Shown piece after piece: positions 1 to 64,000 of a stretch of 64,000 bases of DNA. A program made the position numbers and the translations under genes. Every line of letters starts with the position of its first letter. Positions within the stretch are counted from its first letter, which is position 1. The DNA is from an uncultured SAR324 cluster bacterium. Lineage in GTDB: Bacteria > SAR324 > NAC60-12. The notes beneath the pieces were generated by a model that was given only the letters and a program-made list of their open reading frames with translations, searched no databases and was not told the origin of the DNA. Where the stretch lies: the NCBI GenBank assembly GCA_902590435.1, contig CACIWU010000002.1, positions 631 through 64,630 on the forward strand. The letters run 5' to 3'.

Positions 1-1249
1 TAGTTTTTTCTATACGCCAGAAATCTATTGTTCCACCTACTATTAATTTGTCTTTATGAGACCTACCTCGTCTCATTCCCACTCCACCTAACAAAAGATC
101 TATCAACCCTCTTAACTGCCAGAGGATGTCCCATGCATACCAGCCGTTTTCGCCACCAATATGTTTAATTGGATTAAAAGCTATCTCTGCAGGAACATTT
201 ATATTTAAAGTTCTGGCGTCTATCAGTCTCTCACCAAATTTATATTCTTTATCAGAATTTGTGTTCCCCGAAGATGAGGTTGAGTCATACCACCGAGATA
301 ATGGCGATTCCCTGTTCTCCAATTTAATAGCACGCTGAATTGCTTCTTCAACACCAATTGGCTTTATTTTGAAATTTCGCATTGCAGTATCATCGCTAAC
401 AACAGTCGAATGAACAATACTTTCAACAAGTTTCCTGCCGATGCGCGCATATAATGGAGTTATTAATCCGAGCCACAAACTTGATAGGTACGGAGTAAGA
501 ACCGGAACTGGTATCATCAACACTTTTTTATTAATATTTTTTGCATATATACGCATAATATCTAAATAAGATACTTGATCAAAACCACCTATTTCAAAGA
601 GGTAGTTTGCATTATCATTCATAAAAAGAGACTCCATTAAATATAGTATCAAATCGTCTATAGCAATTGGTTGAGCAAACATAAGGGCCCATTTCGGTAT
701 CAACATGACTGGTAATCTTTCAACAAGAGATTTGATCATTTCAAAAGAAAGACTCCCTGATCCAATAACTATCGAAGCCCTGAACTCAATAACAGGCACA
801 TTTGAATCCCTTAAAATATGCCCCACTTCCTGACGACTACGAAGATGAGAGGATAAGCTTTCTTCCTCATTTCCTAAACCACCCAGATAAATTATACGTT
901 CTACTCCAACTTCTTTGGCAATTTCACCGAAGTTCTGAGCAGCAATCCTGTCATTTTCTTCAAATGATCCTGCTGAACCCATTGAGTGAACCAGGTAAAA
1001 AGCTATCTTAACTCCATTCATTGCTGAAAGAAGACTGCTGCGATCCAACACATCGCCTTTTACGACATCAGTTTTTGAATCAACTCTTGGGCACAGTAAT
1101 TCCGGTCGTCTTGCTAAACATCTTAAACGGAAGTTATTTTCCTCAAGAACTTTCAGTAGTCTACCTCCAACATATCCAGTCGGACCGGTTAGAAGAATTA
1201 AATTTTTATTTTTAAATTCTTTTTGAGCAGTATTTGAAATAGTTGGCAT
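1..1249 (-). CDS. SDR-family NAD(P)-binding protein with DUF2867-like C-terminal region (C-terminus outside window)
   Basis: Absent from the ORF track because it runs off the left edge. Reverse complement from ATG at 1249-1247 reads MPTISNTAQKEFKNKNLILLTGPTGYVGGRLLKVLEENNFRLRCLARRP... with no stop down to position 1. Rossmann GxxGxxG (TGPTGYVGG). Distal ...HIGGENGWYAWDILWQLRGLIDLLLGGVGMRRGR... resembles DUF2867. Confidence 0.75.
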   Translation of the reverse strand, partial: MPTISNTAQKEFKNKNLILLTGPTGYVGGRLLKVLEENNFRLRCLARRPELLCPRVDSKTDVVKGDVLDRSSLLSAMNGVKIAFYLVHSMGSAGSFEENDRIAAQNFGEIAKEVGVERIIYLGGLGNEEESLSSHLRSRQEVGHILRDSNVPVIEFRASIVIGSGSLSFEMIKSLVERLPVMLIPKWALMFAQPIAIDDLILYLMESLFMNDNANYLFEIGGFDQVSYLDIMRIYAKNINKKVLMIPVPVLTPYLSSLWLGLITPLYARIGRKLVESIVHSTVVSDDTAMRNFKIKPIGVEEAIQRAIKLENRESPLSRWYDSTSSSGNTNSDKEYKFGERLIDARTLNINVPAEIAFNPIKHIGGENGWYAWDILWQLRGLIDLLLGGVGMRRGRSHKDKLIVGGTIDFWRIEKT

Positions 1250-1264
1250 TTCTATGCTTATAAA

Positions 1265-1771
1265 CTAAATTTTTCTTGAATCATAAGCCCAGTGAAGAAG
1301 TGCTTGACTTTGTTTAATTCGACATTCTAGATCACCTTGCTTGCAATTTTTTTTTATCTGGGAAATGTGCCTATGCATAGCCTGCCAACGTTTTATCTGG
1401 CGCTCATCATCTATACATCTGCGCCCCATATAGTATCTGCAGTACCATTGAAACCATCCTCTCGGGTCTTCTAGATATATCCAATTTTTCTTTCTCCAAT
1501 ATGCCAAAGGTTGGGATGCGTTAACATTAAAAAAATTTAATTCCGGATTATGACGTTGACTACATAAAATAGCATTATCAAACCAGTCTGAAGGGAACTC
1601 TAGAGTACAGTCAGTCATGTATTTTCCTCCAAATATACCAAGTTCCAACATTTCCTTTGGAGTAAGTTCTGGACAAAAAGTTTTGTGAAAATTCTTCCCT
1701 AAAGGTTCTGTGAGAAAGTAGGAAAAATCTTTCTGCATCAAATCTTCAATTACTACACGTTGCCTTTTCAT
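1265..1771 (-). CDS. conserved hypothetical protein (WFQWYCRYYMGRR motif)
   Basis: 168-aa ORF, co-oriented with the SDR gene and 15 nt upstream of it. Aromatic/Cys-rich core DPRGWFQWYCRYYMGRR...DDERQIKRW looks conserved. I cannot name the family with certainty. Confidence 0.55.
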   Translation of the reverse strand: MKRQRVVIEDLMQKDFSYFLTEPLGKNFHKTFCPELTPKEMLELGIFGGKYMTDCTLEFPSDWFDNAILCSQRHNPELNFFNVNASQPLAYWRKKNWIYLEDPRGWFQWYCRYYMGRRCIDDERQIKRWQAMHRHISQIKKNCKQGDLECRIKQSQALLHWAYDSRKI

Positions 1772-2189
1772 ATGTTTAATATGAAATAATTTAATTAATT
1801 ATTTTGATCACTTTGCTAATCACAAATTTTTTAAGAATTGCATCAACAGGAACCACTTTAGTTTTCAGATAAACAGACTATCTAAAGTAATCGGATAGCT
1901 GCAAATTAAATGCTGATTCAAATTTCCAGAAAAATACTTATCTTGACGAATGGATGACAATAAATTGTCAGGAAACTTTAAGCCTTAGAGGTTTTCACTG
2001 TAATTACATCATTTTTCTGAATGATTTTCCTCAAACTTGAGGTGACTTGGTTTTCAATACTTTGTTTCAGGAACAATATGTAAAGTCTTTTTTCGGTACT
2101 TCCATCCCCATTCCCTGATTTTATTATAATTTTTTCTTATGAAGCTTCTCATTTTTCTAATATTTTTTATTTTTATAAACCAGGTTTTA

Positions 2190-2738
2190 CTATAGAAGTG
2201 ATTCTATAGCCGAAGTTATCTCATCTTGATTTGGATGCACGTTAGAACGAAAACGCCTGACTAGTTTGCCTTCACGGCTTACCAGAAATTTCTCAAAATT
2301 CCAGCGTATTTCTCCCATACTTTTTCCATTTGAGTCTTCTGTCAGGTATTTAAATACTTGCTGTTTTTCAAATCCCTTAACTTTTCCTTTAGCAAAGATT
2401 GGGAAACTTAATTCATATACTTCACAGAAGTCTTTTATCTCTTCATTAGTTGAAAGTTCCTGCCGGAAGTCATTGCTTGGGAAAGCTAAAACAACAAAAT
2501 CACGTTCTTTGTACTTATTGTATATTTTTTCTAAACTTTTATACTGAGGAGTGAATCCGCACCGAGATGCTGTGTTTACGACTAATAAAATTTTCCCTTT
2601 ATAATTACTTAGAGATACTTCTCTCCCGTCGATACTTGTAGCCTTGAGTTCAAAAATTCTGCCTGAAGCGATGCTGAAACTTAGCATCACAAGCAGCATT
2701 ACTGTGATAAAAATACGATAAATATATTTGACAATCAT
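2190..2738 (-). CDS. gpx: glutathione peroxidase (Cys-type), with N-terminal signal/anchor
   Basis: Motifs NTASRCGFTPQY, LAFPSNDFRQE and WNFEKFLVSREGKLVRRF are classic GPx signatures. Hydrophobic N-terminus. Confidence 0.9.
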   Translation of the reverse strand: MIVKYIYRIFITVMLLVMLSFSIASGRIFELKATSIDGREVSLSNYKGKILLVVNTASRCGFTPQYKSLEKIYNKYKERDFVVLAFPSNDFRQELSTNEEIKDFCEVYELSFPIFAKGKVKGFEKQQVFKYLTEDSNGKSMGEIRWNFEKFLVSREGKLVRRFRSNVHPNQDEITSAIESLL

Positions 2739-2915
2739 AATAATTTTTCTATATATACATTATTAAAGGGACATTTTATGAATTTTATAGAATTTATAAA
2801 AAACACCTGTCGGTGAGTGATGAGAAAGGTTTATTGAGTAAAGGTGTAATCCTCACTTCCTTATTTTTCTTACACAAACCAGATGAGAACCTTGATTCAC
2901 TTTTAATTTAAATAT

Positions 2916-2951
2916 GAGTAGTAATTGCAAGGGTTTGGTGGAGAAGAGGGG
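2916..2951. repeat. decayed copy of tRNA-Ala 3' end plus flank (distal att-like repeat)
   Basis: 2936-2951 TGGTGGAGAAGAGGGG matches the tRNA-Ala 3' end (11721-11736) at 15/16. 2916-2935 GAGTAGTAATTGCAAGGGTT matches 7892-7911 at 17/20. Confidence 0.6.
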
Positions 2952-3234
2952 ACAGTCCATCCTTACTCATGTCGCACCCCTTACTTGTGTTCTACCTTAT
3001 TGTAATCACTTGATAAAAAGTCTTTCTGTCCATGAAGGTTTGACTTCGTGTCTCAAAAAAAGTGTAATTAAAGTGGGTTTAAATTGCAAGTAAAATAGTG
3101 ATTTCCTGCTTATTATTAGCAAGTTAGGTCAAATATCCAATTATCCAAAAGATTACAGAATGTAATAAAAAAGAATAAAATCCATTACAACCAAAAATCC
3201 AATTACAATTATAATTGTTTTTCTATTTCTCATT

Positions 3235-3372
3235 CTAAAAACCAACGAAATACCAATAAACAATCAGACCTCCGATAATAATCCCTTTAACGAATGCTAT
3301 ATACGCAGAAAGAAATGGATGTGTTCTTATAAAATTTTTTCTCCATTTCCAAAACGATTTAATTGTTTCCAT
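3235..3372 (-). CDS. small (45 aa) single-TM protein, hypothetical
   Basis: Below the ORF-track cutoff. Near-perfect SD: AAGGAGGT, 8 nt, then ATG. Reads METIKSFWKWRKNFIRTHPFLSAYIAFVKGIIIGGLIVYWYFVGF, a basic N-terminus followed by one hydrophobic helix. Confidence 0.4.
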   Translation of the reverse strand: METIKSFWKWRKNFIRTHPFLSAYIAFVKGIIIGGLIVYWYFVGF

Positions 3373-3448
3373 TTCTTATTACCTCCTTACGTGTTTAAGT
3401 TGTAGAGAAATATTGTCTTAACATTTACAAATAATTTAGCCCTTTCTC

Positions 3449-4069
3449 TTATGAAAACACAACAAGTCTTACAGAGGTTATATACTCTATTGAATCGTTT
3501 GTCTTTGCGGGTAGGAGTTCCATAGAATTGATATTTTGCTCAGCTAGGGTCATCCGTTTGAAAAGAAAGTCTTCTTTATTCATGGAGTGACCCTGTATGT
3601 ATAATTGTGTCGTTAAAACATTTTCCCTTTCATTCCAAAGCTTCAGGTGGATGTGTGGGGTTCTTCCAGGATATTCTACTGGAATGATAGTTCGGAAGTA
3701 AAAATGACCATTCCGATCTGTGATGGACCTGCCAAATCCCTGAAATTGAACATCCCTCATTTTGCTTCCGAATGAGCCAGTATGTAGATATACACCATTC
3801 ATGTCTGTCTGCCATATCTCAGCGGTCATTCCTTTAATAGGTTTAGAATCACGATTTACAAGACTACCCATTATGTTTAAAATCTTTCCGCCTGCCTCGA
3901 TTGTAGATTGTCCATTTTTTACAAGATCGTTGTCAGTGTCTTCTGGAATTCTATCGGGATAAAATGGTCCTTCTCCTTGCCAAGGTGTTCTGATGAGTTC
4001 CCCTAAGGAAACACCAGGTAAAACAATTGCTCCACATATAGCAAAAAAAGATCTTCTTGAGGTCAACAT
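3449..4069 (-). CDS. intradiol ring-cleavage dioxygenase-like protein with twin-arginine (Tat) signal
   Basis: N-terminus MLTSRRSFFAICGAIVLPG is a Tat motif (SRRxFF). Also GEGPFYP and GRTPHIHLKL (compare RPAHIH of intradiol dioxygenases). Confidence 0.75.
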   Translation of the reverse strand: MLTSRRSFFAICGAIVLPGVSLGELIRTPWQGEGPFYPDRIPEDTDNDLVKNGQSTIEAGGKILNIMGSLVNRDSKPIKGMTAEIWQTDMNGVYLHTGSFGSKMRDVQFQGFGRSITDRNGHFYFRTIIPVEYPGRTPHIHLKLWNERENVLTTQLYIQGHSMNKEDFLFKRMTLAEQNINSMELLPAKTNDSIEYITSVRLVVFS

Positions 4070-4084
4070 AGTTCTTGTATATAT

Positions 4085-4142
4085 AATGTGTTACTCCCCA
4101 AAAGAATAGGGATTGAGAGTAGGATAAGTAGGTGTTTCACTT
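4085..4142 (-). repeat. inverted partial copy of the island 5' module (upstream of the dioxygenase gene)
   Basis: Reverse complement AAGTGAAACACCTACTTATCCTACTCTCAATCCCTATTCTTTTGGGGAGTAACAC. Its first 16 nt are identical to 5470-5485, and the remainder resembles the CCCTCATTCTTGT / AGTAACAC pieces at 6972-6993. Confidence 0.7.
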
Positions 4143-4335
4143 GATTTCTTATTGTTGATTAGTAGAACCCAATATAATATGATTCCCGGGACAATTTCTC
4201 ACATTTCTACTTCAGTAGAAAATGTAATTTTGTTATGAAACATAGCATAATTTGTTTTTATATTAAATTTATTAAAATATTACAATAAATTTTTAAAATC
4301 TGAGAGCCTTTTATATATAGCGCTAACGGATTTTA

Positions 4336-4345
4336 CCCCCCCCCC
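4336..4345. repeat. homopolymeric C10 tract in the divergent dioxygenase/lectin intergenic region
   Basis: Sequence ttttaCCCCCCCCCCttcaa counted directly. It lies 131 nt upstream of the lectin ATG. Confidence 0.95.
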
Positions 4346-4475
4346 TTCAATTTTTTTATTCTACGTAAAGCTTAAATAAGCTACCAATGTGGTGGATATT
4401 TTTTTGCATGCACGGTTATTTTAATATTATTCACAAATCCAAAAAATTTTTGTAATTGAAGAATTATTTTTTTTA

Positions 4476-5321
4476 ATGAAAAACATTTTTTTTATATCTT
4501 TCATATCAACGTTTAGTCTCATAGCCTATTCCTGTAGTGAAAAAGATGACTACAAAAGTTTTGAAAAATATGGTGCCAGTAGTACTAGTAATCCATATAT
4601 TCCTGATAATTTTACTGTTAGCGGAGCAAACAATACTGTAACTATAACTTGGAATCATGTTGATGATGCTACAAGTTATACCATTTTCTGGAATACTGAA
4701 GGAGGAGTTGATACTAGCGACAATGCCATCACTTCAATCACGAATGACAATTACACACATAGTAATTTGGAAGATGGTTCAAGATACTATTACAAGGTAG
4801 CCGCGGTAAGTAAATTTTATGGAACAAGTACACTTTCTTCTGAAGCAAGTGCTATTATTTCTTCAAATATACAAGGTTCTCAAACTTATAACTCTCATAC
4901 ATACGCTATTACAAGCTCAGCTATGAACTTTGCCAATGCTAAAATTCAAGCCGCAGCATTAGGAGGATATCTCACAACAATAAACACTAAAGCTGAAAAT
5001 ACATTTCTGACTACAGAGTTTTACGGAACATATGGCGCTGCAATTTGGATTGGAGCTAATGATATCGAAACAGAAGGAACATGGATATGGGATAATGGTA
5101 CTACATCAGGGGACAATGGATTAACGGATACTATTTGTAATGCACCATCTGGTGATTGTCAACCTAGTAATGCAACATGGGCAGATGGTTCTAGAAAATG
5201 GAATAACGGTGAACCAAATAACGCAGGTAATGAAGACTGCGCTAATATTACCAGAAGTGATGGTACCTGGAATGATCTAAGGTGTTCAAGAACATTGTAC
5301 GGTATTATTGAATTTGATTAA
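4476..5321 (+). CDS. lipoprotein with fibronectin type III domain and C-type lectin domain (EPN/WND)
   Basis: Signal plus lipobox-like MKNIFFISFISTFSLIAYSC followed by acidic SEKDD. Fn3-like VTITWNHVDDATSYTIFWN...YYYKVAAV. CTLD: WIGANDIETEGTWIWDNG...WNNGEPNNAGNEDCANITRSDGTWNDLRCSRTLYGIIEF. Confidence 0.8.
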   Translation: MKNIFFISFISTFSLIAYSCSEKDDYKSFEKYGASSTSNPYIPDNFTVSGANNTVTITWNHVDDATSYTIFWNTEGGVDTSDNAITSITNDNYTHSNLEDGSRYYYKVAAVSKFYGTSTLSSEASAIISSNIQGSQTYNSHTYAITSSAMNFANAKIQAAALGGYLTTINTKAENTFLTTEFYGTYGAAIWIGANDIETEGTWIWDNGTTSGDNGLTDTICNAPSGDCQPSNATWADGSRKWNNGEPNNAGNEDCANITRSDGTWNDLRCSRTLYGIIEFD

Positions 5322-5400
5322 TGAGTTATGAAATACTATCCCCGCCACCTCCACTAAAAATAGTAAAATAACAGACACCAAAAATTTCTTCAAGTAAATT

Positions 5401-5520
5401 CCCTCAATTCTTTTAAAATCCCCCAAGTTTTGGTATATATTGGTTTAATTTAAACACTTATGGGAAACCAAGTGAAACACCTACTCATCATCCTCTCAAT
5501 ACTTCTTCTTTCTTCTCCTG
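5401..5520 (+). repeat. island 5' module copy 1 (promoter-like P box plus signal-peptide-like U box)
   Basis: P box 5401-5440 CCCTCAATTCTTTTAAAATCCCCCAAGTTTTGGTATATAT resembles 6981-7019. The U-box core 5474-5508 is 35/35 identical to 6882-6916. Confidence 0.85.
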
Positions 5521-5919
5521 TGATTGGTCAGTATGATGAAAAATCGAGTGCCACAAACTATTTTGTAACTTACTAAATAAAAAATATGAACTTTGAAGAT
5601 ACACTAACTGGAGGGCACCCAAACTCATTAGGAAAAACTATAATAAGTACGATTACGATGACTAGGATTTTTCCATTTGTGCCACTTTTTTGCCATTGAG
5701 TTTTAAAAAAGGCATAAAAATTAATTAATTCCCTTCCCCACATTAATGTAATTCAACCCCATTATATTTTAATTGACAAACCATTAATGCATTTGTAGGA
5801 TCATGGGGTTGTTAATGTGATAACAAATCTGGGGAGTTAATCAGTACTTATATCAAATAGGATTGAGAACTTCGAATTATTGAGTTTTAAACTATTTATT
5901 AAACCTATAAAGAAGGAAA

Positions 5920-6285
5920 ATGATGCCACTTATAAGAATTGATATACCTGAAGGAGTGTCGAATGAGGATAAAGCAAAGATACAAAAAAATGTCAGAGAG
6001 GTTGTATTAAAAACACTTGCTCCTAAACAAGTGAGATATGATTATGTTTCGATAAGAGAGGCATTTGGCATTATTGGTGATGGTTTGCCAGTAGTAGATG
6101 TTGATTTGAGACCAGGACGTGAACCTGAAAGAAAAAAAGGTTTGGTGGATGGTATTTCTTCTGTTCTTAAAGATATATTAAATGTTGATCCTGAAGACGT
6201 ATATTGTATTTTCAGAGAAACTCCTGCTCACAATCATTATACTGGCGGTGAACCTTTGCCAGATTGGGTTCCTGCAGACAAGTAG
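5920..6285 (+). CDS. tautomerase-superfamily protein (4-OT-like, long form)
   Basis: MMPLIRIDIPEG...: a start at the second Met (5923) would expose the catalytic Pro1. SD-like GAAGGA lies upstream. Size and pattern fit the roughly 120-aa tautomerase family. Confidence 0.7.
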   Translation: MMPLIRIDIPEGVSNEDKAKIQKNVREVVLKTLAPKQVRYDYVSIREAFGIIGDGLPVVDVDLRPGREPERKKGLVDGISSVLKDILNVDPEDVYCIFRETPAHNHYTGGEPLPDWVPADK

Positions 6286-6875
6286 ATTGTTCTCAAAAAC
6301 AATAATACCGGTCATTCCGTACTTCTTAGCAACCTCCACAAACTCTTTGGAAAGATAAACCTTGGAATGTAACAGGATACGACAAAGACGGAAACATCCT
6401 TGGAAAGTTTGTGAATGGGAACCCAACAAAACAATGACCAACCCTACAAATTCCTGAAACTTTTTCCCAAAAAATATTCACAGTCTAACATAATTTTTAA
6501 ACCTCCCTTATCCAGGTAAAACAAACAGATTTATGAGAAATTATTAATCCTCATAACCTCCCGAAATAACCTCCAAGAAAAACCCATTAATTAACTTCAT
6601 TTCCAATTCTTATAATATCTCTATTAATGACACTAAAAGGCTTTTGATAGCAATATTATTTTAGATATAATCCTAATCATATTTTACCTTAAATATAGCT
6701 TAAATAGCGATATATAGCTTTTTAAAGCTATTTTAAACAAGAGTTACCTCATTAATGACAATAATATCTAAAAAGAGATGAAAATAGACTAATCAATAGA
6801 CCAAAAATTAATGAGATATTGGTTAAGTATTTTTTTTAATTTAATTCCTATCTTTATCTATTTTTCAAACCAATA

Positions 6876-7053
6876 AACCATGAAACACCTACTCATCATC
6901 CTCTCAATACTTCTTCGTTTCTCCTGTAAGAAACCCCCACACTTAATTCTTCACAGAGTTAGACAGTCCCCAAGTAACACCCCTCATTCTTGTAAAATCC
7001 CCTATTTTTTGGTATATCTAAGGTTTTAGATTAAATAATCTACTAAAAAACCA
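6876..7053 (+). repeat. island 5' module copy 2 (U box then P box) directly upstream of the 7054 gene
   Basis: 6882-6916 is identical to 5474-5508. The P box 6981-7019 contains TTGTAA, 17 nt, then TATATC, about 35 nt before the ATG at 7054. Confidence 0.85.
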
Positions 7054-7698
7054 ATGAGACATATATTCAAAATCTTTTCTACAATTATTATACTAATTTC
7101 GTTTTCTTTTAACATATTTGCAAATGAAGATAATTCCGTTACTAGAAACAAAACTTTCCAAATACAAGCAATTGTCTATTCATCCTTAGGAACTGGTCTT
7201 AGTCTTAGTTACAGATTCAAGAAAAATATCTGGTTAAACTTTGATACACAATCATTATCTGGAACTATGTCAATAGACTCAAATGACGGATCAACAAGGG
7301 AAGATGCTGATTTTGAATTTCAAACCAAATATATAAATGTGCGAAATTATTTAACTAGTATATTTAGTGATTTATTTATTCAATATGGAATTGTATCAAC
7401 AAATTGGGATACAAAATCTATAGTAAAAAGTAATGAAAATAATCAAAAGAAAGCAGTTTATAAAACAAATTATCCAACCAAAGGAGTTAATTTTGGTGTA
7501 GGAATGAATTGGATTTTTTATAATGGTTTATCTTCAGGACTATATTTAGTTAGAATTATAAGTGAAGAACCATCATTTACCTATGAACTTGAAGAGGATT
7601 GGGAATGCTCTAGTTCTTGTCGATCAAATTATGAGAGTACTGTAAAAAAATATACTCCTAACAATTCATTTTATTTAACTTTTGGTTATAATTTTTAA
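7054..7698 (+). CDS. putative small outer-membrane beta-barrel protein
   Basis: Signal peptide MRHIFKIFSTIIILISFSFNIFA. Alternating aromatic/Gly-rich strands. C-terminal ...FYLTFGYNF ends in Phe, as in OMP sorting signals. Confidence 0.45.
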   Translation: MRHIFKIFSTIIILISFSFNIFANEDNSVTRNKTFQIQAIVYSSLGTGLSLSYRFKKNIWLNFDTQSLSGTMSIDSNDGSTREDADFEFQTKYINVRNYLTSIFSDLFIQYGIVSTNWDTKSIVKSNENNQKKAVYKTNYPTKGVNFGVGMNWIFYNGLSSGLYLVRIISEEPSFTYELEEDWECSSSCRSNYESTVKKYTPNNSFYLTFGYNF

Positions 7699-7782
7699 TT
7701 TAAGATCCACATTATCTCCACTGAGAAACCTCTATTTAATTTCTCTCAGTCAGACAATCAACTCTGTATGAAAAGTCATTTG

Positions 7783-7815
7783 ACTGACACCAAACTGACA
7801 CCAAACTGACACCAA
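7783..7815. repeat. perfect 11-bp tandem repeat x3 (ACTGACACCAA)
   Basis: Read directly. It lies 97 nt from the tRNA-Ala fragment at 7912. Confidence 0.95.
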
Positions 7816-7891
7816 AAACAGGAGAATAAGTAAAAATGGGTTAGACTAATACCTATCCCCCGAAGTCTCGTCAGTTTTTGTAAGGGTTTGC

Positions 7892-7934
7892 GAGTAGTGA
7901 TTGCAAGGGGATGGTGGAGACGAGGGGGATCGAA
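7892..7934. repeat. exact 23-nt copy of tRNA-Ala 3' end plus 20-nt shared flank (att-like direct repeat)
   Basis: 7912-7934 TGGTGGAGACGAGGGGGATCGAA is identical to 11721-11743. Similarity ends at the next base (T versus C). Confidence 0.85.
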
Positions 7935-7991
7935 TTTTAGAGAAATATTGAACCCCCAATGACTTGGAGATAAATAGTTTTAGATTGTAAA

Positions 7992-9023
7992 CTATACTTT
8001 ATTAGAGAGACATTTTTTGAGGCTGTTTGCCATATCATGAATTAGGATAAAGTATAGTTTAGGACCATTTTGGATGGAAGCACCAAGTGGATCAAGTACC
8101 CCCGTTTTTGCTTTAGTTCCTTCTAAAACTGTTGACACCAGTTTTGGTTTGAATTGTGGTTCGGAAAACACACAAAGCGCATTCAATTCCTTAATTTTGG
8201 TTTTCAATTCTTTGATACGTTTTACACCGGGAACTACTTCAGGTGATACAGTGATCGAGCCAACAGCTTTCAAACCAAATCGTTCTTCAAAATACTGGTA
8301 AGCATCATGGAAAACCACAAAACCTTTCCCTTTTGCAGATGTAAGTTTTTCTGAAACTTCAGCGACAAGTCGATTCAGCTTCTCAACTACTCTTTTGGTA
8401 TTTGTTTCATATTTTTTTGCATTTCCTGGGTCAACTTTTTTTAATGCTTCCATGATTTCATTAGCCATAACTTTCGCATTTTCCGGGTCAAGCCAGACAT
8501 GGACATCGAACTTACCGTGGCCATGATCATCATGCGATTCCTCAGCATTATTATCATGCTCTTCTTCGGAGTGGTCTTCATGTTCTTTATGACCATCCTT
8601 ATCGTAATCATCGTGATCATCGTGTTCTTTATGACCACCTTCATCGTGATCATGCTCATCGAAACCTCCACCTTCTCGCATTTCTAATTTTTTCAGCCCA
8701 TGTGAGTCCATAAGCTCGACTACCATGGCTTTGGAGGCAAGTGACTCGAGTGGTTTTTCCAGGAAAGTTTCCAATGAGTGTCCCATCCAAAAAACAAGAT
8801 CAGCTTTCTCAATCTGTTCTGCCTGAGAAGGTTTCAATGCATAGGTATGTGGTGATGCGGCACCTTTTACAATCAGAACTGGGGCACCAATACCCTCCAT
8901 GACAGCTGCAACGAGAGAATGTACTGGCTTGACAGAAGCCACTACATTGATTTTAGCTTGAGCAATGAATGTGATGTTTGAAAGCAAAGTTATTGTAAGG
9001 GTGAGTGATTTAAATAATCTCAT
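7992..9023 (-). CDS. znuA: zinc ABC transporter substrate-binding protein ZnuA with His/Asp/Glu-rich loop
   Basis: The likely start is MRLFKSLTLTITLLSNITFIAQA (signal peptide) at 9023; the track ORF extends to 9077. His-rich loop HDHDEGGHKEHDDHDDYDKDGHKEHEDH...HDDHGHG. Divergent from znuCB. Confidence 0.9.
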   Translation of the reverse strand: MRLFKSLTLTITLLSNITFIAQAKINVVASVKPVHSLVAAVMEGIGAPVLIVKGAASPHTYALKPSQAEQIEKADLVFWMGHSLETFLEKPLESLASKAMVVELMDSHGLKKLEMREGGGFDEHDHDEGGHKEHDDHDDYDKDGHKEHEDHSEEEHDNNAEESHDDHGHGKFDVHVWLDPENAKVMANEIMEALKKVDPGNAKKYETNTKRVVEKLNRLVAEVSEKLTSAKGKGFVVFHDAYQYFEERFGLKAVGSITVSPEVVPGVKRIKELKTKIKELNALCVFSEPQFKPKLVSTVLEGTKAKTGVLDPLGASIQNGPKLYFILIHDMANSLKKCLSNKV

Positions 9024-9041
9024 AATATTATCCTGTGAGAA

Positions 9042-9092
9042 TTGACAATTTAATTGTAATGTTATAACATTATACATTATGTTATAACATTA
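9042..9092. promoter_or_regulatory. znuA/znuC divergent control region: two Zur-box palindromes overlapping promoter elements
   Basis: Perfect 16-bp palindrome TAATGTTATAACATTA (9057-9072) and TTATGTTATAACATTA (9077-9092), with centres 20 bp apart. Plus-strand TTGACA (9042-9047), 17 nt, then TAACAT. Minus-strand TATAAT lies at 9074-9069. Confidence 0.7.
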
Positions 9093-9135
9093 CAAAAAAC
9101 AATCAATAAAAAAATTAAATAATCTGAAAGTCTTC

Positions 9136-9984
9136 ATGATTCAAAAAAATTCCTTCCTGATTAGTCTCAAAAACGCTGGTTTTTTCCGAAGCGGCAGATG
9201 GTTGGTGCGAGGAGTTAACTTAACTGTGAACTCAGGAGAAATTCTCACTCTGATTGGCCCTAATGGTTCTGGAAAATCTACAACAGCTAAAATGGCAATT
9301 GGAGTTTCTAAGCCAGATGAGGGCACTGCTAAAAAACGTAAAGGCCTTAAGATAAGTTATTTGCCACAGAGAATTTCTATCGATTGGACGCTTCCAATAA
9401 AAGTAAATCGCTTCATGAACCTCACGGGCCAGGTTAGAAGAAAAGAAGCCGATGAAGCACTATCTCTTACGGGTGCAATACATTTGGCAAAATCGGATGT
9501 CAGAACTTTATCAGGTGGGGAATTTCAAAGGGTATTGATGGCACGGGCAATAGCACGCAAACCTGAACTAATTGTTCTTGACGAACCGGTACAAGGGGTT
9601 GACTTTAATGGTGAGATTGAGATTTATGAGCTTATTAGAAACATTCGTGATGAATTGAAATGCGGTGTTCTTCTGATCTCACATGATCTGCATGTTGTTA
9701 TGGCTGCTACAGACCGTGTCATTTGCCTCAATGGTCATGTCTGTTGCTATGGTACGCCAATGACTGTGGCTAACAGCAAAGAATACAAAGCCCTTTTTGG
9801 GGCAAGAGCCGTATCAGGTCTCGCTTTATATGAACATCGTCATGACCATGAGCATCTTCCTGATGGCAGTATTCAATCTAAAGATGGAACCATTGATAAT
9901 GATTGCTCTCCTGATCACGGGGATCAATCCCAAATTTATAAATATTCGTTTGAATACAATAGAGCTGAAAACCATGATGGATGA
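9136..9984 (+). CDS. znuC: zinc ABC transporter ATP-binding protein ZnuC with His-rich C-terminal tail
   Basis: Walker A GPNGSGKST, signature LSGGEFQR, Walker B LIVLDEP. Tail YEHRHDHEHLPDG. Confidence 0.9.
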   Translation: MIQKNSFLISLKNAGFFRSGRWLVRGVNLTVNSGEILTLIGPNGSGKSTTAKMAIGVSKPDEGTAKKRKGLKISYLPQRISIDWTLPIKVNRFMNLTGQVRRKEADEALSLTGAIHLAKSDVRTLSGGEFQRVLMARAIARKPELIVLDEPVQGVDFNGEIEIYELIRNIRDELKCGVLLISHDLHVVMAATDRVICLNGHVCCYGTPMTVANSKEYKALFGARAVSGLALYEHRHDHEHLPDGSIQSKDGTIDNDCSPDHGDQSQIYKYSFEYNRAENHDG

Positions 9985-10810
9985 TTTTTTTATTCGAGCA
10001 TTGATTGCTGGAACGGGAGTTGCTTTGGTTGCAGGACCGCTAGGTTGCTACGTTGTATGGCGAAGACTTGCTTATTTTGGTGATACGCTCTCTTGTGCAG
10101 CCCTACTAGGTGTTGCATTAGCACTACTCTTCGAAATAAATACAACATTAGCCGTCTTTTCCGTATCCGTTTTCATTTCTATGGCATTATTACTGTTACA
10201 AAGTAGAGTTAACCTTTCCGCAGATGCGTTGCTCGGACTGCTAGCTCATTCCGCTTTGGCAGTTGGTATGGTCGCTTTAAGTTTTATGACATGGGTCAGG
10301 GTAGATTTGATGGGGTTCCTATTTGGAGATATTTTGGCTGTTACCCCATTCGATATTGCTATCATTTGGGGTGGTGGAGCATTTGTGCTGATCGTACTAG
10401 TAATTTCTTGGCATTCTTTGTTTGCAGCTACTGTAAATGTTGAGATTGCTCAAGCAGAAGGCATGAAACCCGATCAAGCTAATATTGTCTTAATGCTATT
10501 GATGGCTGTTGTTATTGCGATTTCCATGAAAATCGTAGGAGTTTTACTGATTACTTCAATGCTTATATTCCCTGCAGCAATTGCTCGCCGTTTCGCAACC
10601 GGGCCGGAACATATGGCATTGCTTGCAGCCATTATAGGCATCTTAGTAGTTTTTGGTGGAATGTTTGGTTCCCTTCATTGGGATACACCTTCAGGGCCAA
10701 GCATCGTAGTTGCGGCATCAGTATTTTTCATAATTACCGCTATACCGGCAACTTCCTTTCAGATGATTAAAAATGCCTCAATTGAAAAACGTGATACAAA
10801 GCAAAAATAA
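9974..10810 (+). CDS. znuB: zinc ABC transporter permease ZnuB
   Basis: The track ORF starts at 9797 inside znuC. The sensible start is MMDDFFIRALIAGTGVALVAGPLGCYVVWRR at 9974, an 11-nt overlap with znuC. Polytopic membrane protein. Confidence 0.9.
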   Translation: MMDDFFIRALIAGTGVALVAGPLGCYVVWRRLAYFGDTLSCAALLGVALALLFEINTTLAVFSVSVFISMALLLLQSRVNLSADALLGLLAHSALAVGMVALSFMTWVRVDLMGFLFGDILAVTPFDIAIIWGGGAFVLIVLVISWHSLFAATVNVEIAQAEGMKPDQANIVLMLLMAVVIAISMKIVGVLLITSMLIFPAAIARRFATGPEHMALLAAIIGILVVFGGMFGSLHWDTPSGPSIVVAASVFFIITAIPATSFQMIKNASIEKRDTKQK

Positions 10811-10814
10811 AATT

Positions 10815-11054
10815 AAAAAATAAGCATTTAAGCAAAACAACCTTTTAAACTTAGCAAAAAAAGTATTTGGCAATGATTTTCTAGCCAGAGGCGAAAGTAA
10901 AATTAAGTGCCTTCCAAATACTTTATGGTCATAATGATCATGGTTTAAGCCGACTTATACATGTTTACTGGTTTTTAAAAAAACTTTTAGAAATTGGGAT
11001 AGTTCATTAATTGAAAATATCAATGGTTTTGTTGCTTGTCAGTAAGAAAAATGT
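10815..11054 (+). pseudogene. decayed tandem duplicate of the 5' half of zur
   Basis: Hand alignment to 11097-11337, for example GCCAGAGGCGAAAGTAAAATTAAGTGCCTTCCAAATACTT versus GTCAGAGGCGAAGGGACCATTAAGTGCCTACCAAATACTT, and ...TTTGTTGCTTGTCAGTAAGAAAAATGT versus ...TTTGTTGCTTGTCGACAAGAAAAATGT. Multiple stops in the homologous frame. Confidence 0.7.
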
Positions 11055-11064
11055 TATAACATAC
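11049..11064. promoter_or_regulatory. Zur box upstream of zur (autoregulation)
   Basis: AAATGTTATAACATAC shares the ATGTTATAACAT core with the znuA/znuC boxes. It ends about 30 nt upstream of the GTG start. Confidence 0.6.
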
Positions 11065-11094
11065 AAAAATTCATTCTAAATAAAAGATAAAGAA

Positions 11095-11508
11095 GTGAAA
11101 AATAAAGCAAAACAAACTTCTGAGCTTAACAAAAAACAGTCTTTGGTAATGAATTTATTGTCAGAGGCGAAGGGACCATTAAGTGCCTACCAAATACTTC
11201 ATGATCTTAATGATAATGGTTTCAGAGGACCTACACAAGTTTACCGGGTTTTAGATAAACTTTTAGAATTAGGAATGGTTCATCGTATAGAAAGTATGAA
11301 TTCGTTTGTTGCTTGTCGACAAGAAAAATGTCATGAAAAAAATAAAGACATCAACTTGTTTACAATTTGTAAAATTTGTGGGAGTGTTCAGGAACTTTTA
11401 AGCAATGGATTAAAGAATATAGTAAAATCTCTTTCGAAAGATAATAATTTTTTGTTGAAAAGTTCCGTGCTTGAATTAAATGGAGTATGTTCTAAGTGCA
11501 AAGAATAA
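11095..11508 (+). CDS. zur: Fur-family zinc uptake regulator Zur
   Basis: Winged-helix N-terminus (LSAYQILHDL...TQVYRVLDKLLELGMVHRIE). CxxC pairs ICKICG and CSKCKE. Adjacent to znuACB. GTG start; an ATG alternative lies 17 codons in. Confidence 0.8.
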   Translation: MKNKAKQTSELNKKQSLVMNLLSEAKGPLSAYQILHDLNDNGFRGPTQVYRVLDKLLELGMVHRIESMNSFVACRQEKCHEKNKDINLFTICKICGSVQELLSNGLKNIVKSLSKDNNFLLKSSVLELNGVCSKCKE

Positions 11509-11631
11509 TCTTCCGAGATTACCCACCTTTTCCCACTTCCCTCTTCTCACCACAAATTTTGCCAGCTTAATCATAAAAGATTTTAACGATTTATATTTAG
11601 CGGCTAAGGATCTTGAAAAATGATGGAACAA

Positions 11632-11657
11632 ACCTGTCCCAGTTGACCTGTCCCAGT
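11632..11657. repeat. 12-bp direct repeat x2 (ACCTGTCCCAGT, 14-bp period)
   Basis: Read directly. It lies 64 nt from the 3' end of tRNA-Ala. Confidence 0.9.
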
Positions 11658-11720
11658 AAGAAAAAGTCTAACCTTAAATTAATTAATATTATCAGTTAGT
11701 TATTTTGATATTATAAAGGG

Positions 11721-11796
11721 TGGTGGAGACGAGGGGGATCGAACCCCTTACCTCAACGCTGCCAGCGTTGCGCTCTACCAGTTGAGCTACGCCCCC
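11721..11796 (-). tRNA. tRNA-Ala (anticodon GGC), CCA encoded
   Basis: Reverse complement GGGGGCGTAGCTCAACTGGTAGAGCGCAACGCTGGCAGCGTTGAGGTAAGGGGTTCGATCCCCCTCGTCTCCACCA folds as a cloverleaf. Anticodon loop CTGGCAG. G3:U70 Ala identity pair. Confidence 0.95.
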
Positions 11797-11898
11797 AATA
11801 TAAGCTAAGTAAGAGTTAAGCCTTGAATCCTTATCTAATCCAATCAGATCCATTTTACTTGCATTGACTGTACAAGTTTCAAATACTCATTTAATTTG

Positions 11899-11971
11899 CG
11901 TCCCCAAGGGGAGTCGAACCCCTGTTGCCGCCGTGAAAGGGCGGAGTCCTAGGCCACTAGACGATGGGGAC
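11899..11971 (-). tRNA. tRNA-Glu (anticodon UUC), CCA not encoded
   Basis: Reverse complement GTCCCCATCGTCTAGTGGCCTAGGACTCCGCCCTTTCACGGCGGCAACAGGGGTTCGACTCCCCTTGGGGACG. Anticodon loop CTTTCAC. Confidence 0.9.
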
Positions 11972-12100
11972 TAGAAGAAAAATATTATGATTTATTAAAG
12001 AATTTGTCAATTCATTATTAGTTTAATAAGAAATGATTTGCAATTGAATTTTTATGTAACATTAATCTTGGTAAACATTAAAATTTTTATTTTAAAGAGA

Positions 12101-13993
12101 TTAATTTTGAAGGTAATTCAAAATCTCTATAGCTAATTGTTTGGGAACTCCTGGAACCTTTAGAATTTCGTCAATAGAAGCCTTCTTCAAATTTTTTAGA
12201 CTTCCAAAGTGCTTTAGTAAAATTTTTCGTCTTTTTGGTCCTATTCCTGGAATCTTATCAATTTGTGAACCAAGTGTATGATGAAGTTTTAGGCTTCTAT
12301 GAAAATCAATTGCAAAACGGTGAGACTCATTTCTAATTTTTTGTAAAAAATAAAGTACATCAGAATTTCGGCGAATTCGAATTTCGTTTTTTTGATTTGG
12401 TTTTACAACATATTCGTAATCAAAAATTTGTCCTAGGTTTCTTCCTTTCTTTCTTTCGGATCGACCTTTTGCAAGTCCTATGAGATCGACTTTTTTTAAA
12501 ACATCTAGTTCTTTTAGTATTTTAGCGGCTATATTTATTTGACCCTTGCCACCATCAATTAAAATTAAATCAGGGGTTTTAAAACCTTCTTCTTTGCTAT
12601 TTTTGTAATGTCGGGCAAGAACTTCTTTCATACTAGAATAATCATCCTGTCCATTTGAATCACTTATTTTATATTTACGATAATCTTTTTTTGAGGGCAT
12701 ATTATTTTCCCAGCAAACCATTGAAGCTACAGTCATTGTTCCGGAAAGATGCGATATATCAAATGCGTCTACTCTTTTTGGGAGGTGTTTCAATTTCATT
12801 TTGTATTTTACATGTTCTAAGATATTTTTGTTTTGATAGTCACGTTCTTTTTTCTCTGAAAAATTGAATTTAGCGTTATTGAAAGCCATGTTTATTAGTT
12901 CTTTTTTCCGACCTTTTTGTGGATTGATAACTCTGACACGCCTGTCAGATTTTTTGTTCAACTCAGTTTCTAGTATTTTCTTGTCCGAATAGTCAAAAGG
13001 CAATAAAATTTCACTAGGCATGATAGAATCTTCCATCATGTAAATTCTATGCAATACTTGCCCTAACAAATTATTATCAGAAGCATGATTGCTATCTTCA
13101 AAAAAGAAAAAATCTGTTCCTAATAGTCTGCCTTCTCTTATGAACAAAACTTGAACGCCAGTATTTTCAGACTCACGGAAAAGATTAAAAACATCCTGAT
13201 CTTTACCTTTAACATCTAATACCATTTGCTTGGCAAAAATTCGACGCACAGCTTGAATTTGATCCCGTAAATGAGCAGATTTTTCAAATTCAAGTTTTTC
13301 AGCATTAAGCCTCATTCTTTTTTCAAGTTCTTCCAAAAGTTCTTTGTCTCTGCCTTTTAAGAAAAGACGTACTTGCCCGACAATTTTCTGATACTCTTGC
13401 ACATTAACATTTCCCCTACATGGAGCAAGGCACCTTTTCATTTGAAAATTTAAACAAGGGCGAAATTTCTTTTTCCCATCAAGAATCATTTTACTTGTAC
13501 GAAGTGGAAAATATGTAGCGACGGCTTTAAGAACTTGTCTAGCATCTTTAACAGACGTGTAAGGCCCAAAATATTCAGATTCATTATCAATTTTTTCCCT
13601 TACGAGTAAAAGCCTAGGAAACATTTCTCCCACAGTTAGTTTGCAATAGGGATATGATTTACCATCCTTGAGAGCCACATTATAACGAGGGTGGTGTCTC
13701 TTGATTAGTTGATCTTCCAATATTAATGCTTCTGCTTCGGTATCAGTTACAATAATAGAAAAATCATAAATAAGTGATACTAAAATCTTGATTCGTGTAT
13801 TATGTTTCGCGGATTTTTGGAAATAAGAACGAATTCGATTTCTTAAGGATTTAGATTTACCTATATATAGAATACTTCTTTTAAAATCTTTAAAGAGGTA
13901 TACCCCAGGCTGATCCGGTAAGCTTGAAAATTTAATTTTTGCAGGATAAATACCACCATTAATTCTCCTTGAATGGTGATTTTTATTAATCAT
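12101..13993 (-). CDS. uvrC: excinuclease ABC subunit C
   Basis: GIY-YIG N-terminus (GVYLFKD...ILYIGKSKSLRNRIRSYF), UVR domain, C-terminal HhH. 630 aa. Confidence 0.95.
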   Translation of the reverse strand: MINKNHHSRRINGGIYPAKIKFSSLPDQPGVYLFKDFKRSILYIGKSKSLRNRIRSYFQKSAKHNTRIKILVSLIYDFSIIVTDTEAEALILEDQLIKRHHPRYNVALKDGKSYPYCKLTVGEMFPRLLLVREKIDNESEYFGPYTSVKDARQVLKAVATYFPLRTSKMILDGKKKFRPCLNFQMKRCLAPCRGNVNVQEYQKIVGQVRLFLKGRDKELLEELEKRMRLNAEKLEFEKSAHLRDQIQAVRRIFAKQMVLDVKGKDQDVFNLFRESENTGVQVLFIREGRLLGTDFFFFEDSNHASDNNLLGQVLHRIYMMEDSIMPSEILLPFDYSDKKILETELNKKSDRRVRVINPQKGRKKELINMAFNNAKFNFSEKKERDYQNKNILEHVKYKMKLKHLPKRVDAFDISHLSGTMTVASMVCWENNMPSKKDYRKYKISDSNGQDDYSSMKEVLARHYKNSKEEGFKTPDLILIDGGKGQINIAAKILKELDVLKKVDLIGLAKGRSERKKGRNLGQIFDYEYVVKPNQKNEIRIRRNSDVLYFLQKIRNESHRFAIDFHRSLKLHHTLGSQIDKIPGIGPKRRKILLKHFGSLKNLKKASIDEILKVPGVPKQLAIEILNYLQN

Positions 13994-13997
13994 AAGT

Positions 13998-14621
13998 TTA
14001 CTGTATTAAATCTTCTATTGTTTCAGGAACTTTTTTTATAAAGTCTGACATTGTTCCATAGCGACCAATATCCATTTTCATAGCTTGTTGTATAACTACT
14101 GTAGGAGTACCAGTAATTTGATATGTGTCTGATTTAATTTTTCCATTTTCAATCAATTTTTTGACCCAGCCTTGCTGTTTTTCCTTTTTAAATTCTTTGT
14201 AAATACCTAGTGAACGTGCAAGAAAGCTGACTATTCCTGGATCAAATACATTCACACCATGTTCAAAACTAGCTTTGAAAAGTTCATCTTTTACTAAATC
14301 ACCTTTTCCAATTTTTTTTGCAATGAAATAAAGACGCAATGGGGCGTCATTTTGTCCACGGAATAAAATTGGTATATCAACAAATTCAATTATTTCTGAA
14401 TATTTTACACGAAAGTCTTTTGAAGCTTTGTATAATTTATTGCAGTGAGTGCATCCAAAATTAATGAATTCTTCATAAGTCACTTTTTTTAAACTATTTT
14501 TTGTAGGCATTTCACCTACTATAGAATAATTCCCACGAATTGATTCTTTAGAAAAAATAGTATTAAAATTAATCATTATTAGAAATACCATTACTGAAAT
14601 CTTTAAAATTACTTTTTGCAT
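13998..14621 (-). CDS. DsbA-like thiol:disulfide oxidoreductase (thioredoxin fold)
   Basis: Signal peptide and CxxC active site FGCTHCNKL. C-terminal ...ITGTPTVVI (cis-Pro loop). Confidence 0.7.
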   Translation of the reverse strand: MQKVILKISVMVFLIMINFNTIFSKESIRGNYSIVGEMPTKNSLKKVTYEEFINFGCTHCNKLYKASKDFRVKYSEIIEFVDIPILFRGQNDAPLRLYFIAKKIGKGDLVKDELFKASFEHGVNVFDPGIVSFLARSLGIYKEFKKEKQQGWVKKLIENGKIKSDTYQITGTPTVVIQQAMKMDIGRYGTMSDFIKKVPETIEDLIQ

Positions 14622-14663
14622 ATATCTTTTTAAAAAAATGTTTTACTTAATTTTCTGAAAGAA

Positions 14664-15407
14664 TTATTTTAAATCACCCCATAAAAACTGAAGAATGGAG
14701 GTTGCTGTTATTACAGCGGTTTCTGATCTAATTATTCTTGGACCTAAGTCTATGGGAATCAATCCTGATCGAAGAGCTAAATCAATTTCATCACTGTGGA
14801 AGCCACCTTCAGGACCAACAAGAATACGATGGTGCATCTCTACATGCTCTTCTTTGTAAATATTTTTCCATGATACAGAGTTTTCAATTCCAGGAGAAAG
14901 GAGCCAAGAATGAGGACATTTTGTAAGTTTTTCAAGTGTCTTAGCTAAATTCTCATGGAAAAAAATGTCAGGAGGAAACTGCCGACCACATTGTTTGGAG
15001 GCTTCTAAAACGATACGATTCCAACGATCCAGTAGGTTTCTCCTTTTTAAAATTCGAAAAGAAATTGGTGAATGTTTACCACAAAATAAGTCTATTCTAG
15101 TAACTCCTAGTTCTGTTGATTTTTGCAATATCCAGTCAATAGATTTTTCTTTGGTAAGAGCTTGCAAGATTTCTAGACGCAAACTAGAAGGTAGTGGTGT
15201 TGCTACTGAAAACTCAGGGATAAATGTAAGTTCTTTCCTATTAAGTTCAATTATAACAGCTTCAAAACGTTGTCCTTTATAGTCCTGTATTAAAAAACGA
15301 TCACCTGAACGCAAACGTCTAGATCTAATTAAATGTCGAGATTCATCTCCCCCAAGTTCATATTCTTCACCACTTTTAAGAACTCCATCAAAAATGAAAT
15401 ACGACAT
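14664..15407 (-). CDS. rsmE: 16S rRNA (uracil1498-N3)-methyltransferase
   Basis: 247 aa. PUA-like N-terminus and the GPEGGF motif typical of RsmE. Confidence 0.85.
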   Translation of the reverse strand: MSYFIFDGVLKSGEEYELGGDESRHLIRSRRLRSGDRFLIQDYKGQRFEAVIIELNRKELTFIPEFSVATPLPSSLRLEILQALTKEKSIDWILQKSTELGVTRIDLFCGKHSPISFRILKRRNLLDRWNRIVLEASKQCGRQFPPDIFFHENLAKTLEKLTKCPHSWLLSPGIENSVSWKNIYKEEHVEMHHRILVGPEGGFHSDEIDLALRSGLIPIDLGPRIIRSETAVITATSILQFLWGDLK

Positions 15408-15416
15408 TTGTTAATA

Positions 15417-17651
15417 TCAGGAATACTTGAAAGTTAGCTGATCCTTTTTGATATCAATTTTAACCTCTCCTCCGTTTTCAAGCTTTCCAAACAAGACCTC
15501 ATCTGCTAAAGTTGTCTCAATTTCTCTTTGGATTGTCCTTCCCATAGGACGAGCACCAAATATTGGATCATATCCTTTTTTGGCGAGCCATTTTTTCGCT
15601 TTACTAGTTACATTAATAACGACCTTTTGTTGTTGAAGTTTTACCTCTAACTCTACTAGCATTTTTTCTACGACCATCAGAACAACTTTTTCAGGAAGTC
15701 CTGCAAAAGAAATTGTATCGTCAAGACGATTTCTAAATTCAGGACTAAAAACTTTTTCTATAGCTTTTTTAGATGGAGTCTTTGAAACTATTTTACCAAA
15801 TCCAATGGTACTTGAACTCATTTCTTTTGCACCAACATTTGACGTCATAATAAGAACAACATTTCTGAAGTCGGCTCTACGTCCATTGTTATCAGTTAAT
15901 GTAGCATGATCCATGACCTGTAAAAGGATATTAAAAATATCTGGATGCGCTTTTTCAATTTCATCCAGTAAAACCACACAATGAGGATTTTTTCTTACGG
16001 TATCTGTTAACAAACCACCTTGGTCAAATCCGACATATCCTGGCGGAGCTCCTATTAGACGTGAAACGGTATGTTTTTCCATGTACTCGCTCATATCAAA
16101 TCTTTCGAACTTAATTCCCAATATAAATGCTAATTGCTTTGCTAATTCAGTTTTTCCTACTCCAGTAGGTCCAGTAAATAGAAAAGAACCAATGGGATGT
16201 TCAGGATTATGAAGGCCGGCTCTAGAACGTTTTATAGAATGTACCAAAGAATCAATGGCTATATCCTGACCAAAAACCTGCATTTTTAATTCTTTTTCAA
16301 GCATGCGTAATTTGTTCTTGTCAGAAGAATTCATGCGATCAACAGGTACTCGTGCCATACTGGCAACCACCTTTTCAATATCCATTATGCCCACGGTTTT
16401 CCTTTTAGTACCAGGACCTAAACGTACCATTGATCCAGCTTCATCAATAACATCAATTGCTTTGTCAGGCAAATAACGTTCGTTAATATATTTTTCTGAA
16501 AGTTCAGCAGCAAATTTTAGTGAACTAGTTGTGTAACGAAGCTGATGGTGTTTTTCGTAACGAGATTTCAATCCTCTTAGAATTTTGATAGTTTCTACTG
16601 ATGTGGGTTCACAGATATCGATTTTTTGAAAACGACGAGATAGTGCACGATCCTTTTCAAAAATCTTTTTATATTCATCATATGTTGTAGATCCTATACA
16701 GCGAATTTCTCCATTTGCTAATGCCGGTTTTAATAAATTTGAAACATCCATAGAGCCGCTACTTGTAGATCCTGCTCCTATTATTGTATGTATTTCATCA
16801 ATAAATAAAATTGATCCTGGTTTTTTACTCAATGCTTTGAGCACGCCTTTTATTCTTTGTTCAAAATCTCCACGAAACTTTGTTCCTGCCAACAAGGCTC
16901 CGATATCGAGAGAAAAAACTTCAATTTGTTTAAGGATTTCAGGCGTTTCTCCATTAAAGATTTTTAAAGCAAGTCCTTGAGCAACAGCAGTTTTACCTAC
17001 TCCAGGATCACCAACATATATGGGGTTGTTTTTACGACGTCGGCACAAAATTTGGAAAGTTCGTTTAATTTCATTTTCTCTCCCAATTAGTGGATCAATT
17101 TTATTTTCTTCTGCTAACTGACTCAGGTTTTGAGTGTATAGCTCTAATGGATTATGATTTTGTCCGGTATGGTGACCTTCTTCATCTTCAACTATTTCAA
17201 AATCATGCTCTTTTTCTTCTTCAACTGGAGTTTTTGCAATTCCATGAGAAATATAATTTAGAAGATCCAATCTGGAAATATCTTGCTTTTGCAAAAAATA
17301 AGATGCATATGATCTAGATTCTCGGTGGATTGCTACAAGAACATCACCAATATCTGCAGAAGACTTTCCCGAACTATTAACATGCATTATTGCCAAATGA
17401 AGAACGCGTTGGACTGCTTTTGTTTGACGAGGCAATTTGTTTTCGTCAACTTTTTCCTGTTTTGAAAAAAAGTCTTCAAGATCATTTTTAATTATGTTTG
17501 AATCTCCGCCGCAATTGCTAATTACTTTTTGTCCCTCATCATTTTGTAGTAAAGCGAAAAGAATATGCTCAACACATAGATATTCATGATGTCGGTCAAT
17601 TGCCTCACTTTGGGCAGCCATCAAACATATTTCTAAATCTTTTGTAAACAT
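15417..17651 (-). CDS. clpA: ATP-dependent Clp protease ATP-binding subunit ClpA
   Basis: Two AAA+ modules ([16 protein letters not shown]). Immediately downstream of clpS. Confidence 0.95.
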
Positions 17652-17660
17652 GATCCAAAC

Positions 17661-17969
17661 TCAATTTTCTTCCATAGATGCTTGTAAAGGGAACTCATAT
17701 TGTTCTGCCAATCCATGCACAGATTCTACTTTCATTTCTGCAACTTCGTAAGAATAGGCTCCGCAAACTCCTATTCCATTAGTATGAACATGCATCATTA
17801 TTTGGGTTGCTTCGGTTAAACTTTTGTTGAAAATCTTTTCTAAAACGTATACCACAAATTCCATAGTGGTGTAGTTATCATTATGCAATAAAACTTTGAA
17901 ACTCTGGGGAGGTTTTAATTTAAGACGAGACTTTGATTTTAATTTTTCATCAACTTCAAACTCGCTCAT
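17661..17969 (-). CDS. clpS: ATP-dependent Clp protease adaptor ClpS
   Basis: 102 aa. Core FKVLLHNDNYTTMEFVVYVL...ATQIMMHVHTNG. Confidence 0.9.
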   Translation of the reverse strand: MSEFEVDEKLKSKSRLKLKPPQSFKVLLHNDNYTTMEFVVYVLEKIFNKSLTEATQIMMHVHTNGIGVCGAYSYEVAEMKVESVHGLAEQYEFPLQASMEEN

Positions 17970-18080
17970 ATACTTCCCATTACCAAATTATATTATTAAA
18001 TTTGTTTTTTGTTAAAGTTTCTTACTTATTGAACTTTAGACAAATTTTTTGTGAAGTCAATCCGTTTTTTCAAGTTAGCT

Positions 18081-18998
18081 CTATTTTGTTTTCATTATTA
18101 TTTTCTGTCCAGAAGTAATATTCTTCAAAAACACTCGACTTTCTGGAGGGATATCGTCAGTAATCCATACATTACCTCCGATTACTGAACCTTCTCCAAT
18201 TACAACATCTCCCAAAATAGTTGCTCCAGAATATACGATCACATTACTTTCGATTGTTGGGTGTCGTTTTAAGCTGGGATTAGCTAAGGAACTCTGAGGA
18301 CTTAGTGCTCCTAGGGTTACACCTTGATATAGACGGACTTGATCTTTAATTTTGGTCGTTTCACCAATCACAATTCCTGTGCCGTGATCGATCATGAATC
18401 CTTTCCCTATAGAGACGCCTGGATGGATATCAATTCCAGTTTTAGAGTGAATGTATTCAGTCATAATTCTAGGAATTAAAGGGACATTCCTTTTGTGTAA
18501 AAAATTAGCAATTCTGTATACACTTACTGCCTGAAGGCCGGGATAAGCTAAAACAATTTCTCTCTTACTTACTGATGCAGGATCACCATTTAAAATAGCA
18601 TCAACATCTTCTGAAAGGATGTCCCTTAATTGAGGAAGGTATTCTAATAACTCAAAGGCAATAATTTCGACCTGTTGCCCAAATTCTTGTTGATCATCAC
18701 AGTTTTTCCCTTCCTCAGTTGCTTTCCAGCAAAGTACTTGTTCGATATAATCTTTAAGGCGATAGAATATGGAAACAGTTTGTTGACCAATCAAATGTGG
18801 TAAATTCAGGTCATTGAATGAATCTTGTCTTATTAAACCAGGAAATAATAATACCTGAATATCCTGTATAAGTGTGATTATATTTTCCTTAGCAGGTAAT
18901 GTAATGTCACTAATGTGTTCTATTTCAGGATGGTTTTTATAAGAATCCAATAGTTCATCTATTATTTTCTTTAATCTTTTTTCTTTGTTGGTTGACAT
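18081..18998 (-). CDS. cysE: serine O-acetyltransferase (long form)
   Basis: Hexapeptide-repeat C-terminal half DIHPGVSIGKGFMIDHGTGIVIGETTKI..., plus a helical SATase N-domain. Confidence 0.85.
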   Translation of the reverse strand: MSTNKEKRLKKIIDELLDSYKNHPEIEHISDITLPAKENIITLIQDIQVLLFPGLIRQDSFNDLNLPHLIGQQTVSIFYRLKDYIEQVLCWKATEEGKNCDDQQEFGQQVEIIAFELLEYLPQLRDILSEDVDAILNGDPASVSKREIVLAYPGLQAVSVYRIANFLHKRNVPLIPRIMTEYIHSKTGIDIHPGVSIGKGFMIDHGTGIVIGETTKIKDQVRLYQGVTLGALSPQSSLANPSLKRHPTIESNVIVYSGATILGDVVIGEGSVIGGNVWITDDIPPESRVFLKNITSGQKIIMKTK

Positions 18999-19124
18999 AT
19001 TAATTTAACAGCTTATTTATAATTTCTTTATATCATTCAATGAAAGCAAACTTATTCAATATTGAGTAAAAACAAACTAAATGTTATGCTTGGGAAATAT
19101 ATATTGTACAACTAAAAACTTCCA

Positions 19125-19799
19125 ATGCATAATTACAAAAAAGAATTTATTGAATTTATTGTCCGAGTAGACGCAATTCAATTTGGTAATTTTACTCTCA
19201 AAAACGGTAGAAAGTCACCTTATTTTTTCAATTCTTCAAAATTCAACACGGGTATACTAATAGATGAACTTGGTTTATATTATGCTTCTGCTATTGAGGA
19301 AAATGCTCAAGATTGTAATTTGATTTTTGGTCCAGCATACAAAGGCATTCCTTTATGTATATCTTCAGCAAGTGCCCTTTCCAAAAAGTTAAAGCATGAT
19401 ATAGGGTATTTTTTTAATAGAAAAGAGAAAAAAAATTATGGAGATCATGGTATTCTCGTTGGTCAAAACCCCCTTGCAAAAGATGTAGTTGTTATGGTCG
19501 ATGATGTAATAACTGATGGACGTACGAAAATTGAATTAATTGATTTGATTAAAGAACTTTGTGAGGTAGAAGTTAAAGGAGTAGTAGTTGCTTTGGATCG
19601 TATGGAAAAAAACTCACATGGTGTTGACGCAATTAACGAATTTCAGCAAATTACCGGAATTCCTGTCTGGCCAATCATAACAATTAGAGAAATTTATGAC
19701 TACTTAAGATATAGTGAATTTGACAGATCACCAACGCTGGAAAAGTCAACCTATGAGAAAATTGAAAATTATCTTTCAAATTATTGTGTCCAATCCTAA
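19125..19799 (+). CDS. pyrE: orotate phosphoribosyltransferase
   Basis: FTLKNGRKSPYFFN and PRPP-binding loop VVMVDDVITDGRTK. Confidence 0.9.
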   Translation: MHNYKKEFIEFIVRVDAIQFGNFTLKNGRKSPYFFNSSKFNTGILIDELGLYYASAIEENAQDCNLIFGPAYKGIPLCISSASALSKKLKHDIGYFFNRKEKKNYGDHGILVGQNPLAKDVVVMVDDVITDGRTKIELIDLIKELCEVEVKGVVVALDRMEKNSHGVDAINEFQQITGIPVWPIITIREIYDYLRYSEFDRSPTLEKSTYEKIENYLSNYCVQS

Positions 19800-19902
19800 A
19801 CGATCTTACAATTTAAAATCCTCAGTTCAAAAAAAATTTTGTAGTCAGAATCAGTTTATTTTAAATAATTTTTAAAAGTTAAAACTCATATCTAACACAT
19901 CC

Positions 19903-20337
19903 ATGCAAAAATTGCAAGAATCAGAGCGGAGTAACCAACGAGCAAAAATTTCCTGGGAACAATCAAAACAAGATTTGGAAATGGCTAAATCATGTATAAG
20001 AACCAGTCCAGACACGAGTTGTCTTTTGAGCAATCAGTCAGCGATTAATGCTTTTAGCTCAATTTTAAATGCAAAAGGGTTCTTTCAACTTCCAGCATAT
20101 TCATCTATAGAAATGCTAAATATTTGTAGTTCAATTTTTCCAGAATTTGAGAAGACAAGAATTTATTGTGAGACACTTGACAGTTCTTTAAATCGTGATT
20201 TATTGGGGCAGCCTAGACAAAAAAATATTTCTTTTACCGAAGCATTTGCAAAAACTTCCTATGATGCAAGCTTGGCAATTCAAAAAATTATTAAGGACTA
20301 TTTTAAGCAGAATAAGGATCTTTTTTTTGAACCCTAA
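19903..20337 (+). CDS. hypothetical all-helical protein, HEPN-like layout without obvious RxxxxH
   Basis: 144 aa. The helix pattern W..S..DL..A...(loop)...QSAINAFSSILNAKG resembles HEPN, but I see no catalytic Arg/His dyad. Confidence 0.35.
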   Translation: MQKLQESERSNQRAKISWEQSKQDLEMAKSCIRTSPDTSCLLSNQSAINAFSSILNAKGFFQLPAYSSIEMLNICSSIFPEFEKTRIYCETLDSSLNRDLLGQPRQKNISFTEAFAKTSYDASLAIQKIIKDYFKQNKDLFFEP

Positions 20338-20511
20338 ATATTTTTTCAAAAAAATTTAATTTTGAAATTTATCTTCCTCTTAAATTTTAATCATTTCAAG
20401 ATTTTTGTTATTATAATAATTCAGTTTAATAAAACTAATTTAATCAAAAAAATTAAAGAGATAGTGTCTTATTAAGAGTTTGTTTAAACTATGAAAAATT
20501 AATAATTTTTT

Positions 20512-21135
20512 TTGGTTATGTTGAAAAAAATCAGGCAAAGACTTAATGTTTTTCAGCCTAAAAATAATCCAAATTTTCAAAGAAGAGCTTCGGTACTTAT
20601 ACCTCTTATCGAAATTAGAGGTGAAATTTTTGTCTTGTTTACAGTACGCTCCAAACATTTACGTTCACATCCAGGTCAAGTTTCTTTTCCAGGAGGCAAG
20701 CAGGACTATCAAGATTCAAATTCTCTCGAAACAGCACTAAGAGAAACTGATGAAGAAATAGGTTTGAATCCAGAAAAAGTAGAAATTTTAGGAAGAATAG
20801 ATCAAATTATTTCTCTATATAATTATTTGGTTACCCCTTTTGTTGGCCTTATACCCTCAGATTTTTCGCCAAATCCGAACCTAGATGAAATTGAGGAAGT
20901 TTTCAAAGTTCCACTTTCTTTTTTTATGAAAAGTAATAATCATTGGTCGGAAGAATATGAATCTTCATCTTCAAAAGTGCTAATTCATCATTTTGATTTT
21001 GACGGTTTTGATATTTGGGGACTTACAGCAAAATTGATCTTACGATTACTGGATATTGGTTTGGGTTACGCGCCAGATTTTCAAGTACATCACCCTGACT
21101 TTCCTACATGGATGGAAAGAGCCCAAGAAAACTGA
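20512..21135 (+). CDS. NUDIX hydrolase, CoA pyrophosphatase type
   Basis: VLFTVRSKHLRSHPGQVSFPGGKQD...LETALRETDEEIGL: a Nudix box preceded by the LRxHxGQxxFPGG CoA-pyrophosphatase signature. Confidence 0.8.
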   Translation: MVMLKKIRQRLNVFQPKNNPNFQRRASVLIPLIEIRGEIFVLFTVRSKHLRSHPGQVSFPGGKQDYQDSNSLETALRETDEEIGLNPEKVEILGRIDQIISLYNYLVTPFVGLIPSDFSPNPNLDEIEEVFKVPLSFFMKSNNHWSEEYESSSSKVLIHHFDFDGFDIWGLTAKLILRLLDIGLGYAPDFQVHHPDFPTWMERAQEN

Positions 21136-21570
21136 AATTAAAAGAACCATCTTTTTTTATTGAAAAATGGTTTGCTTTAATATTTAGAACTTAAAAAGAG
21201 ATTAGATTAGTAAAATTTTAAAATTCTAATTTGTAATAATGATATTAAATTTAAATTTACTAATTCTCTTTTTTGAGAATTTCTTTAAAAAGCCTATTCA
21301 TAGAATATTGGTAAAAAATTAATTACGGCATCTATAAATTGGAAATAATTATTCATAAGTTTTTAAAAAATATTTCTTTTCTGTATTATTTATGCTGTTT
21401 TAAAGATTTAAAAATTTTATTTATGGAGAAAAAGTCTTTTTATTTTGTATTCTAAAAAATTGTTAGGCTTAAAGATTGCATCTTTTTAAGGAAATCTTTG
21501 AATGAGATTTGTAAATTGAAGGCTTGGGGAACTCGCTTTTTTATGGTCAACCTTTTCATTAAGGGAATTT

Positions 21571-22236
21571 ATGAAGAAAAAAATTTGCTTGCTGTATTTA
21601 TTGGTTTTTTACTACAGCGCAATTGTGTATGCTCAAGAAGGAGGAGGCGAGTCAGCGAGTAACAGATTAGGACAAATTTTAAGATTAGGACAGAAAACCG
21701 GAATTCATTTGATGTACTCTACATCACAGCCGTTTGTACTAGATTTTCCCGGTGAAGTTTGGACAATGGGAATAGCTTCTGGATCAGGGAAATATGATTA
21801 TACTTACTCAGACTATAATTCATCAACTGGAAATACCTCTACAAAATCACAAAGTATTAATTTTAGTCTCTCAGAATTGAATTTTAGATTCTATATAGGA
21901 AATTCATTCAATATTCCCTTTGGTTATGCTAATTACAAAATTTCATATCCTGATTGGATATATTCTGGTGTTACTTATGATATTGATTATTCTATAACTC
22001 AGTTAAATTACGGTATCGGAAATGAGTGGACCTATGATTGGGGAGGTTATCTTGGAATAGATTGGTACCAAAGTGGAAATATTCTTAGTGAAGAAATAAC
22101 TGTAAAACATAAGTCTGGAACAGAAACTTCCACTACATTGGCAAAAGCAAAAGAAACATCAACCGATATTGAGGCTTTTTCTGGAACTTTTGTGGTTACA
22201 TTCGGATTCGGATTCGGAGGCGGAGAAGGGGAGTAA
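21571..22236 (+). CDS. putative small outer-membrane beta-barrel protein
   Basis: Signal peptide ...YSAIVYAQE. Tyr/Gly/Trp-rich strand pattern. C-terminal FVVTFGFGFGGGEGE. Confidence 0.4.
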   Translation: MKKKICLLYLLVFYYSAIVYAQEGGGESASNRLGQILRLGQKTGIHLMYSTSQPFVLDFPGEVWTMGIASGSGKYDYTYSDYNSSTGNTSTKSQSINFSLSELNFRFYIGNSFNIPFGYANYKISYPDWIYSGVTYDIDYSITQLNYGIGNEWTYDWGGYLGIDWYQSGNILSEEITVKHKSGTETSTTLAKAKETSTDIEAFSGTFVVTFGFGFGGGEGE

Positions 22237-22254
22237 TTAAATATTTAATTACCC

Positions 22255-22629
22255 TTACTGAATTTTTTCCAAAATTTTTTCTGACCATTCTTCAGGATAT
22301 AATGTTTTTTTAGCTTCCTCTAGAATATCTTTAATTTCATCTTTGTTTTTAATGGGATGTAGTATTCGAACACCTTTTTGGACACCAGTACCACTCGGGG
22401 ACTCAAAAGCACGATTTGTTTTACTATATCTGAGACCTATCTTGGGTAGCCATTCTAGAACTATTTCTCCAAAAATAAATTGAAACTGGTGAATATTTTT
22501 TTCATAGTCAATCCAAATGAATCCGTAGGCGTTAGCTCGATTTACACATCCAAATGTTATTTTTTTTAGTCCGTTTACTTCCTCTTTTGATTTTTTAGAA
22601 CTGATTACATAAAAATGAATATGACTCAT
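22255..22629 (-). CDS. hypothetical protein
   Basis: 124-aa ORF with no recognisable motif. Isolated between convergent and divergent neighbours. Confidence 0.45.
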   Translation of the reverse strand: MSHIHFYVISSKKSKEEVNGLKKITFGCVNRANAYGFIWIDYEKNIHQFQFIFGEIVLEWLPKIGLRYSKTNRAFESPSGTGVQKGVRILHPIKNKDEIKDILEEAKKTLYPEEWSEKILEKIQ

Positions 22630-22776
22630 AATTCAATTCTCCTTGTCTTGCCTTTTCACAATATTTCGCTGATTATGCTATTTTAACTTTAATGGTTCAG
22701 ACAAAACAGTTTTTTTTGTCTTTTGTGAAATTTGCTAGATTTATATATTCCTGAAAAATAATATTGTTAATTAAAT

Positions 22777-23511
22777 ATGAGCCTTGTAAGGGTTGTTGTC
22801 AACGGATCAAAAGGTCGAATGGGCAAGGAATCGGTCAGAGCAGTAAGTGAGGATTCTGAATTGGATTTAGTAGGTCAGACTGATATAAATGATAATCTTT
22901 CTGAAATAATTAGCCAAAGAAAGGCACAAGTTGTATTGGATTTCACACATGCAGATGTTGTGATGGAAGTAGCTGTTAGTATTATCAAATCAGGAGCGAG
23001 ACCGGTAATTGGAACTAGTGGTTTGTTGCCTCAACAAGTTGATGAGCTTCAAAAGCTTTGCAGAAAACAAAAAATTGGCGGTGTGATTGCTCCGAATTTT
23101 GCCATTGGAGCGGTATTGATGATGAAATATTCCCAGGATGCAGCTAAATATTTACCTAATGCTGAAGTGATTGAATTTCACCATGATGGCAAGTTAGATT
23201 CACCTTCAGGAACTGCAATCAAAACAGCAAATTTAATTGCAGGAGTCCGTAAAAATATTACAAAAACTTCATCTGAAAAAGAAATTATCAAGGGATCTAG
23301 AGGCGGGGATTCTGAAGGGGTTCAAATTCATTCTGTTAGGCTTCCTGGTTTGATTGCTCATCAGGAAGTAATTTTTGGTGGACAAAGCCAGACTTTGACT
23401 ATAAGACACGATTCAATGCACCGAGAATCATTTATGCCGGGAGTTTGTCTTGCTTGCAAAAAAGTTATGGACTTAAAAGAACTTGTATATGGATTAGAGA
23501 CTTTACTTTAA
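22777..23511 (+). CDS. dapB: 4-hydroxy-tetrahydrodipicolinate reductase
   Basis: VVNGSKGRMG N-terminal Rossmann motif. EFHHDGKLDSPSGTA catalytic motif. Confidence 0.9.
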   Translation: MSLVRVVVNGSKGRMGKESVRAVSEDSELDLVGQTDINDNLSEIISQRKAQVVLDFTHADVVMEVAVSIIKSGARPVIGTSGLLPQQVDELQKLCRKQKIGGVIAPNFAIGAVLMMKYSQDAAKYLPNAEVIEFHHDGKLDSPSGTAIKTANLIAGVRKNITKTSSEKEIIKGSRGGDSEGVQIHSVRLPGLIAHQEVIFGGQSQTLTIRHDSMHRESFMPGVCLACKKVMDLKELVYGLETLL

Positions 23512-23527
23512 TAAAAATGAAAAAAAT

Positions 23528-24451
23528 TTATTTTTTTTTTTCAGAAAATTTTTGACCTCTTGGATGCAGTTTATGATAAATATTGAAAAAATCGGGACGA
23601 TTTATATGTGAATATTGTAAAGTCGCATCAAGGCTGACATATCCGAATAAGCTCATAATGTCTGATAAATCTACTCCATTTTGCAAAAGGTGTACAGCAA
23701 ACGAGTGTCGTAAAATCCTAGGGTTAATATTATTTGTGATACCTGCTCGTATCGCATGTTTTTTTATCATTGACCAGAACCCTACTCGGCTCATTCGAGT
23801 ACCATTCCTGCCTGGGAATAAGCATGGATCTTCTGAATTAAGCAAACGATTTGTTCTTCCTTGATTAATGTATACCCTTAGAAATTCTATGGCTTTTGAT
23901 GTAATCGGAACCATTCGCTCTTTTTTTGATCGAATTTTCAAAAATTCCAAATCCAAAAAGATATCTTCTAAATCAAGTCCTAGTAATTCTTTGACTTTTA
24001 GACCACTAGAATATAGTAATTCCATCATTGCTCTGTCCCTTAATCCTAAGTAATGGTCAATTGAAGGTGATTCAAGTAGAGCAATTACCTCTTCTGTGGA
24101 TAAAATTTCTGGGGCTTCTGGCATGATTTCTGGGAAACGAAGTCTGTGAGCTGGGCTAGTAGTTATAATACCTCTTAATTCTAAGTGACTAAAAAATAGT
24201 TTCAATGATGAAATGTGTCTAGCCAAAGTTCTTGGTTTATACTTTTTACCTAGAAGGATAACGTATTCTTCAATGTCAGATTGTTTTAGTTTGCGTAATA
24301 GATAAACAAGTTTTTTGTTGTCTAAATTTTCTTCTTTGACATCAAACCATTTAAAAAATTTTTTTAAATCCTGTTGGTGAGAGCTAATACTATTAGTTGC
24401 ATATTTTTTGCTCCGAAGTGTTTCTATAAACTCCAAAACAATTTCCTGCAT
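23528..24451 (-). CDS. tyrosine recombinase, XerC/XerD-like
   Basis: SAM-like N-domain. Catalytic region ...LYSSGLKVKELLGL..., RHSFAVHLLQNGVDLSDIMSLFGYVSLDATLQYSH (R..H-R-Y pattern). Confidence 0.8.
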   Translation of the reverse strand: MQEIVLEFIETLRSKKYATNSISSHQQDLKKFFKWFDVKEENLDNKKLVYLLRKLKQSDIEEYVILLGKKYKPRTLARHISSLKLFFSHLELRGIITTSPAHRLRFPEIMPEAPEILSTEEVIALLESPSIDHYLGLRDRAMMELLYSSGLKVKELLGLDLEDIFLDLEFLKIRSKKERMVPITSKAIEFLRVYINQGRTNRLLNSEDPCLFPGRNGTRMSRVGFWSMIKKHAIRAGITNNINPRILRHSFAVHLLQNGVDLSDIMSLFGYVSLDATLQYSHINRPDFFNIYHKLHPRGQKFSEKKK

Positions 24452-24511
24452 AGGTTACAATTTTTATAGGGAATTTAAACTGGTTTAATATATGAGATTT
24501 GCCAAAGTAAA

Positions 24512-24700
24512 CAAAAAGTCCGCGATGTCGTGTGTAAAATGCGCTTTTGTTTCCTTGTTCACACAAGGTGGAGTAATGTTATAAAAGGTTCAGGCTTGCT
24601 GCTTAATTTGCAGCCATGCACACTCCTTTCAGGGACTAACTCCTATCTGAAAAAATCAGGAAGCAAAAGTTTCACATCACGATCACCGCAGACAATATTT
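24512..24700 (-). ncRNA. ssrS: 6S RNA
   Basis: Immediately downstream of zapA, as in E. coli. About 185 nt. 5' CTGCGGTGATCGTGATGTG pairs with 3' CACACGACATCGCGG, followed by a T-run. Internal AGTCCCTGA, apical GCATGGCTGC-AAATTAA-GCAGCAAGCCT and 3'-side hairpin CCACCTTG-TGTGAA-CAAGG occur in the same order as the E. coli elements GUCCCCUGA, GCAUGCUCGG..CCGAGAAGCCU and CACCUUGAACCAAGG. Confidence 0.7.
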
Positions 24701-24789
24701 TGAATCCTTAAATTCAAGATATTTAAGCTGCTTTTTAATTTTTTAATTTGATAAGAAATTAAATCTTCCTGAAATCAACAGTCAAAATA

Positions 24790-25083
24790 TTATTTTGTTA
24801 GAACTTCTTCAAGTCGGAAACATAAGTTATTAAGATCGTCTTCAATACCGTCATATTTGGAAATGCTTTTTTTTAATGTTAGGAGTTTATCAGCCAAATT
24901 TAATGCTACCAATAAAGCTACATTTGTCGGGCCAAAAGCGTCTGTATTTTCACTAACATCAGCGATTTGTTGATCTAAAAATTTTTCTACTTCTCTTACG
25001 TGATCTTCGCCGTAAGGGCTTGAAATAGAGAATCTGTTCCCGTTTATATTTATCTGGTATTGTCTACTATCGTTCTGCTCCAA
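24790..25083 (-). CDS. zapA: cell division protein ZapA
   Basis: 97 aa. YQININGNRFSISSPYGEDHVREVEKFLDQQI... followed by a coiled-coil tail. Confidence 0.8.
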   Translation of the reverse strand: MEQNDSRQYQININGNRFSISSPYGEDHVREVEKFLDQQIADVSENTDAFGPTNVALLVALNLADKLLTLKKSISKYDGIEDDLNNLCFRLEEVLTK

Positions 25084-25310
25084 AAAAACTCCTTTTTTGA
25101 AAACTGTGTGATGTTTTTCCGCCTCAACTTATTTATAACAAATTAAATTTCAAAGTGATACCTATCAATAGAAGCAGATGCGAAAAATCTCAAGATGTGA
25201 TAGGATTGAAATCCTCTACTTACAGGCATAATTTCTAACAGGTTTTTTTTGATAAAGCAATTCCATTTTGACTGTAATAAATAAATAAATACATTTTGTT
25301 TTGAAAGTTA

Positions 25311-26207
25311 ATGAAAAAGATGTCTTATTCAAGAATATTAAGTGATGAGACCCGCAAAGAATTTGGAGGGTTAATTATATTAGATCAGCTTATGCGATAT
25401 GATCTATTGTTTGAGGAAAGAGAAGGGTTAAAAGTGACAATTGATAAGCTTGAAGTGATAATTTCTGAATTAAATAAGGGGTTTTTTCATTCTGAAGAAC
25501 AAGAACAAGAACTAAATTTTCAAAAAGAAGAGTTAGACGAAGCCAAAGATGCATTTTCTCAAATAGAAAAAGAAATTGAAGAAAATGAAAAATTCAGAAT
25601 TAATATTGCTCTTGTTGAAAAAAATGAATCTGGACTTGAGTCTTTATTAAATTTTCTGGAAGAACGAAAGGTGTTGACCGTAGGTGAAGATAATTATTAC
25701 TGGCCGACCAAAAAAGGAAGAGAGTTATATTGTCAATTGGTAGAACAACTAGAAACTTATATAATCCATTTTGAGGTTTTTGCATATGTTGATCTAGAGA
25801 ATGGAGATTTTGGTGATCCAAAAAATGATTTACTTGAAGGGAATCGATGGTCTGATTTAAGAGTTGCAGTTGCCGAGTTTAAAGGGATTGATCCTTTTAG
25901 AGTAGTTTTTTTATCAATGATGAGCGATGAAATATTTTTTGAAAATCCCGACTGGAAATTTGATTTAGGACTTGGAACTCTTTTTGATGAATTGGAACAA
26001 ATAGTTCAAGATCAACTAGGTATAGATGATTTGAGTTACGAAGATCAAGAGGGGACGGTCTCAGGGGAGGACGTTATAAGAGATATTATAGAACAAGGTA
26101 AGTTTTTAGCGGATAAAAGTCGTAAAAGTAAAATCGAGACAGAAAAAAATATTCAAATTGGTGAATTAGCTAATGAACAAATTTTAACAAAAAACTATTT
26201 GTGGTAA
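25311..26207 (+). CDS. hypothetical acidic protein with coiled-coil N-terminal half
   Basis: 298-aa ORF, Glu/Asp-rich. No motif I can name. Confidence 0.5.
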   Translation: MKKMSYSRILSDETRKEFGGLIILDQLMRYDLLFEEREGLKVTIDKLEVIISELNKGFFHSEEQEQELNFQKEELDEAKDAFSQIEKEIEENEKFRINIALVEKNESGLESLLNFLEERKVLTVGEDNYYWPTKKGRELYCQLVEQLETYIIHFEVFAYVDLENGDFGDPKNDLLEGNRWSDLRVAVAEFKGIDPFRVVFLSMMSDEIFFENPDWKFDLGLGTLFDELEQIVQDQLGIDDLSYEDQEGTVSGEDVIRDIIEQGKFLADKSRKSKIETEKNIQIGELANEQILTKNYLW

Positions 26208-26247
26208 GAAACTTACTTTCCAGAATAAATTAGGAAAATATCTTAAA

Positions 26248-27129
26248 ATGTTAGAAAAAATTGATATGGGGGGCATAATAAATTGGTATCCTGGCCATAT
26301 GCGCAAAACCAAAAATGAATTGGCGAAACTACTAAAATCTGTCGATGTTGTGCTTGAAATGAGAGATGCTAGAATTCCTATTTCTTCTGTAAATCATGAT
26401 TTAGAGGGACTACTTTATAATAAAAAAAGAATTTTAATTTTCAACAAGACTAGTCTGGCAGATAGTAAAATAACGAAAAAATGGCATTCAATTTTTAAAA
26501 AATCTGAAAGCCCATTTCTTTTTATAGATGCTCTAAATAAAATTGATTTACCTAAAATTTTGCCTCTTGCCCGCTCAATGATGCAACAAAAATGGTCTTC
26601 TTTTCGTTGTAAAGGAATTTATCCCCCTCCACTAAAGCTGATGATAGTTGGTATTCCTAATGTTGGTAAATCTAGCTTAATAAATCGACTATCGAATCGT
26701 AAGGCAGCTCAAATCGGGCCTAATCCGGGTGTTACAAAACATAATGATTGGATCAAATTGGATAAAAATGTAGAATTATTGGATACTCCTGGAATTTTAT
26801 GGCCGAGAATAGAAAATTATGAAATAGGATTGAGATTGACTATTACGGGAGCCATAAAAGATTCAATAGTAGGGACTTCTAAATTGAGTATTTATTTGCT
26901 TTGTATTTTGAAGAAAGTTGAACCAAAAAAATTGGAAAAATTTTATCAACTAGATCTTTCAGATATGGATTTACCCCCTGCAAATTTGATAAACAAGATC
27001 GCAAAAAAACGAGGCTGCTTGAAAAAGGGGGGTATAATTGACCTTCCTAGAGCAGAGAGGCTGCTTCTCAAAGATTTTAGATCTGGGAAATTAGGGAGAT
27101 TAAGTTTTGATATTCCAGAAATAATATAA
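26248..27129 (+). CDS. rbgA: ribosome biogenesis GTPase A (YlqF/RbgA)
   Basis: INWYPGHMRKTKNEL...DVVLEMRDARIP. Circularly permuted GTPase with NKTSL (G4) preceding GIPNVGKSS (G1) and DTPG. Confidence 0.9.
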   Translation: MLEKIDMGGIINWYPGHMRKTKNELAKLLKSVDVVLEMRDARIPISSVNHDLEGLLYNKKRILIFNKTSLADSKITKKWHSIFKKSESPFLFIDALNKIDLPKILPLARSMMQQKWSSFRCKGIYPPPLKLMIVGIPNVGKSSLINRLSNRKAAQIGPNPGVTKHNDWIKLDKNVELLDTPGILWPRIENYEIGLRLTITGAIKDSIVGTSKLSIYLLCILKKVEPKKLEKFYQLDLSDMDLPPANLINKIAKKRGCLKKGGIIDLPRAERLLLKDFRSGKLGRLSFDIPEII

Positions 27130-27197
27130 TGTTTTTTTAAATAAAATTAGTTAAATTAAATCCTAATTTTTTTTCAAGAAAAACTCTTATTTTAGTT

Positions 27198-29429
27198 TTA
27201 GTTTAGCCATTGTTCAACCTTGAATTCTAGAGTTCTGTTAATCTGATCTGCGTTCAATAATAAAATTTCCAAACGTTTCCCACCCTGTATTACTTGTTTT
27301 TTACTACGGCTCTGTAATGATATGCTAGCCTCATCATAAATGTAGGAGTCGTTCGGAATTGATTCTAGTAGTAGAAACCATTCAATACCATGTGGCTCTA
27401 TATTTATTCTAAATCCATTGCTTTCTATATGTGTAACAATTGCTTGAAAAGTTTGACCGATTAGATTAGCAAAAAAATCAACTTTTATTAAATCGATGCT
27501 CTGTCGTTCAGCCTTTTCAGCCCTCCGCTCTTGTTGGGAACAAAATTCAGCTAATTCACTATTTATTAATGATTCAGTATTTTCGTTTTTTTGATCAGAA
27601 TTAATTTTTTTCTTTAATGCGCGATGCACTAATAAGTCTGGATATCTTCTAATTGGAGAGGTGAAATGTGTATAATATTTAGCAGCTAATCCAAAATGAC
27701 CTTTGTTATTTGTCTCGTAAACGGCTAGCGACATAGAACGTAAAAGGAGAACTTGTAGTTGTTCAAAATTTGAAAAGTCTTTAATTTTTTCTAGAATATC
27801 ATTGAATTTTTTAGGATTATTTAATGATGACATTGAATTTCGTATACCAAAACGATGAAATACTTTCTGTAATTTTTTTAATTTTTTCATGTCCGGACTA
27901 TCATGTACTCTGAATATGGATGGAATGCCATTATTTTTGCAGTGTTTTGCAACAGTTTCATTTGCTTCAAGCATGAATTGCTCAATAAGTTTCATCGAGC
28001 TAGATTGATAATTTCTCTTAACTCCGATCATACGTTCATCTTTATCAAAATTAAAAACTTCTTCGGCGAAACGAAACTGTACTGCGCCTCGCTGAAATCT
28101 TTTTCTTTCAAGAATTTTTGAAAGATGATTCATTTTTTTTATGCTTGATTGAAGTTTAGGGTCACGAATAGATGAAATTTTACCATCAATTAGATCGGCA
28201 ACATCTTCATAAATTAATCTTGCACGGCTTTGAATAATGCTTTCATATATTGAGTAATCTTCAATTTCTCCATAAGAATTAATTTGCATTTCACAAGTTA
28301 ATGTTAGTCGATTAACTTTAGGACGCAAACTGCATAAATTATTGGAAAGCTCTTCAGGGATCATGTGAACGGAATATCTAGGGAAATATACACTTGTTCC
28401 TCGCAAATATGCTTCTTTATCAACTGGATCCCCGGGTTTCACGTAATGAGCTACATCTGCAATAGAGACATAAAGTATGAAACCTCCGGACAATTTTCTG
28501 TTCTCAATTACGCATACTGCGTCATCAAAGTCACGAGCGTCTTTTCCATCAATAGTTATAAAATTTAAATTTCTTAAATCCTTTCTTCCTGAATCTGAAT
28601 CAAATCGTACTTGTTTTGGGAATTTTTTTAAATATTCTTTAGCGTTTTCAGGATATTTTGTTCGAATTAGATTTTCATTAATAATTAATTGAAGGCCTAA
28701 TTCAAGATTGCTTGTTTCGTCTATAGCCCTTAAAAATCGACCACTTGGTTTAGAGAAGTTTCTATTCGATATTTTTTTATCTTTCAAAAGTTCTACTTCA
28801 ATCAAAGTTCCAGATTCTAATTCTTTGATATCATCTTTATTTTCAATCCTAAGAAATGGGAAACCAATATTTTTTAGTATTGGTACTGCGAGGGTTTCCC
28901 TTTTTGTCCTCTTCACCCTTGCCAATATTTCGTTGGATGCCCGTTCCAGAATTCTAACAATTTGACCTTTTCTCTTACCGCGAAATCCTCGTGAACGTTG
29001 AATTTTTATTTTAACTAAATCCCCTTCCATAGCATAGAATTGTTCGTTTTCTCCAATAAATACATCTGAAAGACCAACTCCTATGTTAACAAAACCAAAT
29101 CCTTTTCTATTTCTGGTGAAATAACCCGTTTCAGTTTTCAAGACATGATTTTTTTTCTCTGTATGAGAATGTTTTTTTGTAAAAAAGCTTTTTTTATGAT
29201 CTCTCTTTATTTTTTCTTTAGGTAATGTTTTTTCTTTTGAAGTCTTATTCAGGAAAAAACGGGTCCCTTGCTTTATAATTTTTTTGTCTTTAATCAATTT
29301 TTGCAACTCTGCTTTAACTTTTACAGTTGCGGTTTTTTTAAGACCAAGAGCAGCACGTATTTGTTTAGTAGACATAGAGTCTCCGTTTTTTTCTAGCATG
29401 TGGAGTATATATTTTTTCCGTAATTTCAT
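27198..29429 (-). CDS. rnr: ribonuclease R
   Basis: 743 aa. N-terminal HTH, cold-shock-like region (GFGFV), RNB domain (ITIDGKDARDFDDAV), C-terminal S1-like domain. Confidence 0.95.
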   Translation of the reverse strand: MKLRKKYILHMLEKNGDSMSTKQIRAALGLKKTATVKVKAELQKLIKDKKIIKQGTRFFLNKTSKEKTLPKEKIKRDHKKSFFTKKHSHTEKKNHVLKTETGYFTRNRKGFGFVNIGVGLSDVFIGENEQFYAMEGDLVKIKIQRSRGFRGKRKGQIVRILERASNEILARVKRTKRETLAVPILKNIGFPFLRIENKDDIKELESGTLIEVELLKDKKISNRNFSKPSGRFLRAIDETSNLELGLQLIINENLIRTKYPENAKEYLKKFPKQVRFDSDSGRKDLRNLNFITIDGKDARDFDDAVCVIENRKLSGGFILYVSIADVAHYVKPGDPVDKEAYLRGTSVYFPRYSVHMIPEELSNNLCSLRPKVNRLTLTCEMQINSYGEIEDYSIYESIIQSRARLIYEDVADLIDGKISSIRDPKLQSSIKKMNHLSKILERKRFQRGAVQFRFAEEVFNFDKDERMIGVKRNYQSSSMKLIEQFMLEANETVAKHCKNNGIPSIFRVHDSPDMKKLKKLQKVFHRFGIRNSMSSLNNPKKFNDILEKIKDFSNFEQLQVLLLRSMSLAVYETNNKGHFGLAAKYYTHFTSPIRRYPDLLVHRALKKKINSDQKNENTESLINSELAEFCSQQERRAEKAERQSIDLIKVDFFANLIGQTFQAIVTHIESNGFRINIEPHGIEWFLLLESIPNDSYIYDEASISLQSRSKKQVIQGGKRLEILLLNADQINRTLEFKVEQWLN

Positions 29430-30784
29430 ATTATTAATTTATTCTCTCCATGCAGTTTTAATATGTGTGATTCAATATTTTGAAACGCTAATTTTTTTAA
29501 GCGAGGGTCAATACCTAAATAAAGTTTTTCTAAAATTTCCTGTTTTGAAAAACCTGAATTATATAACGTAAGAATTTGGGATTCTCGCTTAATTCGGTGT
29601 TTTAATGTTTCTTTCAGGCGGTGGGTACTTCGAGTAGGTATTCCATGTGATGGAATAATTACTTCAGGATTTAAAGCAATTATTTTTTCTAGAGTTGAAA
29701 AATAGGAAGCCATATTCCCCTCCGGAGAGGGAATTACCACTGTACCAACCCCTTGAATCAAATCTCCAACAATAAACCATTTCATCGAATCAGGAGCTAA
29801 GCCGAGATGACCAGCATCATGCCCCGGAATTTCAAAAACCCTCACAGGGATACCGTGCCATTTTGTTACTTCTTCATTTTCAACGGAATTATGTAATTTG
29901 ATTTTTTCAAAGTAATCGGGACCAAATTTATTTGCCAGTCTTTTTTGAGTGTCCGTACTGAGTATGATAGGAATATTTAGTTTCAGAGCAAGCTGGTTAG
30001 AAAATTGGTGGTGATCTGGATGGTGATGCGTAATGAAAATTGAATCAATTTTTCTGTTTTCAATCGTATTGAGCAATCTCTGGAACTCTTTTTTTGAATT
30101 AGGAGAAGGATCAACTAATAATTGTGGCGCATCGTGATCTCCTAATAAGAAGGCATTTGTCCTGCTTGCAGGTGGAAGTGTGGATGATCTAACTGCTAGG
30201 ATTTCAATACCTTCCAATATTTCCAAACAAGGAACCTTATCCTTTTTTTCATAATTTTCCGATAAATAACCAAGCTGTTTAGCTTTTGGTGCATTTTGTA
30301 ATTGTTTTAAAACCCATCGTGTAGGGGGAACCATCAAACTGTTTCCTGCACGAAAATTATCTAATAGTGCCTTTGGAGATTCCCAAAAGCCAATTTCAAA
30401 TTCTCCTGAATCTAAACGAAAATTTATTTTTTTGTTTAGATCTACTCGATAAAACCATGTTCTGAATCGTAACTGTGCAAACTCTGGAGCCAAAACTTCA
30501 GCAAGTTCAGAAACGGAAAACACTTCACCACTATTTACACCTGCTTCGAGATCATAACCTAACTCTTCTTGAATTTCTCTCTGTAAAGCTCGCATGAGAG
30601 TAGCATCATATTCACTAAGAAATTTTGTTTTATATGGTTTTGATGATTCATCTATATCAATTTTCCCTCCGGGGAAAGATAGGTATCCTGGGAAAGCTTT
30701 AAGATATGACTGACGCTGTACAGTAAAAATCTTATTTTTAAAAATGAACAAGACCGAAACGGAATTTATTGGCGGGGTGTTCAT
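29426..30784 (-). CDS. NUDIX hydrolase fused to MBL-fold metallo-hydrolase
   Basis: N-terminal Nudix box GGKIDIDE...REIQEELGY, with a 15-aa insert. C-terminal HxHxDH as ITHHHPDHH. ATGA overlaps at both ends (30781-30784 and 29426-29429). Confidence 0.8.
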   Translation of the reverse strand: MNTPPINSVSVLFIFKNKIFTVQRQSYLKAFPGYLSFPGGKIDIDESSKPYKTKFLSEYDATLMRALQREIQEELGYDLEAGVNSGEVFSVSELAEVLAPEFAQLRFRTWFYRVDLNKKINFRLDSGEFEIGFWESPKALLDNFRAGNSLMVPPTRWVLKQLQNAPKAKQLGYLSENYEKKDKVPCLEILEGIEILAVRSSTLPPASRTNAFLLGDHDAPQLLVDPSPNSKKEFQRLLNTIENRKIDSIFITHHHPDHHQFSNQLALKLNIPIILSTDTQKRLANKFGPDYFEKIKLHNSVENEEVTKWHGIPVRVFEIPGHDAGHLGLAPDSMKWFIVGDLIQGVGTVVIPSPEGNMASYFSTLEKIIALNPEVIIPSHGIPTRSTHRLKETLKHRIKRESQILTLYNSGFSKQEILEKLYLGIDPRLKKLAFQNIESHILKLHGENKLII

Positions 30785-31557
30785 ATGGTTTTTGTTTGAT
30801 TAATATTTTTAATTCCTTGTTCTATTTGATCTTGACCTTTAATAAAATCTTCATTACATACTTTGACTATCTTAATAGAATGTGGAGCAAATTTTTCGAT
30901 AAAAATGAAGAAAAAATCAGTAGTTTTATTTGTTAATTGATATATTCCTCTAGTGTACCAACCAGCTTGTAAAGAGAACTCATTTTTTATCGGTTTTATT
31001 GAAGCAGCTTTTATTATATTTTTGGTGAATTTAAGATCTACAATTTTTCTAGAATCACTATCCAGCCAATCTAATCGAGCTTTGCAATTCAATCCATATT
31101 CTGAGTCTTTCCAGTGTAAGGAAACTTCACTATTACCATTTGAAAACAATTGTTGGACTTGCGGATGAATTTGAAAACACTTTTTTATTTTTTGTAATCT
31201 AGCCCAATCACTAAAACTAAGTACTATTTTCCCACTATGAAGTTCACAAAATTCTCTCCAACTATTTTTACCTTTTTTACCTCTTTGGCTTAGATTCTTT
31301 GGCGCACTTAAATAAAGATTTTCAAATTTTTCTGGCTCCAAAAGCATGCAATGTCCAGCATTACCGAATTTTAATGCTTGCGAATTAATATAAGTTTTTA
31401 CCTGTGTATAACCATTGGGAATTATCTGCTTTATCTTAGACTGATTAAGAGCAGGTATTTGTTGATATTCATCAAAAGGGAGGTTGTGAAAAACTCCGAA
31501 AGTATCGGCTTGATTCACTCTTCTTCCTCGAATATTTCCATTGGAGGGCATGAACAT
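30781..31557 (-). CDS. PD-(D/E)XK nuclease-family protein (RecE/Cas4-like core, DUF3799-like)
   Basis: Motifs ...CKARLDWLD..., IVDLKFTK (D-x-K), SLQAGWYTRGIY (QxxxY). The ATG at 31557 overlaps gcvP by 43 nt. The in-frame GTG at 31518 gives a GTGA overlap with the gcvP stop. Confidence 0.7.
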   Translation of the reverse strand: MFMPSNGNIRGRRVNQADTFGVFHNLPFDEYQQIPALNQSKIKQIIPNGYTQVKTYINSQALKFGNAGHCMLLEPEKFENLYLSAPKNLSQRGKKGKNSWREFCELHSGKIVLSFSDWARLQKIKKCFQIHPQVQQLFSNGNSEVSLHWKDSEYGLNCKARLDWLDSDSRKIVDLKFTKNIIKAASIKPIKNEFSLQAGWYTRGIYQLTNKTTDFFFIFIEKFAPHSIKIVKVCNEDFIKGQDQIEQGIKNINQTKTI

Positions 31558-34418
31558 ACAACGTTTCTATCTCCGAAAACATTGTCGATTCTAGCCGAAC
31601 CAGGAAAGTATTTTTTTAGACGAAGTGATGCTAAAGGATAAAAGGCAATTTCTTTAGAATAAAGATGCTCCCAGTTTGGATCAGTTAAATCTTCAGAAGT
31701 ATGTGGTGCATTTTTTAGTGGATTATCAACTTTGTCCCAATCTCCTGATTCAATTTTTTTTGTTTCTTTCTTAATAGAAATCATTGCATCGCAAAAACGG
31801 TCAATTTCTTCTTTAGGCTCACTTTCTGTAGGTTCGATCATTAAAGTGCCTGGAACTGGCCAGGACATGGTAGGTGCATGAAATCCGTAATCAATTAATC
31901 GTTTGGCAATATCCTCTTCCGTTATTCCTAAAGTATCTTTCAAGTTACGAATATCAATAATACATTCATGTGCAATTAACCCATTTTTTCCCGTAAATAC
32001 AATGGAGAAATGTTTTTTTAATCTTTCTGCTAAATAGTTAGCATTTAGTATTGCGACTTGAGAAGATTTTTTAAGACCGTCTCCCCCCATAAGTTTGATA
32101 TAAACTAATGATATAGGTAGGATACTGGAACTGCCCCACGGAGCTGCAGAAACCGCAGTATTTTCTTTAGGCAATCCTTCTAAATTTATGATACAGTGGT
32201 TTGGTGCAAATGGGGAAAGATGAGATTTCAATCCGATGGGCCCCATTCCAGGACCACCGCCACCGTGAGGAATACAAAAAGTTTTGTGCAAGTTAATATG
32301 TAAAACGTCAGGTCCTAATTTTCCAGGTTGCGCAATTCCCATCAATGCATTTAAATTAGCTCCATCCATATATACTTGCCCTCCGTTTTCATGAATAATT
32401 TCACAAATAGAGATTAAACTTTCCTCGAAAACTCCGTGAGTTGAAGGATAAGTTATCATTAAAGCAGCTAGATTTTCAGAATGTTTTTCTACTTTTTCCT
32501 TTAAATTGTTCATATCAATGTTTCCATCTTTATCACATTTAACACTTACAATTACCATATTGGCTAATGATGCGCTCGCGGGATTTGTGCCATGCGCAGA
32601 ACTTGGAATAATGCAGATATTCCTATTATTATTACCATTTGAAATGTGATATTTTCTAATAGCAAGTAATCCTGCGTATTCACCTTGTGCTCCAGAGTTA
32701 GGTTGCATTGAAATTGAATCAAATCCTGTTATGCGAATGAGACAATTTTCTAGTTCATTAATCATTTCAATGTAACCTAGAGTCTGCTCAGGAGGGGCAA
32801 AAGGGTGGATATCTGCAAATTCAGGCCAGCTAATAGGAATCATTTCTGAAGTAGCATTGAGTTTCATCGTACAAGATCCTAGTGGGATCATGGCTCTGTC
32901 AAGGGCTATATCTTTGTCCTGTAGAAATCGTAAGTAACGTAACATTGCAGTTTCAGAATGATATTTGTTAAAGACAGGGTGTATTAAAAATTCTGAGGAG
33001 CGGCATAATTTTCTTGGAATTCTTTCTTCAGTTAGGCCTTTTACTATTAATGAATCAATTTCATTGATTGATGGTAAATCTTTACCAGCATAAAATACGC
33101 TTAATATTTTTTTAACATCTTCTCTTCCTGAGGTTTCATCTAGATTAATACCCAATTCTTCTGAATCAATTTTACGAAGATTAATACCTTTCTCTAATGC
33201 AATTTCGTAAAAATTATCGCGCTTACTACCAAGTGATAGAGTAATGTTATCGAAAAAAAAAGAATTTTTTATGGGAATTCCCAGTTTTTTAAGTCCTTCT
33301 ACGAGAATACTTGTCAGTCTATGGATTCGTTTTGCAATTATTCTTAACCCTTCAGGACCATGGTAAACAGCATAACAACTTGAAATAACTGCTAGCAAAG
33401 CTTGTGCTGTACAAATGTTGCTTGTGGCTTTTTCTCGGCGAATGTGTTGTTCTCTAGTTTGTAATGCCATACGAAGAGCAGTTTTTCCTCGACGGTCAAC
33501 AGATGCACCTATTATCCTGCCAGGAATATTGCGCAAGTATTTTTCGTGTGATGCAAAAAAAGCAGCGTGTGGTCCGCCAAAACCCATAGGAATACCAAAG
33601 CGTTGTGCTGTCCCAAAAACAACATCAGCTCCTAATTCCCCTGGAGGCTTTAATAAAACAAGACTCATTGGGTCTGAAGAAACTGAGACTATTGTTCCTG
33701 ATTGGTTAAATTTTTTAATAATTTGTTCTATATCATGAATATCTCCAAATGTACCAGGATACTGAATTAATGCTCCAAAAAAATGGTTATCTTTTTGTTC
33801 CATTTGCTCCATTAAATTTCCAATAACTAACTCAAATTCCAATGGTTCAGCTCTTGTTTTAAGGACATCAATTGTTTGGGGATGACAGTCTTCTGCGACA
33901 AAAAAGCGCATACTTTTACTGTTTGAAACTCGTTTACAAAAGGTCATTGCTTCAGCAGCTGCAGTAGCTTCATCTAATAAGGATGCATTTGCGACTTCCA
34001 TTCCAGTAAGATCTATAATCATTTGTTGAAAATTCAATAATGCTTCCAAGCGTCCTTGAGATACTTCGGGTTGGTATGGAGTATAAGCTGTGTACCATCC
34101 AGGATTTTCCAACAAATTTCTCTGAATGACATAAGGCATTTTGGTGTTATGATAACCCATACCAATCATAGATTTTACTATCCTATTTCGATTTGCAATG
34201 ACTCTCATTTCATCTAGTGTTTCAACCTCAGGAAGGCTATCTGGAAGGTTGAGTTCACCTGACATACGGATTGAATCAGGAACAGCTTTCTTGATTAAAT
34301 CATTTAGCGAAGATAGTTTGAGAGTCAGGAGCATTTCTGAGATGTCTTTTTCAGAAGGTCCTATGTGACGATGAATAAATATGTCTTTTTGTTCTAGAGT
34401 TTCTAATTTCAGAGTCAT
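31515..34418 (-). CDS. gcvP: glycine dehydrogenase (decarboxylating), single-chain P protein
   Basis: 967 aa. Colinear GcvP pattern (YTPYQPEVSQGRLE..., NLHKTFCIPHGGGGPG PLP-lysine region). Confidence 0.95.
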   Translation of the reverse strand: MTLKLETLEQKDIFIHRHIGPSEKDISEMLLTLKLSSLNDLIKKAVPDSIRMSGELNLPDSLPEVETLDEMRVIANRNRIVKSMIGMGYHNTKMPYVIQRNLLENPGWYTAYTPYQPEVSQGRLEALLNFQQMIIDLTGMEVANASLLDEATAAAEAMTFCKRVSNSKSMRFFVAEDCHPQTIDVLKTRAEPLEFELVIGNLMEQMEQKDNHFFGALIQYPGTFGDIHDIEQIIKKFNQSGTIVSVSSDPMSLVLLKPPGELGADVVFGTAQRFGIPMGFGGPHAAFFASHEKYLRNIPGRIIGASVDRRGKTALRMALQTREQHIRREKATSNICTAQALLAVISSCYAVYHGPEGLRIIAKRIHRLTSILVEGLKKLGIPIKNSFFFDNITLSLGSKRDNFYEIALEKGINLRKIDSEELGINLDETSGREDVKKILSVFYAGKDLPSINEIDSLIVKGLTEERIPRKLCRSSEFLIHPVFNKYHSETAMLRYLRFLQDKDIALDRAMIPLGSCTMKLNATSEMIPISWPEFADIHPFAPPEQTLGYIEMINELENCLIRITGFDSISMQPNSGAQGEYAGLLAIRKYHISNGNNNRNICIIPSSAHGTNPASASLANMVIVSVKCDKDGNIDMNNLKEKVEKHSENLAALMITYPSTHGVFEESLISICEIIHENGGQVYMDGANLNALMGIAQPGKLGPDVLHINLHKTFCIPHGGGGPGMGPIGLKSHLSPFAPNHCIINLEGLPKENTAVSAAPWGSSSILPISLVYIKLMGGDGLKKSSQVAILNANYLAERLKKHFSIVFTGKNGLIAHECIIDIRNLKDTLGITEEDIAKRLIDYGFHAPTMSWPVPGTLMIEPTESEPKEEIDRFCDAMISIKKETKKIESGDWDKVDNPLKNAPHTSEDLTDPNWEHLYSKEIAFYPLASLRLKKYFPGSARIDNVFGDRNVVCSCPPMEIFEEEE

Positions 34419-34703
34419 TTTTGATATTTGGAGTTATTCTTAATTAATTAACAATAAAAAGTGAATTACTAAATAAAGTAGAATAATTTTCAAAAAAAAA
34501 TTTTTCTACTTAAATTCTATCAGGTTAGTTTAATAAAAAAAATACATAACGAAAATATTAGAATGAAATTAATTAAATGCATGTGAGTTAAATTTCTAAT
34601 TATTTTACGGTTATAATTGATAAAATAGAAGGTAAGGACTATTATATTTAGTATTAATCTAATTGAATAAAGAATTTTTAATCACAATTAAATTTTAAGA
34701 AAG

Positions 34704-35996
34704 ATGAACATTGCGAAAAATAAATTGTTACTGATTTTTATATTACTTTCTATCTATTTTGTAGAATCATTATATGCCTTTGAAATTAATCGAAGAAGAG
34801 AACAATTTAACAAACAATATGGACAATTATTTGTTCCTCTACCTTATTCTATCCCAGGATTGGGTACAGGGTTACTATTTATCGGAAATTTTGGAAATAT
34901 AGCAGATACGACTACTGATTTAGCTGCTATTGGCGGGATAGGAGATGCTGAATTTGTATTTTTTTTCCTCGATGAATTTTTTGTATTTTCAGATATATTA
35001 TATCTTCAATATTTAAGAGCTCATGGATTTAAGTTTGCGCTTTCGCAATATAGTTCGAGGGGAATGGATACATCGAAATTCGATTTCAAATATGGTATTG
35101 GAAATTCTTGGGATCTAGATGCCCCAACAATAAGATTAACTTTTTTGAAAAAAATGTTGGAAATAGGCCTTGGTTTCAATAAGCAGAGTGGTACTTTTCA
35201 AAAATTTGTATCACCAGATAGTGACGATCCAACAAAACAAGGTGAAACTGTTGCTATATTTGACCCAGGATTGGAAATAAATATTGCCAACAAAATTGAA
35301 TTTAGCACAAAATTAGATTACACAGATGACTACAAGGATCCAAGAAAAGGAATCAGGAACACTCTTTTTCTGGACAGACAGACAGCTACAACAAGCTCTG
35401 AACCTTCTTTTGATGTAATTACTAATGATCTTCAAATCTATTTCCCAGTTCTTGAAAAAAGTACAATAGTTTTTGATCTTCAAGTTTCAGATGCATATAT
35501 CTCAAGAAAGGGAGAGACTGATATTGATGTTTTAAAATATAAGAATGGTTATAGTCAATGTAATTCTAATGCAGCATGCGAGGCAAATGCAGAAAATCTT
35601 GCGAATACGGAGTTAGCAGTTAATTCAAATGGTACTTCTTTGAGTCTTGGTGGCAGTGATCGCTTGAGATCATTTCCTGAGGGCAGGTTTCAAGGAGCGC
35701 ATACAATTTATTATGCAGCTGAATTTAGATGGAATTTTTCATCATCGGAAGGGAAAAAATTAGATCTATTTTTTATTGAGGATTTAGTAGAAGAGCTCCA
35801 GTTAGCATTTTTTTATGAACAAGGATCGGTTAGTGAAAAAAAATCTGACCTAGGTAAAACGGTTAAATATTCTTTAGGTTCAGGCTTTAGATTCTTGAGT
35901 GGATCAGGGAATGTTTACAGAGCAGATTTCGCGATAGGAAATGAGGGCCCTAATTTTTCAGTTATTATTCAATATCCTTGGACTTATAGACTTTAG
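34704..35996 (+). CDS. outer-membrane beta-barrel protein, Omp85/bacterial-surface-antigen-like, no POTRA evident
   Basis: Signal peptide. C-terminal ...GSGNVYRADFAIGNEGPNFSVIIQYPW resembles the Omp85-family barrel end. Confidence 0.4.
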   Translation: MNIAKNKLLLIFILLSIYFVESLYAFEINRRREQFNKQYGQLFVPLPYSIPGLGTGLLFIGNFGNIADTTTDLAAIGGIGDAEFVFFFLDEFFVFSDILYLQYLRAHGFKFALSQYSSRGMDTSKFDFKYGIGNSWDLDAPTIRLTFLKKMLEIGLGFNKQSGTFQKFVSPDSDDPTKQGETVAIFDPGLEINIANKIEFSTKLDYTDDYKDPRKGIRNTLFLDRQTATTSSEPSFDVITNDLQIYFPVLEKSTIVFDLQVSDAYISRKGETDIDVLKYKNGYSQCNSNAACEANAENLANTELAVNSNGTSLSLGGSDRLRSFPEGRFQGAHTIYYAAEFRWNFSSSEGKKLDLFFIEDLVEELQLAFFYEQGSVSEKKSDLGKTVKYSLGSGFRFLSGSGNVYRADFAIGNEGPNFSVIIQYPWTYRL

Positions 35997-36059
35997 TTTA
36001 GAGGATCAAAAAACATTTAAAATTTTTTAATCTTATCATTGAAAAAAATAGTTTAAGCA

Positions 36060-36530
36060 TTAAGATAAAAGATAGGTTATTATTGAGGCTCCCATAAGTA
36101 AATTAGCGAAGTATATGCGAAGGCAACCAAAGCAAATAATTTGTAATTTTAAAAGCATAATAAAGGCATAATAAAAAGTTGCTACAACTGCAAAAAGTAT
36201 TTCAATATTAATCCAGTAGAGGTAAATATCTTCCTCATTACTCAATATAATAATTTGCAAAAGCAAAACGACATAAAATATAACGGCCAAATATGCTATA
36301 GGAATTTTTATAAAGAACGCCTCTTTTGAAAGTAAAATTTTGTTACATGATGTTTGATTTTTGGATACTTTTGAAGTGTAATGATTTATAGCAAGTTTTA
36401 GTGCACCTTGTAATCCGAAAATAGAAGCAAGGCCTAGAGCAATAAGGGTAAATATTTCTGAGTTGATCATAAAAAATAGTTTTATTTTGGTGGATAAGAT
36501 TATTAATATTAAATAAAAAAATTGTGACAA
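36060..36530 (-). CDS. polytopic membrane protein, VKOR/DsbB-like (tentative)
   Basis: 4-5 TM helices. Loop Cys (TSCNKIL), a SKEAFFIKIPIAYLA segment and an intramembrane CxxC (ICFGCLRIY). The likely start is the internal MINSEIF. Confidence 0.35.
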   Translation of the reverse strand: MSQFFYLILIILSTKIKLFFMINSEIFTLIALGLASIFGLQGALKLAINHYTSKVSKNQTSCNKILLSKEAFFIKIPIAYLAVIFYVVLLLQIIILSNEEDIYLYWINIEILFAVVATFYYAFIMLLKLQIICFGCLRIYFANLLMGASIITYLLS

Positions 36531-36579
36531 ACATTTTTCTTGATGACTGCAAATTCCCTACCTTAATATTTTAAGTAAA

Positions 36580-37611
36580 ATGAAAAAAACTCCAGCATGG
36601 AAACTTATAAATCTTAGTATAGATCAAATTGAGATTAATGAGAGTCAATTTAACTGGTTCCCAAACTCCTTATCAGAAAAGGATAGTAATTCAATTTTAA
36701 ATCATGGAATTCAATTACCTTGTCTCGTACAGGAAGTTCGAGATTCAAAATATAATTTAGTGGATGGTTTTAAAAGAGTTATATGGATTAGATCGTTAGA
36801 TGATTCTTGTAAAAAGGGAAACATTACTTGTTTAGTTATCCCTGGGGCATTGTCTTTTTGGGAAGTAGTAATGATACGAGTTGAAACTTTGACTAATGGT
36901 GAAAATAAATTCCCGGGATTTAGAGTATGTACTTTATTAAAAATGTTGCACAAAAGTGGCTTCCAAAAAAATGAAATTGCAAATAATGTATTGCCACAAC
37001 TTGGATTAGAATCTTCACTAAGATTAGCTAGTAAACTTATTGATATGGGCAATATTTTGATGAAATTGGAAGAGAAAAAACAGTTTGTTTTTTCAGAATT
37101 TTTTAAAAAGCTAAGTTGTGAAGATTTAATTACATTACAAAAATTTTCAGGTAATGGAATTTTGCCAATATTAAATTTTGTAGGTAAGATGGAATTAAGA
37201 GGGAAAAAATTACGATACATCCTTCAGATTCTTGATGAAGTTAGCCGTTTTCAAGAAATTTCAGCAGGAGAAATATTAGATATAAAACAGTTTAAGGAGG
37301 TTTTGCTAAAAAAAAATATTCAAAATCCAGAGCGTTACCGTTTGATAAAAGAATTGCTAAATTCTATCCGTTATCCAAAACTTTATGATTTTAGGAAAAA
37401 ATTTACTCAGAGGCGTGAAATCCTTAATTTGCCGAGAAGAGTGTCTCTTGATTGTGATTACAATTTTGAGGATGAAGATATGATTTTAAAATTACAATTT
37501 AGCAGCTTGAATGAACTTAAAAAACAATTGAATGATCTGGAAGTCATATCATCTAAAAAAAATAATGGAGACAAATGTGGTTGGGAGGATCTATTTTCTC
37601 TGTTAAAGTAA
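36580..37611 (+). CDS. ParB/Srx-fold N-terminal domain protein (tentative)
   Basis: LSIDQIEINESQ...NLVDGFKRVIWIRSL resembles the ParB-like nuclease/CTPase N-domain. The rest is helical and unassigned. Confidence 0.35.
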   Translation: MKKTPAWKLINLSIDQIEINESQFNWFPNSLSEKDSNSILNHGIQLPCLVQEVRDSKYNLVDGFKRVIWIRSLDDSCKKGNITCLVIPGALSFWEVVMIRVETLTNGENKFPGFRVCTLLKMLHKSGFQKNEIANNVLPQLGLESSLRLASKLIDMGNILMKLEEKKQFVFSEFFKKLSCEDLITLQKFSGNGILPILNFVGKMELRGKKLRYILQILDEVSRFQEISAGEILDIKQFKEVLLKKNIQNPERYRLIKELLNSIRYPKLYDFRKKFTQRREILNLPRRVSLDCDYNFEDEDMILKLQFSSLNELKKQLNDLEVISSKKNNGDKCGWEDLFSLLK

Positions 37612-37783
37612 AAAATGTTTTACTTGGGTTACTTATAATTTACTAAAAGGTTAGTCGTTTAAAAAATTTTTCTAAGAATTTTTATTAAAAGTGATTTTTC
37701 TCAAAGAGTAGATCTGGGTTAATGAATGATTATGAAAAAATGATTTAAATCATTGGATTAGGTGTTTTTTTAGTGATCCAACT

Positions 37784-38209
37784 TTAACTTACCTTCAGGA
37801 CTTCTATTTTAAAGATCAGATCTGCATTTGGCGGGATACCCATTGATGGAACACCTTGGGAACCGTAAGCTAGTTTACTGGGGATTTTAATTTGTAATTT
37901 TGTTCCTTGTCTTAAATCTTTGAGTGCAATCTCCCAACCCTTTATTAGACTGCCTTTTCCTAAATCAAACTCAAAAGGGCTTCTCTTTGCGCGACTACTG
38001 TCGAATAATTTAAAATTATCAGCTAGCCAACCTTCATAGTGAACTTTGACATGGCTACCGTCTTTTGTTTTTTCTCCATGACCTGGACGTTCGATATAGA
38101 TTTTGATGCCAGATTTGCCTGTTTTAAAAGCTTCATCAATGGCTAATTGAGGACGTTTGTTGATTTTTTTAGATTGTTGGGATAATCCTTCTGAAGCCGA
38201 AACTTTCAT
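37784..38209 (-). CDS. FKBP-type peptidyl-prolyl cis-trans isomerase
   Basis: VKVHYEGWLADNFKLFDSS...FEFDLGKGSLIKGWEIAL...LAYGSQGVPSMGIPPNADLIFKIEVL. Confidence 0.9.
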   Translation of the reverse strand: MKVSASEGLSQQSKKINKRPQLAIDEAFKTGKSGIKIYIERPGHGEKTKDGSHVKVHYEGWLADNFKLFDSSRAKRSPFEFDLGKGSLIKGWEIALKDLRQGTKLQIKIPSKLAYGSQGVPSMGIPPNADLIFKIEVLKVS

Positions 38210-39477
38210 CTACACTTAAAGATCAAAGGAGAATTCTCTCCGAGGACTGTCATTTGTATAGGAGCTTTATTAGCTCCTTGAGCGACGCCTTTATTAACAT
38301 CTAGGTATAAATTTATAGTATCTCCCTGGAGATGAAATTTTCCTGATTGAACTTCTGCGTTGCCTTCTAATAATATAGTTTGAGTAATTTCATCAAAACT
38401 TGCTTTGTCAGATTTTGCGACTCTTCCAGGTTGTTCAAAACAAACATCTTGTTCAGCTTTAATGGATACTAATTCTTGAGATTGTCCAAGATTTAAAGTT
38501 ATTTTTCCTGAGTGTATAAAAAGATTATCAGGTATACGCTCCATTTCAACATCGCCTTCAAACATTGCCTGCTGTTTATAATTGTCTAATACAGCTCGAG
38601 AAGCTAATAGTATAACTTTTTGTGAATCCGTAGCTTTTTTTTCATCATTTTCTAAATTAGTTGTTATAGTTTTTAGAGTAGATTCTTCTTTTTTTGTCTC
38701 TAAATCACTTAAATTTGCTTCAACTTTGATACGTCCTTCTTTACTAGTGTCAGGCCCCTCAAGAGTTGCATGTTGATGTAAGATATCTAAAAGGACACTA
38801 TCACTGCGAACCAATCCTTGTGAAGCTTTAATTAATACATTCCCTTTTAATTGTAATGTTTGTTGTACAGAGTTATTTTTTTTTGAAGAAGAGTTCATTC
38901 CATTATTACTATTTTCAAGGCCTTTTTGAGTATATACTGCATAATCTGAACGTGTTTCCCGATCCCATTGTTTAACTTGTACTCCACCTTCACCTATTAA
39001 TTTTTCGGAATTATCATCTATTCCCGAGACTAGGCGAAGTTTAGCTGTAGTTAATTCAATGTTTTCTCGCGGTACAAACCCTTTAACATTCCCACGAAAA
39101 ATAGCAGCATTTTCATTTAAATCACTACTAAATTCCTCAGCTTGAATTTTAATTTTTTCGGTGGAGGCATAACGTAAAAGGATTTCTTGGTGTTTTTCCA
39201 CAAGTAATATTGGTAACGCTGTTATGAAATCAGAACGAGTCAAATAAATTTTATTTAGCATAGGGATAAACATTTCGGTTAGAGCTTTTGTAAATCCTTC
39301 TCTTTGAAGATGATCTAGAGTATTCCGTGTAATCTTGAAATTATTTTTTGGGGAAGCAAAACCGATATGATTTAAACTCCATTTAGATTCAACTTCAAAC
39401 ATTATATTTGATAGTAATACCAAAATAGCGATTATTAAGGATGTACGCTTAAATATTCTTAAATTTGGTAGTTTCAT
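38206..39477 (-). CDS. periplasmic protein with LptA/OstA-like beta-jellyroll repeats (tentative)
   Basis: N-terminal anchor. Repeated segments of the type LKGNVLIKASQG..., LEGNAEVQSGKFHLQGDTINLYLD. 4-nt overlap with the FKBP gene. Confidence 0.35.
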   Translation of the reverse strand: MKLPNLRIFKRTSLIIAILVLLSNIMFEVESKWSLNHIGFASPKNNFKITRNTLDHLQREGFTKALTEMFIPMLNKIYLTRSDFITALPILLVEKHQEILLRYASTEKIKIQAEEFSSDLNENAAIFRGNVKGFVPRENIELTTAKLRLVSGIDDNSEKLIGEGGVQVKQWDRETRSDYAVYTQKGLENSNNGMNSSSKKNNSVQQTLQLKGNVLIKASQGLVRSDSVLLDILHQHATLEGPDTSKEGRIKVEANLSDLETKKEESTLKTITTNLENDEKKATDSQKVILLASRAVLDNYKQQAMFEGDVEMERIPDNLFIHSGKITLNLGQSQELVSIKAEQDVCFEQPGRVAKSDKASFDEITQTILLEGNAEVQSGKFHLQGDTINLYLDVNKGVAQGANKAPIQMTVLGENSPLIFKCR

Positions 39478-41121
39478 TTAATTAGTTTTATTATTGTTAA
39501 TACGTTTTTTACGTTTTAAGAAGGCTGCTTCAATAAAAGAGGAAAATAGAGGATGTGGCTTTAAAGGTTTTGATTGCAATTCCGGATGATATTGGCAACC
39601 TATAAACCAAGGGTGATCTTTTATCTCAATAGTTTCAACTAAGTCCCTCTCAGGATGTTTCCCTGTAATTGAAAGACCTGCTTCCTCAAATTTGTTAACA
39701 AAATCATTCATCACTTCATATCGATGTCTATGACGTTCGGAAATGGTTGTTTTGTCGTAAATCTTGGCAATTAAAGAGTCTTCTTTGAGAACTGTAGTTT
39801 GACTTCCCAATCGCATTGTGCCACCAGTTTCTTCATGTCCTGATTGTTCAGGCATTAAATCAATAACATTTTCGATGTGATTAGGACGATTTTCACCAGA
39901 ATTAGCATTTTCAATTCCGACAACATTTCTGGCGAACTCGATAATTGCCATTTGCATTCCAAGACAAATTCCAAAAAAAGGTATTTTTTCTGTTCGGGCT
40001 GTTTTTACCGAAACAATTTTTCCTTCGGTACCACGTTCGCCAAATCCAGGAGCAACCAAAATACCGTCCATCTTTCCCAAAATTTCAGTTGAATTTTCGG
40101 TCGTTATATTTTCAGAATCAAAATAGTGTAATTTTACTTTTAGACGGTTTGCAATCCCGCCATGAATTAATGCCTCATTAAGACTTTCATATGAATCACG
40201 ATTAGAGACATATTTACCAACAAAAGCAATTTCAACTTTATCATGGGGATTTTTATAGTTTTCAATCAAATTGATCCATGGTTGAAGTTTTGGACTACCA
40301 GTCCAAATTTGCAGGTATGTCATAATTATGTCATCTAATTCTTGTTGGTGGAACATCAATGGGACCTCATAAACGGAATCAACATCAAGTCCGTCTATTA
40401 CAGAATTACCTGGTACATTTGTAAATAAGGAAATTTTAGACCGAACTTTTTCTGTAAGTTTTTTGGAAGTTCTGCAAATAAGAATGTCTGGTTGAATTCC
40501 AATTTCCCTTAATTTACCAACACTATGTTGTGTAGGTTTTGTTTTCATTTCAGTTGTTTCAATAATTAGAGTGAGGTGAATGAATAAAGTATTTTCTCTT
40601 CCAAAATCATGTCTATATTGACGGATAGCTTCAAGGAATGGTAAAGACTCTATGTCCCCTACTGTACCTCCAATTTCAACAATACATATATCAGCCTTTT
40701 TCTGACTAAAATCATTATCAGTCAATTTCGCCGCATCTGAAATTGTTTGTTTTATTTCATCTATTACGTGAGGAATTACCTGAACTGTAGCACCTAAATA
40801 GTCTCCTGCTCGCTCTTTCCTAATTACGGTATCATAAATTTGACCTGTAGTTCTATTGTGTCTGCGAGTTAAAACAGCATTTGTATAGCGCTCGTAATGA
40901 CCTAAATCTAAATCAGTTTCTGCTCCGTCTACCGTTACAAAAACTTCTCCATGTTGAAAAGGATTCATGGTTCCTGCATCAACATTAATGTATGGATCTA
41001 GTTTCATAAGGCTAATTGTAAGTCCTCTTGACTCAAGCAGTGATCCAATAGAAGCAGCAGCAATACCTTTCCCAAGTCCTGAAACTACTCCTCCAGTTAT
41101 AAATATGAACTTTGTTTGCAT
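39478..41121 (-). CDS. pyrG: CTP synthase
   Basis: [19 protein letters not shown]... and the GATase domain GICLGMQ...HRHRYE. Confidence 0.95.
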
Positions 41122-41202
41122 CTAAAACTACATTTTTTATTGTTTATAGAGAACAGTGGAACTTTAATGTAGCAAGAACTTTTTGACAAGCTAAAGAAAG
41201 TT

Positions 41203-41622
41203 TCACTTTCCTGAAATATGAATAATAATTTGTCTAATATTTCCCGTAATTCTGTGTTCCCATAAAAAAATTCCTTGCCATGTTCCCAGAAGTAATTTTC
41301 CTCCATTGAGAGGAATCTGTTCAGAGGTTTTGGTAATTGCGCTTCTAATATGAGATGGCATATCATCTGATCCTTCTATTGTGTGAGTATAACCTAAATC
41401 GTTTTCAGGAACCAGTTTTCCAAAAAAATATTCTAAATCTTTTTGTACATCAGGATCAGCATTTTCTTGAATCAGAAGACTAGCGGATGTATGTTGAATA
41501 AATAAATTACAAAGTCCTGAATTAATTCTAGATGCTTCTACAACTTCTTCGATATATTTTGTTATTTCATTTAGTCCTTTTCCCTTAGTCTGCACCCTAA
41601 TTACTTTTTGGAAATTTTTCAT
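41203..41622 (-). CDS. yjbQ: YjbQ/UPF0047 family protein (secondary thiamine-phosphate synthase)
   Basis: 139 aa. LFIQHTSASLLIQENADPDVQKD...GSDDMPSHIRSAI. Confidence 0.85.
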   Translation of the reverse strand: MKNFQKVIRVQTKGKGLNEITKYIEEVVEASRINSGLCNLFIQHTSASLLIQENADPDVQKDLEYFFGKLVPENDLGYTHTIEGSDDMPSHIRSAITKTSEQIPLNGGKLLLGTWQGIFLWEHRITGNIRQIIIHISGK

Positions 41623-41638
41623 ATTATTTTGAAAATCT

Positions 41639-43891
41639 TTATTTGACAGGGAGTTCTATTGTAAAACAAACTCCTCCTGAATCAAGATTTTGAAAACGGG
41701 TATATCCATTATGATCAGCAACAGTTTGTCTTACGATTGATAAACCAAGTCCTGTACCGTGTTCTTTAGTTGTGGTATAAGGCTCAAAAAGTTGATCAGA
41801 AATTTCTGGAGAAATTCCAGTTCCATTATCCTCAATATCAAGAAAAATAATATTTAATTCATCATTATATCTTGTACGGACAATAATTTCTCCTTGTCGG
41901 AAAATTCGTGAAAGTGTTCCTTTTTTTTCGATTGAACTAATGGAATTGTCAACTAGATTAATAATAACTCGTCTAATTTGTTCGCTATCTAAAGGAATTT
42001 TAGGAAGTTCATCAGCTAATTCTGCAATAATTGAAATTCTAGTTGGCATATTTTCTTGATATAATTGGAGAGTCTTCTTTGTAATCTTGTTAAGGTCATT
42101 CAACTGTGGATTTGATTCTGGAATTTTAGCAAATTGAGAGAACTCACTTACCATTTGCTTAAGACGCTGCACTTCATTAATTATTGTTTGTGTAGACTGT
42201 TCTAATGCAACATCATCAGATACCTCTCCGGCATATTTTCTTTTTATTCTTTCGGCAGAAAGTTGAATTGGCGTTAATGGATTTTTTATTTCATGTGCTA
42301 TACGTCGAGCTACTTCCCTCCATGCTCTGGCACGCTGTAGCCTATGTATCTCTGTGATATTGTTGTAAACGCATACCATTCCTTCAGATTTATGTTCACT
42401 GTTTTGGAGAAGAAGGAGTGTTGCAGAAACTTGAACGGAGATGTCTTTTTTTTGAACTAAAAAATGACGAGAAATTGAATTCTCTTTTGTACTCTCAATT
42501 TGATTAACCATTTCCTCAAAAATTTGAAGAGATTCCTTTTCTAAAATTTTTCTATAGTTCTCTCCAACTTCTACTTTTTGATTAACTTGTAGCATTTGTT
42601 TTGCGGACTGGTTTAGTATCTCTATATTCCCTTTCATATCAAGTGACATTACCCCTGTTGTTATATTTTCTAAAACTAACTCAACGAATCGGATTTGATT
42701 TTTTAAGTTCTGGTGACTTTCTTTTAAATTTTTGTTTGTCTTGTCTAGTGCGATTTGATGGTCTAGAAGATCTCTACTCATAGAGTTGAAAGACTGCATT
42801 AGTAAAGCAAAGTCTTTATCTAAAGGGCCTCTTAGTTTAACTTGGAAACCAAGTTCACCCTCTGAAACTCGCTGAGTTGCTATAGCTAAATCTTCGATGG
42901 GTTGTACAAATCCACGAGCTAGATAGAAAGCAAGCCAAGTAGCGACAAAAATAATGAATAGAGTCATTAGTAAGAAAATAATTAGATAATATTCTCGAAC
43001 CATGTTCTCTGATTCGCTTAAAAATTGAGTATTTTTGTCCTGTGCTATGATTTCTTTGATTGCTCCAGAAATATAGGTTTCTACCGGATAAAAAATTTCT
43101 AAAAAAACAATTTTATTTTCTAAATTAATTTGACGTATGTAACGATAAACATAACTTTTATCTGATTTTTTTGTGAACCAAAATTGAGATTTAATTTGAT
43201 CCCATTCTTTTTTAGATGGTTTAGTCCAAAAAACTTTTGAATTAGAGCTTTTTATCCATTGATTTATAATTTCTTTTTCTTCAGAATATAAAGTGATTGT
43301 TGAATCAATTTTTTCTAGAATCATCAAGCGCGTTACTTCTTTGTTTTCCATTTTTAAATAGTTTTCCCAAATTAAACTTTGAATTTCCATTTTTTTGCGA
43401 AGGTTACTATGATAAGCTTCGGTAATTTTTTGTGCATTATTGATCATTGATTCTTGCTGTCCTTTAAGCCATGTTTCCAAATTTGTAGCGATAAAGAAAC
43501 TAGCAAATAGGTGGAAGCCCATTGCGGGCAATGAGAGTACAATAAATGAGGTAATTAATTTTTTTTTGAGATTTACTCCTAGAATTTGTTTTTGTCTTTC
43601 ATGTGAGAGCTTGAGTAGGTTTCGAGCAATCATATAGAAAACAATTGCAATTAAAACAATATTTATATTGATAGCTACAAAAACCATCAGCTGTGATCCT
43701 GATTGATTTAAAACAGAAAATCCCTGGCGCATACTAAACAAGAAAAGCACAATTAACAAAACTAATAAGATAATTACTACAAGTATCCTGTTTCTAATAT
43801 TTTGATCGGAATTGAGTAACTCTTTGTAATTATTGAGAGTATCTTGAAGGCGTGATATCATTATCTTGTTAATTTTCTTAGTGCAGTTCAA
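41639..43891 (-). CDS. NtrY-like sensor histidine kinase (TMs-HAMP-PAS-HisKA-HATPase)
   Basis: HEIKNPLTPIQLSAERIKRKY H-box, GTGLGLSIV G2 box, N-terminal multi-TM region. No response regulator adjacent. Confidence 0.8.
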   Translation of the reverse strand: MNCTKKINKIMISRLQDTLNNYKELLNSDQNIRNRILVVIILLVLLIVLFLFSMRQGFSVLNQSGSQLMVFVAININIVLIAIVFYMIARNLLKLSHERQKQILGVNLKKKLITSFIVLSLPAMGFHLFASFFIATNLETWLKGQQESMINNAQKITEAYHSNLRKKMEIQSLIWENYLKMENKEVTRLMILEKIDSTITLYSEEKEIINQWIKSSNSKVFWTKPSKKEWDQIKSQFWFTKKSDKSYVYRYIRQINLENKIVFLEIFYPVETYISGAIKEIIAQDKNTQFLSESENMVREYYLIIFLLMTLFIIFVATWLAFYLARGFVQPIEDLAIATQRVSEGELGFQVKLRGPLDKDFALLMQSFNSMSRDLLDHQIALDKTNKNLKESHQNLKNQIRFVELVLENITTGVMSLDMKGNIEILNQSAKQMLQVNQKVEVGENYRKILEKESLQIFEEMVNQIESTKENSISRHFLVQKKDISVQVSATLLLLQNSEHKSEGMVCVYNNITEIHRLQRARAWREVARRIAHEIKNPLTPIQLSAERIKRKYAGEVSDDVALEQSTQTIINEVQRLKQMVSEFSQFAKIPESNPQLNDLNKITKKTLQLYQENMPTRISIIAELADELPKIPLDSEQIRRVIINLVDNSISSIEKKGTLSRIFRQGEIIVRTRYNDELNIIFLDIEDNGTGISPEISDQLFEPYTTTKEHGTGLGLSIVRQTVADHNGYTRFQNLDSGGVCFTIELPVK

Positions 43892-43943
43892 AAATAGGAT
43901 CTATAGATTTGTTGGTTTGGTTCAGACTTAATTTTTTGATTTT

Positions 43944-44381
43944 CTACTGAAATTTTATCGATTTGTAATAATTTTCTTTGTTTTTACTATGTTTATCTTC
44001 TACTCTGTATTCCTCACTATGTTTGACAAGTAATTGAGTCGCTTCAAATTTTTCCCCATTCATTTTACCTTCTACTACAACCCCTTGACCTTCACGGAAC
44101 AAGTCAGGTTTAGATCCATTGAAAAAAACGGGAATGAATTCTTTCCCATTTTCAGTAATATTGAAAGAGAGTTGGATTCCTTTTGCATTCCATATAACGC
44201 TTCCTGTTTGTACAAGCGCTCCAATGCGAAGAGTCTTGTTTTCAAACTTACTAGGAGTCGCTAAAATTTCCGCAGGTGTATAAAAGAAAATAGTTTTTTC
44301 TTGAAGTTCTTGTATTGAGAAAGCGATTATAATTCCGATAATCACTGTTCCACCAATAAAGAATTTATTCCTTGTTTTCAT
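43944..44381 (-). CDS. ccmE: cytochrome c maturation heme chaperone CcmE
   Basis: N-terminal anchor, OB fold, heme-binding LVKHSEEY (HxxxY). Confidence 0.9.
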   Translation of the reverse strand: MKTRNKFFIGGTVIIGIIIAFSIQELQEKTIFFYTPAEILATPSKFENKTLRIGALVQTGSVIWNAKGIQLSFNITENGKEFIPVFFNGSKPDLFREGQGVVVEGKMNGEKFEATQLLVKHSEEYRVEDKHSKNKENYYKSIKFQ

Positions 44382-44550
44382 TATTGTTAGATTTTACTGT
44401 GTTTTGAGTTGAACCTGAACTTTTTTTTTCAAGTGCAACAATTGTTTTAATTAAATCTTTTTTTCGTCTCTTATTTATAAAAATATAAATAACAAAAGTG
44501 CAAATCCAAATGCCATAAGCCATTAAAACATATTCTAAACCTGTAATCAT
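44365..44550 (-). CDS. ccmD: heme exporter protein CcmD
   Basis: 61 aa, single TM (YVLMAYGIWICTFVIYIF) followed by a basic stretch. Sits between ccmC and ccmE. Confidence 0.6.
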   Translation of the reverse strand: MITGLEYVLMAYGIWICTFVIYIFINKRRKKDLIKTIVALEKKSSGSTQNTVKSNNNENKE

Positions 44551-45249
44551 TTAATTTAGTGTCTTTGAAATTAGTTCATTAATTTTTTCTTCATATTTTG
44601 TGTTTTGATAACGAAGCAGTAGCAAATATGTATATAAAGAAAGCATGAAAATTATAGAAAATGTTAATGGATTAATTAACACATCGGAAATTGAAGGATT
44701 TATTTGTTCATTTTCAACTTTTAGAAAAGTAGTCGGTTGGTGCAGAGTCCGTCCTTTAGCCCATTCGATAGATTTGTGTATGATCGGGATGTCCAAACAA
44801 CCAATTATTCCCAAAACTGCTGCGAGTCGTGCTTCTTTATCTTTATCATTTATTGCTTTGCGTAGTAGGAAATATCCTACAAATATTAGAAAAAGTAACA
44901 ATGTTGAGACTAATCTAACATCCCACCAAACCCAATATGTTCCCCAAGTTGGCCTACCCCAGATTGCTCCGGTAACTAAAACAAGTGAACAAAAAACCAA
45001 ACCTACTTCAGCAGAAGATTTTGCTATCTGATCAAATATCAACTCACGTTTCCAAAGGTAGATTATGCTGTATACAAAAACTACAAAAAAAGCCAAATAT
45101 GTTGAGATTACTGAGGGAACATGAAGATACATAATTTTTTGTGGAAATCCTTGATTTATTTCTAATGGAGTTAGCAAAAATATCCAAAGTCCACAAACCA
45201 GAAGTCCTGAAATTGAACCCCACTCTAAAAATAGAACTAATTTTTTCAT
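44551..45249 (-). CDS. ccmC: heme exporter protein CcmC
   Basis: WWD motif WGTYWVWWDVRL. 6 TM. Confidence 0.9.
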   Translation of the reverse strand: MKKLVLFLEWGSISGLLVCGLWIFLLTPLEINQGFPQKIMYLHVPSVISTYLAFFVVFVYSIIYLWKRELIFDQIAKSSAEVGLVFCSLVLVTGAIWGRPTWGTYWVWWDVRLVSTLLLFLIFVGYFLLRKAINDKDKEARLAAVLGIIGCLDIPIIHKSIEWAKGRTLHQPTTFLKVENEQINPSISDVLINPLTFSIIFMLSLYTYLLLLRYQNTKYEEKINELISKTLN

Positions 45250-46683
45250 TTATTTTTCCAATTTATTTTTTAAAAGGTTATTTATCAATGAGGGATTCGC
45301 TTTACCTTTAGTTTGCTTCATAATTTGTCCGACAAAGAATCCAATGACTTTTGTTTTCCCCGACCGATATTGTTTGACAAGGTCTTGATTTTCATTGAGT
45401 ATGTCTTCAATTATTTGTCCTAGTTCGTCCTTATCTGATATTTGTTTCAAATTTTTTTTATCTATTATAACATCGGGTTTTTGACCGGTTGAGATCATTT
45501 CCTCAAAAATACTTTTTGCAATTTTACTACTTATTTCACCTTTTTCGATGAATTTAGTCAAATCCGCAATGTTTTCTGGTGGGAGGGGAAGTTCTTTAAT
45601 AGATTTACCTGATTCATTAACAACTCGAGTAATATCGCCGATAACCCAGTTACAAGCAATTTTAGGAGATGCTCCATTTTCGATTATTTTTTCGAAATAC
45701 TCAGACATTTCAGCACTAGCAGAAAGTATTTCGGAATCATATTTACTAAGGCTGTATTTATTCATAAATCTAAAAAGTTTCTTTTCCGGAAGTTCGGGAA
45801 GATTTTTTCTAAGAGTTTCTATTCTTTCTGGGGAAAAATTTATAACTGGCAAATCTGGGTCTGGGAAATAACGGTATTCATCTGCTTCTTCTTTTGAACG
45901 CATGCTGAAAGTTATTTTTTGCTCATTGTCCCAAAGTCGGGTTTCTTGGACTATTTTTTTGCCGTCCAAAATTTCTTCATACTGTCTATTTATTTCGTAT
46001 TTAATAGCATCTTTAACAAAACGAAAAGAATTGAGGTTTTTTGTTTCTGTCCGTATGCCAAATTTTTTATTTCCTGTTTCTCGCAAAGATACGTTTGCAT
46101 CGCAGCGCAGATGACCTTTTTCCATATCCCCATGAGAAACACCGATTGCAATTGCAATTTGATGAATTTTTTCCATATAGATTTTAGCTTCTTCAGCAGA
46201 ACGTATATCTGGTTCACTAACGATTTCAAGCAATGGTATTCCTGCACGGTTTAAATCAATTAAACTTTCATTTTTTTCTCCCGAATGGATTAATTTCCCT
46301 GCATCCTCTTCCATATGAATACGGTTTATTCCAATTCTTGTTTCTCCTCTTGTTTCTGTATCGATCTTGAGCCATCCATTTTCGCAAATGGGTCTATCGA
46401 ATTGAGAAATTTGATAGGCCTTTGGAAGATCTGGATAGAAATAATTTTTCCGAGCGAATTGAGAATCGAGTCTAATCTCACAATTTAATGCAATTCCAAG
46501 CTGAACGGCAAATTCTGGTACTTGTCTGTTTAATACAGGCAATGCTCCTGGCAATCCAAGGCATACAGGGCATGTATTTTCGTTTGGAGGCCTACCAAAT
46601 TCTGTTGAGCAACTGCAAAAAATTTTTGAAAATGTAGCCAATTGAAGATGGATTTCTAAACCGATTATAGATTCATATTTCAT
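45250..46683 (-). CDS. gatB: Asp/Glu-tRNA(Asn/Gln) amidotransferase subunit B
   Basis: MKYESIIGLEIHLQL...CPVCLGLPGALPVLN. 477 aa. Confidence 0.95.
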   Translation of the reverse strand: MKYESIIGLEIHLQLATFSKIFCSCSTEFGRPPNENTCPVCLGLPGALPVLNRQVPEFAVQLGIALNCEIRLDSQFARKNYFYPDLPKAYQISQFDRPICENGWLKIDTETRGETRIGINRIHMEEDAGKLIHSGEKNESLIDLNRAGIPLLEIVSEPDIRSAEEAKIYMEKIHQIAIAIGVSHGDMEKGHLRCDANVSLRETGNKKFGIRTETKNLNSFRFVKDAIKYEINRQYEEILDGKKIVQETRLWDNEQKITFSMRSKEEADEYRYFPDPDLPVINFSPERIETLRKNLPELPEKKLFRFMNKYSLSKYDSEILSASAEMSEYFEKIIENGASPKIACNWVIGDITRVVNESGKSIKELPLPPENIADLTKFIEKGEISSKIAKSIFEEMISTGQKPDVIIDKKNLKQISDKDELGQIIEDILNENQDLVKQYRSGKTKVIGFFVGQIMKQTKGKANPSLINNLLKNKLEK

Positions 46684-46698
46684 AAAAATATTTTCAAA

Positions 46699-47361
46699 TT
46701 AAATTAAAACAGAGCCTCTTTTTTGTTTTTCCAAAATTAAAGTTTTTAGTTCATCTTTTTTGAATAAATCTTCGAATCCATTTCCAGGAAAATGTATTGC
46801 CCATTCATAAACATTAGACAGAATTTTTTCGTTGCTATAAATCGAAGGTTCTTTCAAAACAAGATCAAACTCAGCATTTATTTTTTTTGATAATTTTTCG
46901 TAAAAACGTTCTATGATTGCAGAAGTTAAACCTCCTTTTCTCCATTCTTCTTGATACCATGACATAGCATTTATAGATAAAGTACGCGTTCTGGGATATC
47001 CAGAACACATTAAGTTCCATGGGTCTCCGCGTTCCTGATCACCGGCAGCACGAAAATCTGAACGTAGTATAACAGCCGGTATATCAAGTGCCTTGGAGAA
47101 TAAAAATTCGATAACTGTTCCAGAATCAAGTTCTGTTCCATCAAAATTAAGAAGTATCAAATCAGCTTTGACAATCTCACGTAAATCATTATTGCGAATT
47201 TCAATAGAGCGAGAAGTGCTCTGTTCAAGATGCTGAGGAACAATGCAAACGAAACGTCCAGAAGAAAATTTCTCGATGGACTCGGACAATAGTAGATTCC
47301 CTACTAAATCTTTATGATTGAATAAATCGCCAGCGAAATAGATAGAAAAAGAATCAAACAT
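46699..47361 (-). CDS. nucleoside 2-deoxyribosyltransferase-like protein
   Basis: IYFAGDLFNHKD N-terminal motif and ...LDSGTVIEFLFSKALDIPAVIL, as in the NDT/Rcl fold. Confidence 0.55.
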   Translation of the reverse strand: MFDSFSIYFAGDLFNHKDLVGNLLLSESIEKFSSGRFVCIVPQHLEQSTSRSIEIRNNDLREIVKADLILLNFDGTELDSGTVIEFLFSKALDIPAVILRSDFRAAGDQERGDPWNLMCSGYPRTRTLSINAMSWYQEEWRKGGLTSAIIERFYEKLSKKINAEFDLVLKEPSIYSNEKILSNVYEWAIHFPGNGFEDLFKKDELKTLILEKQKRGSVLI

Positions 47362-47389
47362 AAATGTATTTTACGATTAATTTCAATAT

Positions 47390-47917
47390 TTATTTTATTA
47401 ACTTTGGAATTTCTTTCCAACTTGAAAAAGGGGTTGCATATTGGTCCATTCCTTTTGTATAGACGTGCCAGTCAGGGTAAAAAACTGAAATCCCTGAATT
47501 ATTGAAGGACTTAATTAATTTCGGTCGATCTTCAAGCATTACGTCCGGCTTTATTTCTTCAATAATAACCCTCTCTTTCAAAAAATCTCCTACACATTGC
47601 AGTGAAGAATAATTAAGCGAATTCAAATTTTCTTTGCGTTTTTTAAATTGTTCTGGCTCCAATGCTGACACAAGATGCAATTCATTATTTTTAGAAAGTA
47701 AGTTTAAGATTTTTTGTGAATGGTCATAAAATTTTAATTTTCTTAAATAATTACCTGCATGGAATTTTTCATATATTGCATCGTTATCAGGGAAATTACT
47801 AATAACTCCGTATAGATTTGGGTTATATGTATAAGGGATGTTTTCTTCCTTAGTGAAATCTATAAAGCCTTGGATGTAATCTAGAATTACACCATCAACA
47901 TCAGAACAAATTTTCAT
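47390..47917 (-). CDS. HAD-superfamily 5'(3')-deoxyribonucleotidase-like (NT5C-like) protein
   Basis: The DxDGV motif at the N-terminus (MKICSDVDGVILDY) and the size fit NT5C-type nucleotidases. Confidence 0.5.
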   Translation of the reverse strand: MKICSDVDGVILDYIQGFIDFTKEENIPYTYNPNLYGVISNFPDNDAIYEKFHAGNYLRKLKFYDHSQKILNLLSKNNELHLVSALEPEQFKKRKENLNSLNYSSLQCVGDFLKERVIIEEIKPDVMLEDRPKLIKSFNNSGISVFYPDWHVYTKGMDQYATPFSSWKEIPKLIK

Positions 47918-47981
47918 ACGAGTTAATTTTTTTAAAAGATTTATTATATTCTGGCAGGAAAATGTAATCAGTTCAAGATTC

Positions 47982-48377
47982 CTAATCTTCTTCTAGTTTA
48001 AGAGAAACTGAATTAATGCAATAACGTAAACCAGTTGGTGCAGGGCCATCTTCAAAAACATGTCCTAAATGAGCATTGCAAATTTTGCAAATTACTTCAG
48101 TCCTTTTCATGGAAAGACTAAGATCTTCCTGGATATTAATGTTATTTTCTCCGATTGAATCGTAAAAACTAGGCCAACCTGATCCCGAATCAAATTTTGT
48201 GTCTGATTTAAACAATGGATTGCCACAGCAAATACATTTATATGTACCTTTTGTTTTAGTGTTAAGATATTTCCCGCTATATGGAGGCTCAGTACCTCTT
48301 TTTATACAAATCTGAAATTGTTCATCAGTAAGAATATCTTTCCATTTCTCATCACTGAAATATTTTTTGTCATTCAT
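47982..48377 (-). CDS. msrB: peptide-methionine (R)-S-oxide reductase
   Basis: Two CxxC Zn pairs (CICCG, CKICN), [14 protein letters not shown]. Confidence 0.95.
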
Positions 48378-48653
48378 AAATATCCTATTTTTATCTTTTT
48401 TAAGAAATGTTTTGATTTAATTGCCTTCAACTAAAATCAGATGTCTTGTTTGTGAAATATAAAAGTGTTACAAATATCATGAAACTTGAGATTAAATCAA
48501 TAATAATGCAGAATTAAGTATAATTATATATTTTTTAGACTAAGTTTTTGGAAATTGTGATATATAATTTTTTAGGAGTTCATGATTTATTTTTTTGGTA
48601 TTTGTCTAAGTTTTGAGTTATTTAGTAATTTTTTTAATTATACAGACAACTAA

Positions 48654-50273
48654 TTGAAATTACTTTTACAAACATATCTGAAATTGAATTTGAATAAATT
48701 TAAAATAACGCTGATTAATTTGTTGCTTTTATGTAACTTTTATGGTTTGAATATTCATGCTCAGGAACAATCTTCATTGAGTAATGAAATGGTACAGTTG
48801 TTCAAACAATTGAATTTAAGAACAATTGATGGAAGAGACATGGCAGATGTCTCCTTAAGTTTTGTTCTAAATACGGTAATAGATTATAGTATCACATTAA
48901 AAGCTTCAAAACTAGGGATAACATTAGCAAAGCATGCCTTGATTTCGACTCAGGAAAGTAATAATCCAAGTATTACAAGCAGTTTTGGATATTCTAGTAC
49001 ACCTTCTCTTTCTGCTGCTTCATCGTGTTCTCCGAACGAACTATGTGGTAGTAGTTCTGATACAACTTCTTTTTCTTCGGCATATAGCTTAAAATCTGAT
49101 GAAGGGATTACTTATGGTCTTACTTATTCAGAGCAAAATACAAAATCTACGACTCTTTCTCTTTCTGAAATGGGGGGAGATGTAACTTCAGGAAGTACTG
49201 GTGATCCTCTGAGCAAAACCAGTTTGACGGGATCGGTTTCAATTCCTTTTTTTCAGGACTGGGGAATCGAATACAACGAAATCCCAGTGCGTTTGGCTGA
49301 AATTGGAATCAAAAGAAGTAGTTTAAATTCAAAGCAAACGGAATTATCACTACTCAAGCAGATCGCATCGATTTATTGGGATTTAGTAGGTATTTTAGAA
49401 ACTGTTGAGGTTAAAAAAAAGGCAGTTAAACTTTCGGAAAAACTTTTACGAGACAATAAAGCTCGTTTTAAAGCAGGATTATTAAATGCTACTGAAGTTA
49501 AGGTTATAGAAAATCAATTGATGCGGGATCGCCATAGTTTGCTTTCTGCAAGTTTAGATGCGCTACGTATCGAAGACCAAGTACGTGCAGCTCTTAACAT
49601 AAAAAACTTACCTGTTGGACTTTATCCTGTGGATAGGCCTGTCGATCTGATAGAAATTTCAGAAATTGACTCTGACTTACGAAAAAAAATGTATAAAAAT
49701 GACTCTCAAATTGGCTTGATGCAATCATCATTAGAACAAAACCGTTATCAATTAGAACAAGAACTCAACAAGCAAAAAACCAATCTGGATTTGAATGTTT
49801 CTTATATTTTGAATGGATATAGTAAAAACTTTTTTGGTGGAACCTCAGATTTTAGCAAAAGTAAACTTCATGGTATAAGTGCAACTATGACGTGGAATGT
49901 TCCTTTAGGTAACCAATCAGTTGTTGAAAATATTAAGAGTAAACGATTAGAACAACAACAATTGATAATGCAAATTGAAGATAGGAAATCTCAACTTGAT
50001 CTTAATTTACAGTCACAATTAAGGTCTTTAAGTTTGATAGAAAAAGAAAAACAGAATGCTGCTGCTGTAAGTAAACTATCTAAAGATCAGTTGAAAAATG
50101 AAATTAAGCGCTTTAAATTTGGAAAAAGTACAAGTTATCAAATTTCAAAATTCCAACAGGATGTAGTGGAAGCCGAGCAGCAAGAAATTCTTATACGTAT
50201 TCGTCAAGAAAAGATTAGGTTAGAACTCTTAATTTTAACTGGAGAGTTCAAGGAAAAATATGGAATAAATTGA
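48654..50273 (+). CDS. TolC-family outer membrane efflux protein
   Basis: A TTG start is needed to retain the signal peptide. Two-repeat coiled-coil/OEP pattern. 539 aa. Confidence 0.8.
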   Translation: MKLLLQTYLKLNLNKFKITLINLLLLCNFYGLNIHAQEQSSLSNEMVQLFKQLNLRTIDGRDMADVSLSFVLNTVIDYSITLKASKLGITLAKHALISTQESNNPSITSSFGYSSTPSLSAASSCSPNELCGSSSDTTSFSSAYSLKSDEGITYGLTYSEQNTKSTTLSLSEMGGDVTSGSTGDPLSKTSLTGSVSIPFFQDWGIEYNEIPVRLAEIGIKRSSLNSKQTELSLLKQIASIYWDLVGILETVEVKKKAVKLSEKLLRDNKARFKAGLLNATEVKVIENQLMRDRHSLLSASLDALRIEDQVRAALNIKNLPVGLYPVDRPVDLIEISEIDSDLRKKMYKNDSQIGLMQSSLEQNRYQLEQELNKQKTNLDLNVSYILNGYSKNFFGGTSDFSKSKLHGISATMTWNVPLGNQSVVENIKSKRLEQQQLIMQIEDRKSQLDLNLQSQLRSLSLIEKEKQNAAAVSKLSKDQLKNEIKRFKFGKSTSYQISKFQQDVVEAEQQEILIRIRQEKIRLELLILTGEFKEKYGIN

Positions 50274-50403
50274 AGAGGATTTTTTCTTTATTGTAAAATG
50301 AATCCTATTATGTGGAGGTAGAAGGAACTGGATTTTAATTTTTAAAAAAATATAATCTCTAAGAAAAAGGATTCCAATCTAAAACTGTAACTAAGGAGTT
50401 ATT

Positions 50404-51330
50404 GTGTCCAATATAATGTTATTAAGAAAATTAATTTTTTTTATTTTCATAATTTTACCTATTAATTTAGTTTTTGCTACAAATCCATATAAAACACCAA
50501 TTTCATTGTCAGGCACAATAATGCCAGCAGAGACTTTGAAGATTCAGGCTAGCGCAGGAGGCAGAATAATTGATCTTTATATTGATGAAAATCAACAAGT
50601 TACAAAAGGTCAATTATTGTTGACTCTTAAAAATGATTCTCAGAAACGAAAACTTGAACTAAGTCGTTTACAAATCCAGATTAACGAAAATAATGTTATA
50701 GATAGTAAGACTCAAATTGAAATAAGTACAAATAATGTTGAGGATTTGGAAACCAATTTAAAGGATATAAAGCGAAGATTAAAAGAAGAACAGACTTTGT
50801 TTGAACAAGGCTCATCTACTCGCTCTCAGTTTGATGCATTGCAGCTTCAATATAGCAGAGGCGAAGTATCTTTGAAAAATGCGAGATTGTCTCTGGAAAA
50901 ATCAAAGATTTCTGTGCTCAAGTCACAGCTAACTCTTGAACGTTCAAAACAAGAACTTGCAATGAGCGAGGAGGCTTTGCAAGATACCGAATTAAGAGCT
51001 AAAATTGGTGGAATAATTACTGCAAAATCTTATGAAGAGGGAGAAATGATAAGTCCTGGTGCAGTTCTTTTTCAAATAATTAATGTGAGGGAAGTAGAAA
51101 TTCCAATTTTAGTTGAGGAAGGAGATTTGACAATGATCAGCGAAGGGCAGAAGGTTGTTTTTACAACGCCAAGTTATCGAGATATTGAATTTTCAGGAAT
51201 AGTAGATCGAATTTCATGGTCGGCTGACCCGGAAACAGGAAGATTCCCATTATATGTTAAAGCAAAAAATCCTGGACTTAAGTTAAGAGCCGGAATGAGT
51301 GCAAAAGTCTATTTATTGCGGAAGAATTAA
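50404..51330 (+). CDS. efflux periplasmic adaptor (membrane fusion protein, HlyD/RND-MFP type)
   Basis: Lipoyl-like GRIIDLYIDENQQVTKGQLLLTL, long coiled-coil hairpin, beta-barrel C-terminus ...RAGMSAKVYL. Confidence 0.8.
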   Translation: MSNIMLLRKLIFFIFIILPINLVFATNPYKTPISLSGTIMPAETLKIQASAGGRIIDLYIDENQQVTKGQLLLTLKNDSQKRKLELSRLQIQINENNVIDSKTQIEISTNNVEDLETNLKDIKRRLKEEQTLFEQGSSTRSQFDALQLQYSRGEVSLKNARLSLEKSKISVLKSQLTLERSKQELAMSEEALQDTELRAKIGGIITAKSYEEGEMISPGAVLFQIINVREVEIPILVEEGDLTMISEGQKVVFTTPSYRDIEFSGIVDRISWSADPETGRFPLYVKAKNPGLKLRAGMSAKVYLLRKN

Positions 51331-51342
51331 ATTTGGCAAAGG

Positions 51343-52404
51343 TTAGAGAATTAAATGTTTCCTTATAATTGTAGCTAGCGTTTCAACCCATTCTGGATGG
51401 TTGTTTAGAGACGGCACTAATTGCAGATCTTCTCCTCCGTATTTTATGAAGTTTTTAGATGCTGTTATTCCTATTTCTTCTATTGTTTCTAGGCAATCAG
51501 CTACAAATGAAGGACAAAAAATGGTTACACGTTTCAAACCTTTTTCTGCAAGCTCCTTTAGATGTTGTTCCGTGTAGGGCTGGATCCATTCATCGCGTCC
51601 AAGACGAGATTGAAAACTGACTGACCAATTATCTTCCTTAATCTCCAATTTTTCTGCTATTAATTTTGCAGTATAATGACATTGTGCACTATAACAATAG
51701 CGATTTTCTTTTACGAGGGAATTACAACAAATTAGATTGTTTTTACACCATTTTTTTGAAGGATCACTCTTCTTCAAATGTCTAATAGGTAAGCCATGAA
51801 AACTGAACAGTACATGATCGGGATTATTTTTGATGTAAGGGAGTCCAATTTTCGCCCATGTATCGATAAATAGAGGATTGGAAAAAATTGGAGGAATAAT
51901 CTGGAAGTAAGGCATGTTCCATTTGTGCAAATTTTCTTTGTAAAGATCTTCAATAGCAGAACCATAAGAACTTGAAGCATATTGAGGATAAAGAGGTAAA
52001 ACTATGATTTTGTCACAATCCTTATCACGGAGACCTTCTAGAGCACTTTTTAAAGATGGTTTGCCACATTGCATTCCTAATTCTACATATATATTTTCTC
52101 CTGATAGTTTCTCTTTTAAGTCTTTTTTTAGATTTTTACTATTTACTAAAAGAGGTGAGCCATGTTCCATCCAAATTTCTTTGTAGGCTCGAGCAGATTT
52201 TTTTGGTCTAAATGGTAGAATTAAAAAATTTAATAATATCCAACGTGCTAGAGGATTAATATCAATTACTCGATCAGAAGTTAATAATTGGCGTAAGTAA
52301 ATACGAACATCTTTTGTACTAGGAGAGTCTGGCGTACCGAGGTTTATCAATAAAACACCTGTTTTATTTTTCTGTAATTCTAATTTAGGATTTATTTTTT
52401 TCAA
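51343..52404 (-). CDS. hemH: ferrochelatase
   Basis: GVLLINLGTPDSPS..., LPLYPQYASSS, FSFHGLP. Confidence 0.9.
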   Translation of the reverse strand: MKKINPKLELQKNKTGVLLINLGTPDSPSTKDVRIYLRQLLTSDRVIDINPLARWILLNFLILPFRPKKSARAYKEIWMEHGSPLLVNSKNLKKDLKEKLSGENIYVELGMQCGKPSLKSALEGLRDKDCDKIIVLPLYPQYASSSYGSAIEDLYKENLHKWNMPYFQIIPPIFSNPLFIDTWAKIGLPYIKNNPDHVLFSFHGLPIRHLKKSDPSKKWCKNNLICCNSLVKENRYCYSAQCHYTAKLIAEKLEIKEDNWSVSFQSRLGRDEWIQPYTEQHLKELAEKGLKRVTIFCPSFVADCLETIEEIGITASKNFIKYGGEDLQLVPSLNNHPEWVETLATIIRKHLIL

Positions 52405-52498
52405 ATCTTTATAATTGTTTTTTTTGAATTCAAGTGGGCAAGTAAACTAAAAGAGTTTTAATTCCTTTGTTAAGTTTAAATAATGAGATATTCTTAAT

Positions 52499-53689
52499 TT
52501 AAGTTGTGTAGAAGGCATTTTCTTCAATATAATCTTTTGTAAGATCACATCCCCAAACTGTTTCAGAAAAGCCTCCATTGCCTACCACAACCTCTATAAA
52601 AACTTCATTAAGTTCCAATAATTTCGAGATAGCATCTAAATTAACAGTATTTGAATTTATATTTTTAGCGTTAATATTTTCAACCTTGTCTCCTTTTCCA
52701 AAGTAGATTGATAAATCATCTAAAGATACAGGATAATCAAAAACCTTACCTATAGCCATAACAAATCGTCCCCAATTTGGATCTGCACCATGGATTGCTG
52801 TTTTGATCAATGGTGAATTAATTATTGATTTAGAAATTTTCAAAGCCATTGACTGCGATTTTGCTCCCGAAACAGTTAGCTCGATAAGCTTTGTGGCCCC
52901 TTCTCCATCACAAGCAATTTGTTTAGCTAATTTTATAGCACTTTTTGTAAAAGTTTTTTCAAATAGATCGGTATCAATTGGACCTGCAAGCCCATTTGCA
53001 AGGATTATAACGGAATCACTAGTAGATGTGTCTGAATCAATTGAAATTCGATTGAAGGATTTATTAACAACCCTTTTTAGCATAGATTGAAGTTGTTTAG
53101 AGCTAATTTTTGCATCTGTTACAAAGAAGCTGAGCATGGTTGCCATATTCGGCTCAATCATTCCGGATCCTTTTGCAATTCCAAGTAAAGATGATGTTTC
53201 TAAAGAATCGTAACACCATTTTGGATGTGTATCTGTTGTTAGTATCGCCCGACTAAAATTTTCAATAAATTTTGGCGAGGAACCTATTTTATCGGGAATT
53301 TTATTACATCCCAAACGAATTTTTTCCATAGGTAGGCGCTTACCAATTACACCAGTAGAAAAAGGGAGGACTAAATCATTATCAATCCCCAGTGCTTCAC
53401 CAGTCCAGGAACACATTTTTTCTGCATCCTCAATTCCAGCATTCCCAGTTGCAACATTGGCATTTTTTGAATTAACTACTATAGCTTGAATTTGTCCGTT
53501 TTTAATGTTCTTTTTGCCTACTATAATAGGTGCCCCTGGAAGATTATTTCGAGTAAAAACTCCTGCACATGAGCATTTACATTCAGATGAGATTATTCCA
53601 AAATCCAAGGAATCATCTTTAATGCCTATATTCACTCCTAACCATGAGAATCCTGGGATATTTTTCAATTTGGTATAGTTCATTGCCAT
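52499..53689 (-). CDS. argJ: bifunctional ornithine acetyltransferase / N-acetylglutamate synthase
   Basis: Autoprocessing site region ...PNMATMLSFFVTDA. 396 aa. Confidence 0.9.
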   Translation of the reverse strand: MAMNYTKLKNIPGFSWLGVNIGIKDDSLDFGIISSECKCSCAGVFTRNNLPGAPIIVGKKNIKNGQIQAIVVNSKNANVATGNAGIEDAEKMCSWTGEALGIDNDLVLPFSTGVIGKRLPMEKIRLGCNKIPDKIGSSPKFIENFSRAILTTDTHPKWCYDSLETSSLLGIAKGSGMIEPNMATMLSFFVTDAKISSKQLQSMLKRVVNKSFNRISIDSDTSTSDSVIILANGLAGPIDTDLFEKTFTKSAIKLAKQIACDGEGATKLIELTVSGAKSQSMALKISKSIINSPLIKTAIHGADPNWGRFVMAIGKVFDYPVSLDDLSIYFGKGDKVENINAKNINSNTVNLDAISKLLELNEVFIEVVVGNGGFSETVWGCDLTKDYIEENAFYTT

Positions 53690-53792
53690 ATTTAACTCCT
53701 TGTGTATAATTAGAGCAGTCTGGAATATCTAGTTTACGGTTAGAAAATATAACCGTCAACTTTTATGCTTATAATTTTTTATCTAGTTACTA

Positions 53793-55052
53793 ATGGATAT
53801 TTCGATTCCTGAGGATTTAAGCTTATTAGGAGTTACTCCTAAGGATTTTGAAGAGAAAAAAAATGATTTAGCCAAATCTGAAAAGGTTGAAGTTAAAGAA
53901 AATGATGTCATTTGGGAGCTCTATAATGATTTATTAAAAAAAGCTCTTAATTTTGAGATTTTACAGATGATATACTGGAATATGGCTATTTTTAAGGATA
54001 AACTCGGTCAAAAATCTTTTGAATTTCAACAAAAATCACACCAATCTCGTTTATTGCATCTATTTCATCAAGGTAATACTAAGGTAAAAATAAATGCTAT
54101 AGGTTGTTCTTCTTCTTGCAGAAAACTTCATAACCTAATCATTTCCGTTCCAAATGCGTTAAGGAATTTACCTGTTCCAAATCCTAAGTGTGAATCAATT
54201 TTACATTCATCTAACATGTTTTGTTCTTCAATTTATCAAATTGCAAAAGATAGTGAAGTCGAATCGAAAAAACTATTACCACCTCTTACTAAAATTCCTA
54301 AACTTCCAGAGTTGAATAATTATTCTACTTATTCGACTTCTTATATAGAAGATCTAGGAACTGATAAAACTGACGAACGTTTTTGGAATTGGATTTATTT
54401 GTTAACATTTTTTTTAGGAATCGTATTATTTTTTTATTCACCAATTTCATCTTTAATTCTTATTTTTTGGAGTATTCCTTTCTTCCCTCCACTAATGAAA
54501 CGTTTAAGTAGAGTATTTCCTTTTTTTAAAAAAAAATGGGAACTATTAGGAACACTTGGAATAGGGATCTTAATAGCTATTTTGGCCTGTTTACTTAGTT
54601 TATTATCGGAAAGAAAAATTAATTTCTTTGAGGGAAAAAGTGATCTTCCGTCTTATGAAATTATATTAATTGAGGATATGAGTATAAATACGAGGTCAAG
54701 ATTGAATGTAATTATCACAGCACCAGAAGCTTTAAATTCTAAAGATCGAGCAAAAGTTGTGATGGAAGCGGCTAGAAAAATTCATGCTAAAGAAGTTTAT
54801 GATGATCAAAATAAATTTAAATACGATTATGTTTTTGTGACTTTAGAAGCAAGTAAAAATAATATTGGTCAAGGGTATGTCCTAGCTGAAGCTGAATTTG
54901 CAGCGGACGGGGAAGGATTTTTAGGTCCTTTAAGTAATAGTGAGAACAAATGGAAATGGAATGTTCGTACCTCAAATATTCGAACAAAATCTAATGAAAC
55001 TAAGTCTCTACAAAAAATTAAAGGGACATTGAAGACCTTTTTAATGAGATAA
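53793..55052 (+). CDS. hypothetical membrane protein, co-transcribed with gspF
   Basis: 419 aa. Cytoplasmic N-domain with a Cys cluster (GCSSSC...CESIL...FCSS), 3-4 TM helices, C-terminal soluble domain. 6-nt gap to gspF. Confidence 0.5.
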   Translation: MDISIPEDLSLLGVTPKDFEEKKNDLAKSEKVEVKENDVIWELYNDLLKKALNFEILQMIYWNMAIFKDKLGQKSFEFQQKSHQSRLLHLFHQGNTKVKINAIGCSSSCRKLHNLIISVPNALRNLPVPNPKCESILHSSNMFCSSIYQIAKDSEVESKKLLPPLTKIPKLPELNNYSTYSTSYIEDLGTDKTDERFWNWIYLLTFFLGIVLFFYSPISSLILIFWSIPFFPPLMKRLSRVFPFFKKKWELLGTLGIGILIAILACLLSLLSERKINFFEGKSDLPSYEIILIEDMSINTRSRLNVIITAPEALNSKDRAKVVMEAARKIHAKEVYDDQNKFKYDYVFVTLEASKNNIGQGYVLAEAEFAADGEGFLGPLSNSENKWKWNVRTSNIRTKSNETKSLQKIKGTLKTFLMR

Positions 55053-55058
55053 TTTGAA

Positions 55059-56306
55059 ATGCCTATTTATAAATACGAAGCTTTTGATTCAGAAGGAGTC
55101 TTACAAAAGGGTTCTAAAGATGCTGGTTCTGAATCTGAAGTAAGACAATATCTTCGTAGTAAAGATCTTTTTCCCAAAGAAATTAGAACTAGTCGTTTTA
55201 CTCAAGTAAAAATAGATGGTGGAGAAAAAACTAGAAAAATAAAGCTGCCTAATTTTATCTTTCATAAAACTATATCAATAAAGATACTAACTCAATTCAC
55301 TCGACAATTAGAAGTTTTATTAGATGCAACTATACCTTATGATAAGGCATTTCAACTAATTATTCCCCATACAGAGGACTCTGGTTTCCAAAGTATTTTG
55401 TCAGATGTGCGTGGACGTGTTGTAGAAGGTGGTTCATTGGCGGGGGCGATGGGAATGCATCCCCAAGTTTTTCCAAAAATGTACGTTAGCATGGTTCGTT
55501 CTGGGGAAAATGCAGGAAATTTAGGAACAATTATGAGTCGTCTTGCAAACTACTATGAATCACAAGAACGCCTTCGTTCAAAACTAAAAGGAGCCCTTAT
55601 TTATCCAGCTTTTATGATGGTATTTGGTCTCGCAGTTGTAATATTTATGGTTACTTCTATTGTTCCAAAAATTACTAGTATTTTTGAAAATCAGGCAGTT
55701 GCACTACCTTTGCCTACTCGAATTTTAACTAGTGTAAGCAATTTTGTAGTAGACTATTGGTTTTTGTTAATTTTTGTTATGTTAGGATTTTTTTTAGGCA
55801 TATCATCTTTTTTTCGTACTAAACGTGGAAGAGAATGGAAAGATAAAATGGAGTTAAAATTACCAATACTTAGTAAATTGAGGATCAAAATCATGGTATC
55901 TCGCTATTGTCAGACTCTCGGAACTTTGTTAAAAAGTGGTGTGGATCTAAAAACTTCTCTTGAAATATCGAAGCATGTAGTTGTGAATAAAATTTTTGTT
56001 CAAAAGCTAGATCAAATGATTATAGATGTAAATAATAAGGGCATTCCTCTTTCTGTTGCGATGTCTAGGATCGGCTATTTCCCCGAATACGTTCATCATG
56101 TTGTTACAATTGGTGAGGAAGCTGCTAGGGTAGATGAATTGCTTGAGAAAGTCTCTGATCGTATGCAAGAGGAGGTAAGTTCATTGCTAGAAGCATTGAC
56201 CACACTATTACAGCCAGCTTTGATTTTGGTAATGGGAGGAGTGGTAGGATTTATAGCACTTGCTGTTCTGTTACCAATGCTAAATATGAGCCAGATTCTA
56301 CAATAA
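55059..56306 (+). CDS. gspF: type II secretion / type IV pilus platform protein GspF/PilC family
   Basis: MPIYKYEAFDSEGVLQKGSKDAGSESEVRQYLRSKDLFP... Two T2SF repeats. 3 TM. Confidence 0.85.
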   Translation: MPIYKYEAFDSEGVLQKGSKDAGSESEVRQYLRSKDLFPKEIRTSRFTQVKIDGGEKTRKIKLPNFIFHKTISIKILTQFTRQLEVLLDATIPYDKAFQLIIPHTEDSGFQSILSDVRGRVVEGGSLAGAMGMHPQVFPKMYVSMVRSGENAGNLGTIMSRLANYYESQERLRSKLKGALIYPAFMMVFGLAVVIFMVTSIVPKITSIFENQAVALPLPTRILTSVSNFVVDYWFLLIFVMLGFFLGISSFFRTKRGREWKDKMELKLPILSKLRIKIMVSRYCQTLGTLLKSGVDLKTSLEISKHVVVNKIFVQKLDQMIIDVNNKGIPLSVAMSRIGYFPEYVHHVVTIGEEAARVDELLEKVSDRMQEEVSSLLEALTTLLQPALILVMGGVVGFIALAVLLPMLNMSQILQ

Positions 56307-56372
56307 AAAGGATTAAAAGTAAGCTAAAAATTTCAAAAACATTTATTTAGAGTTATTCTGGTGAGTAATTTC

Positions 56373-57380
56373 CTACAAGTTAGTCCAGATAGGAATTTTT
56401 GGTGAGTTTTTATTTATCACAGAATAAAGAGAACCTTCCTTTTTACCAATACACTCAATTGACCTTCCATAGTAATTAGGTACAGAAAATAAATCTCCCG
56501 AATTTAGTAAAAAACTACCTTTTTGTCCATCCCCAGACCAATCTACTTTCCAGGATCCTCTATAACAAATGAAAACTTCTTTTTCAGGCCTCTTAAATGA
56601 TTTATATCCTCCTCCTGGTTCAGCTTCAAAAATTAATAGTTCAAATCCATCTCCACCCTGAATTTTTGTTTCTTCAGATCCAATCAAACGATTTATTTGA
56701 ATTGAGCCAAATTCTCCAAGTTTTAAAGGGTGAATTGTTAATGGATTTTTGGAACCGGATCTGTATATTCGTTTCTCCATTTCTTCAATTGAGTAATTAT
56801 CATAATTTGCAGCTTTTGAATTACTCATTGGACTAACCGATTTTGCTCCTTTTGGAATGGGTTTTTTATTTTTATCCCATACGCCATAATCTTCAAGCAA
56901 TACTAGTCCATGATCCTCAGCTGCTTTGAATACTTTTGGAGCCCATTCTACTCCACCAGTATCGTCTCCTCCTAGAATTGTAAAGAGGAATCCATATTTT
57001 TCGCCGACATTTTCAAAACCACGAAAACAATGTGTTGGTATTGAGACTACATCTCCTTCAAATAGAGTTGTCCTGTTCTTACCATCCAACCCCCAATATA
57101 TTTCGAAAGTTCCTTCGTGAATCATGAATACTTCTGCCGTAAAGTGGCTATGAAGAGAATTTTTTATGTGAGGTGGCTGACCTGCAGCCCCGATGTTGAA
57201 TCCATGGGGTTCGCGAATATTGATGAACTGTTCTTTATTTTCAGTTACACCCGGCCCAATTATACTAAAGTTATCTTTAAGATGGCTTCCTGGAGTATGG
57301 GCGTCAATAAAGGCACTTTTGCATGGCATCATTTCACTCCTTCGAACTAATCTTTTTTTTATTCCTGAGTGGGTTTTCAT
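56373..57380 (-). CDS. bicupin protein (N-terminal cupin with metal-binding motif)
   Basis: Cupin motif 1 HSHFTAEVFMIHEG (HxHxxxE) and motif 2-like GDVVSIPTHCFRGFEN. The second cupin lacks the His ligands. Confidence 0.7.
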   Translation of the reverse strand: MKTHSGIKKRLVRRSEMMPCKSAFIDAHTPGSHLKDNFSIIGPGVTENKEQFINIREPHGFNIGAAGQPPHIKNSLHSHFTAEVFMIHEGTFEIYWGLDGKNRTTLFEGDVVSIPTHCFRGFENVGEKYGFLFTILGGDDTGGVEWAPKVFKAAEDHGLVLLEDYGVWDKNKKPIPKGAKSVSPMSNSKAANYDNYSIEEMEKRIYRSGSKNPLTIHPLKLGEFGSIQINRLIGSEETKIQGGDGFELLIFEAEPGGGYKSFKRPEKEVFICYRGSWKVDWSGDGQKGSFLLNSGDLFSVPNYYGRSIECIGKKEGSLYSVINKNSPKIPIWTNL

Positions 57381-57477
57381 GGTTAAAACAGATAAGTATT
57401 ATTAATCAAATCGATCAAAAAAATTAACTACTGAATTCTACTGGTTGAATTTATATTAAGTTTTTATTGAAAAGATT

Positions 57478-58620
57478 TTACCAAAGCTTTCTTGAAGCTA
57501 GACTCGCACCTTTTGCCAGTGATGATAGTTTTTCGTAAGTTATGTCAGCATCGACGGATCCGAAACCAGCGAAAGTGGAAAATCCACAATCTGAACCCGC
57601 AATTACTCGATTTCGTCCTACGATATCTGCGTATCGACAAATTCGCTCTGAAACCAGTTCTGGATGCTCTACAAAGTTAGTTGTTGAATCTAGAACACCC
57701 GGAATCAAAATCTTTTCTTCTGGAATTTTGATATCTCTGAATACTGTCCATTCGTGACTGTGTCTAGGATTTGATCCTTCAAATGAAAGAGCCTGAGGTT
57801 TAGCTTTTAGGACTGTTGGAAGAATTTTCTTCATTTCTATATCATAGTGGTGAGGACCCTGATAATTACCCCAACAGACGTGCAGGCGAATTTTTTCTGA
57901 TGGAATGTTTGTAAGTGCATGATTTAGAGCTTCAATATGTAATTCAATTGCAGAAATAAATTCTTTTTCATTTTTATCTTTGAAAGTTACATGACGACCT
58001 AGAGCTAAATCAGGACTATCAATCTGAATTAGAAAACCTGCATTAGCAATTCCCTCATATTCGATTTTCATTGCATCTGAAAGAGCATATAAGTAACTTT
58101 TGTGATCTTTATAATATTCATTCGGTTGGAACAAAGCAATTACACCTGGCGAAGCTGAATTCATGAATGCTTCAGTGTATTTACTCTTATCAAGAGCATT
58201 TTGGAAATTTTCTAAATCAATTTCAAGAGGTTTCATGTCTTTAACTGAAATCGGACCAGAACAGCGTGGGCGTTTGTATGAAGGGACACCGCCAGATTTT
58301 GACGCTCTTGCAGAAAATTCTGGGAATTCTTCAAGATCTTTTGGAGTGTTTCTTGGGCTGTCACCCTCAAATCCATTCAGTCGATCTTTTATATATGTGG
58401 CATAACTTATTTTACTTTGCTCTCCATCACTGACGACATCTATCCCCGCTTCATACTGCTTTTTTACGACTTCTTTTACAGCCGCAGCTATAATTTCATC
58501 ATATTCTTTTTTGTTTAAATTTTTTCCTTCTTCTCTTGCAAAGACAAGTTTGAAAACTTTTTCAGAACGAGGAAGGCTTCCTACATGTGTGGTTAATATT
58601 CTATCATTACTTAATTGCAT
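57478..58620 (-). CDS. MetE-like (cobalamin-independent methionine synthase C-domain family) Zn-dependent alkyltransferase
   Basis: LTTHVGSLPRS N-terminus. HxC Zn motif (RLHVCWGNY) and distal GSDCGFS. 380 aa, i.e. the single-domain form. Confidence 0.75.
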   Translation of the reverse strand: MQLSNDRILTTHVGSLPRSEKVFKLVFAREEGKNLNKKEYDEIIAAAVKEVVKKQYEAGIDVVSDGEQSKISYATYIKDRLNGFEGDSPRNTPKDLEEFPEFSARASKSGGVPSYKRPRCSGPISVKDMKPLEIDLENFQNALDKSKYTEAFMNSASPGVIALFQPNEYYKDHKSYLYALSDAMKIEYEGIANAGFLIQIDSPDLALGRHVTFKDKNEKEFISAIELHIEALNHALTNIPSEKIRLHVCWGNYQGPHHYDIEMKKILPTVLKAKPQALSFEGSNPRHSHEWTVFRDIKIPEEKILIPGVLDSTTNFVEHPELVSERICRYADIVGRNRVIAGSDCGFSTFAGFGSVDADITYEKLSSLAKGASLASRKLW

Positions 58621-58640
58621 TTTATTTTTTGGTTGATTAA

Positions 58641-59648
58641 TTATTTCCCTATTATCTCCCTGGTACGTTCAAAAATGTCTAGCCCTTGTTGTTTCAGCCA
58701 CCAAGGAATGTCAATTATGACCCAGTTTTCAGAGAGTTTTTCACCTTGACGACGGTATATATCCACCACTCTCATATCTATTGATTTTTCTCCAGCAGGC
58801 ATTCCTAAAAAACCTCCTTTAGGAGTATTTGTTAAATTGGGCCAACCAAAGAATCCGGCATAGTTTCCTTCAGCAAATCTACATATGTGGCCGTTAAAAG
58901 TCTTATCTTTAAGGCCGTTTCTGAATGGATATTGGTGCTGCTTCTGGTAACGCGGGATTGTGTAAGATGCTCCAATACCAGATGGTCCATACCAAATCAT
59001 ATCATCATGCCACGTTTTTGCCAATGAATCTGGAGATGGGTGGTCATTTCCACTTTTATTAAGTTCTGTAAGGGCACCTATCATTCTATTAACTAAATCA
59101 AGTGTTATTTTGGATTCGTTAGGATCCTGAGGATAAAATAATAGTCCGTCATGAGTTCTTGGGCCAGGATAAATGAAAGATGTTCCAGTTTGTGTAGGTA
59201 GTGGATTTATTCCTAATTGATTCATGACGCTAATGATATCACAGAAAAAGCTGCTTTTAACTATTTTGCCATTTTCAATACTATTGAAATCAGCATAGCG
59301 TAGGAAAGTTATTTTTCGATTGGTTGGAAAACCTAACCACTCATTGTCCACGAATCCCATAAAATGACCCATGCTTATAACCCAATCTGTATTGTCGACT
59401 TCACTTGTTCCCGCAATAAAAATATCCTGACGGCGTTGAAGATTTGTCCAAGATGATAGAAAGGGAATCCAGAAAGCTTCAGCTACGTTTTCTGCTCCCG
59501 TTTGTTCATTGAAGGGGAATACTCCGTACCAATGAAAATTTGGGACAGTATATTTTTGGATGACTTTTACAATGTTGTCTTCATTTGCACCTTCAATTTC
59601 ATCATAATAGGATAAAATCAATTTTTTTTGATCTTGATAGCTTTTCAT
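58641..59648 (-). CDS. tandem double SnoaL/NTF2-like (ester-cyclase-like) domain protein
   Basis: Both halves end in the same pattern: FLRYADFNSIENGKIVKSSFFCDIISVMNQLGINP and MRVVDIYRRQGEKLSENWVIIDIPWWLKQQGLDIF. Confidence 0.65.
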   Translation of the reverse strand: MKSYQDQKKLILSYYDEIEGANEDNIVKVIQKYTVPNFHWYGVFPFNEQTGAENVAEAFWIPFLSSWTNLQRRQDIFIAGTSEVDNTDWVISMGHFMGFVDNEWLGFPTNRKITFLRYADFNSIENGKIVKSSFFCDIISVMNQLGINPLPTQTGTSFIYPGPRTHDGLLFYPQDPNESKITLDLVNRMIGALTELNKSGNDHPSPDSLAKTWHDDMIWYGPSGIGASYTIPRYQKQHQYPFRNGLKDKTFNGHICRFAEGNYAGFFGWPNLTNTPKGGFLGMPAGEKSIDMRVVDIYRRQGEKLSENWVIIDIPWWLKQQGLDIFERTREIIGK

Positions 59649-59657
59649 TTTTTATTA

Positions 59658-60707
59658 TTATTTTAATGATATTCCTGTTTCTGAATCAAAACCTTTTTTT
59701 GCTTTGTTAAATTCACGAATTCTTGCAAAGACATCAACACCGATCTGGTCATAGACATCCAGCAAATCAACTAGAACCCAGTTCTCCCTGATTAGCCCAT
59801 TTTCAATTCTCCAAAAATCAAGACTTCTCATGGAAATTTTTTTACCTGATGGAGCAATACCCATCCAACCTCCATCAGACATAGTTTGTATCATGTTTGG
59901 CCATCCTGTAACTCCAACATAATTTTCATCTCCAATGAAATGGCATTTAATCTTATCAACATTTTGGCCTCTGTCAGGCATTGCCGCAAGAAATGGTATC
60001 TGGTGCCAATTGCGAAATCCTTCTACTCCTCTTCCAGTTCCTATCCCAGCAGGTCCATACCAGTTCATTTTTGGATGCCAGAATCTTTCCATTTCCATAA
60101 CTTCGGGACCTCCTTTAGAAGGATGTTTCTTCATTGAGTTAAGCATATCAATTACTATCTTTTTGGATGCTGAACTTGTATTTTCATTATGGGGACCTTT
60201 TTTAATTCCATCTTGTTTTGCTGGTCCGGGAACCTGCCATTCAAGACCTAGACTTGGCGCCATAGGCCAAGATCCAGCCTGAATCATAACTTCTGGTACA
60301 TCCCATAGTGCATGTACTTCAGTCACCTTATTCTCTAAAAAACAATAGAATTCATGGAATCTCATAGCTATTTGATGACCTGTTGGAGGGATATCTAACC
60401 ATGCTTCAACGAATGTACCTGTGTAATAACCACAGCAACCAACCCAATCAATACCTTCTTCAGTTGATCCCCCTATCAAAATAGTGTCCCGTCTTTCTAT
60501 ATCAGGTAAAGCTCTTTGAAGTGGCGCATAAAAGTCATTAAAATAATTTTCTCTTCCAATTTTTTCTCCAAGTGGATAGCAAAAGCGAAATACAGTATTT
60601 TCACTAAAGAGATTTTCTATTGCTTTTCTTAACAGATTTTCATTAAAATCATACATAGTCTTTCTTAAAGGATCTATTAGTACCTTGTTCTTTGAGTGTT
60701 TATCCAA
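59658..60707 (-). CDS. tandem double SnoaL/NTF2-like domain protein (paralogue of 58641-59648)
   Basis: IAMRFHEFYCFLENKVTEVHALWDVPEVMIQAG and ISMRSLDFWRIENGLIRENWVLVDLLDVYDQIGVDVF. Confidence 0.65.
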   Translation of the reverse strand: MDKHSKNKVLIDPLRKTMYDFNENLLRKAIENLFSENTVFRFCYPLGEKIGRENYFNDFYAPLQRALPDIERRDTILIGGSTEEGIDWVGCCGYYTGTFVEAWLDIPPTGHQIAMRFHEFYCFLENKVTEVHALWDVPEVMIQAGSWPMAPSLGLEWQVPGPAKQDGIKKGPHNENTSSASKKIVIDMLNSMKKHPSKGGPEVMEMERFWHPKMNWYGPAGIGTGRGVEGFRNWHQIPFLAAMPDRGQNVDKIKCHFIGDENYVGVTGWPNMIQTMSDGGWMGIAPSGKKISMRSLDFWRIENGLIRENWVLVDLLDVYDQIGVDVFARIREFNKAKKGFDSETGISLK

Positions 60708-60775
60708 ATCTAATCCTAAAAATAATAATAATTTTGTTTAATCTATAAAATACATTTATTTATAAATTCCAATTC

Positions 60776-61276
60776 TCATTTATCAAAAATTTCCCAACCT
60801 TTGCCATTAAATGGGTCTACACCTAATTGTCTCAATACATGAGGAAAATCTACCATCACCCAGTTATCTATAATCTTACCATCTTTAACCTTCCAAAAAT
60901 CCATGTACCGTATTTCCAGTCTTTTCCCAGTTGGCGCGATTCCCATAAATATTCCGCTATGTGTGGCTTCTTGTCTTCCAAATGCAGCCATCCACTCTCC
61001 TTCAGTCAAACGAGCTTCGTCAATACATACCTTATCAGAAAAAGCTCTTTGAAAAGGAATTTGCCAATTTTTTTGAAATTCTTTAAGACCATTCTTAGTC
61101 CCACATCCAGCATTACCTCTCCAACGAAAATTTTTGCTAAAAAAAGCTCCCATTCCCTCTATTTCATGATCATTTAAACCATCTACCATTGATTCAACAA
61201 CCTTTCTTGTTTCTTCGGTTTTGGACAAGTCGTTTCCTTTGGTTAATTCTGCTTGAGGTGGACGTAATCCTTTCAT
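60776..61276 (-). CDS. single-domain SnoaL/NTF2-like (ester-cyclase-like) protein
   Basis: FMGIAPTGKRLEIRYMDFWKVKDGKIIDNWVMVDFPHVLRQLGVDPF. Confidence 0.7.
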   Translation of the reverse strand: MKGLRPPQAELTKGNDLSKTEETRKVVESMVDGLNDHEIEGMGAFFSKNFRWRGNAGCGTKNGLKEFQKNWQIPFQRAFSDKVCIDEARLTEGEWMAAFGRQEATHSGIFMGIAPTGKRLEIRYMDFWKVKDGKIIDNWVMVDFPHVLRQLGVDPFNGKGWEIFDK

Positions 61277-61457
61277 TTCATATCTCCATAAATTATTTTT
61301 GAATTAAATCAATTTAAACCAATTACCATAACTATTATAGTTTTCAACTTTTTTTTCAGAAATTGATTACGATTTATTTTGGAATTAAATATCATTTTTG
61401 TTATTGAAATACAAATGTATTATTTACTTATTTTTCCATTAGAAAAAGATAATTTTC

Positions 61458-61485
61458 TTGAATTTAAGGTGCAGACATGTATAAT
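61458..61485 (+). promoter_or_regulatory. candidate sigma70-type promoter for the ABC transporter genes
   Basis: TTGAAT (61458-61463), 16 nt, then TATAAT (61480-61485). It lies about 120 nt upstream of the strong SD GGAGGTGG and the ATG at 61604. Confidence 0.4.
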
Positions 61486-61603
61486 TCAAAAATCTTTATT
61501 TGCTAGCTCTAAATCAAATTGGAATATGGCAAAGGGGAGTAGTTCTATAAAATATAATAAGATTTAAAATCAATAAATTAATCGTTTTTATTGGAGGTGG
61601 AAG

Positions 61604-62839
61604 ATGAAAATATTATCTAAGTTAGTTTTCACATTGGCGTTAATGTCTTTGTGTGGGCATACCATATATGCTGGTTGTGGTATTAGTAGTGGATCAATAC
61701 ATATTTTGGCAAATGACTTTCCTGCATTACGAACTTATACTGATACAGCCAAAGCTTGCGCAGGTGTTAGTGCTGATTTCAAAGTGAATCATACTTCAGA
61801 ACACAATAATCTTGCAATGGCGGCTCTTTCAGCAAATCCTGCAGAATATTCTGTTAGGATTGGTGCAAATAGTTCTGTTGTACCTTTGATGAATGAGGGT
61901 TTAATTAGACCGATGGATGATCTTGTAGCAAAATACGGTCAAGGATTACAAAAATCTCAGTTAATTACTATAAATGGTAAAGTCATGGCTGTTGCATTTA
62001 TGGCTAATACCCAGCATTTATATTATCGTAAAGATATTTTGAATGAACTTGGGATTGAAGTACCGAAAACATACGAAGAAGTTGTTTCAGCCGCTAAGAA
62101 AATTCGTTCTTCAGGAAAATTGTTAAATCCATATGCAGCAGCTTATAAGGCAGGATGGAATTTGGCAGAAGAATTTGTAAACATGTTCCTCGGATATGGA
62201 GGAGAATTTTTTAAACCTGGATCTGCAGAACCAAATATAAATAACGAAAAAGGTATCTCAACACTCAAAATGTTAAAAACCTTAGCAGGGTTGAGTAATC
62301 CCGATTATCTGACTCATGATTCAGAAGCAATAAAAGTTGAATGGGAAGCAGGTAAAGTTGCCCTTATGACTTTATGGGCATCAAGATCCGGTACTTTACT
62401 AGATGATGAAGGAGATCCAGCAATTACTGCTGCTACAAAATTAGCGGCACCCGCAACTGTTGGAGGAGGGTCTATTCCAGCGGCTACTTTATGGTGGGAT
62501 GGTTTCACTTTGGCAACTAATAGATCGGATAAAGATGCTGAAGCGAGTTTTAAAGCACTTGTTCATGCTGCTACTTCAAAGAAAATGGCAAATGAAGCAT
62601 CAGATCAAGCAGTTTGGCTAGTTGATGGATTTAAACCGGGTCCAAAATCTGTTGGAGTATTAGCTGCAGCTAAGATGGGAGCAAAACCTTATCCAATGCT
62701 GCCTTACATGTCACTTATGCATGGTGCACTGGGCTCAGAAATTGTCGATTTCTTAAAAGGGAAAGAGTCCGCTCAACAAGCACTTGCTGATACTGAAGCA
62801 GCTTATAGGGGAAAAGCGAAAGAAAAAGGATTCCTCTAG
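61604..62839 (+). CDS. ABC transporter substrate-binding lipoprotein (family 1 solute-binding protein)
   Basis: Signal plus lipobox ...LCGHTIYAGC. 411 aa with the two-lobe SBP pattern. Followed by a permease gene. Confidence 0.85.
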   Translation: MKILSKLVFTLALMSLCGHTIYAGCGISSGSIHILANDFPALRTYTDTAKACAGVSADFKVNHTSEHNNLAMAALSANPAEYSVRIGANSSVVPLMNEGLIRPMDDLVAKYGQGLQKSQLITINGKVMAVAFMANTQHLYYRKDILNELGIEVPKTYEEVVSAAKKIRSSGKLLNPYAAAYKAGWNLAEEFVNMFLGYGGEFFKPGSAEPNINNEKGISTLKMLKTLAGLSNPDYLTHDSEAIKVEWEAGKVALMTLWASRSGTLLDDEGDPAITAATKLAAPATVGGGSIPAATLWWDGFTLATNRSDKDAEASFKALVHAATSKKMANEASDQAVWLVDGFKPGPKSVGVLAAAKMGAKPYPMLPYMSLMHGALGSEIVDFLKGKESAQQALADTEAAYRGKAKEKGFL

Positions 62840-62853
62840 AACATTAGATTATA

Positions 62854-62888
62854 GAAAGGTGGAAATTTTGCCACCTTTCTGCTTTTTA
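62854..62888 (+). terminator. rho-independent terminator/attenuator after the SBP gene
   Basis: AGAAAGGTGG, loop aaattttg, CCACCTTTCT, followed by GCTTTTT. Confidence 0.7.
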
Positions 62889-63336
62889 ATATTTTTTTAT
62901 TCGTAAAAAATAAAATATTTTTAAGCATATTTAGATTTGCCAAACTGAGTTTTGAACAATATTAAATTTAAAAAATTTTTTAATGTGAGTATTATTTGTA
63001 AATTCATGTTTTAGTTGATGGGTAAGCAAATATATTTAATTTCGAAATTTGGTAATTCCTTTTATCTTACTTTCTATCTCTTTTCTGTCTTTAGATACTT
63101 TTTGAACACTCCTTTTAAAAACTTAATTTTGTGTGCTTTTCTTTATAAAAACTTGATTTTAAAAGATAATTATTTTTTAATCGGTCCCCGATAAGTATAT
63201 TTTTTGAATTTCGTTATTTAAAATTTTAGATTCAAAAACTATTTGATTACTAAATTAGGAATATCAATCTCTGTTCAAATAATACCAAATTTTTATTTTC
63301 CTAATTTAAATAAAAATTATTAATGAAGTTTTTCTA

Positions 63337-64000
63337 ATGGGACATAAAACATTTTTTTGGTTCATGTTTCCCACTTGTGTGGCAATGGTATTTTTTATCG
63401 CAATACCTATAGTATCAATTTTTGTACAATCTCTTTATGTTGAACATCAGAAACCTTTAATAGAAATTGAGACATGCGATCCATTTGGTTGTAAAAAGGA
63501 GGTAGGAGTAGATGTTGAAGCTTTTGCAGAGCTTAACAAAGAAAAACCTCTAGGAAGATTTAATGGTTTAAAAACTTACACCGATAGGAACCATTTAGCA
63601 TTTGAAGAATTGTCTGAAGGTTGGAAAAAATCAAAAAACTTAAAAGAATTTTCAGAAGTTTTTTTGAATTTACCTTTTTATAAGGCATTAATTTTTACAT
63701 TAACCTATACATTTTTTGTTACACCTTTTGTAATATGTTTAGGTTTTATTATAGCACTTTCCATTAATACTTTGACTCAGAAAATAAGAGGTCCCGCAAT
63801 TTTTGCTACAATTCTGCCAATGATTGTTACTCCTTTAGTTGGTTCTCTTGTACTTTTCTGGATGATTGATGCTGAAGGTATAATTGGAGCAACAATACAA
63901 TATTTATTTAATGATCCATATTTGTCTTTGAAAGCTTCAACTGCCCTTACTTGGGTTACTTTGATAATTTATGGCATTTGGCATCATTCTCCTTTTGCTT
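63337..64000 (+). CDS. ABC transporter permease (MalF/UgpA-like), 3' end outside window
   Basis: Absent from the ORF track (no stop in window). ATG at 63337 reads MGHKTFFWFMFPTCVAMVFFIAIPIVSIFVQSLY...(periplasmic loop)...LPFYKALIFTLTYTFFVTPFVICLGFIIALSIN..., open to position 64000. Confidence 0.8.
   Translation, partial: MGHKTFFWFMFPTCVAMVFFIAIPIVSIFVQSLYVEHQKPLIEIETCDPFGCKKEVGVDVEAFAELNKEKPLGRFNGLKTYTDRNHLAFEELSEGWKKSKNLKEFSEVFLNLPFYKALIFTLTYTFFVTPFVICLGFIIALSINTLTQKIRGPAIFATILPMIVTPLVGSLVLFWMIDAEGIIGATIQYLFNDPYLSLKASTALTWVTLIIYGIWHHSPFA

Follow-up and report, generated by a model that had tools for sequence, protein, structure and literature searches.

The locus is a real copy, severed by the contig end, of a gene set for nutrient uptake and breakdown that hundreds of bacterial species carry; here it sits in a marine SAR324 bacterium. 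We think it likely that the stretch analysed here covers the enzyme arm, and the first part of the transporter arm, of a catabolic module that spreads horizontally and acts on a small, polar compound bearing a methyl group. The original prediction had proposed a co-functional, uncharacterised uptake/catabolic cluster; its genes turned out to be co-conserved across phyla and to co-vary in presence within the genus. They map to no described pathway in the curated family libraries, and in the literature searched neither this combination of genes nor a substrate-fed MetE-like enzyme is described. The gene set, whose carriers number hundreds of species and include abundant ocean plankton lineages, very probably reflects a flux of a common dissolved organic compound, one that current carbon-cycle and annotation schemes very probably miss.

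Layout of the locus

The window, that is, the whole stretch of 64,000 nt, carries the block at its 3' end, with the following features:

56373..57380, minus strand: bicupin, 335 aa, last gene in the enzyme operon (Cupin_2/Cupin_1 above the Pfam gathering score)
57478..58620, minus strand: single-domain MetE-C-like zinc enzyme, 380 aa, putative folate-independent homocysteine S-methyltransferase (Meth_synt_2 above gathering)
58641..59648, minus strand: tandem SnoaL/NTF2-fold protein, 335 aa, two domains, cofactor-free fold (SnoaL/SnoaL_2 above gathering)
59658..60707, minus strand: tandem SnoaL/NTF2-fold protein, 349 aa, two domains (SnoaL/SnoaL_2 above gathering)
60776..61276, minus strand: single-domain SnoaL protein, 166 aa, first gene in the enzyme operon (above Pfam gathering)
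61277..61603: divergent control region, 327 nt
61458..61485, plus strand: promoter-like TTGAAT-16-TATAAT for the solute-binding protein gene (pattern match and alignment)
61604..62839, plus strand: family-1 (CUT1-type) solute-binding protein, 411 aa, with signal peptide and GGAGG ribosome-binding site (SBP_bac_1)
62840..63336: AT-rich spacer between the solute-binding protein and permease 1 genes, 497 nt
62852..62881, plus strand: strong hairpin with an 11-bp stem, then a U-run, immediately 3' of the solute-binding protein gene
63337 to 64365, past the window end at 64000, plus strand: ABC permease 1, 342 aa (BPD_transp_1 at full length)
from 64374, cut by the contig end at 64816, plus strand: ABC permease 2

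All seven open reading frames hold as originally described, as do the 327-nt divergent region, the minus-strand gaps (68, 9, 20 and 97 nt, in order from the single SnoaL gene down to the bicupin gene) and every fold assignment, with Pfam scores above gathering for the bicupin, MetE-like, SnoaL and solute-binding proteins. No terminator was predicted within the enzyme operon, which together with the 9- and 20-nt gaps fits co-transcription of its genes. The hairpin after the solute-binding protein gene (fold –19.4 kcal/mol, z = –4.9) is likely an intra-operon terminator or attenuator. The contig stops at window coordinate 64816, only 816 nt past the window, and severs the module there, so that the block in the window is one arm of something larger. 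The richer G+C noted for the block is weakly true, at 36.4% for the enzyme genes vs. 33.0% for the rest of the window; 3 of 103 equal-sized windows were as high and GC3 of the enzyme genes was not raised, and we rejected G+C as a mark of foreign origin because the signal is too weak.

The gene set in other genomes

In four congeners the genes for the solute-binding protein and the two permeases diverge from two tandem-SnoaL genes, a LacI gene (where present), the MetE-like gene and the bicupin gene; the order is rearranged in another genus. Beyond permease 2 the congeners continue with a third tandem-SnoaL gene, an HpsN-like dehydrogenase of the HisD family and a short-chain dehydrogenase/reductase (SDR). 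The statement that the cluster has no regulator or pathway-defining enzyme thus applies to the window itself but arises from where the contig stops: the regulator, the SDR and the HisD-like dehydrogenase, which are part of the module, escaped the original prediction because they are cut off or lost here. In this genome's own assembly, which is only 54% complete, none of the HisD-like, SDR and LacI genes was found, nor was the far-side rseP. An ortholog of the single SnoaL gene, at 79% identity, occupies the corresponding position in G018, which belongs to another genus of the family; no such gene was found at that spot in the four congener loci examined (G005, G011, G015 and G017).

The distribution within the genus is patchy, as the original prediction had suggested checking: presence is all-or-none, in 8 of the 18 genomes. 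Module genes lie at different chromosomal sites within the host genus, and their relatives are horizontally scattered. On a broader scale at least 593 species genomes, from five or more phyla, carry the MetE-like gene. In the 37 loci that have full flanks, it was accompanied by genes for the bicupin (30), the HisD-like dehydrogenase (28), a tandem SnoaL protein (26), LacI (24), an SDR (24) and an HpcH aldolase (20), with bicupin, HisD-like and tandem SnoaL genes all present in 24. The same enzyme set flanks the gene in Gammaproteobacteria and Chloroflexota, and it is the transporter type alone that changes, most other bacteria having a TonB receptor and an SSF symporter. The module is widespread in soil, peat and sediment MAGs. 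Extended versions contain a metal cupin, a PcaD-like hydrolase of enol-lactonase type, an Amidohydro_2 protein (LigI/lactonase-type) and an HpcH or RraA-like aldolase; lower-pathway genes are absent from the SAR324 loci examined.

The MetE-like zinc enzyme

The residues that bind zinc (H641, C643, E665 and C726) and homocysteine (S433, E484 and D599) in MetE are documented (PMC7857596). The predicted zinc ligands of the MetE-like protein, H247, C249, E281 and C345 (HxC...E...C), align to the four of E. coli MetE; in a 10-sequence family alignment H247, C249 and C345 are invariant and E281 is at least 90% conserved. Likewise S15 (VGSLP), E67 (DGE) and D201 (QIDSP) correspond to the homocysteine-binding residues in the IGSFP, HGE and QIDEP motifs of MetE and are kept across the family (invariant or at least 90% conserved, 10 sequences). 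With all seven positions retained, the protein is best read from its sequence as a folate-independent homocysteine methyltransferase that would take a methyl group from the imported compound, which fits the 'methylated small molecule' half of the original functional proposal. Conserved homocysteine residues are no proof of methyl transfer from the pathway substrate, and another donor is possible.

The closest likeness is to the core methionine synthases MesA–MesD and the catalytic domain of MetE (Price et al. 2021, PMC7857596), with which the protein (380 aa) shares a single Meth_synt_2 domain of ∼340–380 aa, the four zinc ligands and the three homocysteine-binding residues, and, as in MesA–MesD, an N-terminal folate domain is lacking. 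It is nonetheless only a distant relative of these enzymes, at 29 bits to the MesD structure 3RPD and 113.6 bits to its best curated model, PRK04326 (cut-off 406); its score against TIGR01371 was 37 (cut-off 930). A conserved family-specific loop at about residues 84–131 (GFEGDSPR..PKDLEEFP..GGVP.Y.RPRC) occupies the folate-binding place of MetE. Unlike the MesA–MesD genes, the gene here has no corrinoid-protein or MesX (DUF1852) partner, sits inside an importer-linked catabolic cluster, and is accessory rather than universal in its genus.

These differences bear on whether the gene might simply be a housekeeping core methionine synthase with unrelated neighbours by chance. The intact methionine-synthase-type residues would suit that explanation, as would the 6 of 37 full-flank loci in which the gene stands without any partner; but it is found in only 7 of the 18 genus genomes (one copy a fragment), most of which, this genome included, carry a different MetE-like paralog (∼28–30% identity), its score falls far below every curated methionine-synthase cut-off, and it co-occurs with bicupin, HisD-like and SnoaL genes across phyla. 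We consider the housekeeping explanation very unlikely.

SnoaL proteins and bicupin

PF07366 (SnoaL) domain scores were 47.8, 84.9 and 75.7 bits against a gathering cut-off of 28.4. The 349-aa tandem protein (predicted model pLDDT 92.9) has a conserved WYGPxGIG loop and conserved D297, N309 and D314, all in its C-terminal domain. Fold searching returned generic neighbours, the nearest single-domain structures being polyketide cyclases of the SnoaL, AclR, IdmH and ChaU type, which would accord with a biosynthetic or tailoring cluster, one in which a secondary metabolite is made or modified by cyclases of SnoaL type together with a methyltransferase-like enzyme. The surroundings speak otherwise: there are no PKS, NRPS or precursor genes (and no PKS genes in the cluster within this genus), the module is always tied to importers, either a solute-binding protein with permeases or a TonB receptor with an SSF symporter, and it usually comes with a LacI repressor, an aldolase and lactonase-like hydrolases. 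We give hardly any credence to a biosynthetic role.

Among structural neighbours of the tandem SnoaL protein, two-domain ones are limited to the polyether epoxide hydrolases Lsd19 and MonBI/MonBII. These are cofactor-free, and no other solved protein or complex has a pair of SnoaL/NTF2 domains that act together. They differ from the protein here in sequence (9–12% identity), in domain arrangement (poor superposition on Lsd19, TM 0.3, rmsd about 17 Å) and in context, which for them is biosynthetic and here catabolic. This neighbourhood touches the proposal that an epoxide or other electrophile is opened by a thiol, with the MetE-like protein compared to epoxyalkane:CoM transferase (EaCoMT) and the SnoaL proteins to limonene-epoxide hydrolase (LEH). 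EaCoMT is indeed MetE-like and LEH NTF2-like in fold, and one database record names a close homolog of the MetE-like protein '2-hydroxypropyl-CoM lyase'. Against it, ComA (coenzyme M synthesis, PF02679) was found in 0 of the 18 genus genomes, with the control search positive in 3 of 14 reference genomes; alkene monooxygenase or epoxide-pathway genes were found neither in the congener loci, nor in three distant loci, nor among the recurrent families of 80 loci; and the thiol pocket keeps the S/E/D residues with which MetE binds homocysteine. The CoM analogy is thus unsupported and that to LEH comes down to bare fold resemblance; we regard epoxide opening as highly improbable.

The bicupin (predicted model pLDDT 90.5) has in its N-terminal cupin a conserved metal motif, H77-x-H79-x3-E83, and an invariant H59 (alignment of 26 sequences), so that its reported HxHxxxE, like the HxC...C of the MetE-like protein, is conserved family-wide. 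An invariant R120 replaces the usual motif-2 histidine and the C-terminal cupin is without metal ligands. The protein may belong to the metal-dependent bicupins of the oxalate decarboxylase/quercetinase class: its fold and motif 1 fit, the absent motif-2 histidine does not. Fold searching gave generic bicupin matches only (TM about 0.55), a PDB sequence search with the protein gave no match, and nothing among the top 50 fold matches indicated a KduI-like or gentisate-dioxygenase-like enzyme.

Importer and HisD-like dehydrogenase

The transporter arm has the makeup of a CUT1 system, a family-1 solute-binding protein (SBP_bac_1, 67 bits) and two permeases of PF00528: permease 1, which is 86–93% identical to its congener orthologs, and permease 2, assigned through its ortholog in G017. 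No ABC ATPase gene lies in the cluster in G005, G015, G017, G011 or G018; CUT1 systems often share an ATPase encoded elsewhere. The original description of the solute-binding protein as a lipoprotein is plausible, with a lipobox (YAGC) that is not canonical. Its nearest solved relatives, the sulfoquinovosyl-glycerol binder SmoF (E 2e–12) and trehalose/maltose binders (E 9e–11), lie too close together to discriminate the ligand.

SmoF as best solved relative, together with the congeners' HisD-like protein being nearer the HpsN structure 8V35 (365 bits) than the best HisD structure (263 bits), raises organosulfonate catabolism, that is, uptake of DHPS, cysteinolate or sulfoquinovosyl-glycerol through a SmoF-type binding protein with the HisD-like enzyme as HpsN. 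The module does resemble HpsN-based DHPS clusters (hpsN, the SDR genes hpsO/hpsP and a transporter gene; CpHpsN 8V35, PMC11382572) in having a HisD-family dehydrogenase, nearest to HpsN, alongside an SDR and an importer, with the regulator encoded locally. HpsN is defined by the motif G-R-Y-A/S-H, with the sulfonate-binding His126 (PMC11382572); in each of the 48 cluster-linked HisD-like proteins the corresponding place reads G-[KR]-[YF]-P-[LM], and the sulfonate-binding histidine motif is therefore absent. SuyAB, Xsc and CuyA are missing from the neighbours, no desulfonating enzyme family appears among the annotated recurrent ones, the SmoF match barely beats those to trehalose/maltose binders, and DHPS catabolism offers nothing equivalent to the MetE-like, bicupin and multiple SnoaL proteins, the homocysteine methyltransferase in particular being left without a role. 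We judge a sulfonate route quite unlikely. Surveys may nonetheless count the HisD-like gene as the DHPS marker hpsN despite its lack of the HpsN signature, and estimates of sulfonate cycling could be inflated as a result.

Proposed function

Returning to the methyl-bearing compound, which is the probable substrate, family membership suggests the following route. The compound would be taken up by the CUT1-type ABC importer; the MetE-like enzyme would activate L-homocysteine as the thiolate and draw from the substrate, or from an intermediate, a methyl group activated as an onium, a methyl ester or a vinylogous/enol methyl ether, giving methionine with neither folate nor corrinoid involved. The three cofactor-free SnoaL/NTF2 proteins may carry out hydrolytic, dehydrating or isomerising steps, and the single N-terminal metal site of the bicupin may serve oxidative cleavage or isomerisation. 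The HisD/HpsN-like dehydrogenase (CH2OH to COOH) and the SDR, as module members, most likely lie just past the contig end. Where the module is larger, its lactonase-like hydrolases and HpcH/RraA aldolase could take the skeleton down to pyruvate. The MetE-like enzyme would let the compound feed methionine supply directly, with no need of folate or B12, which is relevant for vitamin- and sulfur-limited marine bacteria. Handles toward the substrate are provided by cultured carriers, the repressor and its candidate operator, and the binding protein, which can be screened for ligands.

This logic of demethylating, oxidising, opening and cleaving to pyruvate is common to the extended module and to gallate/protocatechuate 4,5-cleavage and non-phosphorylative sugar-acid pathways, in which demethylation and ring or lactone opening are followed by a 4-hydroxy-2-oxo-acid aldolase. 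No module protein, however, reaches the curated cut-off for an enzyme of those pathways, and the SAR324 version is without lower-pathway genes in its loci. Demethylation would here fall to a zinc/homocysteine enzyme and not to an O-demethylase of THF or Rieske type, and the regulator and transporters are of sugar type (LacI, CUT1, SSF).

As a specific substrate, we entertain as an outside possibility the methoxy-cyclohexenone/-imine sunscreens (mycosporine-like amino acids, gadusol) or a similar methoxylated C7-cyclitol, for which the module would be an undescribed bacterial route of consumption; no catabolic genes for MAAs or gadusol were described in the literature searched. Tandem SnoaL paralogs would hydrolyse the imine/enamine-linked amino acids, the MetE-like enzyme would move the vinylogous-ester methyl onto homocysteine and so constitute a fifth, substrate-fed family of core methionine synthases, the HisD-like enzyme would oxidise the ring CH2OH to a carboxylate, and the bicupin would cleave the resulting aci-reductone-type ring. 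This chemistry would suit every conserved enzyme. That the module is common in MAGs from soil, peat and sediment speaks for a more ubiquitous substrate.

Promoter and candidate operator

The good promoter reported in the divergent region is present at its position, with 10 of 12 consensus matches. Promoter-like sites are no commoner in this AT-rich DNA than in shuffled sequence (31 vs. 26.7 ± 5.3), so the TTGAAT-16-TATAAT match alone proves little. A simple palindrome scan showed no shared operator; multiple alignment of the intergenic regions brought out a CG-centred candidate LacI operator, TGAATACGTATGTA, at the homologous place of the control region in congeners that carry the LacI gene, and only in their promoter regions. 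It overlaps the spacer and –10 region at the position homologous to TTGAAT-16-TATAAT. These sequence patterns suggest that in congeners the LacI repressor would control both promoters through this operator. Gene and operator are both present in G005, G015, G017 and G018; in this genome and its closest congener, G011, neither was found, and scanning the 64-kb window with up to 2 mismatches allowed gave no operator match. With both apparently lost from this pair of genomes, expression here is probably constitutive or controlled differently.

Gene content of the window and its relatives

The genes at the end of the window belong to a catabolic module that is real, conserved, mobile and undescribed in the literature searched, where full-text queries returned no account either of these genes in combination or of a MetE-like enzyme fed by a substrate. 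The copy in the window, from SAR324, is truncated and apparently repressor-less, and we infer the mechanism of the module at the level of enzyme classes. All seven ORFs lay where the original prediction had placed them, as did the gaps between the minus-strand genes (68, 9, 20 and 97 nt) and the 327-nt divergent region, and each fold proposed there scored above the Pfam gathering threshold:

minus strand, 166-aa protein: one SnoaL-type domain
minus strand, 349-aa protein (tandem SnoaL): two SnoaL-type domains
minus strand, 335-aa protein (tandem SnoaL): two SnoaL-type domains
minus strand, 380-aa protein (MetE-like): Meth_synt_2
minus strand, 335-aa protein (bicupin): Cupin_2/Cupin_1
61604-62839, divergent from these: family-1 solute-binding protein (SBP), SBP_bac_1

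The TTGAAT-16-TATAAT promoter proposed for the divergent region does occur, at 61458-61485, but promoter-like sites are no commoner in the AT-rich DNA here than in shuffled sequence (31 vs. 26.7). Composition likewise says little, because the G+C content of the enzyme genes (36.4% vs. 33.0% elsewhere) is reached by 3 of 103 equal-sized windows and their GC3 is not raised. Directly 3' of the SBP gene, fold computation gave a strong hairpin with a U-run (62852-62881; -19.4 kcal/mol, z -4.9). The AT-rich, gene-free spacer from the SBP gene to permease 1 (62840-63336), which continues 3' of this predicted terminator, measures 497 nt vs. only ~100-300 nt in congeners, and could harbour an additional promoter or a small RNA.

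This genome (G000) is a 1.51-Mb MAG, 54% complete; the window is G000:C2:631-64630, and its contig ends 816 nt beyond the window, within permease 2. Placement in the SAR324 clade is borne out by GatB, which shares 74-76% identity with proteins from 'SAR324 cluster bacterium' MAGs. The order SBP, permease 1, permease 2, diverging from the 349-aa and 335-aa tandem SnoaL genes and, further on, the MetE-like and bicupin genes, is common to four congeners. In the congener G005 the transporter operon runs on into a third tandem SnoaL, a HisD-family dehydrogenase and an SDR; in G017 a third tandem SnoaL also follows permease 2, and both genomes have a LacI-family gene between the 335-aa tandem SnoaL and MetE-like genes. 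G018, from another genus of the family, has SBP, both permeases, HisD, SDR and LacI diverging from the single-domain SnoaL (SnoaL166) and two tandem SnoaL genes. The original prediction, that no regulator or pathway-defining enzyme is present, thus stands for the window but not for the system: judged by these layouts, the regulator and dehydrogenases missing from the window are part of it, and the HisD-like and SDR dehydrogenases most likely sit just past the end of this contig. An ABC ATPase gene was found in none of the clusters of the genus.

About 4.5 kb separates the MetE-like and bicupin genes in G016 (G016:C221:2032-6544), vs. 97 nt in the window. Within the G017 cluster (locus L012) a gene for a Cys/Met-metabolism PLP enzyme is inserted, adjoining LacI and an Amidohydro_2 gene; it is split into two ORFs (145 + 226 aa; 7123-8298), possibly a frameshift or pseudogene, and a homocysteine-related enzyme fits the methionine link of the module.

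Distribution and co-conservation

Homologs of the MetE-like protein number in the thousands, with 64-67% identity in Gammaproteobacteria and Chloroflexota. Scanning one genome per species gave at least 593 carriers among Pseudomonadota, Chloroflexota, Acidobacteriota, Actinomycetota and Bacteroidota, four cultured strains included (Pseudohalioglobus sediminis NY5, Parasphingorhabdus marina DSM 22363, Sphingomonas yunnanensis YIM 3 and Microbacterium sp. SA39). Three distant genomes repeat the neighbourhood of tandem SnoaL (3-5 copies), HisD-like, MetE-like and bicupin genes, together with an alpha/beta hydrolase, an SDR or ADH, and an RraA-like or HpcH aldolase; their transporter is a TonB receptor plus SSF symporter, or a CUT1 ABC system. 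Partners were counted by tblastn near the MetE-like gene.

Partner genes in the 37 fetched loci whose 10-kb flanks are complete
bicupin: 30
HisD-like: 28
tandem SnoaL: 26
LacI: 24
SDR: 24
HpcH aldolase: 20
SSF symporter: 19
TonB receptor: 18
alpha/beta hydrolase: 18
Amidohydro_2: 14
bicupin, HisD-like and tandem SnoaL jointly: 24

An ABC importer is used in only 5 of 80 loci. The constant association with importers, a repressor and aldolases contradicts a reading of the genes as a biosynthetic cluster. Within the genus the module genes occur together in G000, G005, G011, G015, G016 and G017 and as fragments in G007 and G008, and were not found in the remaining ten genomes, one of them 92% complete. 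This patchy and co-varying distribution contradicts a housekeeping methionine synthase, a role that probably falls instead to a second, short MetE-like paralog (G000:C14:14688-15557; 28% identical), present in most genus genomes.

Some Gammaproteobacteria have a TPR-sulfotransferase gene (7 loci, L030 2705-4576 among them) or a sulfatase gene (4 loci, including L085 17302-19545) beside the module, and in others an amidase (4 loci) or a RidA/YjgF-like protein (3 loci) recurs; such neighbours may point to decoration of the substrate or to imine chemistry.

The MetE-like enzyme and its partners

Methionine-synthase function is defined by the zinc ligands H641/C643/E665/C726 and the homocysteine-binding residues S433/E484/D599 (Price et al., PMC7857596). 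Alignment to solved MetE maps these to H247/C249/E281/C345 and S15/E67/D201 of the MetE-like protein, both sets conserved in the family. Unlike MetE it has no folate domain; its scores lie far under all curated methionine-synthase cut-offs, and its likeness to MesD is only remote. The best reading is a homocysteine methyltransferase supplied by the pathway's own substrate. The epoxide/CoM-type thiol opening suggested originally fails, since ComA was not found in any of the 18 genus genomes while the positive control was found, and gene context also speaks against it.

A zinc thiolate requires an activated methyl group: an onium, a methyl ester, or a vinylogous or enol ether. The methyl donor of the putative homocysteine methyltransferase would be of this kind. 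An algal sunscreen as substrate is a guess, somewhat weakened by the many carriers from soil, peat and sediment.

Fold searches with the confident bicupin model (pLDDT 90.5) gave only generic neighbours; its N-terminal cupin retains H59, H77, H79 and E83 and has an invariant Arg at the position of the motif-2 His. No ligands occur in the second cupin. Taken one at a time, the domains of the tandem SnoaL model, also confident (pLDDT 92.9), resemble single SnoaL-type cyclases; to the tandem epoxide hydrolases Lsd19 and MonB the resemblance is only loose. The HisD-like partner is closer to HpsN than to HisD, but the sulfonate-binding motif of HpsN is missing from 48 of 48 cluster-linked sequences and no desulfonating family is among the recurrent neighbours annotated, so that sulfonate catabolism fails as a reading of the module. 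For the accessory enzymes of other taxa, the closest curated families are GarL/HpaI-type aldolases, PcaD-type enol-lactonases and fuconolactonase-type amidohydrolases, all scoring far under the cut-offs of those families.

Regulation

Alignment of the divergent regions gave a CG-centred imperfect palindrome, TGAATACGTATGTA, as candidate operator. Two copies each occur in the divergent regions of G017 and of G005 and one in that of G015, and in G005 and G015 a variant precedes the MetE-like gene; elsewhere in the 20-kb loci of these three genomes it was not found. Allowing up to two mismatches, neither the 64-kb window as a whole nor the G011 locus contains it. The genomes concerned, G000 and G011, are the very two whose cluster has no LacI gene, which suggests joint loss of repressor and operator, although a LacI gene could lie elsewhere, the G000 assembly being incomplete. 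At the position homologous to the palindrome of the congeners, the window has a near-consensus -10 element.

Mobility and chromosomal site

The gene order hemH-argJ-DUF4875 protein-gspF is kept across the genus, with gspF present in 16 of 18 genomes and the genes before it in those loci that were read; directly 3' of gspF lies a slot of variable content. Type-I-secretion-like genes occupy it in G005, G004 and G001, and rseP-dxr-cdsA comes next in the two genomes whose contig continues (G005 and G004); in G013 and G003 it is a short stretch, and six MAGs have a contig break beside gspF. Only G000 has the module in this slot; G005 and G017 carry it elsewhere, on other contigs. A maximum-likelihood tree built from 91 MetE-like proteins groups the six copies of the genus in a single clade (SH-aLRT 100), whose sister is formed by two MAG sequences likewise with an ABC importer. 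Of the three other genera of the family, two (G018, G019) pair with each other beside Burkholderiales sequences, adjacent to a clade rich in Chloroflexota, and the third (G022) has a Bacteroidota sequence as its partner. With these genera scattered in the tree and a variable chromosomal site, the module has therefore moved horizontally.

Upstream of the slot, the window (53793-56306) and loci L109-L125 carry a DUF4875-domain membrane protein and a gspF/pilC-like gene, paired in all four loci that extend far enough 5'. The G005 slot (L120 8390-9020 and 10760-11090) contains ~1 kb of degenerate 21-nt-period tandem repeats with heptad-type coding, probably a gene for a repetitive surface or secreted protein.
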